Under the pieces are notes generated by a model. It saw nothing but the letters and a program-made list of their open reading frames with translations, was not told the origin of the DNA and did no database searches. Shown piece by piece: positions 1 through 64,000 of a stretch of DNA of 64,000 nucleotides. Made by a program: the position numbers and the translations under genes. The stretch is from an uncultured Lentisphaerales bacterium (GTDB lineage: Bacteria > Verrucomicrobiota > Lentisphaeria > JABSQK01 > UBA12247): positions 64,001 through 128,000 of the forward strand of contig CALSSJ010000023.1 in the NCBI GenBank assembly GCA_943788985.1, given 5' to 3'. Every line of letters begins with the position of its first letter. Position 1 is the stretch's first letter.

Positions 1-236
1 TAGCTCGTACCTTCCGGAAGGACATCTTGAATCACGACATCGGCTGCGTCCACCAGTCCCTTTACGTGAATCTCTACGGGGAACTCATCGCCCACAAAAG
101 TCCTTGCGGGTACGATCTTCTCAAGGCGGACAGTAGGCGTCACGACTGTGAACGTTCTTACTTCCTCGCTGTCAGCCCAGCCGGGAAGCGTCAACAGCAG
201 TAGCGTCAAAAGGCCATATGGCACTACGGTCTTCAT
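1..236 (-). CDS. Exported protein with DUF11-like (OmcB-type repeat) domain, partial (runs off left edge)
   Basis: Not in the ORF track; translated by hand as MKTVVPYGLLTLLLLTLPGWADSEEVRTFTVVTPTVRLEKIVPARTFVGDEFPVEIHVKGLVDAADVVIQDVLPEGTS. Signal peptide, AGAAAGGA RBS upstream, VxxxDxLPxG motif typical of DUF11. Confidence 0.6.
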   Translation of the reverse strand, partial: MKTVVPYGLLTLLLLTLPGWADSEEVRTFTVVTPTVRLEKIVPARTFVGDEFPVEIHVKGLVDAADVVIQDVLPEGTS

Positions 237-287
237 GTATATCCTTTCTTGCCAGCGCAGCATCCTAATACGAATAATCGAACCGGT

Positions 288-315
288 AAGATAGCGAGCG
301 CTACGGCGATGTCAA
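288..315 (-). promoter_or_regulatory. Putative sigma70 promoter for the DUF11-like gene
   Basis: Minus strand TTGACA-N16-TATCTT, about 50 bp upstream of the ATG at 236. Confidence 0.5.
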
Positions 316-334
316 CAACCGAAGCGCACAGGAA

Positions 335-2030
335 TCAGTATGCGCCACCTTCCCCTAGCTGTCTGATCAGTATGTCGCGAACCGATTGCGTCTCCCGCAG
401 GCCTCCAGTTCCAACCTGAAATGGGCGCTCCCAAAAGGTTTCTCCCTCCACTCGGGCTCGCAGCACAAGCCCGAAACTGCCCGGCTGACGACCGCACATC
501 CGCTCGACATCCCAGCTGACAATCGCGGCAAAGGGCAGGACAAATCGCTCGTCCGCGCCTTCATGGACCAATCTCCTCTGGCGATGATCCACGTACAACA
601 CCCCCACGTCCACTTCTGGAAAGAGCTGGGGCAGTTCCCACTTGGCCCTTGGGATAGCGATGACACAAATGCCCCTCCGCTATTTTGTCAACGTTCTCAT
701 GACGGCGCCTTTCGATCACGTCCATCAAGCGGCTCGATTGCCCGCGACGACCCAGATTCAGGGCCATCAAGGCTGGGATCCAGCCGAGACCGACCAGTAC
801 GGCAACCGCGACCAGCTTCATGGATAGCGAGATTTCGTTAGGGGTGCAGGAGACGAGCATTGCAGCCATAAAGGACAAGCCACAGGCCCCCAGCGCCGAA
901 TACCCCGGCCAATGGCCCCCGCGCACCATGGCATATGAAGGCTGCGGCTGCTCGACCGGACGGGCGTGTATGCCAGCCGGCGGCAGGTCCCGACGACGAA
1001 GGGCGGCACGCAGCAAGGAAAACTCCCCCCTCGCAGCGCAATAGGCCCGCCAATCATTCCGCGCCAGAGATGCGGTAAGAATGACACCGATCAGGATGAT
1101 CCCACCATCTACGGCCATCGCTTTTAGATCCTGTACCTGAACGTACTGCGGCGCAAAATAGAGAAACATCCCCAGAAAAGTGATCAATCCGGCTGAGGCG
1201 AACGCCAACATCAGGGCCTGCGCCTGCATCGTCTCGACCAACTGATCAATCCGCGCCTGTTCGTCGCTCTCCCAGTCTGGGTCGGCCTTTTGCGGAATTC
1301 GCAATCGAAGGGCGTGGTGAAGCAATTGGGCCCCGTGACTCAAATCGTCGACCGAAAACTCGCCGCGCGCATGGCAGATCAGCAACCGGTCACGCGGGTG
1401 CCCAGAGGTCGCGACAGGGATCCAGCGGAAGGCGCGGATCGAATTTACGGGAATGACCTGCTTCGTACCCCGCCGGGTTATGATGAGGTCCGAATCAGTG
1501 AGTGCAAGGGCATACTTTCCGCTGCGAGCGACCAGCTGGTCCTGCTTGTGGAGCTCGCTAAGCTGCCGGTCATAAACGGCTCCGAGCTTACGGCCCAAGT
1601 AGATATAGATGTCGCGCCCGCGGCGAGTAAGATGACCAGGGCGAATCACCATCAACTCCTCCCCACGCAGGCCTATTAGGCGGATCGCGACCTGTCTGCT
1701 GCCGACGAGTGCGTCATTGATCTCGTAGACAAAGGATGCCAAGGCGACCGTGTTCCACGGGATCGTGACGTTGTTATCACGGCGACAAATTCCATGGTCG
1801 CTCAGCTCATAATTCTCCTGGTTCTCCTGTCGGTCAAACCAGCGAACAGCCAACAACAACAGATGAAGCCCAAGGGTTGAAGCGAGGATTTTCAGCGGGG
1901 CCCAGGGGTCGACGTATACACCCGCCCAGAGCGAGAGCATGAGCGCGGGAACAGCAAAATAGCGCTCGAGCAGCAGCAGCGTTCCGATATCAAAGCCACT
2001 GTCACACCTCGAAACTTTGACCGTCTGCAT
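335..2030 (-). CDS. Hypothetical multi-pass membrane protein with PH-like cytoplasmic repeats (one indel near 675)
   Basis: Likely start MQTVKVSR at 2030 with AGGAGG RBS. Three hydrophobic TM pairs. The frame of ORF 561..2462 appears to switch near 675 into [26 protein letters not shown], which continues into ORF 335..613. Confidence 0.55.
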
Positions 2031-3458
2031 GGCCCCTCCTGAGCTTGAGATAGCGCCGGACAGTGTTGATGCTGACGTCCAACTCTTTCGCAGCACGCGC
2101 CAGACTTCCGGTCTCGCGATACACGGCCGCGACATGCCGCGCAGCCACGCCTTCAAGCGTGTTGTCATCGACATCAGCTTCCCTCCGCCCGGTAAAGCGG
2201 GCGTAGTCTGTCGTCTTAAAAATGATACCGCGTTCGAGGATATTCTGCAGTTCACGGATGTTTCCGGGCCACGCGTGCCCCTGCAGGACCTTAAGCTGCC
2301 GCTGTGCCAGCGGTGCGAGACCACGGCGATAGCGGTAGTCGTTTGCGATCTCCGCCAAATCCTCCGGGCGCTCCCGGAGCGTGGGCATGCGTAGTTCCAC
2401 AGTGCTAAGTCGGTAGAACAGGTCTTCGCGAAAATTCCCAGCAGTGACCATCTCGCGCACACAACGATTTGTCGCAGAGAGAATCCGCACGTCTACACGG
2501 ATCTCCGTGTCTCCCCCTAGCCGTCGAAAGCGCTGCTCCTGAAGAACACGCAACAGCCCCGCCTGTGCCTCTAGACTGAGTTCGCCGACTTCGTCGAGAA
2601 ACAACGTGCCTTTATCTGCCTGTTCGAACGCTCCTTTTCGCTGCGTCAGCGCCCCGGTAAAGGCACCTTTTTCGTGACCAAAGAGCCGGCTTTCGAGAAG
2701 TTGCGGGGAGAGGTCGGCGCAGTTAAAGGTCCAAAACGGCTCGTCCCGCCGCTCAGACTGCCGGTGAATCAAGTAAGCAGCGGTCTCCTTTCCGGTACCG
2801 GTCTCTCCGGTAATCAAAACCCGACAGTGCCCTTCGAGGCCCACCGTACGAATCGTGTCCCGGACTTTCTCCATCTGTACGCTGTGGCCCCGAAGCTCGC
2901 GATGCCCGAACGTTGCGAACTCCGCAATCGCCTGATGATCCTGCCGGCGCAAGGACTGGCTGGTCGCAAGATGCCGAACCACGTCAGCAAACGCGCTTAC
3001 ATCGCCTAGGCGCCGATAGCGCGACATAGCGGATTGGATCAGGGCGCGATGATCGCCGTGGGCACTAGTCGCAAGCCCGCAGAGGAAGCGTTCTTGCTCG
3101 GAGATGTCGTCTCGAGCTGCGACTGCGCGCGCCAGAGAACCGTCTCGCAGGCCGATTACAGTTTTACTGAACAGGCTGAGGTCAATGCCGACCGGTGGTT
3201 CGCGGTCACTGTACCAGATTACGACTAGGTTTCGCTGCTTCAGCTTCTGCAATGCCACTACGGTAGAGTTCACGTCCTCGCCCAAGCCGACGCCGACGAT
3301 GTGAATGCGGCGAACCCCATCTGGTATTTCGCGTTCAACGTACGGGGGACAGCCGGCGCTTACTCACGCCGCGCACCTCGCATACCGAAGGTGCGCGCCA
3401 CGAGGACAGCGGCAGCACAGGCTGCGTCCTCTGCCCAAGCCGACAGGATCATGTCCAT
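2002..3458 (-). CDS. Sigma-54-dependent transcriptional activator (AAA+ / Fis-type HTH); N-terminus broken by indels
   Basis: Walker [15 protein letters not shown] loop, [29 protein letters not shown]-terminal HTH. Intact ORF is 2002..3285; upstream frames give [19 protein letters not shown] / [10 protein letters not shown] / [22 protein letters not shown], extending the start to about 3458. Confidence 0.88.
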
Positions 3459-4625
3459 TCGTTCAGGCGGGGACCATTTCGGTGCTGCACCGGCTCGCGC
3501 GGTTTCGGCTGCGGATTCTCGTCCATCACGCGCAATGACTCGCGTGCGACACTCAGCAGTAAGCCGATTGCGATGCTGCTGACTAAGGTAGTGGAACCAC
3601 CGTAACTAAGTAGAGGCGCGGCGATACCAGTGGTCGGCAATGCGCCTACAACCACGCCGATATGCACGAACCGAGGGCAGCCAAAGCATAAGCCCCAGTC
3701 CCGAAGCTGCTAGTTGCCCTGTTGCGTCCGGCGTAGCCGCAGAAATTCCAAAGGCCGATGCACCGAGCAGTAGATACAGTAGAATCACGGAAACAACGGC
3801 AACAAAGCCGAGCTCTTCTCCGATAATCGAAACGATAAAATCCGTATGCTTCTCCGGAAGATAGGCTTCCTTCATTCGACTGTTGTTGATGCCAACGCCA
3901 GTCCAGTGGCCGGAACCCCAGTGCGATCAGCGACAGCTTTAGCTGATAGCCTGGCTCCTTCCACCAGTTCAAACGATCCTTCACATTTGTGCTTAGGAAT
4001 GACATTACGATCACGATACAGGACGACCCCAATCAGGCCTCCCAGAACGTAACGGCAACTGAAGCCCGGCCAAAAACATTCATCATGATCAGCAGCATGG
4101 AGCAAATCCCGGTGACGCTCAAGCTGCGCTGAAGGACGATCGATCCGATCAGAACCCCGACGCCCAGCACAGGCTTCCACCACGTTCTGAAACGAGCTGC
4201 GAAGTGCGGCTTAGCACCGTAGTATCCGGCCAAAAACAACACCACTGCGAGTTTGGCCAAACTCGGATGGCTGGACGCTTTGGCCACCAATCGACAGCCA
4301 GCGATGCGCCCCGTTGATCGAAGGCGCACAGGGCAGGCTGAGAGTGGGAAACGTATGGGCAATCCCCAAATAAGCCACGGGAACAATCCCCGCGAACAGC
4401 AGCCACCAGCGCCAGCGGCAGAACCAACGATAGCCCACCAAGTATGCCATGAAGCCAAAAACTCCACCGACGGCAAGCCATTGCACCTGCTTCTTCAGGT
4501 ACGCCTCACCATCCGTCGCGGACGACGTGGAGTATAGCATCACGACACCAAGCCCGACCAAGCCGACTACGGAGATCCCGAAGAGCCAGCGCCAGAACAG
4601 CCAGGGCATTCTTGGTGCGCAGCAT
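3449..4625 (-). CDS. ftsW: SEDS family peptidoglycan polymerase FtsW/RodA (multiple indels)
   Basis: Fragments in successive frames: [61 protein letters not shown]. ftsW versus rodA is not certain. Confidence 0.85.
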
Positions 4626-4628
4626 CGG

Positions 4629-5710
4629 TCAGTTCTTGGCAGCTGCCAGCTTGTCCTCAGACTTAGCTTCAGGCTCGGCTTCCACCTCTGGCTTGAGCTT
4701 CTCATTGATTCGCTGTGACCAACTTCTTCTCCAATTCTGGATCTTCCTTGATCGCCACCTTCGATTGCTCGCGGGCCCCTGCCCAACTGAGAGTCCCGTC
4801 GAAGGAGAACCAAGCACCTTTCTTGTCGATAATCTTGAGGTCTGTAGCAACGTCGAGAATCGAACCGGCCTTTGAGATTCCTTCCCCGTACATGATGTCG
4901 AATGAAGCCTGCTGGAACGGAGGTGCCAGCTTGTTCTTGACCACCTTCACCACCACACCGGTTGCCGATCGGAGTCTGGCTTGAGTCCTTGATGATCTCA
5001 GCACGACGGATCTCCATGCGAACGGACGCGTAGAACTTCAAGGCATTTCCGCCGGTCGTGGTCGTCGGATTCCCGTACATCACGCCAATCTTCTCACGGG
5101 TCTGGTTGGTGAATATCACACAGGTATTTCCGCGGCTGATCGCACCGGTAAGCTTACGGAGAGCCTGGGACATGAGCCGAGCCTGAAGCCCGACATGCGA
5201 GTCTCCCATCTGCCCTTCAATCTCTGCCCGCGGCACGAGAGCTGCCACGGAGTCGATCACCAGCACGTCGATTGCATTGCTGCGGACCAAGGTCTCGGCA
5301 ATATTGAGTGCATCCTCTCCGCAGTCCGGCTGCGAGACCAGCAGATCCTGGGTGTTGACGCCGAGGAGGCGAGCGTAGGATGGGTCGAGCGCGTGCTCCG
5401 TATCGACAAACGCTGCGATGCCCCCATTACGCTGGGCGTTCGCCACCACGCTGAGACAGACCGTGGTTTTTCCGGAAGATTCCGCACCATAGATCTCGAC
5501 GATTCGCCCGCGGGGTACGCCTGGTATCCCCAGCGCCACGTCCAAAGACATGGCGCCCGTGCTGATTGTACCGATGTCCGCAGTTTTTCTTGTCGCCAAG
5601 ACGCATGATCGAGCCAGCCCCGTGCGTGCGGTCAATCTGGGCAAGGGCCGCGTCGAGATTTCCCTCTGGGGCCCGTGTGTTTTGGGATCTTTCTTTTTAG
5701 CCAAAGCCAT
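4629..5710 (-). CDS. recA: Recombinase RecA (several indels)
   Basis: [58 protein letters not shown]. The C-terminus [18 protein letters not shown] lies in ORF 4702..5004 and the tail in 4629..4850. The N-terminal [22 protein letters not shown] lies in a shifted frame. Confidence 0.96.
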
Positions 5711-5713
5711 ATT

Positions 5714-6931
5714 TTAGTCTCCTGTCGTGAGCTGAATTCGAAGTTGATTTAAAGCGAGTGACACGGTACGCTTTTTGGACCGTCTCGCGGTCGCCGCCCA
5801 AGCGGCGTTCCAGAACTCGCACGTCATTGTGTACCTGCGTGCAATAAAAACAAGCCCAACTGGCTTTTTATCCGAACCTCCACCGGGGCCGGCGATCCCA
5901 GTGACCGCGATTCCGGCCTCAAGATCCAGCCGCCCGCAGAGACCGCGCACCATTGCCTCCGCGGTCTCCGCACTGACTGCGCCGTGGGTATCAAGCGTCG
6001 CTTCCGGAACGCCGAGCAATTGGTGTTTGAATGCGTTGCTGTAGGTGATCATGCCGCCTGAAAAGACGTCTGAGACGCCCGGACGGGCCGTGATCGCGCT
6101 GCCGATTCCACCTCCCGTACAGGACTCCGCCACACCGAGGCGCGCCCCGCGTACCCGCAATTTAGCGACCACGCATTCCGCAAGATCGCCCTCGATTGCG
6201 AACTCCGCAAACTCGGCCATGATCGCGGCGAACGCCAGAGAAAGCTGCGAGGAGCATGCCGTAGCCGTAACGCGCACCGCCGTGGCACCATACGAAACAC
6301 AGTACGCAGGTGAAACCTGAGGAAAGTCCGCCAAGACGGCGAGCACGCGCTGCTCCACCTCTGGCTCTCCGACATCGAAGACCTTTAACTCCCTCGTTGC
6401 GGAGTTCGCAGCAAACAGCGCCTGCAGGCGAGGCACAATACGCTCCCGCATCACTGCGCCGAACTCTCGGGGTGGGCCGGGGAGCATGCCGACGGCCCGG
6501 GTTCCATTTGTGCACCACAATCCTGGCGCGACGCCTGCGGAGTTCGCCAGGATTTCCGCGCCAGCCGCTGTATGTGATTGGGCGTCGAGCTGTCCGGGGG
6601 AGATCTCCTTGCCCCGGGATTCAAGCGCCTGTCGCGAGTGCGCTTCCGCCTCTGGGGAAAACGCATAGGGTAAGGCAAGCGCATCGGCGATGGCTGCCCG
6701 CGATAGATCATCCCGCGTTGGGCCAAGGCCGCCAATGGTCAAAACCAAGGCCCCGCGCTCGAGCGCACTGCGCACTGCACCAGCCACGGTTTCGCGACTG
6801 TCAGGAACGCAGGTTTCACGATCAATACCCAAACCAATCTCAGCCAGCATCTTGCCAGCTGTGACCAGGTTGGTATTCAGCGTCCGACCTGCCAGCAATT
6901 CATCCCCGATCGAAACGACTTCAATACTCAC
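5714..6931 (-). CDS. cinA: CinA family protein (MoeA-like domain + NMN deamidase PncC domain)
   Basis: IGDELLAGRTLNTN, GGLGPTRDD, LPGPPRE, AESCTGG, GITGIAGPGGG-like C-terminus; canonical position upstream of recA. Compensated frameshift near 5775-5845. Confidence 0.92.
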   Translation of the reverse strand: MSIEVVSIGDELLAGRTLNTNLVTAGKMLAEIGLGIDRETCVPDSRETVAGAVRSALERGALVLTIGGLGPTRDDLSRAAIADALALPYAFSPEAEAHSRQALESRGKEISPGQLDAQSHTAAGAEILANSAGVAPGLWCTNGTRAVGMLPGPPREFGAVMRERIVPRLQALFAANSATRELKVFDVGEPEVEQRVLAVLADFPQVSPAYCVSYGATAVRVTATACSSQLSLAFAAIMAEFAEFAIEGDLAECVVAKLRVRGARLGVAESCTGGGIGSAITARPGVSDVFSGGMITYSNAFKHQLLGVPEATLDTHGAVSAETAEAMVRGLCGRLDLEAGIAVTGIAGPGGGSDKKPVGLVFIARRYTMTCEFWNAAWAATARRSKKRTVSLALNQLRIQLTTGD

Positions 6932-6942
6932 TAGATCGCCCG

Positions 6943-7506
6943 TCAGACTTCCAGCAGCTCTTTCTCTTTGGCCGCCGCACGATCATCGGCCTGCTTCGTG
7001 TAGTTGTTCGTCAGCTCTTGTACTTCTTCCTGTAGCTCCTTGAGGTCATCCTGGGTGATATCCGAAGCCTTCTCTGCCTTTTTGGCGAAATCGTTCGATT
7101 CTCGCCGAATGCCGCGAATCTGCACGCGAGCCTCCTCAGCACGCTTGCTGACCTGCTTGGCCAAATCACGCCGCCGTTCTTCACTCAGCTCTGGTACGGG
7201 CAAGCGCACGACGCGCCCATCACTGACTGGGCTGATCCCAATGTTAGCCGCGATGATCGCCTTCTCGATGCTGCCGATTGAGGTCGGATCGAAAGGCTGG
7301 ACGACGAGCATCCGCGGCTCGGGTGTGCTGATGTTCGCCAGTTCACGCAAGCGTGTCTGGGCGCCGTAGTATTCGACCATGATGCCTTCTACCAGCGCGG
7401 GAGATGCCTTCCCGGTACGAAATCCGGCTAGGGCCTGCTCAAACGCATCCAGCGCGCCCATCATACGCTCTTCGGTCGATTCTGCGAGGTCGTCAATTTC
7501 TGGCAT
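6943..7506 (-). CDS. frr: Ribosome recycling factor
   Basis: FRTGKASPAL, PELSEERRRDL, RGIRR, KEKELLEV; 187 aa. Confidence 0.96.
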   Translation of the reverse strand: MPEIDDLAESTEERMMGALDAFEQALAGFRTGKASPALVEGIMVEYYGAQTRLRELANISTPEPRMLVVQPFDPTSIGSIEKAIIAANIGISPVSDGRVVRLPVPELSEERRRDLAKQVSKRAEEARVQIRGIRRESNDFAKKAEKASDITQDDLKELQEEVQELTNNYTKQADDRAAAKEKELLEV

Positions 7507-7529
7507 GCTATGCCTCCATTATCGGTGAT

Positions 7530-8729
7530 TCAGGGACTGAGTGCTGGCAATGAGTCATTGCCTTCAAAGTTCTTTAGTGCTCGGACAGTGCGGAATTTCG
7601 TGTCCAGCATGAAAAGTGCAGTCCGGCCGCCCACGGTCCGGGCACAGACGATGTGCCGCCCGTCCGCTGCCCAAGTGGGCTCCTCCCAGTCACCGCCGAC
7701 ATCATCGTGCGCGTATTCGACGACGCGCTGCTTACGGGGAAGGTTCATGTCTACGAAGCCAATGCGATAACTCCGCCCTCGGCGCTGCGCGAAGCAAATG
7801 CGGTTGGTAAGTGGGCACCAGTCCGGTGAGACAGCCTCGTTGGTGTCCACCATGATCTTCTCTGCGGGGCCACCATTCGCTGACATCACATACAATGTGG
7901 GACGCATCCCGGAGCGATCCGAGACGAAGCAAATCAGGCGGTCGTCAGGAGACCAGCACGGCGATGTGTCCACAATTTTTGAATTTTGGGTAAGCCTCTT
8001 CTTGCCGTCCTGCACTACCCCGCGGGCATAGATATCTACTTCCCCATTCAGACTCAAGCAAAGCGCAGCGTACTTTCCGCTGTTGGAAAGCGATGCGTTA
8101 GAGTTCAGCCCGCGCTCACTCGAGAGCGTCCGCTGCTGCATGGTACTCGTATCCACGAGGCGAACCTGATTGGCGATTAGTGAGTAGCTTGTGTAGGTAA
8201 GGAACTGGCCCTGCGGCCCCCATTCCGGCTCGACGCTTAAATGCTGATTGTAGGTCAGCTGCCTCGGGCCTGCGCCATCGAAGTCCGCCAGCCAGATTTC
8301 CTTCACGCCTGCTCGTTCCTTTACGTAGGCCAGCTTAGCATGGCAAGGGCCCGCCTTCGCATCAGGAAAGGTACGAGTGATCAACTCGTCAACCGCGGCG
8401 TGGACCACATGCTTAAGCGCCACCTCCGTGGCGGCATTCTTGCGAAACGCAAACAATTGCTTGCCGCCGCCAGACAGACGAAACACCAGATCATGCTGCC
8501 CAGTTGCGCTGTACTCGACGGCCAGCGCGTAAGTCGATCCGCCAGCCCCCGGCGTGAACCAGTCCGCGTAAAGAATCGCGTCGGACACCGCCCTGTCCAC
8601 ATCGGCATTTCCGGACGATTTAATGCTAATGGTTGGGTTACCTGTGGCATCCGCAGCCGCTTTGTCTACGCGAATTTCATTCGCGTAGACACAATAAGAC
8701 AGTGACAATACAAAAAGAGCGCGAATCAT
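7530..8729 (-). CDS. tolB: TolB family beta-propeller periplasmic protein
   Basis: Likely start MIRALFVLSLSYCVYA (signal peptide). IWLADFDG, PD40-like repeats SPCWSPD, SPDW, EPTWAADGR. Confidence 0.82.
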   Translation of the reverse strand: MIRALFVLSLSYCVYANEIRVDKAAADATGNPTISIKSSGNADVDRAVSDAILYADWFTPGAGGSTYALAVEYSATGQHDLVFRLSGGGKQLFAFRKNAATEVALKHVVHAAVDELITRTFPDAKAGPCHAKLAYVKERAGVKEIWLADFDGAGPRQLTYNQHLSVEPEWGPQGQFLTYTSYSLIANQVRLVDTSTMQQRTLSSERGLNSNASLSNSGKYAALCLSLNGEVDIYARGVVQDGKKRLTQNSKIVDTSPCWSPDDRLICFVSDRSGMRPTLYVMSANGGPAEKIMVDTNEAVSPDWCPLTNRICFAQRRGRSYRIGFVDMNLPRKQRVVEYAHDDVGGDWEEPTWAADGRHIVCARTVGGRTALFMLDTKFRTVRALKNFEGNDSLPALSP

Positions 8730-8852
8730 GAGCGGTGGGAATTCCAAAGCAGGAGGTGGTTGCGGCGGCACGACGACTCCCGAATGGTAATACGCGCAGG
8801 CGGTTTGTAAACCTATTTGTGCGCACACACTCCTCTGATGACTCGTCAGAAA

Positions 8853-9932
8853 TCAGGTTCCGAAATAGCGGTCCCCATAATCCCCCAAGCCCGGCACGAT
8901 GTAGGCATTCTCATCCAGTCGCTCATCGATTGCCGCTGTGATGATTCGGACTTCCGGCGCGATACCGCGAAGTCGCGCGATACCTTCTGGGGCCGCAACG
9001 ACACAAACAACGGTTACCGTCTTGGCACCAGCCTCGCGCAGCGCGGTCAACGAGTCGCACATCGAGCCTCCCGTAGCGAGCATCGGATCCAAAAGCATCA
9101 CATGGCAATCTGCCAAATTGGCAGGCAGCTTCTGGTAGTAAGCACGCGCCACGGCTGACTCCTCGTCACGCTCCAAACCGATAAAGCCAACAGCCGCGTT
9201 GGGCACCAGCTCACGCGCTGTCTCAAGCAACGCCAGGCCTGCCCGCAACACGGGAACCAAGCAAACCGGGTGCGCCAGAGTTCGCCCGACGGCCGCCGAC
9301 AGCGGCGTCTGAATCTTTCGTGGTCGTGTCGCCACCTCTCGCAACGCCTCGGCAGTAAGCAGTGATGCCAGCCGTACGGAATTCTCGCGAAAGTCTGCTG
9401 GGCCGGTCGCGCGGTCACGCAGAATAGTCAGAGCGGCTTGGGCCACCGGATGATCGACTAACTTTACTCCCGCTATTGCGACCCCAGAGTTGGCCGTGCC
9501 GATGTCTTCCTGCCAGAGTTCCGGGTTACCGGCTATGAACGCCGACATCATTGCCACACAGCCGTCATCATCTAGGTTGGTGACCTCTACCCCTCCATCA
9601 CGCAGCCAGTCGAAATCTCCCCCGAAAGTTCGCGCCTCTCCAATTACAACACGCCCAATTCGAAACTGCCTAATCAAACCACTGCAGTAAAGACAAGGGG
9701 CCAATGTGCTAACCATGGTCGTGTCACCGTAGTAGCCAATACGACCGGCACTGCGAAACGCATCGGTCTCTCCATGAATCGAAGGGTCGTTCTGCTGCAC
9801 GCGGCGATTTCGTCCGCGGCCCAACAGCCTGCCGTGTCTGTCGAACAATGCTGCTCCAATGGGGATCCCCCCCTCAGCCAAGCCCTCTTCAGCCTGCTCA
9901 ATTGCCACATCCAGCATCTCCAGATCAGTCAT
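8853..9932 (-). CDS. upp: Bifunctional cytosine deaminase (FCY1/CDA fold) - uracil phosphoribosyltransferase fusion
   Basis: Start MTDLEML with GGGGAG RBS. Deaminase half: EGGIPIG, HGETD, PCLYC, WQEDIG. UPRT half: DHP, PVLRAG, LLDPMLATGGS, YIVPGLGDYGDRYFGT. Single open frame. Confidence 0.9.
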   Translation of the reverse strand: MTDLEMLDVAIEQAEEGLAEGGIPIGAALFDRHGRLLGRGRNRRVQQNDPSIHGETDAFRSAGRIGYYGDTTMVSTLAPCLYCSGLIRQFRIGRVVIGEARTFGGDFDWLRDGGVEVTNLDDDGCVAMMSAFIAGNPELWQEDIGTANSGVAIAGVKLVDHPVAQAALTILRDRATGPADFRENSVRLASLLTAEALREVATRPRKIQTPLSAAVGRTLAHPVCLVPVLRAGLALLETARELVPNAAVGFIGLERDEESAVARAYYQKLPANLADCHVMLLDPMLATGGSMCDSLTALREAGAKTVTVVCVVAAPEGIARLRGIAPEVRIITAAIDERLDENAYIVPGLGDYGDRYFGT

Positions 9933-10047
9933 CTCTCCCCTACCTTGCCAATTCTGAGCCTTTACGACCCCCATAACACGAAGCAGCCCCGCACTTAACG
10001 ACCCGCTCACACTTGATGGAACCGCCAATCATTGCAACCTTTTGGGC

Positions 10048-10818
10048 TCAGATCTGCCCGCGAAGTTTCGCCCAGACCAGGCCGAGGTACTCGTGCATTG
10101 CGGTGTTCGCACGCTGGAAGCCGCGGGGGCTTGGAAAGAAATAGCCCGGACTAAGACTGAATCTCTGCCCGGTAAGAAAGTTTGCCGGCGAGGCAATAGG
10201 TGCGAGGCCCTGCTTCCGGAACAAGCACATCGCTCGAACCATGTGCGAAGCACTCGTCACCAACACGAACGGCTCCGTGCCAAGGTGTTCCGTGAGATTA
10301 ACGGCTTCCTCGTAGGTAATCTTCGAGCGCCCGTCCACAATGATCCGGCTCTCCTCGACACCAAGATCCAGCGCTGCTTCCGCCAGAATCTCCGCATTCG
10401 GGGTAATTCCGAATACTGCGCCTCCGGATACAATCAGCTTTGCATCCGGTAGTCGCCGTAATTGTCGAATCCCCTCAACCAGTCGTGCCAAGGTCACAGG
10501 GTTCAACTTTGAGGTCGCGGCGAGACGCGAATCCATCTTGTGTGCGCCACCCAGCACCACGACGAACCTGCAATCCCCCTCCACCGGCTGAGTCAACGGC
10601 GGATGTTGCCACTCCAATACTTGCAACATCCAGCCAGCTACAGGGCCTATACTCAGCAGCACGGTCAGCACACAAGCAACCGTGACAAGCCAACGGCCAA
10701 GCCGCCTGGTCCGCTTCCTCCATAGCAGGATCGTACCGACGACCAAAAGAAGGACCACTGCCGACAGCGGATACAGCAAATGTCCCGCAATCTTCTTGAT
10801 GACAAATGCCCAGCCCAT
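10048..10818 (-). CDS. elyC: YdcF/ElyC (DUF218) family envelope protein
   Basis: Two N-terminal TM helices, VVVLGG, ARLVEGI, SGG, TYEEA, LVTSASHMVRA, HEYLG. Confidence 0.82.
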   Translation of the reverse strand: MGWAFVIKKIAGHLLYPLSAVVLLLVVGTILLWRKRTRRLGRWLVTVACVLTVLLSIGPVAGWMLQVLEWQHPPLTQPVEGDCRFVVVLGGAHKMDSRLAATSKLNPVTLARLVEGIRQLRRLPDAKLIVSGGAVFGITPNAEILAEAALDLGVEESRIIVDGRSKITYEEAVNLTEHLGTEPFVLVTSASHMVRAMCLFRKQGLAPIASPANFLTGQRFSLSPGYFFPSPRGFQRANTAMHEYLGLVWAKLRGQI

Positions 10819-10824
10819 TAGGCC

Positions 10825-11997
10825 TCAGCTCCCGGTTCCAGACAAGCCTTCAATTGAGGCCAGCGCATTGGCTGTCCAAGTATGATGCGCAAGACAATCA
10901 CTGCGGGCCTGTACACCAGTCCTGGCACGTAGACCCGGGTCTGCGAGATAGCGCAGCAACGCCTTCTCCAGGCCGTTTTCATCCTCTTGGTCAAAGAGCA
11001 CTGCATTCTCCCCATCTCGCAGCACCATCTCGATCGGCTCAGTTGCGGGCGCTACCACCGCTCGCTCGAGGGCCATATACTCGAATAGCTTCAGCGGCGA
11101 CCGATAGGCGTTGCTCTGGGGAATAGTCGCAATGTCCATAGCGCAGACATACTCGGCAATCTCCGCCCGAGTCACCGCCCCCGCAAATACTAAATGGTCT
11201 CGCACACCGACCTCCGCCGCTTGCGCCTCTAGCTCTTCCTGAAGAGTCCCATCTCCAACCATCAGCAGCTTCGCGTCGTAGCCCTGGTCCCGCACCCGAG
11301 CCAAACCAGAAACGAGGCCCGGAAGGTTATGCCAGTGTACCAGCCATCCCACAAAACCAATCACCACTGACGACCCTAGGCTGAATTTCTCACGTACCCG
11401 TTGGCCACCTCCAACCTCGGAAAACGCCACTTCATCAATCGCATTGGGAAGCACAATCACCTTTCCTTCCTCGATACCAAGTTCCACGATGCGGCGCTTC
11501 AGGTGTGGAGAGACAACCACAACTCGATCAGCACGGCCAAGCAAGAACCGATCAGACCACAACGCAACAGGCTTCAACAATGGCTGCTTCCGAATTCGTT
11601 CGTCACAGACCAACTCATTCACCTCCACCACCAAAGGAATCTTGAAGCGGCGTGCCAGCAATGCCGTAGAAAACAAGAAGAACGCATGCCGCTCGTAGAT
11701 CAGATCGTACTTCTCAGCCTCAAGCAGACCACGATTGCGCCACCAAGCTGCGAGATTGTAGCCAACCTCCATGAATTCAAAGAGAAATCCCGGTGCGCGG
11801 GCCGCGAGCCGACTCAACAGGCCTCCGCCTTCCTTTCCACTAAATGGTGTGCTGCCTTGACTCTCGCGTGGGTCCACCCCCGTTGGGCTCGATAACTCAA
11901 TCTCGTAGCCAAGCTTCACGAGCGCATTCGCGATCCCCGCAATATGCACACCCTCACCACCCGTCCCACGGGTCCGAAAATGGTACAAGACCTTCAC
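10825..11997 (-). CDS. Glycosyltransferase family 4
   Basis: GT-B fold features: GGEGVH, DLIYERH, VLPNAID, GFVGW, SPLKLFEYMA, HTW. Confidence 0.88.
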   Translation of the reverse strand: MKVLYHFRTRGTGGEGVHIAGIANALVKLGYEIELSSPTGVDPRESQGSTPFSGKEGGGLLSRLAARAPGFLFEFMEVGYNLAAWWRNRGLLEAEKYDLIYERHAFFLFSTALLARRFKIPLVVEVNELVCDERIRKQPLLKPVALWSDRFLLGRADRVVVVSPHLKRRIVELGIEEGKVIVLPNAIDEVAFSEVGGGQRVREKFSLGSSVVIGFVGWLVHWHNLPGLVSGLARVRDQGYDAKLLMVGDGTLQEELEAQAAEVGVRDHLVFAGAVTRAEIAEYVCAMDIATIPQSNAYRSPLKLFEYMALERAVVAPATEPIEMVLRDGENAVLFDQEDENGLEKALLRYLADPGLRARTGVQARSDCLAHHTWTANALASIEGLSGTGS

Positions 11998-12021
11998 GAA
12001 GTCAGCGTGCTCAGCATACCG

Positions 12022-12453
12022 TCACGCCTCCGCTGGCCCATCCTCGAGCCCTCCCACTAATTCCACGTGCTCTCGCGCCTCTGTCCATGCCGCAAGGCGA
12101 GCGTCGCAGGTCAGAATTGTGGCACCACAGACCCGTGCCGTCGCCACAATCCAAATGTCGTTGTCACCCAACTCTGGATACAATGCAGCAAGATGTCCGA
12201 ACTCATGAAGTACATCAGCACTCAAATCCACGACAACAAAACTCTTCGAAGCCTTCAGAAGCCAGTTATCGTCCCGATGACGCCACCCCGCTGCAGTTGC
12301 GTATGCCAATGCCTCTCCAAGAGAAACCGTACTTACCAATGGGCGAGAAGGACTGGTAGCGAGTCCGTAGCGCACATCCAACTCGCGCGCCGCATCCCGC
12401 TGTCGCAGCAGCAGTAAAAACACGTCAGTGTCCATGAGCAGGGGACCGTTCAT
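12022..12453 (-). CDS. PIN-domain (VapC-like) ribonuclease
   Basis: 143 aa with acidic PIN motifs LMDTDVF, SLGE, GDNDIWIVATA, ILTCD. Confidence 0.8.
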   Translation of the reverse strand: MNGPLLMDTDVFLLLLRQRDAARELDVRYGLATSPSRPLVSTVSLGEALAYATAAGWRHRDDNWLLKASKSFVVVDLSADVLHEFGHLAALYPELGDNDIWIVATARVCGATILTCDARLAAWTEAREHVELVGGLEDGPAEA

Positions 12454-13385
12454 ACTCCCCCCAACCTTCGGATGCCGGCAAGAATCTCCTCGTCCCCTTC
12501 CACGCCGGGCCAGCCTGCCAGATCGACCGACGGCTCCAAACGGAGAGCCTGAGTATGCATAGTCTTCCTTCCAGCGTGCGCCTGCGGCACCACGCTGAAG
12601 AACTGCTCGCTCTCCTCAGCCTTCCTCATCAACTTCGCTTCGACACGAAGCAATGCACCAGAGGGCCGGAAGATTGCCGTTCCCTCAATTACAATACGCC
12701 CTCCCCAAAGCTTCCCCAGCTGAGTACGATCGGCTGGCAACCAAAGACCGTGTAGCCGCTCCCCGCCATGCAAGGTCATGATGAAACTTGCATCGCTGGA
12801 TCGGATGGTATCCAAAGATCCCATTACACGACTCGCAACCGGAGGAGGGGTTTCCTTCGACAACTCAGCTGCCTGCTTCAGCACGTCAGCGTTCACCGTT
12901 AACGCCTCACGTCCCTGCAATCGCCCACCTGAGATAGTGACAGCCTCAACACCGTAGCGCGAAAAGCGGCGCAATGACGCAACGCGGCGCAGAAGCTGTG
13001 CGTCGAACCGTCTGCTATCTACCAAACGCGCGGCTACATCACGCATTACCGAAGCCAGCACTTCGAAGCCGGTCTCCTCGGGATCGGGCGGTGTCCAGAA
13101 CAGGGTGGGTTGCCGATAGTAAGATGCTGCAGTTTCGCCAAATGCCTCGGTTGCAAACGACAGCTCAGCATTGCCTGCCTGCACGTCCGCTCCAACAAAA
13201 CGAATAGCAGCTGCAGCCTGCAACCAATCAGGACTACCTTTGAGGCTGCTCCGAAGTTGAAATGCCATCGCGACTGAGCCAGCGATGCTGGACTCGGCCC
13301 AGCGAATCACCTCAGCAATTCCGCCCGGCGAAACAACTTCCCCTTCGGCGGCCTGAATTGAAAAGACGTAATGGGATGTAGCCAT
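12450..13385 (-). CDS. Uncharacterised protein translationally coupled to the PIN gene
   Basis: 311-aa ORF with ATGA overlap into the PIN start; globular-looking sequence, acidic tail WPGVEGDEEIL. Confidence 0.7.
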   Translation of the reverse strand: MATSHYVFSIQAAEGEVVSPGGIAEVIRWAESSIAGSVAMAFQLRSSLKGSPDWLQAAAAIRFVGADVQAGNAELSFATEAFGETAASYYRQPTLFWTPPDPEETGFEVLASVMRDVAARLVDSRRFDAQLLRRVASLRRFSRYGVEAVTISGGRLQGREALTVNADVLKQAAELSKETPPPVASRVMGSLDTIRSSDASFIMTLHGGERLHGLWLPADRTQLGKLWGGRIVIEGTAIFRPSGALLRVEAKLMRKAEESEQFFSVVPQAHAGRKTMHTQALRLEPSVDLAGWPGVEGDEEILAGIRRLGGV

Positions 13386-13390
13386 AACAG

Positions 13391-13418
13391 AAAAAGCCCG
13401 CCACGCAATGTGGCGGGC
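13391..13418 (-). terminator. Rho-independent terminator after the giant surface protein gene
   Basis: Stem GCCCGCCAC / GTGGCGGGC (13396-13418) with a 5-nt loop, followed by TTTTT on the minus strand; a TTTT run on plus suggests it may be bidirectional. Confidence 0.8.
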
Positions 13419-13443
13419 CCTTTTCAGGTTCCTGAGCTCAGGA

Positions 13444-16400
13444 TTACCAAGTCAGTGAGGAAGGCTCGTCCACGAAGATCCAGTAGCCAATTCCTGGTTC
13501 CAAGGTCGCTACTGTCACGTAGTCGTCGCCGACCTGCTTCCTCGCGATCGCACCAGCCGGTACGCTTACCGGAGCACCGACGCCAACCACATTCCAGCCC
13601 GTGGTCAGCGCCACGGATCCGGATGCGGCGGCTGTACCAACGACCAACAAGCTCGTCTCCGCGCCCGGGTTAAAAACCCAGTAGCCAGCGCCCACCTCAA
13701 TGCTCGAAGCAGCAACCTGCTCGCCATTGAGATAGGTGCGTACACTGTCCGCAAGATCACCGAATACGGCAGCCGGACTGACGTCACTTGGCGCGACCGG
13801 TGTGCTCACCAAGTTCCAACCACTTGCGAGCTCGATCGTCGCCTGGGCAGCAACGGCCTCGCTTCCGCCAGCGGAGCGAGCAGTACCAGTCAGCACCGGA
13901 CTTGGCTGATCTGCGGGAAAACTCAACCCGGTACCAACGGCGCGAATCGGTCGAGGCCCATCTGCATTCGGCGTGATGGTGCTGTAGCCGACGCGCATTC
14001 CGGTGGAACGGACGTTAACCACCGAAATCGTGAACAAAGAGTCGTTCGTCCACGTTCCAGTCATGTCAGCGTCCAACCCATCACTGAAGTCGAACAGATC
14101 GTGAATGATCGGTGCATTCCAAGTACCAACGAGCCCTGGTGGCGTGTTCGTCACTTTGTCGAAGTCGATCGTCAGGGTATCCCCATCGGTAATCGTCCCG
14201 GATCCGTCGCCAGTACTGCCAAACGCCGTGATAACAGGCTTGGGCGCGGCGGCTGGGATGTTGGCAACCGCATCCTGCAGGGTACCTACCAGGATACTAC
14301 CACGAACACGCAGGGGATAGCCAATGCCTGTCGGTGGTGTGTAGCTGTGGAGTGGAGCCCCACCGTTCTTAGACACGCTGTATGTCCCACCAGTCAGCGA
14401 GACCGTGATATCATCGCCTTCCGCATAGGTGCCAATGTGGCGTGTGTAGCGCCCTGGTGGTGTGTGGTAGGTGTGTAGAGAGCCGCTCCCCTCAAGGGTG
14501 ACACCAAACTCGAGCGTGTTCACATCATGGTATGGCCCGATAACCAAGTCCGTCTGCGAGGTGAAGCCAATGGCCCTAATCTCGTCGGTCCCGGTAGCAG
14601 TGATCGTGATGTCGGCGTCTCCAGCGACCAACAGCGTACTACTGTGGGCACCAGCCTTCCAGAGACCGTCACCAAGTGCGAAGCCAGTACGGGCAATAGT
14701 ATTCTCCGTCGCAGTCACATCCTTCTGAGCAATCCAAACAACCTTATTGACCACACCGAAGTCGCCAACCATCAGCGGTGATGGTGCGTCAGCAGCACCA
14801 AGGGCCGGGCCAACCGCATCCAAGATCGGTGTCGTTCCAGTCGGCTTCACACGGAGCTGCCCAACTTGAATCCCTGCAGCATTCGTCACATCCGATACGA
14901 TGATCTGGAAGGTTTTGTGGTCGAGCCAGCGACCGTTGTAGGCCGTGCCCAAACTGACGATGCCGCCGTTGAAGGGGTTTTCAAAGGTGAACAAGGCGTC
15001 AACTCCAGCCTGGCCAACGTCGCTGCCATCATGGCCGCCACGGTCGGTATCCTGAGCAAACTTAATCAGCAGGAAGTCGCCACTGTTCCAAGCCGCAACG
15101 TCATCGTCGAAATCACCCGCTTCCAAGGACTGGAGGATCGGACGGTTGGTCCAGCTGACCCGTGGGTCATAAAGCGTGGATCCCGGCGTTCCGATGTTGG
15201 CGCAAGCGCTGACTGGATAGTCAGCATCCACAAGAACACGGCTTGAGGTGTAGACCCGAACGCTATTCACTGTCACATAACGCTGGGTGCCTGCATACTC
15301 GACCCGAACGACGTCATCCTCCGCCAAGGTTGCCACGTGCGGCCGGACCGTCTGACCGTTGTCAATCACAGCCAGACTGCCGGTCGCAGCCAGCACATGT
15401 GCCGCTAGATCATAGGCCTGCAGACTTACGTCGCCTGTTGCTTCGACATCAGCAGTTCTGATGGTCTTTACGAAGCCGAATGCCAAGGCAGCGTTCGGAT
15501 CGTCGATCGTGAACTGTACGAACCCGTCCCCGGCCCGTAAGCGAGGAGCTAGAGCAACCTAGGCCACCCCAGATTGATGCGCCCGCATTGCCAACCAGAT
15601 TGTTATCGCCGTCGATAGTCGCGTCTAGTACTCCAAACCACGGTATCGGATAGCCGTTATCATCCGAGGCAAACAGCCCCTGCAGAGTCGCGAATCCGTT
15701 CGCCGCTGGGCTGAAGTTTGTGGGGATCTCTTGAGTGATAGGCAGTGTGCCCGCAGCAGTCACTGTCGTCACACCAGACTCAAGTGTCGACCCAAGCTCA
15801 TCAGAAACCGAGATCACGTAGGTCAAGTTGTCTGCCCAGCCCCCCGTGTAGGCAGCGCCCAAGGCTGCGTCGAAGGTCCAAATCTGATTGATCACCGTGG
15901 CATTATGAGGGGCAGCACCACCGGGCTGGCTGCCAGCAACACTCAAAGTAAGAGTCAACAGGAAGTCAAAACCACCACCTACGTCGGTCTGCACGAAGCT
16001 TACCAATTCTGGTGGCGCAGAGATGATTGCGTTGTTGATCGCCTGACTGTTGGTTTCGTTCATGTATGCATTTGCGTAGAACGGAAGATCACGATCCACA
16101 TTCACCGCTGGGCGCTGACTAGTGTAGCGCACGACGCCGTTCACCAAGTACTGAATCGATTGCGTGCGAGTTAGCGCTACCCGAATGGTGTCCCCTTCGG
16201 CCCACGACCCAAACGTCCCAACCTTGCCGAGATTTTCCCAGACCTGGAACAGTCCAGACCCTGCAAGCTGTGCGCCGAACAAAATATTCGTAGGCTCAGC
16301 ACTTGTGTCATCTGCACTGAAGCCAAAGATCGTGTTTCCACCAAGTGTGCCAGCAGTAAACTCAATGTAGGAATCCGAACGAGTGCCTCGAGCGATGCAT

Positions 16401-19400
16401 TGCGCTGACACAGCGCCAGTTGGGCCGTTGAGATTTGAGGAACGCGTCAGGGTGTTGTCAGTGGCCAAGCCATTCACAACATTGTTCCACTGAATTTCTT
16501 CACCAGCATTCCGGAACTCACCGTAATCACCAGTGGTGACCGGACTTGCTGTCACCCAAGCCTCAAGTGCCGTGAAGCCGAATGGTGCGATGAATGTTGT
16601 GCCCGGATGGATCTGCACATCACCGATCGATGGTGTGCTTCCGCCTTGTGTGTTCAGCACGCTCATCACAAACACGCTGTTCGAAGTCCATGTACCGGAC
16701 AGGTCATTACCGTAGCTCGCTGTAGCACCGACTGACGTCCGAAAGACGAACAAGCTATTCACTGTCGCGTTGTCCAAATCAGCTCCGGCCCCAGTTGTCG
16801 CCTGGTCGAAGGTGATCGTCAGCGTATCCCCCACACTTAGCAGATTGGCGCTCGGGTCAGCATCATCGACGTCATCCCACACGGCGCTTACAACAGTCGG
16901 TGCGATTGCCAGTGCGGGATCACCCATCCGAACTTCAGTAAGCGATCCATTCGCAGTGAAGATTCGAGCGAAGACTTCCAGCGGGTACCGACGGCTGTCA
17001 AAATCGGCCGTGTGGCGTGTCTCATCATTGACCTGATACAAGACACTCGAGCCAACAATCCGCACCCGCACGATGTCGCCCAGACGCACAGTGCCGAATG
17101 TTCCTGGACTCTCGCCGCGAACTCGGGGTACGAACAAATTGTGCTGACCGGAGAAGTCAAGACTGTAGTCAAGCGCGGGATCACCGATCTCTCTCCAGCC
17201 CAACTGGAACGTAGTTCCCAAGTCCGTAATGCGGATTTCGACGAACGTGTCTCCTTCCAGAACTACTTGGGTGCTGTCAGCGAACGCATCATAAAGATCG
17301 AGCGCGCTGGTCTTGTTCAGAGTCCCGCTGCCGCCATCGGTGGTGTTGACGGAATTCTCCCATGTCACTGCAATGCCAGCTTCGCGGAACTGGCCGAAGT
17401 CGCCGGTTAGCGCCACTGTGCCGTAGTCAACCGTTGCATATCCGCTGGTTGCGGCAGCGTTGGTAATCTGAGTTTCACCAGCAATGCCGAATAGGGTGGT
17501 GTCCAATACCAAGTTGTGCCCTGTCGAGTCCGTCAAGGTTATGACGAAATTCGACGCATCGGTCCATGAACCGTCGTAATCCGCACCCAGCACATTGGCA
17601 GCACGGGAGCTTGCCGTTGAGGAGGTGAAGAGCGCATCGATTGCTGCTTTGTCCTGATCCACCCCAACACCGCCAGGCGCGTTGCTTGCCTCACTAAGGG
17701 TAAGGGTGATCGTGTCTACTCCGTCCACTGACCCGTTTGCGTTGTCAGCATCGTTAGCGATTGCAGACACCAGCGTTGGAGGAGCCACCAGGGTATCATC
17801 TCCGATGTAGCGCACATTTGACAGCGTGCCGTTCTGGATCGATGTACCGATGTACAGCGGCCGTAAGGTTACAGGCAGTGCCAGCGTAGAAGTAAACACT
17901 ACGGTGTTGTTCTTCAAGTAGCTGACTGTAGTTCCAGACAGCTGGATACAGAACACGTCGCCTGCAACGTACGTTCCTAGTGATGGGCCAGTCGAGGTAC
18001 TGAGCACGGGGATCTCCGGCGCGGTCCGCTCACGGACCCAAACCTGCTCCTGTCCGAGCCCAAAGGCATACATCAGATCGTCGGGATGCTCGACATCAGA
18101 ATCGTTCGTAATACCAATGACCGCGCCTGCGAGGGTGTCTTCAGTACGTCCGTTTGGCTCGAAGTCGTCTTCGATGGTAAAAGTGACCGTCAGGTCGCCG
18201 TAGGCGAAGGACTGTGTCGATGTGGCGCCAGATAAAATGCTTGGCACGACATTAGCAGCTGTGATATCTGCCCCGCTGGCCGTCATCTGATGGAGATTCG
18301 TCCAAGTGACTGGCGTGGACCCCAATTTGGTCGTGCCGAAGCGGCCGGTCAACACTGGGCTCCGCTCGTCCGAGGCAGCACTTGCAGCAGTCGCATCCTG
18401 TATTGCGGTGCCGCCTAAATTCGGTACCACAGTCGTGACGCCGATCCTAATGTTCGACAAACCACCCGTATCAGTTACGGTTGCACAGTAGGTCGTTGCG
18501 TTGGCCCACGCACCACTCAGGGTACCTGGACTTTCGCTCATCGTGAACAGATCATTAAACGAAGCATTCGGTTGATTTGTCTCGATGTTGAAGCTAATCG
18601 TGAACTTATCACCAACACCGTAGACATCGTCCGCTTCAGTCGGATCTTCAATGGCCAGGCCTGTGATGTATGGGCTGGCCGGTACAGTCGGGCAGGTGAC
18701 GACATTAGAGAGCGTTGCGTTGTCCTGCAGCAGGCCGGCCTCTATCCGAAGAGGGTAGTCGTCGCGCAAAACCGGACGGCCCGATGTCGCGAAGACTGTG
18801 CCGTTCAACTTGTAGACAACAGTGGTGCCGACAATGGCCACCTCAACTTCATCGCCAGTCTGATAAGTCACAGTGCCGCCCTTGAATTCCAGAACCCCGT
18901 TGAGGAGTGTATTCAAATAGCCACCGCTGCGAATCCAGACACCATAGATAAACTCTGAGACGCGGTTGTCACGATTGTAGACGTCACCGAATCCCAAGAT
19001 GCGATCGGTGTCCGTTTCAATGATCGTCGTCCGCACAAAGCAGTCGTCACCCGCGATTTCCTGGACCGAGATAGCACCTGCAGTCCAAGCGAGGTGTCCC
19101 TCCTCGTCTACATCGCGAACCAACTCGCTACCTGCAGGATTGGTGACATCGGTTAGATCAGTCCAGACGACGTCGGCGGTGGCGCCAGATCCGGCCACCT
19201 CTACAATGATGGTAAGGAGAGAGCTATCAGTAATAGTTCCGTCACTGACGACCACGTAGACCGTATAGGTTCCTACATCGCCAGCCTGCGGTGTCCATTC
19301 GAAGGCGCCACCTGTCGTAATTGACGGTGACGTGACGCTGGGAGCCGGAGGCGCGAAAGTGCTCAGGCTAAAGGCCAAGGTGTCGGTTGGGTCGTCGCTA

Positions 19401-22400
19401 TCCGTCGCGTTTGCCGTAAACGCCAGGGATGCCCCTTCGTTCACATACTTTGTGGTGCCGATATTGGCCAAGATTGGGGCGCTGTTCACATCGCTTACGG
19501 TGATGGTAATAATCTCAGTATCGATAGCCCCTTCTGAATCAGTGACAGAAACAGTCATGTTGTATACGTTACCCCCTTGTGCTTCAGTCGGCGTCCACGA
19601 GAACGTACCAGTGCTGGAGTCGATCGTTGCGCCGGCTGCAAGTGCAGCCACATCCAGGCTGTACGACAGAGTCTGGGCTGGGAGGTCAGCGTCAGTGGCA
19701 ACGGCTACAAAAGTCAATTGAACCAGTTCGTCCACTGCTTGAGCACCGATTGGTAGGAGAACTGGATCCTCATTCACTTCAACAAAGGTCACGGTAACAG
19801 TAATCAGGGTGGATTGAGCTTCGTCATCTGTAATCAGCACACTCAGGGAGAAGTCCTGTGTGGCTTCGAAGAACGACTGGGCTGCTGCAGTGTCCAATGC
19901 GCCGGTGGCGCCAGCCATGGGCGTAAAGGCACCACTTTCGTTACCTGTTTGAATCGCAAAGCTTGCGATAGAGTTTTCGTCCGTTGCAACCACAGTGAAA
20001 TTCGCGGGGATCGCCGTTTCGAGAGCCGTGAAGGTCTGATCCACAGCAACAGGTGGCTCCAGAACATTCGTCAGATTCACCGTGATGATCGCGGTGTCCG
20101 TGAGCCCGGCCGCATCAGTCGTAAGGACGTTAAGCGTGAAGATTGGTGTGGTCTCAAAATCGAGCACGCTCGCGTCGGCGACAGACAATACGAATGTCGT
20201 CGGGTCAATTGCAAAACCACCGCTGTCGTTACCAGAAGTGATAGTGAGTACGACGTTGTCGTTGGCGTCTTCCTCTATAACAACCACCGTCCCGAGAGCA
20301 GTGCCTGCGACCTCGTTCTCATTGGAGGTAAAGGCCTGGTCGAGCACCTCTGGCGCTTCATTGATGTCATTCAAGTAGACCGTGATGGTGGCTACTGCGG
20401 ACAGCGTTCCGGTACCGTCGTCATTCACACGACTCGTTAGTGTAAAGGATGGGCTCACTTCGTAGTTGAGCGAGAGCACGTCCGCAACCTGCAGGTACGC
20501 TGTCGTGCTGGTAGCCGAGGCCAGAGTGAAGACCGCGGATACCGGGTCGAACACGAAGGTCAAAGTATCGCCTGTGTCCTGGTCAGTCGCGATGACTGTG
20601 CCGACCGTTGTTGCGTTGGCGGTGTTCTCGTCAAAGGAGAAGGACTGGCCTGCATAAACCGGTGTGTCGTTTGCGTCCAGAATACTGATGCAAACAGCTC
20701 CCTCATCCAGGTTTTCTACATAGACTGCACCAGCGTCTTCGTCGGCCGTGACGGAAAGCTCGGCATTGTTCGAGAATGGCGCCCCCACAACAAGGGTGGT
20801 TCCGTCCAGATCAATGGCAACACCGTAACGGTCGTCAGCTTCGCCGTCGGATGCGACTTCCTTGGTGTCCTGCACCCACTCTGCATCGCTTTGCTCGAAA
20901 GTGTAGACTGCACCCGCGTCGGTCGCGGTATCGTCGTCGTATGCGGCTGCTACTGCGAAGCGAGTGCCATCAATACTCACGGCACTACCGAAGCGGTCAC
21001 TGGCTTCGGCGTCACTAGCTTCAACCTTTTGCTGCTGATTCCAGGAAGTGCCTTCGCGCTCCCAGACATAGGCGCTACCAGAATCAATCCCGCCAGTGCC
21101 GTCATCAGCTGGCGCCCCAACGATCGCGAATTCACCGGACACTGCGATTGCCGATCCAGCAGCATCTGCTGTGTCGCCGTCGCTGGCCTGCAGTTTGGCC
21201 TGTTGGCTCCACGTGCCAGCATTCAGAGTAAAGATGTAACCAGCGCCTGCTCCGGAGCCAGCATCGTCTTCGCCAGAAGCACCAACTGCGATCGTCGTCC
21301 CATCAATGTCAACGCTTACGCCGAACAGATCGAGCGGGGCGAAGTCCGTTGCGTACAGAACCTGGGTTTCGCTCCAGACGCCTGCGGTCCGATCGTAAAC
21401 GACCACGCCACCGACATCTCCCACGATACCGTCCAGCTTGGGAACGCCGACCACGATCGTATCGCCGTCAATTCCCACGCTAGTGCCGAAAAAGTCGAGC
21501 TTCTCGCGAGTGCTTGCAGTAAGAATTTGCTGCTGTGTCCAGAACCCGGCAGCGTATACATAGACATAAGCGGCGCCGCGGCCGTCGTCCTGGTTCTCAG
21601 CGCCAACGACAATGGTGGTGCCATCTGCGGCAACCGATGTGCCGAAATGGTCATTGGCGGAGCGGTCGCTGGCAACCAGTTTCCCTTCCTGCTGCCAAAC
21701 TTGGTTCGTCAAGCGATAGACATAGGCGGCACCACTCTCGGGATCGACTGCAGGATTGGCTGCGTCCCGGTTGGCGCCAACCACAAGAAGGTCACCGCTG
21801 ATGGCAACAGAGGAGCCGAAGAGCTGCTCGTATAGTTCATCGCATGGGACGATGATCTGCTGATCGTAATCAACGTTCTGCCCCGCATTGTCGTCGGTCA
21901 CATTCACGTTCAGCTTCAGCTGCGGCTCGATTTCATGATCGAGCTGCGTGGGATCAAGAACCGTGATGATGCCAGTGCCTGCGGCAACGCTGAAGGCTGT
22001 AGCGCCTGAGCCGCCAGCAGTGAATAGAGTATAGTTGGAGACGCCGTCTGTCGGATCGACGTCGGTACCAACCACTGTGCCGACCACAGTCCCGGCCAGC
22101 GCATCTTCGAAGACGGTGTAGGTTTGGGTTGCTACAGTTGGTACCGTATTAATGCTCAGGGCATTCACTACGGTATTACTGTCAGTGACGGTGATAACAC
22201 CGTCGCTCATTGCGACATCGATCGTGCTTATACTGGTATTACCCACTGCCACGAAGTTTTCCGTAGGACGAAAGCTCAACACTGAAAGCAAGTTTGCGAC
22301 GGTATCTCGATTGCCACTATTGGAGACATAGAGGCCGGGGCTCACTTCCGAGAGATGCGCGAAGTTCGTCGTGATTGTCTTCGAGGTGACCGGGTCACTC

Positions 22401-25400
22401 CCGTCGTTGGTGGTGTCGTTCAAACACAGATTAAGCTCGGCGGAGAACTCGGCGACTGCATTAACGGCTTCGACCACAGCGAAGGCGCAGGTTACGCCTG
22501 ACGTGATGTTGATCGTCAGAGTATTATCCACTGCATTATATGCTGCATTAGCACCACCGTCGGTACGGGTATCGAGGATCTCTACGGTCACGCCGTCGAA
22601 AGATGACTGAGGAGAACTTACCCATAGATCAAAGTCGTCGTCATCGTCAGCGTCGGTGGATGTAATCCGGTGTTGCACTTCACCTGAGTCGGCTGGGCTG
22701 ACAGTGACCGACATCGTGAGAATCTGTGCAGGAGTATGGACGCCAGCGTTCGGACAGCCCACGGGATTCCCAAAGTAATTGTCTATATCACTCACTAATG
22801 CAGCGGTGAATGGGGCGACGAACTTGTTGTCGTTGATGTTATGAATGGGATTGGGATTCGTCAAGGTAGGAGCATCATTCTGGGACAGTGCGCGAACGAG
22901 TGTCTGCGAATCACGGACGATTGATGCGTCAACGTTATCAGTCACTGAAATTGTAAATGTGGTAATGTCTGTGCTACCGGGCATGATCCGGTTATTCGTC
23001 GGCGTAAAGGTCAAGCCTTGGAGCGCGGTCGTCGTTGCGGTCGTCGTTCCGCTGATGGTGTAAACGATCGGCACAGTGGTTCCAGCTGTTTCGTTATCCT
23101 GAACAGTGATCGTGTAACCAAAAGGCTCCTGTAAGGTCAGTGGCACTGGACCAGTGAGCGCGGTCAGAACCAATACGATCGTCTCTTCGAATGTATCGAA
23201 GGTGACATCGTCAAGAACGTCCAGGGTTACGGAGAGTGTATCGCCGTCGACAGATCCGGCTGGGAACGTCAGGATAGTCGAAGTGAAAGCGGTGTAGTCA
23301 CTATTCACGGTGGCAGTGCCAGTGGCGGCATCACTAACAGTGAAGTATGCTGCACTGACGAGCGGGCCACCTGCGTTTGGAATGCTCAATGTCACATTGA
23401 CGGTCCGGGTGACGTCGGCCTCACCGATGGTCACGCCGGTCGAGTCGAAGGAGATGAAGGGATTGTCTTCGTCTGCAATCGAGACCTCATGGGTCAGCAG
23501 ACTGCCGAGAATGGCAGGGCCAGACAGCGTTGTGATAGCCAGGTCAACAGTCTCGTTCCCTTCGGTGTCGGTGTCAGCACTGGGTGTGATGGTGACAACG
23601 CCCGTGTCGCCATCAGCCGCTCCGATCGGAAAGACAACAGTTGCGAGCGCGGCGGCGTAGTCGCCGCCACCAGCTGAGCCAGTGCCAGAGTCGACGACGG
23701 TGACCGAGATTGGTGCTGTAGTGGTTCCGGCTACCTTACTATGAAGAACGACAACGTCCAACGCGGTGGTTTCATCCGCGGTCTGGCTGCGGCGTGTCTG
23801 GAAGTTGATATAGGAATCGACGACCGTGAACCCTTGGGCCACGGCGTTGCTGAGCGTGCCCTTGAAGCAGCTGTCAATGCTGACAGAAACCGAGAGAGTG
23901 TCGAGCGGGTCGCCGTTGTTGGCACCTGAGATGATTTCGTCGACGTCGTCAAGTACGACGCTGGTAAATGGATTGATTGTGGTTTGATCGTCTGTGTCGA
24001 AGACAGTCGTGCTTCCGAGTGTGATGACAGGCACATCGTTTACCGGAGTAACGGTCACGCTGACCAGTTCGGTCGCGGAAGAGAATGGAGCCGTACCGCC
24101 CGTTCCAGCATTGGCGACGTCAAATGTGGTTCCGTGAAGCCCGGTTGTGGCAGGCGTCTGATCCCACGCATAGAAGCTGTAGGTTGTTTCGGTGCCGTTG
24201 TCTGTATCAGGTTCGAAGCGCACCAAGTCTGTAGCACGCAACAATAGTGCGCCAGCCGGACTTAAAGGAGTCGGTACAGGGATCCAATCGGTACCGCCGT
24301 TAGTCGAGAACTGGAAGACGCCAGTGTTGTTCACGTGCTCGATATTGGTGGCATAGATGGCGATACCCTCAACTGAGGCGGCATCAACGTCCGTGATTGG
24401 ATCGACTGGGTTGTTTTGATCCAAGATGGCAGAAACGAGATTGCCAGCACCGCCGTTGGCATTCTCAGTAAAAATAAAGCTGTAATCTTCGTTCTCGATC
24501 AGCACTGGCGCGTCGTTAATAGGAGCTGCGTGAAGGAGGATCGTCCCAGCCAGTGTAGTGGTGGCATCTTCGAGGCCATCTGAGATGACGATGTTCACGG
24601 TCGTGTCGGTGTTGTTGTTTGCCACAGGAAGGAACTGGACGGCCGCCAGGGCTGCATTCACATTTGCGACCGAGTCGGTGATTGTCCAAGTCGGAGCTGC
24701 GTAAGTCCCGCCGAAAGCAGTGGAGAGCGCGCCGGTCGTGGCGTTATCGAGCGTGAGAGTGACGGTGATCTGCTCATCAACGTCTACGTCAGTCACAACG
24801 ATGTCAGTGAAGTCGACGTTGGTTGTATCTTCGTTATAGGAAATGAACTGCGTCAAGTTGGTGGCTGCTGTCTGGTCGTTTATGGAAGCAACGACGACAT
24901 TGAGAACTTCGTCTTCAATACTGAAGGCAGAGAGGTTGACGCGAACAGATGCGTCAACCAAGCGACCGGATTGGGCGCCATCAGTAGCGTCCCAGCCGTA
25001 AAAGGTAGCTGTGGCAGTTTCGCCACTTATGCTATCCCCGGTATAACGCAAGTGATGGGCAGCGCTCAGCACGAGTGCGGACGTGAGATTGACTGTTGGA
25101 ACAGTCGCATAGGTCACTTCGTTGTCGGTGCTGAATTCCCAAGTGCCAAGACCGGCAAACGCGTAAAATGCCAACCCGAGGGGATCTCCATCACCGTCGA
25201 AGAACAAGTCTACCCCTGGAGCAACGTCGGCCTCAACCTCGGTAATCGTAAAGGAAACGCCTGAGATAGCATCTTCTGTGGTTGTGAAACTGGGAGTAGC
25301 AGTGTCGACAATGACCGGCTGGAAGTTGTCATCATCGGTAATGGTGTAGACAGCGTCTGTGGTTGCCCCAAGACTGGCACCGCCCGTGACCGTCAACTGA

Positions 25401-27100
25401 AAGTTTACAGTCTCGTCACTAGGTGCTTCCGGCACCGTATCGTTCAGTACGGGAAAGCTGACCGTCTGGGTCGTAGCTTCGCTAGCGAAGGAGATTGTGA
25501 CGATTGGTGGCGTATTTGTGTAGTCGGTGCCTGCGATAGCAGTACCGCCACCCTGGTCAGTCAATGTGAGGATGGGGACATGGACAAGACTGCCAGTACG
25601 GTTGACCGTGACGAGCTGACTGGAAGGAGCGTCGGTTTCGTTGTCGCCATAAGCAGCAGCAGATAAGGTGACGCTGGGCTGGCTGACGTCGAGTGCATCG
25701 ACATAGTAAGGAGTCGTCGGATCCTCGTTCACAAACTCGAGGCGGGTAAAGGAGGCAGGCGAGCCAACCATGTCGAACCAAGTACCGCCGTCGTCGCCGC
25801 TGCTTGGGGTCGAACCGCCGTCTGTGTTATCAGACAGAGCCACTGGGGTGCCATCACCGACATCAACCCAAACCTGGAATCGGCCATTGGTGTAATCTTT
25901 AATCAGGCCGATGCGGGCAAACGCACCATCAGCGAGTGTAACGTTCGCGGTAGGCGTCAACCATTCGTCAGTGCCGCCAGCATCGTTGTGAAGAATGCCA
26001 ATCGAGCCAGTGCTTGTAAAGTAGATGCCGGCAGTGGCCGTTGCATCAACGGAAGGTGCGCTCGAACGACGAACGGCTGTCACCAAAAAGTCAGCAGCCA
26101 CAACGCCGGTGGCTGGTTCGAAGTAAACGCTGGCTTCGTCACCGACTTCCAGGAAGTTTCCGCCGCCACCACCGTTGGGCTGGGTGCCGCCGTAGGCCGC
26201 GAGAGCAGTAGCGGCGGCGCCGCCGGTGACAATCGTGCTATTCCCGGCGGTGCCTTCGGTCCAGCCAGGGAGATCCGCAGCCTGATCACCAACCGTCCGG
26301 CCGTCGAAGTTCTCCGCGTAAGGAACAGCGTTGAATTCCTTAATGGTGGCAATCAAGGAGGTGGGGGCAACGGGCTCAGCGTTGGAGAGCACGGTGAGTT
26401 CAAACTCTACGAACTCGTCTCCTTCACCAACGCCCCCAGCAGCCAACGCGGTAAAGGTGAAGGACTTCGAGGTTTCACCGATTGCGAAGGTCAAGCCAAC
26501 TGGATAGATATCGGTGTAGTCAGTTGCTGCGGTGGCGTCAGTGCCGCCACCGGTGTCATTCACTTCCACGGAGGTCGCAGCGCCGGTCGCGCCGGTACGG
26601 GTGACGATAACGCTTACAGCTTGGCCTTCGAAGACGACCGCAGCCAGTGCGGTGGAAAAGGAAACAGACGGCACACTTGCTGTCAACTCCACGTCGGTGC
26701 CGGATCCACCTGCGTAGCTGATCGTGAAGACAGTCCCGTCGGCAGCGAAGGATGCACCCTCGGCTAGGCCGTTGAAGGTGCCACTGTGGGTGATCGCCGT
26801 GTCTATTATAATGTATGAGTCATTGTTTGCCGGCGCGTATCCGAGCTGGATATCCAGCGTCGCGCCTCCACCGCTGTCGGCATCAAGATCTGTACTCCCC
26901 GAAACCGTGATCTGGTCGTGGAGAGTGCCTGCAGTGGTTCCGTTGATCTCGATCGCGAGGGTGGAACCAGTGTTCATGTCCAAATTGCCGGTAACTGCGG
27001 TGATACCGGTGGCTGCTGCTGCAGTTATTCCGGAGAGCATGACCAGTACGATTGCCAGAAGGGGCAATCGGGTGGGTTTCGATGAAGTCTGCATTTTCAT
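13444..27100 (-). CDS. Giant (~4550 aa) secreted adhesin-like protein: Calx-beta, cadherin/Ig-like, FG-GAP propeller, six lectin-like + Ig-like repeats, GWN/GYW C-terminal domain
   Basis: ORFs 15449..27100 and 13444..15486 join through one indel near 15535 (SSSLT/AGDGFVQFTIDDPNAALAFGFV), which restores repeat unit 5. N-terminal signal peptide, GAGG RBS, D/T-rich, many xNDAP linkers. Confidence 0.85.
13880..19180 (-). repeat. Six tandem copies of a ~295-aa two-domain protein repeat (diverged at DNA level)
   Basis: Recurring VxW..GAxS..GD..NG..YP unit followed by GDTLTIxF..GxW..FxIxV..SPVLTGDFG unit. Confidence 0.75.
20715..21860 (-). repeat. FG-GAP repeat seven-bladed beta-propeller coding region
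   Basis: Seven FGxSVxxxGxxxxVGA..GAxYVY-type repeats. Confidence 0.85.
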
Positions 27101-27884
27101 ATACCTCGATATAAGACGTAGGGCGCGGTTGTGCTATGTATCATTTCCAATACAGATATTGCGATATCAGAAATGTTCAAGCTTATTTCGCGAAGTTGTG
27201 GGACGATGGGATCTCTATCGGCAGGCTCAGGCAATGCGTACTGACTTGCTGGGCCGCTCGCTTGTAGGCTGCAACCGTCGGGTAGTGGCAGCGGAAGGTA
27301 TAGCAGGGCCATGCCGCGCGGCGATCTCGAGAAGGGGCGCCCATGTTGCGGAGGTAGAGTGGCGGGTGCTAAACAAGGCTCAAGGCTTTGCGAAGTGGCG
27401 TACCAAGGCCGGGATAGGTCCGCGATCCGCGCGAACTGCGACTTCTTTCGTATCACTGGTGCCACCGCAAGAGGCTGCGGTACGGCAGACCTGAGCCGGT
27501 AGGGCACTAAAGAGGGCCGCAGAGACGAGACGAGCTTGCGGGTAGACATACCCGATGGGGTGAACGCACGTCGTTTGCGGAGGCGGGTGTTTTTGCGTCG
27601 TGGGCGCTCCGCGCGCGAATGCCACAGCGGGGGCCCTGGGGACCGAGCGAAGGGAGTTGGTGATAGAGTCCGAGTGTCCCCGGGCGCGCACTGTATTATG
27701 ACGCTGTCGCTCGGCCAGCATTGATCTTCAATCGAGTACGCGTAGTAGTCTGTTTCTTGCGGAGAGAGCAGGTGCTGCTTGGTCCGCTATGGATGGGGCG
27801 ACCGTGTTGAAGCTTTTCCGCAGTATTGACCCAGTTTTTTGGGCCGGTCTTATGTGCCCCATCAGCCAATAGGAGGTCCCCCTG

Positions 27885-29078
27885 ATGTTGAATGCATTGA
27901 TCAGCCCTCAGTTGTATGAGGTGTGGAATCTGACGCATCCATTCTTCGGCTTGGCTGCCTTTCTCCTTGGTGCGTGCATCGGCAGCTTCGGAAACGTATG
28001 CATCTGGCGAATGCCGAGACGCGAGTCGGTGGTGATCGTCCCATCGCACTGTCCGAGCTGCGACGCCCACATCGCCTGGTACATGAATATCCCACTGCTT
28101 AGCTGGCTTGTGCTGCGCGGTCGGTGCTGGTATTGCAAGACTGCGATCTCCTGCAGGTATCCCTTGGTCGAGGCGATTGTGGGTGCCCTCTTCGTCCTGT
28201 GCTGGTTGAAGGTAACTGCATCGCCCTATGGGGAACCGGGGCTACCGCTTGCTTCTCTGATCCCGATGTGGTTTATCGTCTCTGCTGCAGTGGTGATCTC
28301 GCTGATTGACCTAGAGCATTTTGTGATACCCAGTCCGATCGTGGTCACTGGACTGATTCTGGCAACGGTGCTGGCGATTGCCATGCCAGCTGGCCACTTC
28401 TTGGACTACAGCCACTACGCATCTCGGCACCACCACATGCTCACGCATGGGTTTCTGAGTTTTGTCCTGCCGGCTGGGAGCAGCCTCCTTGAGTCTGCTC
28501 GCTTTGTCGCCACGGTCGACTTGGTTCTAGGTATCGTCCATGGTGGGGGAATCCTGTATGTTCTAGGCCTGATAGGGGATCTGCTCTTCCCGATGAGCAA
28601 GCACAGTTCGGATGAGGGAGCGGAAATCCTGATTGAGCAGGACGCTCTGACTGTCGACGGTGAGACTGGGGAATGGGATGATTGGCTGCCGCGTTATAAG
28701 GACGAGATTCGCATTACCGGGCGGCTGACGCCGACAGGGGCCGAGCCAGTCGAGATCATCGCAACGGACACAGGGGTCAAAGTTGGCGAGACGTTTACGC
28801 CGAGGGAGAAGATTGAGGCGATCTCAGTGAAGGCGACGGCGTGGACCTTACCACAGATTGCTATGGGGATGGGCGATGTGAAGCTAATGGCAATGATCGG
28901 TGCGTTCTTTGGCCCAGACGGGGTGCTGCGTATTCTCTTTGTCGGCTGTGTTCTGGGAAGCGCTATTGGAGTAACCGCCTGGGTTATCGCTAAGCTCCGG
29001 CGCCGACCGACGACCAACAAAGTAGCGTTCGGCGTCCCGCTGATGGTGGCCGCTGTGCTACACATGATGCTGTTCTAA
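27885..29078 (+). CDS. pilD: Prepilin peptidase / N-methyltransferase (A24 family) with insertions
   Basis: GSFGNVCIWRMP, SHCPSC, NIPLLSW..RGRCWYC, IDLEH, MGMGDVKL, AFG; AGGAGG RBS. Confidence 0.88.
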   Translation: MLNALISPQLYEVWNLTHPFFGLAAFLLGACIGSFGNVCIWRMPRRESVVIVPSHCPSCDAHIAWYMNIPLLSWLVLRGRCWYCKTAISCRYPLVEAIVGALFVLCWLKVTASPYGEPGLPLASLIPMWFIVSAAVVISLIDLEHFVIPSPIVVTGLILATVLAIAMPAGHFLDYSHYASRHHHMLTHGFLSFVLPAGSSLLESARFVATVDLVLGIVHGGGILYVLGLIGDLLFPMSKHSSDEGAEILIEQDALTVDGETGEWDDWLPRYKDEIRITGRLTPTGAEPVEIIATDTGVKVGETFTPREKIEAISVKATAWTLPQIAMGMGDVKLMAMIGAFFGPDGVLRILFVGCVLGSAIGVTAWVIAKLRRRPTTNKVAFGVPLMVAAVLHMMLF

Positions 29079-30211
29079 TGGCACAGACCATTTGGATCAT
29101 GGCCGGTGAGGCCTCCGGAGACCTGTATGGCGGCAGGCTTGCAGAGGAACTGCGTATGCGGCAGCCGGGAGTCACGCTGAAGGGCATGGGGGCTTCTCAC
29201 ATGCACGAGGCCGGGGTTGACTGCTTGGTAGACTCCACTGAGCTCGGCGTGGTCGGTGTGATTGAAGTGCTGAAACACTACCCAATGTTCCGCCGTGTCT
29301 TCCGGCAGTTGGTGACCAAAGCAGAGCAGGAGCGGCCTGACGCGGTCGTGTTGATCGATTACCCGGGCTTTAATGTCCGCTTCGCAAAGCAACTCCACGC
29401 CCGTGGCATTCCCGTAATCTACTACATCAGTCCGCAGGTCTGGGCTTGGGGAAAGCGGCGCATCCCGCTCCTTGCCCGCATTGTGCAGAGAATGCTGGTG
29501 ATCTTTCCATTCGAAGTGGACGTCTATAAGGATACTGGCCTGGATACACGATTCGTCGGCCACCCACTCGTGAACATCATGGAGGAACAGAGGGAGTGGG
29601 GCCTTGAGCGTGAGGCAGACTTGGTGCTTCTTTTACCAGGCAGCAGAAGGTCCGAGATTGAACGCCTACTTGAACCAATTTTGGAGTCAGCTGCACATGC
29701 CAAGGCCATGAACCCGGCGCTTCGGTTTGTGATCTGCTGCCCGCGTGAACACATCGCGGCCCTGATCGAAGACCGCGTGCGCGCGCACCCGCGAGTGCGG
29801 GCGGAAGTTGTCGTGGGGGAAACCGTCCACTGGATGCAGCGAGCCTCCGCTGGCATCGCGGCCTCGGGGACGGTCACTGTACAGGCGGCAATTCTCGGCC
29901 TGCCGCTGGTCGTGGTCTACCGGGTCAATGCGATCACCTACCTGATCGCAAGAGCACTAGTGAAAATCGAGTATATCACGATGGTCAACTTGATCGCGGA
30001 GCAAGAGGTCTTCGAAGAGTATATCCAAGGAGACGTCTGCCCACGGGATATCGCCAACTCGCTCTGTACAATTCTTCCGGGGGGCACACGACGCGCCGCA
30101 GCCCTAGACGGGATCGCGACAGCGGTCGGCCGCCTCCGCTCGTCAGAGGACGCAAGCGCAGCCGCAGCACGAAGTATTCTGAATGCGATACCATGTCTGG
30201 ACAGGGGCTAG
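29078..30211 (+). CDS. lpxB: Lipid-A-disaccharide synthase
   Basis: AGEASGDLYG, IDYPGFN, YYISPQVWAW, FVGHPL, LPGSRRSE, SGTVT. Confidence 0.95.
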   Translation: MAQTIWIMAGEASGDLYGGRLAEELRMRQPGVTLKGMGASHMHEAGVDCLVDSTELGVVGVIEVLKHYPMFRRVFRQLVTKAEQERPDAVVLIDYPGFNVRFAKQLHARGIPVIYYISPQVWAWGKRRIPLLARIVQRMLVIFPFEVDVYKDTGLDTRFVGHPLVNIMEEQREWGLEREADLVLLLPGSRRSEIERLLEPILESAAHAKAMNPALRFVICCPREHIAALIEDRVRAHPRVRAEVVVGETVHWMQRASAGIAASGTVTVQAAILGLPLVVVYRVNAITYLIARALVKIEYITMVNLIAEQEVFEEYIQGDVCPRDIANSLCTILPGGTRRAAALDGIATAVGRLRSSEDASAAAARSILNAIPCLDRG

Positions 30212-32403
30212 ACGAGCGCGATGACGCCCCCCTATCCGGGGGAGTTGAGATCGCGCCGCACAGAACTCGGGGATTTGGCACCTTTTCGGGAGTCTTTCGC
30301 CCCACCATCCTGACTATCCTGGGCGTGATGATGTATCTCCGGGAAGGCTGGCTCGTAGGGCATGCCGGAATCGCTGGCGCGATTCTTGTCATCGTATGCT
30401 GCTTCCTGATTACGGGCGCAACAGCACTCTCCCTTTCATCGATCACCACCAATATTCGCGTGAGCTCAGGTGGGGTGTTCTCCATCATCAGCCAGAGCTT
30501 GGGCTTAGAAGTCGGTGGCTCGATTGGCATCCCCTTCTTCCTCGCGCAAGGGTTATCCGCTGCGATGTACCTCTACGGCTTCTATGAGGGCTGGAGCTAT
30601 GCGTTTCCCAACCACCCGCCAGCTGCTATTCTGAGTCTCGCGTTTCTTGCCGCGGTTGGCTTGAGCTACATCAGTGCTGGGTTGGCATTCCGCATTCAGA
30701 TTGTGATCCTGATCGCGGTCAGCGTCGCACTTGCATCGATGTTTACGGGCTTGGGAGTACACCCCCATAATCCCGAGCCCTTGCTCTGGGGAGAGTTTGA
30801 CGTGAGCTTCCGGGATTTGTTTGCGGTCTTTTTTCCAGCGAGTACCGGGATCATGGTCGGTGCCAGCATGTCCGGGAGCCTAGCCGACGCAAGGCGTAGC
30901 ATCCCCCGCGGCACCATGGCGGCGTGGGCAATCGCCCTGGTTGTCTATTGTGCGCTCGCGGTGTGGTATGGGAATATCGCCACCAGCCAGGAGCTTATAG
31001 ACCTTGACGGTGGCTTGATCGCTGCCGACCGCTCCTACTACCAGAAGGCCGTGCTCGTCGGGATTATTCTCTCCTGCTTCTGCGCCGCGCTTAGTTCCCT
31101 AGTTGCCGCACCGCGAGTCCTGCAGGCGCTCGCGGCGAATCAGATTATTCCTTGCCATGCCTCTCTGGCCAAGCTGGTCAAGGGGGAACCCCGCAATGCA
31201 ACACTCGCCACCGCCCTACTCGTAGGCTTGGCTCTGATTTTCGGTGACCTGAATGGGATCGCCACTGTCCTGACTATGTTCTTTCTCATGGCGTACTTCT
31301 CCATCAACACTGTCCTGTTGCTCGAGCAACAGCTACAACTGATTAGCTTCCGACCCGAGTTTCGCGTGCATACCGCGGTTCCGGTAATTGGGGCTGCGTC
31401 CTCACTGATGGCCATGGTCGCTATCAATCCGTTGGTTGGCCTACTGGCACTGAGCGTCAGCGTAGGCATTTACGTATACCTCGATCGCAGGAAGCTAAGC
31501 ACCCCTTGGGAAACTGTGCATTCGGGCCTCTTCTTCAGTATTGCAAACTGGGCCGCTAAACGTGCGAGCACTGTGGACCAGAAGGGCCTGGAGAGGGCCT
31601 GGCGGCCAAACTTTCTCATTCCCATCGAGCGTGAAGCACAGTTCGAAGGCAACTTCCGATTCATACGCGACCTCACCTTTTCCCAAGGCGCAGTGCACGT
31701 GTTGGGGATCCGGACCCTAGGTAGTCAGGCCACGTTTCATGGGTTGCGTGACCTTGTTCACGCCATGCAGAAAGAAGACAAGCTCTTCGCCACCCACGCC
31801 GTCACAGAATCTTCGAGTTTCTGCGCCGCAGTGCGGGACAGCGCCGCGCTACTATCAGGAACATTCTTCCGCCCCAATCTCATCTTTACCTCCATCGAAA
31901 GTCGATCCGATGAGGATATTCAGGCAATCATGCACGTCGCGCGCGAACACCAGATGGGGGTCTTACTCCTGGCAGCTCACCCAGTCGCGGGTCTCGGCCG
32001 CGAGCGGACCGTCAACCTTTGGGTGCGCGACCAATCTCCCGACTGGCAACTTGGCCTGAAGCTGGCGAACCTAGACTGCGCCGTCCTTATGAGCTATCAG
32101 CTCCAGAAAAACTGGCAGGGCACTGTACGATTGCTCACGGTCGTCCGCGAGGCAAACCATCTCGAGCTTGCCAGAACCTTTCTTACCGATCTTCTTAGAC
32201 TGGCCCGGATGTCGAAGAACGTCGCCATTGATGTCCGCCAGGGGAGCTTTGCCACTGCCCTTCAGGATGCACCGAGAGCGGACCTCCACATCTTCGGTCT
32301 TGCCTCGGAAACCACCGTCACGTCCATGCGTACGCTCGTCCAGAGCGTGGAAGGCTCCTGCCTGTTTGTTCTCGACTCAGGCTCAGAAAGTGCCCTTGCC
32401 TGA
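30193..32403 (+). CDS. Cation-chloride cotransporter-like (SLC12/APC) permease
   Basis: FGTFSGVFRPTILTILGVMMYLR, GGSIG, FAVFFPASTGIMVG, PRVLQAL, then a cytosolic C-terminal domain starting WRPN. Confidence 0.82.
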   Translation: MSGQGLDERDDAPLSGGVEIAPHRTRGFGTFSGVFRPTILTILGVMMYLREGWLVGHAGIAGAILVIVCCFLITGATALSLSSITTNIRVSSGGVFSIISQSLGLEVGGSIGIPFFLAQGLSAAMYLYGFYEGWSYAFPNHPPAAILSLAFLAAVGLSYISAGLAFRIQIVILIAVSVALASMFTGLGVHPHNPEPLLWGEFDVSFRDLFAVFFPASTGIMVGASMSGSLADARRSIPRGTMAAWAIALVVYCALAVWYGNIATSQELIDLDGGLIAADRSYYQKAVLVGIILSCFCAALSSLVAAPRVLQALAANQIIPCHASLAKLVKGEPRNATLATALLVGLALIFGDLNGIATVLTMFFLMAYFSINTVLLLEQQLQLISFRPEFRVHTAVPVIGAASSLMAMVAINPLVGLLALSVSVGIYVYLDRRKLSTPWETVHSGLFFSIANWAAKRASTVDQKGLERAWRPNFLIPIEREAQFEGNFRFIRDLTFSQGAVHVLGIRTLGSQATFHGLRDLVHAMQKEDKLFATHAVTESSSFCAAVRDSAALLSGTFFRPNLIFTSIESRSDEDIQAIMHVAREHQMGVLLLAAHPVAGLGRERTVNLWVRDQSPDWQLGLKLANLDCAVLMSYQLQKNWQGTVRLLTVVREANHLELARTFLTDLLRLARMSKNVAIDVRQGSFATALQDAPRADLHIFGLASETTVTSMRTLVQSVEGSCLFVLDSGSESALA

Positions 32404-32404
32404 G

Positions 32405-33703
32405 TCAGCGCGCCGGTAACACTTCCACATACTCCGATTCATCAGTTAGCCGATCCCATCCGGCTCGGCAAATCTCGATGTTCTGCGCCAGTTCACCACT
32501 CTGGAATCGTCTGCGCAGCCGCGTGAGAACTTGCCCCTCTTTCAGCAGGCCTCGCAATGAGCCAATCGCCTTAAACTCCTGGTCTGACGCAACCCGCCAC
32601 AGGTAGCCTTCCGGCTTAAAAGCTTTGCTCCGCGCGACGCGTCGCTCGATCTCATCCGCGGCATCAGACATCGCCACACGATCAGAACGGTCCGTGCCTT
32701 CATATCCTTCATCGACATTTGGCAGTGCCTCACTGTAACTGCCGTCTCCCGTCGTCAAGCTGATATCAGTACTCGTCAGCCGCTTGCACCACTCCAAGCG
32801 CGTAGGCTCAATTCCCGACGCCCCAGTGCTCCCTCTTTCGAAGTCGAACCCCAAAGCCTTTGCAAGGCCCGCTACGCTTCCTGCATGAGCAGCCATCTGA
32901 TCGTACCAAGCTTGAGCCCCCCACGGTAAGGCCTCTCCCCGCGGCATCCGCCCCTGAGCCCGCCTCAGTTGGTCCAGCCATGCGAACTGATAGCTCAGAT
33001 CATCCGGCAGATCTAGCTTTGTGCTTCCGTGCAAGTAGAATGTTACCGGTAGCTGCCCTGACACTCCGGAGCGCAGCGAGCGCAGCGGGTAGACCGCCGG
33101 GCGCTCGCTTCGAAAGCTAATCACAACCGGAACAGTTCGCGCAGAAATGGCCGCCGCTCCCGCCCGCCCCATGTAGTGCGTGTCAAAATAGAGAGCATTT
33201 AGATACCAATCACCAAGTGCAAACTCCGCAATGGTCGACTCCCGCCCTTTCGATGAAACCCGCCGATCCGCAAGCCACGAGTACAGCTCCCTGGCTCGCT
33301 TGGGCGCAAACGCCCTGTGCTCCACAAGCATGGCTTCCATCAGCCCCTGTGACTCGGCCGCCACCGCCTCTGCGGTCAGCGCCACATCCCCCAACAGAAC
33401 CGAACGCGGTTGCTCCCTTTGCTTAAGCCGGGTAAAGGCCATCAAGCCATCAAACAGGCCACCAGGAGCCGCCTCGATGCGCCCTCTCATCGGTGTCGGT
33501 AAAAGCAGCACAAACGCTCCCCCCTTTCCCCCAAGGTCGTACTGCATGCACCAGGTATGGATATCGCTCGAAGCGTCAAACGATAGCAATGCCTGGTGAG
33601 AGGAGATCCGTAGTCCAGTCCCTTCTCCCTGAAGCAGAATTCCTGCCTGTGTGTACCCACACAACAGGGCAAAACACCCGAGACTAATGAATCGGATACG
33701 CAT
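32405..33703 (-). CDS. Exported hypothetical protein, DUF2330-like
   Basis: Likely start MRIRFISLGCFALLCGYTQAG (signal peptide); QALLSFD..FVLLLPTP..LF and PVVISFRSERPAVYPL resemble DUF2330. Confidence 0.5.
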   Translation of the reverse strand: MRIRFISLGCFALLCGYTQAGILLQGEGTGLRISSHQALLSFDASSDIHTWCMQYDLGGKGGAFVLLLPTPMRGRIEAAPGGLFDGLMAFTRLKQREQPRSVLLGDVALTAEAVAAESQGLMEAMLVEHRAFAPKRARELYSWLADRRVSSKGRESTIAEFALGDWYLNALYFDTHYMGRAGAAAISARTVPVVISFRSERPAVYPLRSLRSGVSGQLPVTFYLHGSTKLDLPDDLSYQFAWLDQLRRAQGRMPRGEALPWGAQAWYDQMAAHAGSVAGLAKALGFDFERGSTGASGIEPTRLEWCKRLTSTDISLTTGDGSYSEALPNVDEGYEGTDRSDRVAMSDAADEIERRVARSKAFKPEGYLWRVASDQEFKAIGSLRGLLKEGQVLTRLRRRFQSGELAQNIEICRAGWDRLTDESEYVEVLPAR

Positions 33704-34775
33704 GTGCCAAAATAGCAGCGTCGGCTTTAAACAAGGCCGCAATAATCGCAACCCGCATCCACATCCCGTTTCGCTCCTGACGCCAATACACGACACGACC
33801 GTCTCCTGAGTAATCCACCGCTTCATCGATCTCGTCGCGCTTCGGTAACGGATGCAACAAGCACCCAGACTGCTTCAACATATCCAAGTGCCGCAGCCCA
33901 AACCGGAAGCGCTCTGGAGTTGCCACATGACCGTCGCTAGCCGCCAGGCCATCCCACTCGTCCTGGATCCGCGTCATGTAGACTGCATCCGCATCCTTGA
34001 TGCCATCATCAATCGAATCCACACAAGAATACGGAATCGAATGAAGGTCCAAAAATGTACAGACATCTGCTGACATTTGATAACGGTCTGGGGCTGCGAA
34101 AATTAACCGTACTCCTGGGTAATGCCGCATCATGTAAGACAAAGAGCGAACAGTGCGCCCTCTCTTAAGGTCTCCAACCATCATTATGGTTTTCCCCGCG
34201 ATTCCGCCATGCTGATCAAAGCTTTTCTGAAGCGTGTAAACATCAAGCAACGCCTGAGTTGGATGCTCCTCTGTACCTGCCCCACCCGACACAATCGGAA
34301 CCATTTGCTCCCCATCCCCCACCAAGAGCCGCCGCTCAGAATTCCAAGAGATCCAAAAAGCGGCCTTCACAGCATTTTCATCCTCATGGCGCATCACGAT
34401 CATATCCACATAAGACATGAACGTTCGAATCGAGTCCACCAAGGATTCGCCCTTCGACATCGAACTAATCTTGAGATCACGAAGAGACATTCGTCGCATG
34501 CCCAGAATCGTCTGCGCAGCGCTGAACGACAGAAACGTTCGAGAGCTCGGCTGCACAAAGAAATTCAAAGCCGTCCGGTGACGAAGGAGGCTTGCCAATA
34601 AATCTGCCCCAGCATCTGTTTTGTGAATGATCCGGCACGCATCTGCAACTTTGCAATAATGGTCCAATTGGGAACGATCAAACTGCTCCGCGTATAGAAT
34701 TGAATTTTTCCCAATAAGCGGAAGTTGCTGCTCTTTTGTGATAGCAAGGAACTGTGGAAGAGAATATCGTTTCAT
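33684..34775 (-). CDS. pyrB: Aspartate carbamoyltransferase catalytic subunit
   Basis: SSRTFLSF, SKGESL, MRH, HPTQALLD, GDLKRGRTVRS, YMTRIQDE, HPLP. Confidence 0.88.
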   Translation of the reverse strand: MKRYSLPQFLAITKEQQLPLIGKNSILYAEQFDRSQLDHYCKVADACRIIHKTDAGADLLASLLRHRTALNFFVQPSSRTFLSFSAAQTILGMRRMSLRDLKISSMSKGESLVDSIRTFMSYVDMIVMRHEDENAVKAAFWISWNSERRLLVGDGEQMVPIVSGGAGTEEHPTQALLDVYTLQKSFDQHGGIAGKTIMMVGDLKRGRTVRSLSYMMRHYPGVRLIFAAPDRYQMSADVCTFLDLHSIPYSCVDSIDDGIKDADAVYMTRIQDEWDGLAASDGHVATPERFRFGLRHLDMLKQSGCLLHPLPKRDEIDEAVDYSGDGRVVYWRQERNGMWMRVAIIAALFKADAAILAHAYPIH

Positions 34776-34907
34776 AGGGCACTCATTCTTGTCACGCTAC
34801 TGCATTCCGGATACTGCAACTTATTAGAGATTACGCCGAGGTCCACACGAACCGCCCAAACCTGATCGTAATCGCCCTTTGCCGGTGGGCCGGGCACAAG
34901 CTTCTAC

Positions 34908-35867
34908 TCATCCGAGATCTCCCGGGCCGGCTCTGCCTCGGCATAGACTAAAAAAGCCCTCTCCCGTGAGAGAGCGAGCTTCGCATAGGCGGCGCTTCTC
35001 TGCGCGCCCCACGCCCAAAACATCGATCGCCACCATGCGCACGAAGCCCTGCGTCCCGATCACCGCGCCGTTGCTCCAGTACGCGGCCTTCCGCAGAAAG
35101 GAAGCAACCCTAACCCCCTCTTCCTTCGCCCTTCGGTACGCGCTTTGGATACTTTCGCTTGTTGCACCGTCCTGTTCTGCGGCAATCGTCCGTGCCATAT
35201 CCCCCTTCAGCTCGGCAGCTACCTGATTGGCCGAACAAAAGTGTGCACCGTCCCCCAGTGTGCGTGCCATATGCCGTAGAAATGCTCCTCCACATGGATG
35301 CCTCCCACACCCGTGCCAGGCTCCCCAACTGGAATGGCGATAGTCACCCGGCTCGTTCACGAGTCCCGCCCGCACTGGGTTCAACTCCACGTACTTTACA
35401 CAGCTCCAGAGTGCCGTCTTGCCGTCTAGTAGGACACTTTTGAAGCGGTCGCCCCACAACCGGCCACGGCGACGCTTCGCGCGGCTCTCATTGAACCACA
35501 TCGTGAAGAGCTGCTGCAAGTCTTTCATCAACATACTGAAGTCACACAGTCGGTCCTGGACAGCCGGTAGCCCTGGTGACTCCGGGGTCATAACGCGCCG
35601 CCCTTCGTAGTAGGCGTTGTACCGAGCCACCGTCTCTTCTACTCCCGCCTTCTTCCCAGATGCGTAGAGAACCACGTGAAAATGGTTACTCATCACCACG
35701 TACGAGATCACCTCCACAGTATAGAACTGATCCAAGCGCCTGAGCAGCTTGACAAACATCTCCTTCTCAAGCTCCCCGAGCGGGCGCTCATCGGCATAGC
35801 CACCGCAGCGGTTAATGCAGTGGTAGTAGGCCCCACCGCCTTGATATTTGATCCGTGCTGTTCTCAT
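34908..35867 (-). mobile_element. REP-associated tyrosine transposase (RAYT; IS200/Y1 HUH superfamily)
   Basis: YHCINR, YVVMSNHFH (HUH), LWGDRFKS, YVELNPVRAGLV..DY..SS. Confidence 0.85.
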
Positions 35868-35914
35868 AAATCATTCAGTACTAGAACTTCTTGAAAAGGC
35901 AAATCCAGTTTATT

Positions 35915-35939
35915 AAAATGGGGTCTGTCCCTTAATTTT
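35915..35939. repeat. Imperfect palindrome upstream of RAYT (candidate REP or element end)
   Basis: AAAATGGGGTCTGTCCCTTAATTTT about 50 bp upstream of the RAYT start; only one copy seen in the window. Confidence 0.4.
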
Positions 35940-35996
35940 CGACGAGGAGAACGGGACTTGCTCGCACCTCGAGTTTTGTGGTTACCGCAGAAGGCG

Positions 35997-36878
35997 CTAC
36001 TCGCGTGGAAAGGCCAATGTGTCAGCGATATTATCTGTCTTACCCATTGCCATGATCAGGCGGTCCACGCCTATGGCAATGCCGCCTGTCGGAGGCATAC
36101 CCGCCTCCAAGGCACCAAGGAAGGCTTCATCTAATGGGTACACTTCGTGCCCTGCGTGCGCTCGTGTCGACGCAGACTCTTCGAACCGGGCGCGCTGCTC
36201 CCCGGCATCGACCAATTCTGAATAGGCGTTCGCCAGCTCTAAGCCGTTGGCGTACAACTCCCAGCGCTCGGCGACCTCGGGATTCTGCGGAGACCGCCGC
36301 GCTAGGGCTGCCAGCTTTGTGGGATAATCGATCAGAACGGTCGGGCGGCCGACCCCAAGGTGCCGCTCGATACGGTCCACAAGGAGATAGTCAAAATCGC
36401 CCTGCTCTACCGCCTGCACCGCAGAGATGTGGGTGTAGCGCCGGAAGGCCTCCTCGACGGTGAGTACCTCCCATTCACTGCCCCAAAACGCGGCTTCAGT
36501 CACGGCAAGAGCTCTGCTCACGTGCCGGAAAAGCCCTTGCGTCCTGCGTAAGATATCTCGGTAGTCGGCATTTCCTTCATAGAACTCTAGCATGCAGAAC
36601 TCGCTGCGATGCCGTCGACCGTGTTCACCAGCACGGAAACACGGTCCAAGCTGGTAGATTCGCTCGGCTCCAGCCTGAATCAGACGCTTCATGTGAAGCT
36701 CGGGTGAGGTTCGTAGCCACCAACTGCCAGCCGGAATCGCGTCTATGGTGTCTTCGAGGGCTGGAATCCGAACCCGGACCGGGGTGCTGACTTCGCAGAA
36801 GCCCTGGCTGTCTAGATAGCCCCGGATCTCACGATATACGGAAGCGCGAAGCTGAAGCGACTCAGCCCTTACGGACAC
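35997..36878 (-). CDS. epmA: EF-P lysine aminoacylase EpmA (GenX/PoxA)
   Basis: LRTSPELHMKRL, FRAGE..H..EF.MLEFY, ERWELYANGLELANAYSEL, GIAIGVDRL; no anticodon-binding domain; adjacent to efp. Confidence 0.92.
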   Translation of the reverse strand: MSVRAESLQLRASVYREIRGYLDSQGFCEVSTPVRVRIPALEDTIDAIPAGSWWLRTSPELHMKRLIQAGAERIYQLGPCFRAGEHGRRHRSEFCMLEFYEGNADYRDILRRTQGLFRHVSRALAVTEAAFWGSEWEVLTVEEAFRRYTHISAVQAVEQGDFDYLLVDRIERHLGVGRPTVLIDYPTKLAALARRSPQNPEVAERWELYANGLELANAYSELVDAGEQRARFEESASTRAHAGHEVYPLDEAFLGALEAGMPPTGGIAIGVDRLIMAMGKTDNIADTLAFPRE

Positions 36879-37428
36879 GTTCGCTGTATTCGCCGGTACG
36901 CGTGTCTATTTTGATCACGTCGCCTTCGTTGATCCACAAGGGTACCTGCACCTCGTATCCACTGTCAAGGGCCGCAGGCTTAAGCGTATTGGTGGCTGTA
37001 TCACCTTTGGCGCCAGGCTCCGTGTACTGGATGGTCTTATCGATAAAAATCGGCAACGTAACTTCCAAAGGCAGGTCGTTGTAATACAGAATTTTGCAGG
37101 CAGCGTTCTCGACGAGAAAGTGCACCTGGTCGCCCAGCAGATCCCCGGAGATATAGGTCTCCTCGAAGGTAGAATTGTCGCTGAAGACATACTCCTCGCC
37201 GGTGCTGTATAAGTAGGTTTGATCGCGTTCTTCCAACTGAGGCTTGGCGTGGCGATCATTGGGCCGGAACGTGCGCTCCATTGTATTACCGGTGATCATA
37301 TTCTTGAGCTTGGTTCTGTATAAGGCGAGACCTTTCCCCGGCTTGCAGAAGTCAAACTCTACGATTTGCCAAGGCTGGCCGTCGATCTCGACTTTCAGCC
37401 CCTTCCGTAGGTCCGAGCTATTGTACAT
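36862..37428 (-). CDS. efp: Translation elongation factor P
   Basis: KPGKG loop, PGAKGDTA, KIDTRTGEY. Confidence 0.96.
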   Translation of the reverse strand: MYNSSDLRKGLKVEIDGQPWQIVEFDFCKPGKGLALYRTKLKNMITGNTMERTFRPNDRHAKPQLEERDQTYLYSTGEEYVFSDNSTFEETYISGDLLGDQVHFLVENAACKILYYNDLPLEVTLPIFIDKTIQYTEPGAKGDTATNTLKPAALDSGYEVQVPLWINEGDVIKIDTRTGEYSERVRKG

Positions 37429-37470
37429 TCTTGCTCCCCAAAATGCCTAAAATTTTTGCGACCGGGCGGC

Positions 37471-37800
37471 TCAGCCTTCCTGGCGCAGTGCCACTCCAAA
37501 CTTGACCACATCATCTACCGAGCGCGCCGCGGTCTGAACTCGGCTTATCGCGGTGGTGACCTTGGTGATGTCGGCGTATGCATCCTGTGCCGCTGCCGCT
37601 GCCAGCGCTAACGCGTGCAGAGCATTCAGATAGATCTCCTGCGTGGGCTCTAGGTCCTGCCGGATAACCTCTTCCCAAAGCACCATGAGGAGGTGTACGA
37701 GTTTACGAAGCTCACGCTCCGTATTCGCCTCGGTCGCTAGCTGCTGAACTTTGTTCAGCGTATTGGCGAGCTCTGTAATTTCGCTGCGTAGGGTTGCCAT
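37471..37800 (-). CDS. Hypothetical helical protein
   Basis: 109-aa ORF with GGAG RBS, filling the gap between ahcY and efp in the same orientation. Confidence 0.6.
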   Translation of the reverse strand: MATLRSEITELANTLNKVQQLATEANTERELRKLVHLLMVLWEEVIRQDLEPTQEIYLNALHALALAAAAAQDAYADITKVTTAISRVQTAARSVDDVVKFGVALRQEG

Positions 37801-37815
37801 GCGGCGGTTCTCCGA

Positions 37816-39234
37816 TCAGTAGCGGTAATGTTCAGGCTTGAAGGGGCCGGACACGTCAATACCGAGGTAGTCCGCTTGCTCCTCGCTCAGAGTCGACATC
37901 TTAACGCCGATTCGTGCCAAATGAAGGCGGGCAACCTCTTCGTCGAGATGCTTGGGTAGAACAGTCACGCCAATCTCTCGCTTATTTTCCCACAGATCAA
38001 TCTGCGCCAAGACTTGATTGGTAAAGGAAGCACTCATCACGAAGCTTGGGTGACCGGTGGCGCAGCCGAGGTTCACCAGGCGACCTTCAGCAAGGAGGTA
38101 GATGCTGTTGCCATTGGCAAACGTGTACCGGTCCACTTGTGGCTTGATCGTGAGCTTCTTCACACCGGCAAGTTCGTCAAGCTTCTCGACTTGGATCTCA
38201 TTATCGAAGTGGCCGATATTGCAGACGATCGCTTGATCGCGCATATTCGCCATATGCTCTGCCGTAATGATATCTTTGTTCCCCGTACAGGTCACGTAGA
38301 TGTCGGCGGTAGGCAGGGCTTCTTCGATGGTTGTAACCTGAAAGCCAGCCATCGCGGCCTGTAAGGCACAAATTGGGTCCACCTCAGTAACAATAATCCG
38401 GCACCCTAGTCCCAGCAGAGCCTGGGCGCAGCCCTTGCCAACGTCACCATAGCCACAGACCACGGCGACCTTTCCAGCAATCATGACGTCCGTAGCGCGC
38501 TTGATCCCGTCCACCAATGATTCACGGCAACCGTAGAGGTTATCAAACTTGGCCTTCGTCACTGAGTCGTTGACGTTAATCGCGGGAACGAGCAACTCCC
38601 CTGCCGCCATCATCTGATACAAGCGATGCACACCAGTAGTGGTCTCCTCGGAGACGCCACGCCAGCTGGAAACCATATCGTGCCAGAAAGTAGGATTCTC
38701 CGCCAAGCGCTCTTTGATGACGCGGTGAACAATGGCGAGTTCTTTGTTGTCGGTTGGCACATCAAGGAACGCTGCATCGTCCTCTGCAGCAAAGCCGCGA
38801 TGTGCAGCCAGCGTCGCGTCACCACCGTCATCGACGATAAGATTTGGTCCATTGCCATCCGGGAAGGTAAGCGCCTTCATCGTGCAATCCCAATACTCAT
38901 CTAGCGTCTCGCCCTTCCAGGCGAAGACTGGCACACCGGAAGCTGCAATTGCCGCTGCGGCATGGTCTTGGGTGCTAAAGATGTTACAGGACGCCCAGCG
39001 AACGTCAGCGCCAAGTGCGACTAACGTCTCGATCAGGACAGCTGTCTGAATCGTCATGTGCAAACTGCCGGAGATGCGCGCGCCAGCCAAAGGCTGCTGC
39101 GTACCATACTTCTCGCGCAAAGCGATTAGACCGGGCATTTCATGCTCGGCAATCTCTATTTCACGTCGTCCAAAATCGGCCAGGCCGATATCTTTTACTT
39201 CAAAATCCACATTCAACTCCGTTCTCTTATTCAT
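37816..39234 (-). CDS. ahcY: Adenosylhomocysteinase
   Basis: [63 protein letters not shown] end; likely start MNKRTE at 39234. Confidence 0.97.
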
Positions 39235-40210
39235 CGAGCCGTGCTCCAATATTATTCCATTTGCTATCGCTGATAACCGCTCCGGATTGTTGTACAACCG
39301 CGGCTCCTAACTTTGCGCCAAGCGCGCCGGCACGCGAGAGGTCCCAGCCATTTAGCCAGCCATACAGAAACCCGGCAGCCCAAAGGTCCCCTGCTCCCGT
39401 CGTATCGATGGCCTGCACGCGGTCGGCACCAGCCCTCGTAGACTCGCTCCCTGCGCGCAACAAGGCACCTTCTGGACCGAGTTTGACAGCCACCACGCGA
39501 CAGTGTTCTGCGAGGGTATCCAAAGCAACCTGCGGGTCATTGCTCCCGCAATGTGCGCGCGCCTCGTCTTCGTTGGCAAACACAACATCCACGTACTTAT
39601 CCAGCAACTCATCAAGGACATCACGGTTGGCCTCCACCACCTCGAACGAGGCCAAGTCCAGACTTACGCTGCACCCTGCGGACTTCGCAAGCTCTAGGAC
39701 ATGGCGCGCAAGGTCGCGATTAAACAGCACGTATCCCTCGATGTGCGCATGCCTTGCGGAAATGAAGTCAGCTGCCGAAAGCTCATCTGGTGCAAGGGTC
39801 ATCGCAGCACCCAGATTGGTCCGACAGGTACGTTCCGAGTCTGGAGTCACCAAGCTCAGACAGGCACCTGTAGGCACCGAGTCACTGGTCCGAATATAGG
39901 ACGTATCGACATTCTGTTGCGTTGCAGACGACAGGTAAAACTTGCCGCTGGGGTCGGTTCCGACCTTGCCAATAAAGCTTGCCGATGCACCGAGCCGAGC
40001 CATGCCGACGATCGTGTTTGCCGACGAGCCGCCTGGCGCACGAAGAAGCTCTACCGGCACACTCGCCACCAAGGCGTCGAGAGCTGCGGCATCCAGCAGT
40101 TCCATCCCGCCCTTGGCACCGGGAACCGATGACATGTACGACTCCGGGACATGAGCAATCATGTCCACCAACGGTGAGCCGACTCCGACGATATCGAATG
40201 GGCGCGCCAT
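39227..40210 (-). CDS. PfkB family kinase, probable adenosine kinase
   Basis: [28 protein letters not shown]; located between metK and ahcY. Confidence 0.85.
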
Positions 40211-40218
40211 GACTGCGG

Positions 40219-41406
40219 TCAGCCTGCTGCCTGTTTCAAGTCGGCAGCCTTGTCAGTCTTCTCCCAAGGGAAAATCGACCGGCCGAAATGCCCACCCGCT
40301 GCGGTCTGGCGATAGCGCCAGCCCTGCGTGAAAGGGTGAAGAAGGTCCAGATGCGAGACGATCGCAGCGGGGCGAAAGTCGAAAATTCCGCCATCCTCGA
40401 GGATGGCCTGAAGTGCTGCGTCGGAAATCTTACCAGTACCGTACGTATCAACGTTTACGCTCAATGGGTGCGGCACGCCAATCGCGTACGACACCTGCAC
40501 TTCGCATTTATTAGCCAAGCCAGCTGCAACGATGTTCTTCGCGACATAGCGCCCCATGTATGCAGCAGAGCGGTCTACCTTGCTCGGATCCTTGCCTGAG
40601 AATGCACCGCCGCCATGGGAACCAACACCACCATAGGTATCCACGATAATCTTGCGGCCAGTAAGCCCGCAGTCACCGTGTGGTCCGCCGATCACGAAGC
40701 GACCGGTCGGATTCACGAAATAGGAAATGTCGTCATTTAGCAAGTTCGCTGGCACGACCTCCGCGACCACACCGCGTACCAGGTCTTCCAGTTGCTCCCG
40801 GGTCGCGTCCTCGCTGTGCTGGTGCGACACGACGACTGTTTCAACTGCGACAGGCAGTCCGTTGTCATAGCGCACAGATACCTGGCTTTTCGCATCGGGC
40901 CGGAGATAGCCATAGGCCGAATCATCGTGCCGGATCTCCGTCAGACGATTAAGAATCCCGTGTGAGAAGTGGATTGGTGCAGGCATCAGGTCAGGCGTCT
41001 CGTCGGACGCGTAGCCAAACATCATGCCTTGGTCGCCAGCCCCTTGCGCGCTGAACAGGCCAGCGCCTTCGTCCACGCCCTGCTGAATGTCGGCAGACTG
41101 CGTATCAATGCGCACAATCACCTCGGCGTCATCCGCGCTGAAGCCCAGGTCGGCGTGCGTGTAGCCAATTTCGCGAACTGTACGACGAGCGACTGCCGCA
41201 TAGTCTACCGGACTGCTCGTCGTAATTTCGCCAGCCACCACGATGAGATTTGTCGTTACCAACGTCTCACAGGCAACGCGGCTAGTCGGATCATGCTCAA
41301 GACAGGCGTCCAGAATGGCATCTGAAACCTGATCACTCACTTTGTCCGGATGTCCTTCTGACACCGACTCTGAGGTAAATACATGGTTGCCTTTAATCTT
41401 GCTCAT
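40219..41406 (-). CDS. metK: S-adenosylmethionine synthetase
   Basis: [35 protein letters not shown]. Confidence 0.97.
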
Positions 41407-41436
41407 GCGTCCAAACCTGTCTCCATTGATTTATTC

Positions 41437-41452
41437 ATCCGCATTAGCGGAT
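41437..41452. promoter_or_regulatory. Palindromic operator candidate upstream of metK
   Basis: ATCCGC-ATTA-GCGGAT between the predicted promoter and the metK RBS. Confidence 0.5.
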
Positions 41453-41474
41453 TCTTGCCGACTTAAAAGCGATT

Positions 41475-41502
41475 AACATGCCCATGTACCCGCAGATGTC
41501 AA
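41475..41502 (-). promoter_or_regulatory. Putative sigma70 promoter of the metK operon
   Basis: Perfect TTGACA (41502-41497), with CATGTT as a weak -10 after 16 nt. Confidence 0.4.
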
Positions 41503-41540
41503 CTAAAATTTGTGGGTAGCACAGGGATAAAACTAGGCCA

Positions 41541-41560
41541 GCGTCACCCGGAGGTGACGC
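41541..41560 (-). terminator. Hairpin terminator after the V-ATPase operon
   Basis: GCGTCACC-CGGA-GGTGACGC 8-bp stem 12 bp past the subunit K stop; the T-run is displaced, so termination may be weak. Confidence 0.55.
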
Positions 41561-41572
41561 GGCGTTTCCGCA

Positions 41573-42046
41573 TCAGGCAAGTTTGCCAATCGTGAGCATC
41601 AGAAAGACCATCACAAAGAGACCCACGGATTCGATAATTCCGAGCACCATAATGAAGTTACCAAGGCCTTTTCCGGTCTCTCCGACTGCATCGGCGGCAG
41701 CTGCGGCAGCCTTCCCCTGCATCAGCGCCGACAGACCAATGGCGATTCCGCCAAAGATCCCGGCAGCGATCAGATGCGTAAAGTTCGCGCCCAGCGTACC
41801 GGCAGCGACAAGCTCACTGGCCTCTTTGCTTAGTGCCTTCATCAGCAGCAAGCCATAGATCGTCTGAGACAGCGGAGCCCCAACGAATGCGATGAGAATA
41901 AACGGCAAGCCCCGATCTTCAAGGATGCAGCGCTTCCAGGCGCCAATCGCTGCCAGGCCTGCAATTCCCGTACCAAAACATGACCCTGCGGCAGACAGAC
42001 TAATTGCGGCAGACACGCCGACATTTCCCCAAACTTCGATACTCAT
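41573..42046 (-). CDS. atpK: V-type ATP synthase subunit K (c-ring)
   Basis: 157 aa, four TM helices, PLSQTIYG, QGK, IIESVGLF. Confidence 0.9.
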   Translation of the reverse strand: MSIEVWGNVGVSAAISLSAAGSCFGTGIAGLAAIGAWKRCILEDRGLPFILIAFVGAPLSQTIYGLLLMKALSKEASELVAAGTLGANFTHLIAAGIFGGIAIGLSALMQGKAAAAAADAVGETGKGLGNFIMVLGIIESVGLFVMVFLMLTIGKLA

Positions 42047-43839
42047 TGCGATTCTCCTTCTCCGGATGTGATGGTTAATGGTGCGTACTCACTGCCAGAC
42101 CACTGGATGCCGACATGTCCCGAGTACTCAAGCAGATTCAAACGAACGCCATGGACCACGACTGCCAGCGCGGCCAAGATCATGTTGACAGCATGCCCAA
42201 CGACCAAGATCAAGACTGCGGCACCTGCGGCCACTGCCCCCTTGCCGAGCCCGGCTGCTATTTCATTAAAACTCGCGGCAATGGCGAATGTGGCCATGCC
42301 TGCGGCGAAGAGACGGATGTAGCTGACAATGTCCGCAAAGCAGGCGATTACCTTGCCAAGCAGTTCGGCTAGTCCCAGCCCGATCGTCTTGAAAATATTC
42401 TTGCTTGGGGCGGTGAAGAAGAGGATAAAGCTAGCCCCGCCCACCATCAGCCAGCGCGCCGGATCCGGCAATGGTGCGTCCATTACCATCAGTCGCACGA
42501 CGAAATACATCCCCCAGACGAACAACATCCAGCCCAGTTCGCCCAGTGCCCGCAACGAGTTAGACATCCGCATCGCGGCCAGAGCATGCGCCAGCGACAG
42601 GTGCGTGGCCCCAATGATGAAGCAGATTTCCATCATCGGCCCGGTGCTGTCCTGTTCGAGACTGAACACATCAAGCGATGCGATCGTCATCGAATCGACC
42701 CACGGAAGCGCGCGGAGCCCGCTCGAGCCAAACCAGTTCCCGGTAATCGCGCCCCAGATGACAGTCACAATGCCGAAAACAAAGCCCAAATTCAACAGTT
42801 CTCGCGGCGGAGTCTTGAGCTTGATATAGAGGCCAGCACACATCACCATGATCAGAACACCGTAGCCAGCATCGCCGATCAGGATCGCGAAAAACAGCGT
42901 CAGAAACAGCATGAAGCTTCTGCTGATGTCCACCTCGGCATAGCCCGGAAAGACATTGATCATCTTAAACACCGCGCCGATCCCGTCCAACCAGGCTGGG
43001 TTGCGGATCAGTGTTGGGGGCTCGTGGTGTTCATAAGGATCATCCACGACAATCGCCCAACCATGCTCTGTAGCCGCGGATTGCACCGCTTCCACTTGGT
43101 CGAATGGGATAAAACCGTGCAGGTAGCGCACCACCGATTTCTCAGGCATCGCCATCGCGACCAGAGCGAGCTTCAGGCGGTCCTCTGCTACCAGCCATGC
43201 CTTTTCCAGCTGGTCTCGAAGCGCAGCAAGCTCACTCATTCGTGCTCTTGCAGCCTCTATCTGTCGCTCCATGTCCGCAAGGTTATCGCGGAGGGAGGAA
43301 AGCGATGCCGATGGCAGTTCTAATTCGTTAAGCGGCAGCGTTGCTGGCTCACCGCGTTGAATAGTCGCCACGTAGACCGTGCGCTTTTCTCGGCCGATTA
43401 TCTGAATCGGCACCTCGCTGGGGATCTCGGCCAGTTGCTTTTCATCTCCGGAATACAGCCGTACGTGCACCCCAGCGCTCGGCGCCAGCGCCTGCAAGGC
43501 GGCTGGGTCGAAATCACCAAGAGGCGAATATTGCTGAATCGTAGTCGCCAGCGTCCGGCCTTCCTTCTGGCCTTCCGAGATCTGCTCGCGAAGCGTCAGA
43601 ATTTCGCCAGCTATGGCCGCTGCGCAGTCCACAGATTCGCGCTGTTCAACCTTCGGCAATCTGTCCAGCTGGCGGACAGCCTGGGCAAACTTATTCACCT
43701 CGGCGCGGAGTTCGCTCGGATCACTCTCTGGGTGGTCCATATCCAAATGAAGTGTTCCTAACGCGGCCAGATGCTGTACTGCATCCGCTGTATCCTCGCT
43801 GCGCACAATCACCGTGACGTGCTTCATGGGTACGATCAT
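42043..43839 (-). CDS. atpI: V-type ATP synthase subunit I
   Basis: MIVPMK start, PPTL, GDAGYG, DIVSYIRLFA, VHGVRLNLLE. Confidence 0.92.
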   Translation of the reverse strand: MIVPMKHVTVIVRSEDTADAVQHLAALGTLHLDMDHPESDPSELRAEVNKFAQAVRQLDRLPKVEQRESVDCAAAIAGEILTLREQISEGQKEGRTLATTIQQYSPLGDFDPAALQALAPSAGVHVRLYSGDEKQLAEIPSEVPIQIIGREKRTVYVATIQRGEPATLPLNELELPSASLSSLRDNLADMERQIEAARARMSELAALRDQLEKAWLVAEDRLKLALVAMAMPEKSVVRYLHGFIPFDQVEAVQSAATEHGWAIVVDDPYEHHEPPTLIRNPAWLDGIGAVFKMINVFPGYAEVDISRSFMLFLTLFFAILIGDAGYGVLIMVMCAGLYIKLKTPPRELLNLGFVFGIVTVIWGAITGNWFGSSGLRALPWVDSMTIASLDVFSLEQDSTGPMMEICFIIGATHLSLAHALAAMRMSNSLRALGELGWMLFVWGMYFVVRLMVMDAPLPDPARWLMVGGASFILFFTAPSKNIFKTIGLGLAELLGKVIACFADIVSYIRLFAAGMATFAIAASFNEIAAGLGKGAVAAGAAVLILVVGHAVNMILAALAVVVHGVRLNLLEYSGHVGIQWSGSEYAPLTITSGEGESQ

Positions 43840-44435
43840 GCCGCGCTCCGGAGCTTCTTTTTCGAAATCTTACCGCGCACCACAGCCGCGGTTTGTTGAT
43901 CGCCGAGAAATAGCTGAATATTTCGAATATTGTGCTTTGTCTGTGGAATCATAACCTTCTCGAACAGGTTTACCCGTTGCGAGGTAACCCGAAGTTCCTC
44001 AGCGATGAGCGTTTCCTGCTCCTCCAGCACCACGATAGTGGATTGTAGCTCAAACAGCTCTTTGATCGCGCGGATGGCGCGATCGAACCACAGCGGCTTC
44101 TCGAACAGGTCATAACGCAAGTCCGCAAAGGTCACCCCTTCGAACACAGGGATGTCCACGCCAGCGATGTTTCCAGTGCCTCGGCTGATACTTTCTATCT
44201 GGATAAAATCCCCGACCGACGGGTCATCATTCAATAACCCGATCCAAGACGTCGTGGCCGCCGTCAGCGCGTCCAAACGCACACGCGTCGTCTCCGCCTC
44301 GCTACGGATACGCCGAAGCTCCACAGTCAGCTGTGTCTTCTTCAATTCAAGCATCGGCAGATACCGCTTGAAGCGCTTCAGTTCGTCTTTACAACGCTTC
44401 AGCTCTTGCTTGGTGAGTTTTACCTTTGCGGCCAT
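43836..44435 (-). CDS. atpD: V-type ATP synthase subunit D
   Basis: LPMLELKK, TSQRVNLFEKVMIP. Confidence 0.92.
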   Translation of the reverse strand: MAAKVKLTKQELKRCKDELKRFKRYLPMLELKKTQLTVELRRIRSEAETTRVRLDALTAATTSWIGLLNDDPSVGDFIQIESISRGTGNIAGVDIPVFEGVTFADLRYDLFEKPLWFDRAIRAIKELFELQSTIVVLEEQETLIAEELRVTSQRVNLFEKVMIPQTKHNIRNIQLFLGDQQTAAVVRGKISKKKLRSAA

Positions 44436-44448
44436 GTGTGGCGCTCCT

Positions 44449-45744
44449 TCAGGCAGCCGGCCAGAACTTGTCGATCAACGCACTACGCATCCCCACTTCG
44501 TCCTTGTCAAAGCATCGTGCACAGATACTCCAGCACCGATCCAGCGCAGCTTCCAACGGAATGTTTACCGACAGGTCCATGATCTCGGCCTCGAACAGCT
44601 CGCCGAAACGCACAAGCTTGTCGTCCCAGTCACTCATTTTGAAGCCCATCGCGCGCTTCTCGAGCGTCTCGCGGGTCTGGGCATAGAGGCGAATCATCGC
44701 GTCCATGACATCACGGTGGTCTTCACGGCTATCTTTGTTGACCAGCTGCTTAAGGCGGCTCAAGGAGCCAAACGGGTCGATTCGCCCGTCGCGCAGATAG
44801 TATTGGCCTTCGGTGATGTAGCCTGTGTTGTCCGGCACGGGATGCGTGACATCGTCACCGGGCATCGTCGTCACACCAAGCGTTGTCACCGAACCAGCGC
44901 CTTCAAAGTCCACAGCCTTCTCGTAGCGTCTGGCCAACTGGCTGTACAAATCGCCCGGGTAACCGCGGTTCGATGGCACCTGCTCCATCGTGATCGCGAT
45001 CTCCTTCATGGCATCCGCAAAGTTTGTCATGTCAGTCAACAGGACCAGTACATTCTTGCCTTCGACCGCGAAGCGTTCGGCGACAGTAAGCGCCATATCC
45101 GGGACAAGCAGGCATTCTACGACTGGGTCTGCCGCCGTATGCACGAAGAATATAGAATTCCCCAGCGCGCCACCGTCTTCGAGCGTCTGCTTCAGCGTCA
45201 GGTAGTCATTGTACTTCAGGCCCATCCCACCGATCACGATCAAGTCCACTTCGGCCTGCATCGCGATGCGCGCCAACAGCTCGTTATACGGCTCACCAGC
45301 AATGGAAAAGATTGGCAGCTTCTGCGACATGACCAGCGTGTTAAACACGTCAATCATCGGGATGCCGGTACGAATCATCTTGCTCGGGATAATCCGGCAT
45401 GCCGGGTTTACCGACGGCGTATTGATCTCGATCATGCAGTCCGTCAGCTGCGGCCCGTTGTCCAGCGGCTGGCCTGCACCATTAAAAATTCGTCCGAGCA
45501 GATTCTCAGAGAATGAAACTTGCATGCCGTAGCCGAGGAATCGCACCTCGTCTCGCGTCGAGATCCCCGCTCCGCCGGAATACACCTGCAGGAAGACCAA
45601 GTCGCCTTCAATACGAATCACTTCTGCCAAGGCGTCGCCCTGCGCGGTGGAGACAATCGCCAACTCGCCATAAGCCACGTCATCTGCGGCCAGCGCAATG
45701 ACATTCCCGGAGACCTGGTCAATCTTTGTGTAAATTTTTTGCAT
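44449..45744 (-). CDS. atpB: V-type ATP synthase subunit B
   Basis: [40 protein letters not shown]. Confidence 0.95.
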
Positions 45745-45746
45745 GA

Positions 45747-47471
45747 TTAGTTCCCCGACGCCAACAGTTCGGTAATCTCAGCTTCCTTCGCCCGAAACTC
45801 GTCCGAGTCCCAAGCCAAGTAATTCCAGTCCACGAATGCCTGGCGCAGCTGGTTAAAAAAGCTCCGCGCATCTTCCTTTGCCGTCACTGCGGACTTCGCG
45901 ACCAACAGATCGGACAACAGGTTGAAGACATACTTCTGTCGTTCCTCAGAGCAGTATGAGTCTACGTCATCGAACGCATTCTGCTGCAGGTAGACCGAGT
46001 CTAACAGCTCCGCCTTGAGGTACAGAATAAAGTCATCCAAGCTCACGCCTTCCTCTCCCACCACCGTCATCATCTGGCGGATTTCATCAGCGCTTTTCAT
46101 CATAGCCCGCACTGTTGCCACCCGCTGCGGGTCGACCACGCCTTGGTACTTGCTCCAACTCTCCAGCGGGTCGATTGAGGGAAAGCGTCGCGCGTCTGCC
46201 CGTGCTTTGGACAAACCATGGAATGCACCCACCACTTTGAGCGTGCTTTGCGTAACCGGCTCCTCAAAGTTACCGCCGGCCGGACTCACCGTCCCGCCGA
46301 TACTTAGCGTGCCAGTCTCTCCGTTATTCAGCTTGACCACGCCAGCCCGTTCGTAGAACGCAGCAATCCGTGATTCCAGATATGCCGGAAAGGCTTCCTC
46401 ACCCGGAATCTCCTCCAGTTTCCCGGACATCTCGCGCAGTGCCTGAGCCCAGCGGCTGGTCGAGTCCGCCAGCACCAGCACATCCAGGCCCATCTGCCGA
46501 TAGTACTCGCCTAGGGCCACCCCGGTATAGACCGACGCTTCACGCGCTGCGGTCGGCATTGAGCTCGTATTACAAATCACAATCGTACGCTCCATCAAGC
46601 TGCGGCCCGTTCGCGGGTCGATCAGCTCAGGAAACTCTTGCATCAACTCCACCACCTCACCGGCGCGCTCACCGCAGGCGGCCACGATCACAATATCGAC
46701 CGTAGCATGGCGGCTCGTGATGTGCTGCAGCACCGTCTTGCCAGCACCAAACGGCCCCGGAATACAGAACGTGCCGCCCTTCACAACTGGAAAGAACGTA
46801 TCGATCGCCCGGGTACCAATCACCAGTGGTTCTTCCGGCATCAAGCGCTCTTGAAACGCCTCGACCGACAACTTCACCGGCCAGTCAAACGACATCGTGA
46901 CCAGATGGTCAAAGCCATCCTCGCCCTTCAGCACTGCCACCGTGTCGTCGATCTTATACTGGCCCTTCTGGACCAGTGAGTGAATCGTAAAGGCGCCGCG
47001 GAAGTGAAACGGCACCATAATCTTGTGCTCGAACAGCCCTTCCTGGACCCAGCCCAGCCAGTCTCCTGCCCGGACCGTATCACCTTCTACCATCAGCGGC
47101 TCAAACGTCCAGGATTTGCTGCCATCAAGCGGCGGCAGCGAAATGCCACGTTTCAGAAAGACACCATGTGCGTCGGCCAGTTTATTGAGTGGGTTCTGCA
47201 GCCCGTCATAGGTCATACCCAGCAAACCTGGGCCCACCTGCACAGACAGCAGTTGACCGGTGAACTCCACGCGATCCCCGCGCTTCAGCCCCGCCGTGTC
47301 CTCAAACACCTGCAGCTCTGCTTTATTGCCACGGATGCGGATCACTTCCGCCTTCAGTCGTTCTTCGCCGCGCACAGCGTAGGCGACCTCATTCTGACGG
47401 ACATAACTGTCGAACAACACGCCGATCAGATTTCCGTTGATCGATTCGATCTTCCCGGTTTGGACTGCCAT
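45747..47471 (-). CDS. atpA: V-type ATP synthase subunit A
   Basis: [38 protein letters not shown]. Confidence 0.96.
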
Positions 47472-47477
47472 TCCGCG

Positions 47478-47999
47478 TTACTCCCGATTCATGATACCGG
47501 CCAGAACCTCGCGGCCACGTTCTACGTCGAACCGTGCCCAGCGTTCCAGCAATTGTAGTTGCAGGCGATAAATCACCACGCCAATAAGATCAAAACCCGC
47601 CTGCCCTGCCTGCAGGTCGTGTAAAAAGCGCCATCGCGCCTTGTCGAGCAAGCGCTCGCCCTCTAGCGGGCTCGGCGCCTCGACCACGCCAGTCAGCCAG
47701 GCATACGACGTATTCGCCATCGGGACAGCCCGATGCGAATCCCGTGCCGGCCAGGAAAGCTTTCTTGCCCGCAGCGCGGCCAGAGAGTTGCGCACGCCCG
47801 CATCCCAATCACGCCACCGCGTCAACACAGGGTGCTCCGAAGCACACAGCTCCAGCGTCGCGCTGTCCACCAACGCATAGTCCGCATCACCCAGCTGCGT
47901 CCGGCAAGTCGCCAAGAATTCCTCCGAAGCCACAGGGGGCTTTCCCGGAAATTTCAGGCTCGGTAAGCTTGCCAGCAGATAATAACAGTCGAGACGCAT
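47478..47999 (-). CDS. V-type ATPase operon protein, DUF2764-like (subunit C equivalent)
   Basis: YYLLASLP start, RW..G end; conserved slot between subunits E and A. Confidence 0.72.
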   Translation of the reverse strand: MRLDCYYLLASLPSLKFPGKPPVASEEFLATCRTQLGDADYALVDSATLELCASEHPVLTRWRDWDAGVRNSLAALRARKLSWPARDSHRAVPMANTSYAWLTGVVEAPSPLEGERLLDKARWRFLHDLQAGQAGFDLIGVVIYRLQLQLLERWARFDVERGREVLAGIMNRE

Positions 48000-48001
48000 G
48001 C

Positions 48002-48616
48002 TTATTTCTCGCGAATTAGCTCCGCGAGCTTCGAGTTCAGAAACGCTGCCACGATGTCACTCAGTCCTGCGCCAGTGAAATCCCATTGCACGTTACCTTC
48101 CCCGCGGCTGATGCGGAATCCGCTCGTCACTTGTCGGTGGGGCTGAATCGTACAATTCTCCAGCTCTTTCGTCAGCCGGTCGCCGAAGTGCTTCGCCAGC
48201 GCCTCCGCGTCCTGCTCGCCCACCAGCACCTGAAACTCCCCGCCGCCGGACTGCGTCCAAGTCTTCACGCAAGTTTCCAGCATCGTCCCGACCTGTGCTG
48301 GCGTCAGGGCCGCGGTCAGGTCTTGCCGGATCAAGCGACCCAGGATCGCCTGCAACTCACCTGTCAGGCTGAGAATCAAGTCTCGGCCCGCCTGTTGAAG
48401 TGCCTGATTCGATCGCGTTTCAAGCTGCGCCGCCGCCGCTTCCGCATCGCTCAGCTTCTGCTTTGCTTTTGCATCTGCGTCTAAAATAGTTTTCCGGGCT
48501 ATCGCCTCGGCATCTGCGATAATTTGCTCGGCCTGTTTTTTGGCTTCGCCAACACCGTCTTCATTGATCTTCTGAATCAACGCATCAAGCTGCACATCCA
48601 CGGTTGCTCTCTCCAT
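48002..48616 (-). CDS. atpE: V-type ATP synthase subunit E
   Basis: LIQKINEDGV, coiled-coil N-terminus, GF..DFT; first gene of the operon. Confidence 0.85.
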   Translation of the reverse strand: MERATVDVQLDALIQKINEDGVGEAKKQAEQIIADAEAIARKTILDADAKAKQKLSDAEAAAAQLETRSNQALQQAGRDLILSLTGELQAILGRLIRQDLTAALTPAQVGTMLETCVKTWTQSGGGEFQVLVGEQDAEALAKHFGDRLTKELENCTIQPHRQVTSGFRISRGEGNVQWDFTGAGLSDIVAAFLNSKLAELIREK

Positions 48617-48770
48617 TTGAGATTTGTGCGCGTGAGAGAAAGCCCGGTACTATCCGGGCGTGCGAGGAGTCCGCAATGGCTGCACGGCCCTTTATTCTAT
48701 AGATTGCGCGCACGCCCCACAGAAGTAGGCCTATAGTTGCCCTGTCGTTCGGCAAACTCCCAGGCAAGAT

Positions 48771-50241
48771 ATGACGCATTCTTCATCAACAGCTTCACCA
48801 ACTCTGTTTCAGTGCCAGAGTCGGCTGGGAAATCTAGTTGCGGAGTTCGCAACAGCCGACTGCCCCGTGCGGCGGGTGGTAGCCGACTCGCGCCAGGTGA
48901 TGCCGGGGGATCTATTCGTGGCCATCTCCGGTAGCACCGTGGATGGCTGCCGGTTCATCGATGACGCCATAGCCAAAGGGGCAGCAGGGGTGCTATATGA
49001 GGGATCCTCTCGTCTAGTCTCGGTGCCAGCCATCCGGGTTGCCGACAGTTACCGAGCTTGGGGCATTCTTGCGGAGTTCGCAAACTCTGATCTAGCCCGC
49101 CGCCTCACCTGGCTGGGCGTCACCGGAACCAACGGCAAATCTACCACCGCGCTGCTGTTGCAACATCTCCTGCGGCACGGCGGCCTGCGTTGCGGCCTGA
49201 TCAGCACCATTCACTACGACCTCGGCGATGGTGCCGAGCTTGAGGCCGACCGGACCACGCCGATGCCGGAGACCTTTCAGCAACTCGCCGCCGAGATGGT
49301 GGGTAACGGCTGCACCCACGCCGTCACCGAGGTCTCCAGCCATGCCCTGGCGCAGGGCCGAATGGGCCAGCTGCCATTTGCAGTAGCGGGGTTTACCAAT
49401 CTCACCCGCGATCATCTGGACTACCATCTGGACATGGAGCAGTACTTCGCAGCCAAGTCAAGGCTATTCCGGGACCATCTGAGCGGCTCTGCCGTAATCA
49501 TGACCGACTGCCCTTGGGGGCAACGCCTTGCGGAGTTCGCAACCCAACCAGTGACCTGCGCCCTGACGCGGGCGGCAGATTGGCGGCCTACGAACGTAAA
49601 GATGCGCGCGCACAGCACGCGCTTTCGCCTTCATGGCCAAGCAGTTGAGACGCCGCTGGTCGGGCCCTTCAACATTGCCAATACCGTCCTCGCGATCGCC
49701 ATGGCTGTCGAGGCCGGGATCCCCATCGCCCAAGTGTGTGCTGCAGTTGCGGCGTTCGCAGGCGTCCCGGGTCGGCTCGAGCACATTTCGGGCCCGCCGC
49801 CTAGCCCGACGGTCTTGGTCGACTATGCGCATACGGACGACGCACTCACCAATGTGCTGGCTGCAGCCCGTGAGCTGACCGCCGGTCGACTCATCGTGGT
49901 CTTCGGCTGCGGCGGCAACCGCGATCGCGGCAAGCGACCGCGGATGGCACAGGCGGCTGAGCATGGCGCGGACGTCGTCATCGTCACCAGCGATAATCCG
50001 CGCGGCGAAGCGCCCACGCAGATTCTGGCGGACATTCGTGCGGGGTTTGCAAAACCAGCCCTTGTCCAAGAGATCTGCGATCGGCGCGAAGCAATCGTTG
50101 CCGCAATCGCCAAAGCCAGGCCTGACGATGTGGTGTTTGATTGCCGGAAAGGGGCACGAGACCTACCAGGAGGTTTGCGGAATTCGCAACCCCTTTGATG
50201 ATCGGCAGGTGGTAAAGGAAGCGCTAGGCGCAACTTCTTAG
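48771..50241 (+). CDS. murE: UDP-MurNAc-tripeptide synthetase MurE (indel near 50138)
   Basis: [45 protein letters not shown] (meso-DAP type); AGKGHETYQ lies in the shifted frame ending at 50241. Confidence 0.94.
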
Positions 50242-50304
50242 CACATTTGAAGTCTTAGTTGGTCGGCCTAGCGATCTCAGATTATACACAGGATACTTTT
50301 TCAC

Positions 50305-50983
50305 ATGTTCTACTTGCTCATTATTATGATTCCGGGGCTATTGGCAGCGGCCCTGACCAAATCGACCTTTGCCAAATACTCGCGCATTGGCGCCCAACGC
50401 GGGCTGACCGGTGCAGAAGCTGCGCAGGCAATGCTGCGTCGCGCTGGTGTCTCCGGCTGCCGGATCGAGCCACATCGCGGATTTCTGAGCGACCACTATG
50501 ATCCAAGAGCGAAGGCGCTGCGTTTGTCGGAGGGCGTGTTCTACGGGCAGTCGCTGTCTTCTATCGGGGGTGGGCCCCCCTGCCATGAAGCAGGGCACGC
50601 GATTCAGGATGCCGAGAACTACGGCCCCCTTGGACTGCGCTCCGGGTTGGTGCCAGTCACCCAGGTCTGCGGGCAAACCTGGATATTCCTGATTATGGCT
50701 GGCATGCTCCTGCATGTTCCTGGGCTCTATATGGTGGGCCTGCTGATGCTGGCGGTAAGCGTCCTGTTCGCCATCGTCACGCTCCCCGGTCGAGTGGGAT
50801 GCCAGCAGGCGGGCCAAACTGGCCATGGCTGACGCAGGCTTTCTGGTAGGTGAGGAGAACCGTGGCGCCGCAAAGGTGCTGAATGCCGCGTTTCTGACCT
50901 ACCTTGCCGCGGCGGTAACGTCTATGTTCATGCTGCTTTACTACGCGCTCCCGCTGCTTGGCGGCGGAAGAAGTAACGACTAA
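50305..50983 (+). CDS. Membrane zinc metallopeptidase (YugP / Zn_peptidase_2 family; indel near 50787)
   Basis: LSDHYDP, HEAGHAIQ; shifted frame gives VEWDASRRA..KVLNAAFLTYLAA ending TAA at 50983. Confidence 0.85.
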
Positions 50984-51025
50984 GATCCCGGCGAGGCCTG
51001 GGAACAACTGGGAGAACGCCTCACA

Positions 51026-52412
51026 ATGAGGATGGAGAAAGATGCCCTCGGGCCAGTAGAAGTACCAGATGGCGCCTATTTTGGTGCGCAGACGCAGCGT
51101 GCCTGCGAGAACTTTCAGGTCGGAAACGAGCGCCTTCCGAGCGAGTTCATTCAGGCTCATGCCTTGGTCAAGAAAGCGGCAGCGATCGTCAATTGTGAGC
51201 TGGGTGGCCTAGATGCGGAGATCGCAACTGTCATTCAGGGCCCGCGGCTGATGAGGTGATCGCCGGGAAGTTCGACGCACACTTCCCGCTGGTGATCTGG
51301 CAGAGCGGCAGCGGCACGCAGTCGAACATGAATGTAAACGAAGTCATCGCGAACCGGGCGATTGAGATGATGGGCGGCACGATCGGGACCAAGTCTCCGG
51401 TGCATCCAAACGACCATGTGAATATGTCACAGTCCACTAATGATACCGTCCCGACATCCATTCATGTGGCCGCGGTCACGGCGATCGAGAACGACCTCCT
51501 TCCGGCGCTCAAGTCTCTCGCCGAAGTGTTCGAAGATAAGTCTGCGAAGTTCGCAGACATCGTCAAGATTGGGCGGACGCATCTGCAGGATGCGACGCCG
51601 TTGACTTTGGGCCAGGAGTTCTCTGGCTACGCAGCCCAATTGCGTGCTGCTGCCGGTGGTATCCAAGGCGTGCTGCCCCAGCTGCGTGAGCTGGCCGTGG
51701 GTGGCACTGCCGTCGGCACCGGTCTGAACACACGCACGGCCTACGCCACACGCATGGCAGAAGTCATCAGCGAGCTGAGTGGCCATGCCTTCGTCTCAGC
51801 CCCGAACAAATTCGCCGGGCTGGCTGCACATGATGCAGTCGTAGCCTGCTCAGGCTCGCTCAAAACGCTGGCCGCGGCAATGATGAAGATCGCAAACGAT
51901 TTGCGTTGGCTTGGCAGCGGTCCCCGTTGCGGCCTCGGCGAGCTACGCCTGCCCGCCAACGAGCCAGGCAGCTCAATCATGCCGGGCAAGGTCAATCCCA
52001 CGCAGTGTGAAATGGTCACTCAGGTAGCCTGCCAGGTCATGGGCAACGATACCACCATTACGATCGCTGGTAGTCAGGGAAACTTCGAACTGAACGTGTT
52101 CAAGCCACTGCTGGGCCCAACGCACTGCAGCAATCGATTCGGCTGCTTGCCACGGCCTGCGATTCTTTTGAGCGGCACTGCGTCTGCGGGATCGAGGCCG
52201 ATCGCAATAAGATCCAGGAGCATCTGACCAATTCATTGATGCTGGTCACCGCACTCAACCGTCATATCGGCTATGACAAGGCTGCGGAGATTGCACTCAA
52301 AGCATGGCGAGAGGAGCTGACGCTCAAGCAAGCTGCGTTAGCGCTCGAGTACCTGACCGACGCGGAGTTCGCAGCATGGGTTCGCCCTGAAGAAATGGTT
52401 TCTCCTACCTGA
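51026..52412 (+). CDS. fumC: Class II fumarate hydratase (indels near 51245 and 52110-52140)
   Basis: [72 protein letters not shown] in the final frame. Confidence 0.94.
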
Positions 52413-52433
52413 GAAACTGTATCGGAACCCTGA

Positions 52434-54464
52434 ATGCCACTTAATCTGTCGTCCTTGAACGCCCCCCAACAGGAGGCGATTCGGACGATTGATGGTCCTG
52501 TGCTGGTGCTTGCCGGAGCCGGCACTGGCAAGACCACCGTGGTGACCTATCGGATTGGCTGGATTCTCCAAAGCGGCGTCCAGCCTGAGCATATTCTGGC
52601 GGTCACGTTTACGAACAAGGCCGCGCGGGAGATGAAGGAGCGTATCGTCAGGCTGTTGCCCAACGAGAAACACTCGGCCCTCACAGTCGCCACCTTCCAC
52701 GCGTTCTGTGGCCGGCTCCTTCGTCGCTACGCCCGCCGGTTCGGCTACACGCCATCGTTTGGAATCGCCGATGATGGGGATCAGCGCGACTTGATTCGCC
52801 AGTCCCTGGTAGAGCTGGGAAATCACAGCGACGAACTGACCGTGCCACGCATGCAGTCCTGGATCAGCGCTGCCAAGAACAAGCTCTACACCCCGGACGA
52901 TGTGCGGGACGACCCAAGCCAGGAGTGGGCAGATACGATTGCCACGGTCTATGCGTCCTACAGCAAACGCTTGCACGCGATGAATCTGGTGGATTTCGAC
53001 GACATGATTCTGCTGGTGGCACGCTTGTTACAGCAGGACGAGGAGGCGCGAAATGAGCTGCGAGAGCAGTATCAGTACATTCTGGTGGACGAGTACCAGG
53101 ACACCAACATGGCCCAGGCTGAACTGCTGCGACAGCTAGCCGGCGAGCGCCAGAATCTGTGCGTGGTGGGCGATGATGATCAGTCTATCTATGGCTGGCG
53201 CGGAGCTGAAATCGATAATATTCTGCAGTTTCCGCAGCAGTATCCCGGGACTAAGGTGATCAAGCTAGAGCAGAACTACCGGTCCACAGAAGTCATTCTG
53301 AAGACGGCAAACACCGTGATCGGCGGCAATAGACAGCGTCACGCCAAGGAATTGTGGTCTGAGCGCGGGCACGGCGACGTGATTCGGCTGCATGAGTTAC
53401 CGACCGAGCGTGAAGAAGCGTCCTTCGTAGCACGGGTGGTGCAGGAGCTACGGTTTGAGCGTAAACTTGAGCCTAAAGATATCGCAGTGCTCTATCGCTC
53501 TAACGCGCTTTCACGGCTACCGGAAGAAGCGCTGCGGGCCAAAGCGATCCCCTATCGCGTAATCGGGGGCCAATCGTTCTATGAGCGGCGCGAGATCAAG
53601 GACACGCTCGCCTACATGCGGGTGCTGGAGAATGAGCGGGACGAGCAAGCGCTGTTGCGCATCCTCAACGTGCCGCCGCGTGGAATCGGCACCACCACGA
53701 TCGAGAAGCTGCGGCTGCGGCGAGAGTTTAGCAGCAGCCCGATGCAGCGAGTCTTGGGCGAAGACCAGTTTCTCAGCGTGATCCCAGCAGCTACTGCGGA
53801 GTCCGCAAGAGGATTCCTGGGCTGTATTCGGCAGGCTCGACGAATCGTAGCGCAGCCCGGCAAGCTGAGCGCGAAGGTGTATCAATATTTAAAGGATATC
53901 GGCTATATCTCAGGGTTGCCCAAAATTTACAAGAAGCGCAGTGAGTATCTGCGTCGGTATGAGAACGTGCAGGAATTCATCCATGCGATCCACGAGTATG
54001 AGCAGCGGGCGGCAGATCCCTCGCTGCGTGACTTTCTGGAGCGCAACTCGCTATCCGAGGCCGCGGACCAGAAGGAGGAGGAGAACGAAAATGCGGTCAC
54101 CTTAATGACCGTCCACGCCGCCAAGGGCCTGGAGTTTTCTTTGGTCGTGGTGGTCGGCATGTCTCATCACACCTTTCCCCATCATCGCTCGGTGCTGGAG
54201 CGAATGCTGGACGAGGAGCGACGCCTTTTCTACGTCGCCATCACCAGAGCGAAGGACCTGCTGATCTTGACCCGACCGCGCACGCGCAATACCCTGCAAC
54301 ATGGCCGCATGGTGGAGAAGAGGTCACTGCCGTCACAGTTCCTGGCAGAAGTACCAAGCGAGTTCCTAACAGTGAACGATAACGCACTCTTTGAGAGCGC
54401 AGGAACGGATGGAGCCCTGGACCACCTGGCGATGCTCAAGCAGCGCTGGGCGAAAAAGGACTGA
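52434..54464 (+). CDS. UvrD/Rep/PcrA superfamily 1 DNA helicase
   Basis: LAGAGTGKT, TFTNKAAREM, DEYQDTN, VGDDDQSIYGWRGA, LEQNYRST, TVHAAKGLEF, EERRLFYVAITRA. Confidence 0.95.
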   Translation: MPLNLSSLNAPQQEAIRTIDGPVLVLAGAGTGKTTVVTYRIGWILQSGVQPEHILAVTFTNKAAREMKERIVRLLPNEKHSALTVATFHAFCGRLLRRYARRFGYTPSFGIADDGDQRDLIRQSLVELGNHSDELTVPRMQSWISAAKNKLYTPDDVRDDPSQEWADTIATVYASYSKRLHAMNLVDFDDMILLVARLLQQDEEARNELREQYQYILVDEYQDTNMAQAELLRQLAGERQNLCVVGDDDQSIYGWRGAEIDNILQFPQQYPGTKVIKLEQNYRSTEVILKTANTVIGGNRQRHAKELWSERGHGDVIRLHELPTEREEASFVARVVQELRFERKLEPKDIAVLYRSNALSRLPEEALRAKAIPYRVIGGQSFYERREIKDTLAYMRVLENERDEQALLRILNVPPRGIGTTTIEKLRLRREFSSSPMQRVLGEDQFLSVIPAATAESARGFLGCIRQARRIVAQPGKLSAKVYQYLKDIGYISGLPKIYKKRSEYLRRYENVQEFIHAIHEYEQRAADPSLRDFLERNSLSEAADQKEEENENAVTLMTVHAAKGLEFSLVVVVGMSHHTFPHHRSVLERMLDEERRLFYVAITRAKDLLILTRPRTRNTLQHGRMVEKRSLPSQFLAEVPSEFLTVNDNALFESAGTDGALDHLAMLKQRWAKKD

Positions 54465-54475
54465 CCTAGGCCAAC

Positions 54476-55198
54476 GTGTATCTGCTTCACAACGACAGCG
54501 TAGCGTTTCCGCCGCCCCAGCTGGCAGACAGTGATGGTTTTCTCGCCGTCGGCGGCGACCTGTCTGCAGAGCGACTGACAGCGTCGTATGCCTTGGGGAT
54601 CTTTCCGTGGTATAACGAACCGCCGATCCTGTGGTTCTCTCCCGCCCCCCGGTTTGTCCTGCCGCCAGAGAAGCTGCGCATCCAGAGGAGCCTGAAGCGC
54701 GTGATTGCGAAGTCCGCATTTACGATCACAATGGACCGGGACTTTTCGGCCGTTTTGCGCGCCTGCCAAGCCGCCCCCAGGACCGGCCAGGACGGCTCCT
54801 GGCTGAATGATGACCTGATCGCTGCGTTTGAATCAATGCATGCGCTCGGCCGGGCACATTCTGTCGAAAGCTGGTCGGACGGCGAACTGGTCGGTGGCCT
54901 CTACGGAGTCACCCTCGGCAGCGTCTTTTTCGGGGAGTCGATGTTTGCGAACATCGCAAACGCCTCGAAGGTGGCATTCGCCCATTTGGTCCGACACCTG
55001 ACGGACTGCGGCTTCAGCCTGATTGACTGTCAGATGCATACACCGCATCTCGAGCGCTTTGGCGCTGAGTTTTGGTCACGCGAGCGGTTTCAGGAGCACC
55101 TCGCAGCGCATACGGGCCGAAAACCCGCAACCGCGCTAGGCCCAGCCATTCTGGCGGAGGTCAAGGCACCGATTAATCCTGGCTCGGAGGAGCCTTAA
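54476..55198 (+). CDS. aat: Leucyl/phenylalanyl-tRNA-protein transferase
   Basis: GGDL, GIFPW, HSVE, LVGGLYG, FFGESMF, ASKVA, IDCQ, HLERFGA. Confidence 0.95.
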   Translation: MYLLHNDSVAFPPPQLADSDGFLAVGGDLSAERLTASYALGIFPWYNEPPILWFSPAPRFVLPPEKLRIQRSLKRVIAKSAFTITMDRDFSAVLRACQAAPRTGQDGSWLNDDLIAAFESMHALGRAHSVESWSDGELVGGLYGVTLGSVFFGESMFANIANASKVAFAHLVRHLTDCGFSLIDCQMHTPHLERFGAEFWSRERFQEHLAAHTGRKPATALGPAILAEVKAPINPGSEEP

Positions 55199-56969
55199 GA
55201 AAGCGGATTAGGCGCTCGCGAACAGCTGCGCAGGAATTGTCTTGACCAAGTAGATTGATGGGGACCTTGTGGAGCTGGGCGTAGGCGCGGAGTGCAAGTG
55301 CCGAAGGCCCCGGAGCCGCCCGATTCGGCCTCAAAACGCCGTGCCAGATCGCCAGCTTTTGGGAAGGGGACAGGTCCTCGCGCCAGCGGCGGCTGATCAC
55401 CCGGTCTTGCGTCGTAATGGTGATTTGGCCGCGGTCAACGGCGGTCACGGTCCCTTGAGAGGAGGCAGGAAGGTTCGCCCCAATCGCGGCATACGTTCCC
55501 GCAGGGTCAGCCGCGCAGCGCGAAAGCAGCGCACGCATGAGCTGGCCCTCTGCTTCGTCCAAAGTGACCATGCATGCTACGAGCTCGCGAGAGGCCCGGG
55601 TCTCCAAGTCTAGCGCGTGCGCGTCCGCCAGGCGCCGAAGCGTGCCTTTGTATTGCAGCATGGCTACCTTTAGTCGCTCCAGGATGTCGCATTCTAGCCG
55701 GTATTGGTCGAGGCGTGCCCGTTGATGACGAGCGCGCTGGTCCGTGCGCTGCTGTATGGCAGTGACGAGCTTTTCTCGCCAGGCGGTGGTGGCGTCGCGA
55801 TGGGCACCTACGAGTGGCAGTAGCACTCGAAAGGTGTCCAGCCGCGCGAGTGCAGTGTCGAACTCTTCTGCATGAAACAGAGCTTCGATCAGAGCAAGCT
55901 CATCATCAACCGCAGCCTTAATCTCCTGGCGGGCAGATGCAATCGCCTGCTTCACTAAATCTCTGTCTTCCGCGGTTTTCGCCGAGGAGATGAGCTCGCT
56001 TCCTTCGTCCTCAAAGGCAACGTACTGGCCAGCCTGCGCCAAACGGACGAGATGGAAAGCGCGCTGCTTCAGCACGGCGCCACTGCGATCTGTCCGCACA
56101 GGCACTGGCGCGATGGTCTTCCGGATGTTCTGGCTGGTTTCCGCAGAGAGCGCCTCTGCCGTCGCTCCCTGCCAACCCTCGGCACGAGTAAGGTTGTATA
56201 CGCGAAGGCCCCCTGCGATGCCTAATACGACCGTACAGGCCAGTGCTAGCCGGAGTACGCGCCCTAGCGATCTCTTCTCCACAACAGAGTGCTTGGCCAA
56301 GCGCTGATAAATGCGAAGTTCGTGATCAGCGATTGTGCCAGCTTGATGCGCGGCGTTAAGCTCGTCTTCACTGGGCTGCCAGCTCCCGCTAATGAGCCTG
56401 CCATAGAGCCTGCGGAGTGCCTGCTGGCCCTTCTGTGCCGAATCGTCCGGGTAGCGATGGGACCAGGCATCGATGATGCGGACAATCTCGCCATGATGTG
56501 CCCATGGGCCCCAGATGGTGCCATCCACCGTGACCTCACTCTCGCCAAGATAGATCATCGGCAAGGGGGTCTGATCGTCGATCGTGCTAAGCGCCTGGCT
56601 CAAGCCGGGCAAAAGTGCCGCGAGACGGTTGGCAGAAAACCGCCCGGGGCGAAGAAGTGCCTGCCAGATTGGCTCGCCACGCCGATGGGGGCGGATCAGA
56701 TACAGGCCACGGTCACCATCGATCACAGCTGGCGGACGGCCAAGGGGATGACGCATGGTCGTGGCCTCGAGCGCATAGGCATTGAGCGCTGTGTTGTCAC
56801 AGGCGAGCCGATCACAGGCCTCTATCTCCACCAACGCGCCGTTCTGACGCCCTAGGAACCAGACTGCCCGCCCCGTCTCATAGAGGATGCGAATGGTCCG
56901 GATATCCCGTGCAGCAAGCTCTTGGCTCGCCACCACTTCGAGATCCGGAGCCTTGACCTCAGTAGCCAT
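55173..56969 (-). CDS. Hypothetical single-pass membrane protein with degenerate kinase-like N-terminus
   Basis: 598-aa ORF, one TM (LALACTVVLGIAGGL), helical C-terminal region. Confidence 0.6.
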   Translation of the reverse strand: MATEVKAPDLEVVASQELAARDIRTIRILYETGRAVWFLGRQNGALVEIEACDRLACDNTALNAYALEATTMRHPLGRPPAVIDGDRGLYLIRPHRRGEPIWQALLRPGRFSANRLAALLPGLSQALSTIDDQTPLPMIYLGESEVTVDGTIWGPWAHHGEIVRIIDAWSHRYPDDSAQKGQQALRRLYGRLISGSWQPSEDELNAAHQAGTIADHELRIYQRLAKHSVVEKRSLGRVLRLALACTVVLGIAGGLRVYNLTRAEGWQGATAEALSAETSQNIRKTIAPVPVRTDRSGAVLKQRAFHLVRLAQAGQYVAFEDEGSELISSAKTAEDRDLVKQAIASARQEIKAAVDDELALIEALFHAEEFDTALARLDTFRVLLPLVGAHRDATTAWREKLVTAIQQRTDQRARHQRARLDQYRLECDILERLKVAMLQYKGTLRRLADAHALDLETRASRELVACMVTLDEAEGQLMRALLSRCAADPAGTYAAIGANLPASSQGTVTAVDRGQITITTQDRVISRRWREDLSPSQKLAIWHGVLRPNRAAPGPSALALRAYAQLHKVPINLLGQDNSCAAVRERLIRFLKAPPSQD

Positions 56970-56974
56970 GCCCG

Positions 56975-57994
56975 CTACGCGTAGGTCGCGACTCGTACTT
57001 CGACCACTTGGCAGCCGATCAATTGAAACGCCTGAGTGACACGAAGGAGATGCTCGTCATCCGTAAAAGTGCCGACGATGGCGCCGCCTGAGCCGCACTG
57101 CTTCGCATGGCTACCGTTATGCCTAGCCGTCTCGACCATCTCTAGGTTCATCGGCGCGAGGTCGTACACCGAGCGCCTGAGCTCAAAGTCACGCGTCATC
57201 AGAGGCCCAATCGCATCCTTGTCCGCACGCTCGATCACCACTCTGGCTTCTTCTACTAATTCCGCCTTCTGCGCCATGACCCGGAGGATGGCCTTTTTCT
57301 GATCCTCTGGCCGCCTCTGGATATTCCCATGGACTCGCCCCGAGGACTCCGAGAGCCGCTCGTCATAGGCTACGTATAGCCGGGGTAGGTTCGCCGGGTC
57401 AAGACGCTTGTAATCTCCATACAGGTTATAATTCCGCTCAAAGGCGTCGCGCGTAAAGTCCATATAGACGAGGCCGCCGTAGATGGATACCACGCGGTCC
57501 TGGGGCCCAGCTACGATACCAAGCTCCAGGGTTTCAGCTTCGAGAATTATATTTGCCTGAATTGGAAGCGGAATGTCCGTATCCGCCAAATCATAGAATT
57601 TCATCAGGCAGACCAACGTGGCGCGGGCAATGGCACTGGACCCAGCAAGGCCCACGCGAAACGGGATGTTGGAACTGTAGGCCAGATGAAAACTGCGCTT
57701 TCCGTCGAGTTGGATATTGAGTCGCTGGCAATGCCGATGTAGCCGGACAATGGTGGCCTCGATGATCCGAATCCCGCCATAGTAGCCAAACTCTCGGCGA
57801 AAATGTACCAACTCATCGAGTCCGGCAAACGCGCGCCCATCGTGGTTGGTCCGCTCAATCTCAATCCGCTCCGATTCTGTGATGGTGACCTCTGCCTGGA
57901 ATGCATCAAGCAGCAGGCTGATGGTCCGCCCATGAAAGAGATCAGAAGGGTTCCCAACCAGTCCGGTTCGGGGGTAGGCAACGGTGCGAATCAT
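56975..57994 (-). CDS. GHMP family kinase, glucuronokinase-like
   Basis: RTGLVGNPSD..GRTIS, PFRVGLAGSSA (GHMP motif), AGPQDRV..YGGLVYMDF, GSGGA. Confidence 0.8.
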   Translation of the reverse strand: MIRTVAYPRTGLVGNPSDLFHGRTISLLLDAFQAEVTITESERIEIERTNHDGRAFAGLDELVHFRREFGYYGGIRIIEATIVRLHRHCQRLNIQLDGKRSFHLAYSSNIPFRVGLAGSSAIARATLVCLMKFYDLADTDIPLPIQANIILEAETLELGIVAGPQDRVVSIYGGLVYMDFTRDAFERNYNLYGDYKRLDPANLPRLYVAYDERLSESSGRVHGNIQRRPEDQKKAILRVMAQKAELVEEARVVIERADKDAIGPLMTRDFELRRSVYDLAPMNLEMVETARHNGSHAKQCGSGGAIVGTFTDDEHLLRVTQAFQLIGCQVVEVRVATYA

Positions 57995-58487
57995 AGTCAA
58001 CGTCCAGCTTGTAGCAAAGGGAAATAAGCCTCGAAAACTATACCTGCAAGATCGAGAGTTGCGATGTTCGCAAAGTCCATCGCCAAAGTTACAGCTTTCT
58101 CCTAGCCCTTGAGTAAATATCAGTCAATCAGTTTCAGGAGAGATCAATGCTATAACTACACATTCCCTTTGAGGATGCCCTGCTCGATTTGAAGAGCGGC
58201 TGCACGGTGATGGGGCGTTGTGAAGGGGGGAGTCGCGATGTGAGCCCGATTCACTCCGCCCCAAGATTGGGACGGTTGTGCTATCAGCAGAAGATCAAGA
58301 TCTCATGTTTGCCGCCGATGCGTGTCCGCTTGATCTAGCCGCAGAGCTCTTGATCCGGCTATGAGACCTTGAGTCGTTGTGTCACGATGCCGGGTCGAAC
58401 ACCAAAACAACAACCGCATTCGCTGACAACGGGACGCGCACCGAGAAAGCCAGATCTTTTTCTGCCGCCCGCGGCAGCAGGTGCTTC

Positions 58488-59909
58488 TTAGCTGACGTCG
58501 CGTACCAGAACCGTGTCACCGCGCACACTGAAGGCGCGAATCTCAGAAATCGCCACAACGCAGTCTCCTGCCTGTAAGTGGCCCTGCTCCTTGAGATGGC
58601 TAATGGCCGTCTCCACATCATTGAGCGGCGCCTCTTCGCAGAATTCAATCAGATGCGGCTGCAACCCCCAATGGAGCGTGAGCTGCGGTAAGACCTTACG
58701 ATCATTGGTAAAGCAGTGAATCGGGGTCAGGCTGGGCCGAAACCAAGAGGCGTACCGTGCCATCGTGCCCGTGTGGGTAAACACGATGAGTGCGGAAGCC
58801 CCGAGTTCACCAGCCATACTGGCGGCTGCTTTCATGATATGAGCGGGGCGTGCATCGACTTGAGCACCGGCGGAAAACCCTGCCTTCTCTCCCTCTTCGG
58901 TGCGCTGGGCGATGCGATCCATCACTTCGACACAGCGAAGCGGGTAGCTGCCAATCGATGTTTCTCCGGAGAGCATGATCGCGTCAGCCTCCTCGAATAC
59001 AGCATTCGCGACGTCTGTGATCTCGGCCCGGGTCGGAGACGGTGTTTCAACCATGGACTCGAGCATATGGGTCGCGACAATGACGGTGCGGCCGCGCTCG
59101 ACGCATTGCTTGACTACGCTGCGCTGAATAAGCGGCAGGTCTTCGTACGGGCACTCAATCCCGAGATCGCCGCGGGCGACCATGATCCCGTCAGCGACGT
59201 CAATGATCTCCTTACAGTTTCGAATGCCCTCTTGGTCCTCGAGCTTGGCAATGATGCGCTGATTTGCCCCGTCGTGATATTCAAGAATGCCCCGCAGCTT
59301 GACCACATCACTGGCTTCACGGACAAAGGACATGGCAAAGAAATCAACTTCCATTTCGATGCCCAAGTTGATATCACGAATATCTTTCTTGGTCAGCGCC
59401 GGGAGGTTTACCCGAACCCCTGGCAGGTTGATGTGCTTGCGGCTGGCCAGGACGCCGGCAGTAAGTACTTCGCAGTGCAGCTGATTGCGGCGCTTCTCAA
59501 GGACACGCAGATGGATGTCGCCATTGTCCACGATGACCACATTGCCAATGCCAATGGTGTCGACAAGGTCATCATAGTTCACGTCTACCGACTGGTGCTC
59601 TTCTGAGGTCTCGCCACGCACCGTCAAAACAAGCTTCGCGCCTACAGCGAGCTCCAACGGCTGCTCTACATCGCCTGTCCTAATCGCGGGGCCCTGGGTA
59701 TCCATGAGAATCCCTACGGGAATGTTCAGCTCCGCGCTGATTGTCCGAATGTTGTCGACAATGCTTCGGGCGCTCTCGTGGGTCGCATGGGACATATTCA
59801 ATCTCGCTACATTCATGCCTCCTTTAATTAACTCGCGGATCATCTCCGGAGAATCGGTCGCTGGACCGATGGTGGCGAGAATTTTTACGCGTCGATTGAT
59901 GTTGCCCAT
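58488..59909 (-). CDS. pyk: Pyruvate kinase
   Basis: KILATIGPA, ARLNMSH, DTQGPAIRTG, AKLE, MVARGDLG, PTRAEITDVANA, MLSGET; start 59909 or 59921. Confidence 0.96.
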   Translation of the reverse strand: MGNINRRVKILATIGPATDSPEMIRELIKGGMNVARLNMSHATHESARSIVDNIRTISAELNIPVGILMDTQGPAIRTGDVEQPLELAVGAKLVLTVRGETSEEHQSVDVNYDDLVDTIGIGNVVIVDNGDIHLRVLEKRRNQLHCEVLTAGVLASRKHINLPGVRVNLPALTKKDIRDINLGIEMEVDFFAMSFVREASDVVKLRGILEYHDGANQRIIAKLEDQEGIRNCKEIIDVADGIMVARGDLGIECPYEDLPLIQRSVVKQCVERGRTVIVATHMLESMVETPSPTRAEITDVANAVFEEADAIMLSGETSIGSYPLRCVEVMDRIAQRTEEGEKAGFSAGAQVDARPAHIMKAAASMAGELGASALIVFTHTGTMARYASWFRPSLTPIHCFTNDRKVLPQLTLHWGLQPHLIEFCEEAPLNDVETAISHLKEQGHLQAGDCVVAISEIRAFSVRGDTVLVRDVS

Positions 59910-60045
59910 AGATTTTCCCATAGTTTTGTGTAGCAGAAAGCGCTGGCTTCGGGAGCCCAAGCGCGATGTAAAAACACCAACGAGCACCAATCCTCGCTGG
60001 GCGAAGATTGGTGCTGTTAGCGTTCAGCTCGAAGCTGGGTCGCAA

Positions 60046-63000
60046 CTACTCGAAGTGAATCACACGTTCCTGGTCGCTGTTGACCCAGTAGCCCTTCCCG
60101 GCCTTGAGCGGCAGCGGATCCGTCAGGTCGAGCGGGCGATAGCTCCCACGCGAGTACTCAGACACCTTACTAGGATCAATCCCGTCAGGCACTGCCATAT
60201 CTCGCGTCGGGCCAATCAAGTTCCAGCCTTCCTTGAGCACGATCGTCAGCGGTGCATGATAGCCACCGACCACGATTGTAGCCGCGATGTCACGTGGGTT
60301 AAGGACCCAATAGCCCTCGCCAGCACGAATCTCGGTCGCAGCGATATAGCTGCCGTTGAGGAAGGTCCAGGCGGCGCCACTGATAATGCGCCCGGTATTG
60401 TTGGCGAAGACCAGGTCTGGATCTGGGTCGTTAGGCGTGATTGGGAAGGAGATCAGGTTCCAGCCCGCATCCAGCGTCAGGCTAACGGTCCGGCTGCTCT
60501 GCGCAATCATCACCCGGAAGACGCGTGTCGTCCGCTCGGTATTCCCCGAGATATCGATGCCGACACGTCGCTCAGCCAACATATCCAGCTCCGTACCAGG
60601 GATTGGTGCGAAGTCGCTGTCTGGGTCTACTTCTACCCAAGTCAGCGGCAAGTCAGACCGTGGCAGCAGGATTGGGTCCCACTCGATGCGCACTTCTGTA
60701 GGCTGATCCCCAAAGTCAAGGTAGAGATACCAGGTCGCTGCATCGCCAAACGGACGCATGTCAAGGGACAGCGCGGAGTGCCCTTCGGTGAAGCCTGCAG
60801 AGAAGAAGCTTCCGGATGGCACACTGGTGCCGTCCGGTAGTGGGGTCGGTCCGTTGACGTTGCCGAAGAAGGCGGGAATGTTCAGCGAGGTGGGCAGATC
60901 CACATCAAGGTTTTCATCCCAGCCATGGCTTGCGCCAGCCAGCCAGCCAATCCCGACTGTCTGCGTCGGCGCTTCAGAGCCATCCCCAAAACGCTTGTCG
61001 ACGCGCAGGGTCGCAAGCCAGGCCTGCTGCTCAATCTCGACTTCAACACTGAGCGGACTGTCCGCACTTACTTCACCAGCCGGATTCCGTGCGAACACAG
61101 AGACCGCCCATTCCTGGCCAGCCTGCGTAAAGCGGTGGTCCAGGACACGATCCTCTGTGACCATGACCTGCACGCCGTCCACGTACCAGCGGTAGAAGAG
61201 CTGATGACCGGACAGCACCGTTGCTGGGTCTACGTCGGCGAAGAGATCGTCGGTGACCTGTGCGTTCGTGGGGCGCAGCACAGGCTGCGCTGGCGAGCTC
61301 ACGAAGACCCCTGGTACCGGGTTGGCCAAAACCAGGATGCCGTACTCAGAAGCGAGCGTACCAAACTGATGATGCGGGGCAACACGGATGTAGTAGGTGC
61401 CTGGGTCCACGACCACTTTGAAGCGGGCAGCCAGATTGAATTCCGGATGCGCGAACGAACGATAGTCATCATTGAAAATGATCGCACGCTCGAAATCGCC
61501 TTCGCTGTATAGCCACATGCGCGTATCAACGCCAAGATCCAGGCGCGTTCCAGTATCTCGGGCCGGATTGCGAATCCGCTGCTCGATCTCGTCCACGGTA
61601 CGACCGGTAGCGACTTCGACCTCAGAAGTTTGCAGAACTGTAAACTTCATCCAGTCCTCGTCTTCCAAGAAGAACGAGTGGGCCTGCCCTTCGAACGTAC
61701 CTTCCAGCGAAAGAGAATTGCCCTCTTCCTCGGTATTTTCGGTGTCTGAACCGGAATTGTTGTTGCTTTCGTTGGTGTTACCGGACTCCTCGACGGTGCT
61801 GAACCCACCCGACTGATCGCCGCTGTTCTCGTCACCGCCACCGCCGCCGCCGCCGCTACCATTCTCTTGGTCCGTGGAGCTGTTGAACACATCAAAGCCG
61901 TTGACCAAGATCCGACGCGCTTCCTGCGGTGTATCATTGGGCTCGTAGGTCTCGGCATCGATGACCAAGGAACTCGTTCCTTCTCCGCCACCTCCTCCGC
62001 CACCACCTTCGTCATCCTCGTTGGAACCGGGCAAGCCGAAGCCTGGGAAGACGGTGACTGTTTGGGACCGCGCTGGCTCGCTGCGGTTGCCGAACGTATC
62101 CACGGCCTGCACTTCGCAGTAGACCAGAACGCCTTCTAGACGATGATTCTCAGTCGCCAACATGGTGCTGATGATATTGCTGTCGATCGCAAACTCAACC
62201 TGAGCCTGGCCTGCGGTCAGGATGATACTGCCTTCAAGAATATCGCCATCGTCCGGCGCAAGTACGTCGGTACCAGTACCACTGAGCAAGTCGTCAAGTT
62301 CAGTGCCTGTCACGCTCGTGTCGACGAAGCCTGGGAAGCCGATCTCTTTCCGTCCGCCAGTTTCGATCACACCTTCGGTGGTTGTGCGCGAGCGGCGTTC
62401 CAGCTGTTGGTAGGTATTGGTCACACGGTTGAAACCGTACCACTCGAAGAAGTATGACACCACGTCCCCATCGGGATCAACGGCAGGCAGGGTGAGAACA
62501 CAACGAATGTCGTCGTCTTCAGCACGAGGCTGAGCCGGCTCGATCGCAATCGCAGGCGGCTCTGGCCGGCTGTTAGTGCCAACCCCGCCGCCGTGGACAA
62601 AGCTGTTGCTGTAGCTAGGAGCGCTGCGACGCCCGGTGGCGGTGTTGTTTCCGTCTACCTCATCGGTGACGTAAGCCTCCAGTTTGACCACATCACCGAC
62701 CCGCAGCTGCGCGTGACCATATGACAGGTCGACCAGCATTAGCGACCAATCCGTGATGGCAATGCCCTGGTTCTTGATCCAGCGCGTGAAGACATGGACT
62801 TGATCGCCGTCGGCGTCTGTAGGTTCGGTCGTCAGCGTGCCGATGTAATGCTCAGCGCGCTCATCCTCGTCCAGATCGGCCTGGGAGACCACGTACTCGG
62901 CTACGGTCGGCGAGCTTTGAGCGGCGTCTACAGTAACTGCTTCACTCCATACCCAAGTACTCGCACCACCGTCTTCATCCACGGCACGTACAGAGACGCG

Positions 63001-64000
63001 GTAGCTGCGGCTCCCGGCCTGTACGGTCCAATGACGTGCGGTTGCATCAGCAATGGGCTCCATGCAGGTCGTGTCGACACAACCTGCATCGTCGATGTAC
63101 CACTGATACTCATAGCTGAACATGTCACCATTCGGATCAAAGGCACCACGCGGGTGCGCGGTCAGCACGCTGTCCACACCAGGCGACTGCGGGTCAATGT
63201 CGACGATTAAGTTCATGACATTCGGCTCATCATTGGCTTGTACCAAGGTAGCCCGGGCATTGGTAGCTGTGGTAAGTTGCAAGGCATGTACCCAGCGGTC
63301 TGTATCGACCAGCGACTGCGACAGCAGGCGCTCGTAAGGCAGCCAGTCGGCATGCCAGACGAAGTCCTGAATGGTTGGTGTCACAGGGTTGACAACCCAG
63401 TTGCGACCGGAGGTCGGATCAATGTCCACCTTGTAGGCAGCCTCATCGCTGCGATAGATCGCACCGATGTAGGTGGTAGCCACAGCGTCTTCCGCGGCCT
63501 GGTCAGCGACCGTCAGGACCATTGGACCATCGTCGAACTTCAGGTACAAGCCCAGATTCAGCGGAGTTGCCCAGTCATTCACGCCTGGGAAGAAGGCATC
63601 CTGCAGGGTGACGTAGTCATCCCACATGTCCTCGGTTGCTTCCCAAGTCGCGTTGCTGTTGGTATCGCCAAAGTAGAGGGCTGCGAGGCTGCCCGGGGCA
63701 TCCTGAATCAACGTGCCATCATCGCTGGCGACTGTGAAGTCAGGAATAAGGACAACCGCTGCATTCTCGTCCACAGTCACTGTAGGATCATGAGAGCCCG
63801 GCAGGATCACAGTATCGATCACGGTTTCCTCAGTCTCCCCTTCGACGAGAACCGGTTCATCGTAGACGTTGTTACCATTCTGATCGATCCAGAGCCCCTC
63901 ATGTGCGTCGCGAGTCTGGTTCAAGTTTGCGTCAAAGTAGCGTGCCTGAGCCAGCAGTAGTCCCTGTGTACCGGCAGTAGTTTCCCACAGACCGTCGGTC
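60046..64000 (-). CDS. Large extracellular multidomain protein, partial (5' end beyond the window), with Ig-like and PPC-like domains and GWN/GYW C-terminal domain
   Basis: More than 1290 aa open to the window edge; DPDGD..YxYxW Ig-like repeats, YEPNDT..DEDW PPC-like domain, tandem LxxGWNL..GxGYW tail. Confidence 0.8.
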   Translation of the reverse strand, partial: TDGLWETTAGTQGLLLAQARYFDANLNQTRDAHEGLWIDQNGNNVYDEPVLVEGETEETVIDTVILPGSHDPTVTVDENAAVVLIPDFTVASDDGTLIQDAPGSLAALYFGDTNSNATWEATEDMWDDYVTLQDAFFPGVNDWATPLNLGLYLKFDDGPMVLTVADQAAEDAVATTYIGAIYRSDEAAYKVDIDPTSGRNWVVNPVTPTIQDFVWHADWLPYERLLSQSLVDTDRWVHALQLTTATNARATLVQANDEPNVMNLIVDIDPQSPGVDSVLTAHPRGAFDPNGDMFSYEYQWYIDDAGCVDTTCMEPIADATARHWTVQAGSRSYRVSVRAVDEDGGASTWVWSEAVTVDAAQSSPTVAEYVVSQADLDEDERAEHYIGTLTTEPTDADGDQVHVFTRWIKNQGIAITDWSLMLVDLSYGHAQLRVGDVVKLEAYVTDEVDGNNTATGRRSAPSYSNSFVHGGGVGTNSRPEPPAIAIEPAQPRAEDDDIRCVLTLPAVDPDGDVVSYFFEWYGFNRVTNTYQQLERRSRTTTEGVIETGGRKEIGFPGFVDTSVTGTELDDLLSGTGTDVLAPDDGDILEGSIILTAGQAQVEFAIDSNIISTMLATENHRLEGVLVYCEVQAVDTFGNRSEPARSQTVTVFPGFGLPGSNEDDEGGGGGGGGEGTSSLVIDAETYEPNDTPQEARRILVNGFDVFNSSTDQENGSGGGGGGGDENSGDQSGGFSTVEESGNTNESNNNSGSDTENTEEEGNSLSLEGTFEGQAHSFFLEDEDWMKFTVLQTSEVEVATGRTVDEIEQRIRNPARDTGTRLDLGVDTRMWLYSEGDFERAIIFNDDYRSFAHPEFNLAARFKVVVDPGTYYIRVAPHHQFGTLASEYGILVLANPVPGVFVSSPAQPVLRPTNAQVTDDLFADVDPATVLSGHQLFYRWYVDGVQVMVTEDRVLDHRFTQAGQEWAVSVFARNPAGEVSADSPLSVEVEIEQQAWLATLRVDKRFGDGSEAPTQTVGIGWLAGASHGWDENLDVDLPTSLNIPAFFGNVNGPTPLPDGTSVPSGSFFSAGFTEGHSALSLDMRPFGDAATWYLYLDFGDQPTEVRIEWDPILLPRSDLPLTWVEVDPDSDFAPIPGTELDMLAERRVGIDISGNTERTTRVFRVMIAQSSRTVSLTLDAGWNLISFPITPNDPDPDLVFANNTGRIISGAAWTFLNGSYIAATEIRAGEGYWVLNPRDIAATIVVGGYHAPLTIVLKEGWNLIGPTRDMAVPDGIDPSKVSEYSRGSYRPLDLTDPLPLKAGKGYWVNSDQERVIHFE

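Follow-up and report, generated by a model that had tools for sequence, protein, structure and literature searches.

A natural fusion of a predicted Fcy1-type cytosine deaminase and a uracil phosphoribosyltransferase in an uncultured Lentisphaerales bacterium

Results

The window analyzed here is the whole stretch of 64,000 nucleotides taken from contig CALSSJ010000023.1 of an uncultured Lentisphaerales bacterium. Positions 8853..9932 of its minus strand hold a single open frame of 359 sense codons, which begins with the ATG at 9932 and closes with the stop codon at 8853-8855, and both the list of open reading frames and the translation agree exactly with the coordinates given in an earlier note on this DNA, which had reported one 359-aa frame at this place without stating the strand. 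Longer readings of 373 or 391 aa are obtained from upstream GTG or TTG codons; we take ATG 9932 as the putative start, because two diverged relatives of the protein (P0003 and P0005, see below) begin at the same Met-Thr and because the purine-rich GGGGAGAG lies directly upstream. The purine-rich segment GGTAGGGGAGAG (9933..9950, minus strand), immediately preceding the ATG, may serve as a ribosome-binding site. Scans for sigma-70 promoters and terminators gave no signal above chance, and the Rfam scan of the window returned no matches. In the translated sequence, Pfam places the dCMP_cyt_deam_1 domain (PF00383) at residues 3-98 (2e-17) and the UPRTase domain (PF14681) at residues 159-359 (profile positions 2-206 of 206, 2e-68), i.e. 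one polypeptide carries a cytosine deaminase (CD) at the N-terminus and a uracil phosphoribosyltransferase (UPRT) at the C-terminus. All motifs listed in the earlier note are found in the translation (EGGIPIG, HGE, PCLYC, WQEDIG, the linker TANSGVAIAG and VKLVDHP), and its statement that upp lacks a separate start is borne out by a codon-by-codon reading: codons 130-162 are free of in-frame ATG, GTG and TTG, and the first in-frame start codon past codon 130 is the GTG of codon 163, which follows the DHP motif.

Residues 1-145 (9498..9932, minus strand) were identified as an Fcy1-type cytosine deaminase domain of the CDA fold from the match to PF00383, the match to yeast cytosine deaminase (yCD) and the Foldseek analysis. 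The zinc ligands are H53, C80 and C83 and the catalytic residue is E55 (H53-G-E55 and P79-C80-x-x-C83), while the WQEDIG lid marks the end of the domain. In the PDB sequence search the best solved relative of this half is yCD (2e-28; about 40% identity over ~148 columns), followed by TadA and a putative cytosine/adenosine deaminase as the next class (~1e-13) and by guanine deaminase (~1e-5), and there are no CodA chains among the 47 PDB sequences matched at E <= 0.001. Foldseek superimposed the N-terminal domain of our AlphaFold2 model on yCD with TMt 0.87-0.91 and rmsd 1.4-1.5 A over ~148 columns. These results uphold the earlier assignment of the deaminase to the Fcy1 type and not to CodA. 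NCBIfam contains no equivalog for Fcy1-type deaminases, and the CD half matches its TadA model alone, with 49.8 bits against a cut-off of 150.

In the alignment with yCD, N42, H53, G54, E55 and C80 correspond to yeast Asn51, His62, Gly63, Glu64 and Cys91, and C83, F103, W140, D143 and I144 to yeast Cys94, Phe114, Trp152, Asp155 and Ile156. According to a study of the yeast enzyme (PMC11000218), the ligand is contacted by Asn51, Gly63, Glu64, Asp155 and the zinc ion, Phe114 and Trp152 act as the gate, and the C-terminal lid comprises residues 153-158. Counterparts of the yeast substrate contacts (N42, D143) and of the gate (F103, W140) are present in our protein, and N42, H53, E55, C80, C83 and F103 are unchanged in 28 of 28 aligned relatives. 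The zinc ligands and the catalytic Glu are kept in all fused relatives, one of which (P0005) has Asn at the position of Asp155 and Ala at the position of Gly63. Stand-alone Fcy1-type deaminases of ~150 aa are very common in bacteria (7981 of 8000 scored candidates at E <= 1e-30), and those from Mycolicibacterium (e.g. P0431 and P0479) bear the names "nucleoside deaminase" or "cytosine deaminase". In P0208, a relative with 65% identity, the frame also includes part of an NCS1 cytosine/purine permease, a family context that points to a nucleobase as the likely substrate.

Residues 156-359 (8856..9467, minus strand) comprise a complete UPRT of the Upp type, as identified by PF14681, NF001097, TIGR01091 and Foldseek. 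This half scores above the cut-offs of both NCBIfam upp equivalogs (NF001097: 237.7 bits vs 114; TIGR01091: 230.8 bits vs 208.35), which, together with the Pfam match from profile position 2 to 206 of 206, agrees with the completeness claimed for it earlier. Its best solved relative is Upp from M. tuberculosis (PDB 5e38, 1e-57), the C-terminal domain of the model matches UPRT structures in Foldseek with TMt up to 0.93, and the identity to stand-alone bacterial enzymes is 42-56%. The motif DPMLATGGS, beginning at D282, and the C-terminal PGLGDYGDRYFGT, which we take to be the PRPP-binding loop and the uracil-binding motif, respectively, are both present and are invariant across all fused relatives. 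The C-terminal motif reads GD-Y-GDR; of 251 compared proteins with a GD-x-GDR motif, 128 have Phe at the variable position, 89 have Ala and 29 have Tyr, which makes Tyr a normal minority variant. In the window's genome (83.6% complete) the UPRT of the fusion is the sole UPRT match.

The two domains are connected by the linker TANSGVAIAG (residues 146-155; 9468..9497, minus strand), a segment of low identity and low pLDDT with no in-frame start codon. The linker is 10-11 residues long in all fused relatives, with merely 3-6 of 10 residues identical to ours, compared with 64-81% identity in the domains. Of 26 aligned stand-alone deaminase relatives, 24 have the W-x-E-D-I-G tail (the other two rows diverge ahead of the motif); 18 of these 24 end at most two residues past the motif and six have tails of 4 to ~30 residues. 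A stand-alone CD from the same order (G001, 60% identity) ends in ...NEDIGEAT. Stand-alone UPRTs start 2-9 residues ahead of the (V/I)-x-H-P motif. Judging from where the stand-alone deaminases stop and the stand-alone UPRTs start, the fusion consists of two complete genes joined at their native ends, with the spacer as the sole addition. In five other multi-domain relatives that we scanned, the deaminase is C-terminal and its lid is free (the partners are an NCS1 permease, allantoicase, Abi_2, CMD and a pseudouridine synthase), and a sixth is a tandem deaminase; given the free lid in those five, a domain placed behind the deaminase lid is unusual in this family. The AlphaFold2 model of the fusion, built on a 36-row alignment, has a mean pLDDT of 90.7 and a pTM of 0.60, and pLDDT drops below 50 at residues 143-151 alone, where the lid ends and the linker begins. 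The Foldseek search revealed no solved chain covering both domains (TMq at most 0.55).

Among the best 120 matches listed from a search of 5.8 billion clustered proteins, covering proteins of 197-629 aa, we found four fused clusters: the window's own (P0002), P0003, P0004 and P0005. P0003 and P0004 are 79% and P0005 is 68% identical to the window protein, and P0391 (79%) belongs to the cluster of P0003. P0003, P0391 and P0005 keep one frame and both active sites; their identity to the window protein in the CD half, the linker and the UPRT half, respectively, is 80%, 30% and 81% (P0003), 79%, 60% and 81% (P0391), and 64%, 30% and 73% (P0005). With the domains well conserved and the linker variable, both halves are held by selection and the spacer is free to vary, as expected for a working two-domain enzyme. 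An exhaustive search with phmmer over 1.84 billion cluster representatives, in which any two-domain protein should outscore the single-domain ones and fusions filed under single-domain representatives would stay hidden, returned one full-length match (615 bits), namely P0003, which is the representative of the window protein's 50%-identity cluster; it is followed by the frameshifted P0006 and then by single-domain proteins at <=227 bits.

Among 351 genomes of the class, and likewise among 401 sampled from the phylum, the window's own genome is the only one with the fusion. Within the class, stand-alone genes for CD and UPRT have a patchy distribution and at times occur in the same genome at separate places; within the window's order, a CD was detected in 1 of 14 other genomes and a UPRT match in 0 of 14. 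A scan of 15 representatives, either long and UPRT-containing or matched in two stretches, revealed no deaminase fused to a UPRT, and one of the 15 (P0378) proved to be a double deaminase. Scans of genome, metagenome and viral contigs revealed no fused loci other than our own (L094), a result that carries little weight because the patterns were specific to close relatives. Two matches to metagenome contigs, L161 (query 92-359) and L108 (109-355), were rejected as plain UPRTs with chance extensions; L159, another metagenome-contig match, is also long (query 92-359). A precursor of the fusion in the gene neighbourhood of Actinomycetes was considered as well, and was discarded: the deaminases that are adjacent and divergent to upp in many of these bacteria are TadA and not cytosine deaminase (two of three partial sequences pass the TadA equivalog cut-off, the third reaches 132.9 vs 150). 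A tblastn search of the CD half against 173 loci found no adjacent CD and upp genes in relatives. A weak match in the ESM Atlas (score 0.79) points to a cluster with 106 members, bacterial proteins of 321 aa that would combine a deaminase with a generic PRTase domain and are thus candidates for another kind of deaminase-PRTase fusion. The CD-UPRT architecture is very rare and is confined to a small clade of a few related marine lineages.

The gene belongs to a same-strand run that encodes a glycosyltransferase, a DUF218 protein, the fusion, a TolB-like PD40 protein, frr and cinA; none of its neighbours in this run has a link to pyrimidine metabolism. A pyrH/frr link was rejected, as pyrH sits on a different contig, and so was a signal of horizontal transfer, GC being flat around the gene (0.55-0.64 over 4000-14800). 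In a FastTree tree of 98 rows without an outgroup, the UPRT halves are placed with three genomes of the same phylum on a long branch; long branches meet there, and this placement is indicative only. The genome contains one other deaminase (TadA), a LOG-family protein, and pyrF and pyrH, from which we conclude that de novo pyrimidine synthesis is present. NCS1 permeases, NCS2 permeases and IU-type nucleoside hydrolases have no matches in this 83.6% complete genome, which leaves the cytosine supply unexplained; the base may enter through an unrecognized transporter or be released from nucleotides by the LOG-like protein. The labels of the sequencing runs that contain the stretch agree with a marine or estuarine habitat.

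Discussion

Based on the presence of both active sites in one chain, we predict that the protein is most likely a bifunctional salvage enzyme, which converts cytosine via uracil to UMP. In the N-terminal domain, a zinc-bound water molecule activated by Glu55 would deaminate cytosine to uracil and ammonia, and the Upp-type C-terminal domain would then join uracil and PRPP to form UMP. Cytosine is the expected substrate of the deaminase because uracil is the only deaminase product that UPRT can use. Enzymes that act consecutively in a pathway are often found fused; here, one chain would set a 1:1 ratio of the two activities and hold two consecutive steps together, and the protein would be expected to form homo-oligomers via the usual deaminase and UPRT dimer interfaces. 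A kinetic gain is also possible, either by a hand-off of uracil or by a changed opening of the C-terminal deaminase lid, which is bound to the linker. In the yeast enzyme the C-terminal lid gates the rate-limiting product release, and since the join is located on this lid, an effect of the tether on function is plausible by analogy. We regard as doubtful a stronger version of this idea, according to which the coupling between lid and UPRT passes uracil on without equilibration with the cytoplasm, as in a closed cytosine-to-UMP module, in a bacterium whose genome gave no match to uracil or cytosine permeases.

It is extremely improbable that the single frame is an artefact of assembly or gene calling, or a decaying pseudogene derived from two adjacent genes. 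Such a reading could draw on a 167-kb contig of one public assembly (P0006, P0388), where the fusion gene is frameshifted at least twice, outside the linker. However, the first frameshift in P0006 falls in a G7 run (codons 20-22), a G homopolymer being a typical site of sequencing errors, and the linker is still in frame; the frameshifts in P0006/P0388 are here taken to be sequencing errors. The identical 359-aa protein is encoded on 16 contigs from several sources (NCBI, JGI, Logan, ENA and GEM; the longest of 271 kb) and its 373-aa reading on 13 more, and two fragments at contig ends (P0393, P0383) run through the linker in frame. The stretch 8700-10100 is present in 20 listed runs from 9 studies, labelled as marine or estuary metagenome, of which 14 are flagged as possible sources. 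Over 8700-10100 we compared contigs from two DNA and two RNA-library runs, which belong to three studies: the two DNA contigs span all 1401 bases and the RNA-library contigs span 8999-9714 and 9090-10100. None of them shows a difference or a gap, and all four cross the interval 9440-9520, singled out for checking in the earlier note. The two RNA-library contigs, which stem from metatranscriptome runs, cover most of the gene and are compatible with its transcription. The fusion is also kept, in frame, by relatives at 79% and 68% identity, and a separate upp would have no in-frame start. We have set aside the artefact and the pseudogene on account of the 16 contigs, the contigs that cross the linker and the conserved relatives, and the earlier argument against an indel artefact stands.

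As to the activities of the two halves, it is unlikely that the deaminase prefers a substrate other than cytosine, such as 5-methylcytosine, isocytosine, creatinine, an N4-modified cytosine or a nucleoside, with the UPRT pairing serving another purpose or part of the flux. JGI automatically names close stand-alone relatives "cytosine/creatinine deaminase" or "creatinine deaminase", the NCBI label for stand-alone relatives is just "nucleoside deaminase", the deaminase type is without a curated equivalog, and the fusion of relatives to allantoicase, CMD, Abi_2 and other domains suggests that the roles of the family may be broader. Nevertheless, the creatinine and nucleoside names are automatic labels and not tests, every substrate-contact and gate residue of yCD is kept, and the covalent tie to a full UPRT, which uses uracil alone, argues for cytosine. 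We consider it very unlikely that one half is a catalytically silent sensor, for instance that the UPRT controls the deaminase upon binding of uracil, UMP, PRPP or GTP, or that the deaminase controls the UPRT. Room for such a role would be left by the allosteric regulation of UPRTs, of which structures with bound GTP and UTP are among the Foldseek matches, and by the inter-domain geometry of the model, which is not confident (pTM 0.60). On the other hand, the UPRT half scores above both equivalog cut-offs along its entire length and has retained its PRPP loop and C-terminal motif, the zinc ligands and the catalytic Glu of the deaminase are retained in all fused relatives, and the only UPRT match of the genome is the fusion itself.

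The predicted bifunctional salvage enzyme has its closest parallel in FCU1, an engineered protein whose primary description is reportedly that of Erbs et al. 2000 (Cancer Res 60:3813). Two papers (PMC13015416, PMC11555051) describe FCU1 as yeast FCY1 fused to FUR1, with 5-fluorocytosine (5-FC) being converted to 5-FU and further to 5-FUMP. Like FCU1, the present protein combines an N-terminal Fcy1-type deaminase and a C-terminal UPRT in one chain, and the chemistry expected from its domains would be the same, leading from cytosine or 5-FC through uracil or 5-FU to UMP or 5-FUMP. Unlike FCU1, it is natural, bacterial and found in marine metagenomes, it is not an FCY1/FUR1 chimera, and it possesses a full-length bacterial Upp-type UPRT, where FCU1 has a yeast Fur1 without its N-terminus, as well as its own evolved linker of 10-11 residues. 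With yCD (PDB 1p6o, 1uaq and 1ox7, among others) it shares the CDA fold, the zinc site formed by H-x-E and P-C-x-x-C, and the W-x-E-D-I-G lid, but the yeast chain ends one residue past the lid motif, whereas the fusion runs on into the linker and the UPRT, so that the lid is tethered. The CD half is 65-72% identical to stand-alone bacterial Fcy1-type deaminases (P0431, P0479) and has the same motifs, although those proteins are single-domain. Similarly, the UPRT half matches bacterial Upp (TIGR01091/NF001097; PDB 5e38, 1v9s, 1o5o, 1i5e) over the full length, but, in contrast to the solved bacterial enzymes, its N-terminus is not free and it has GD-Y-GDR in place of their GD-A-GDR.

Other natural fusions of UPRT include UraA permease-UPRT (P0297), RpiB-UPRT (P0340, P0354) and LMW phosphatase-UPRT (P0382); further UPRT fusions are the uridine kinase-UPRT proteins of plants and, as an engineered case, CodA::Upp of E. 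coli. In these proteins, as in ours, the UPRT is C-terminal and the partner supplies or handles its substrates; the partners differ from ours, however, and none of the natural ones is a deaminase. A natural CD-UPRT fusion was not found in the full-text literature, with subscription journals and database annotations outside the scope of that search: the papers retrieved dealt with engineered fusions (FCU1, CD::UPRT) or were unrelated, in keeping with the earlier note, whose author knew of no described natural example. The natural CD-UPRT architecture appears to be undescribed so far.

Conclusions

Both halves of the fusion are textbook enzymes, so the novelty lies in their natural architecture and not in the biochemistry. 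This architecture mirrors a fusion built by people for prodrug gene therapy and counter-selection, and the 359-aa protein is a compact candidate for a counter-selection or prodrug-activating enzyme acting on 5-fluorocytosine. If a lid-coupled hand-off were true, it would explain why the man-made FCU1 beats its separate parts, and the lid-coupled fusion would represent a compact, naturally optimized 5-FC-activating enzyme. The evolved linker and the domain arrangement provide material for asking whether a tethered lid changes the release of the product or leads to channelling of uracil. The ecological weight of the fusion is probably small, given its restriction to a few related lineages from marine habitats. 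For the family, it serves as Rosetta-stone evidence that the large group of bacterial ~150-aa Fcy1-type "nucleoside deaminases" acts on cytosine.

Other partners of the deaminase and the phosphoribosyltransferase

Several proteins from our searches carry the Fcy1-type (yeast-cytosine-deaminase-like) domain as part of a multi-domain chain. P0208 consists of an NCS1 cytosine/purine permease part followed by the deaminase, and P0174, P0157, P0127, P0195 and P0122 as a group add allantoicase, Abi_2, CMD or a pseudouridine synthase fragment, or represent a tandem deaminase. The Fcy1-type deaminase is the C-terminal module in all five of the two-family fusions (permease, allantoicase, Abi_2, CMD and pseudouridine synthase partners). 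Further natural fusions of UPRT were found among metagenome proteins: a UraA-type permease-UPRT of 630 aa (P0297), two RpiB-UPRT proteins (P0340 and P0354), a low-molecular-weight phosphatase-UPRT (P0382), and the pair P0335 and P0380, in which the partners are an amino-acid-kinase fragment and a pentapeptide repeat, each joined to UPRT. The N-terminal parts of P0325 and P0348 (~170-195 aa) are without family assignment.

The ESM Atlas contains a cluster of 106 bacterial proteins of 321 aa, all with PF00383 and 92% with the generic PRTase family PF00156; the phylum is known for 2 members, with Bacteroidota the most frequent. This cluster may represent another kind of deaminase-PRTase fusion, and with a match score of 0.79 it is to be regarded as a lead only. 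As for gene neighborhoods, in many Actinomycetes, among them Micrococcaceae and Cellulomonadaceae, upp is adjoined by a divergently transcribed tadA, which lies directly upstream of upp in loci L034, L038-L040, L044-L049, L059, L071-L076 and others.

Linker and reading frame of the fusion gene

The stand-alone deaminases nearest to the fused ones (P0131, P0133 and P0148, with BLASTP or alignment identities of about 62-69%) do not end at the DIG motif, and instead possess a tail of 16-19 residues behind it, which may be a remnant or a forerunner of a linker. P0006, the sole frameshifted public copy of the fusion gene, switches frame at a G7 homopolymer of the coding strand (window 9867..9873, codons 20-22). 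This frame change is most likely a sequencing error; the run would also be a slippage-prone site.

Other genes of the window and of its genome

The window also encodes a PIN-domain protein (12022..12453, minus strand). Upstream of its gene lies an ORF of 311 aa with no Pfam match (12450..13385, minus strand), and the last 4 bases of this ORF are shared with the PIN-domain gene. The two may form a toxin-antitoxin-like pair, in which the 311-aa partner would be unusually large.

Neither a nucleobase permease nor an IU-nucleoside hydrolase was detected in the window's own genome (83.6% complete). The sole candidate found there for freeing bases from nucleotides is a 270-aa LOG/TIGR00730-like protein (G000:C42:18841-19230; locus L090 1465..2277, minus strand), which scores 81.8 bits, below the subfamily cut-off of 96.35.
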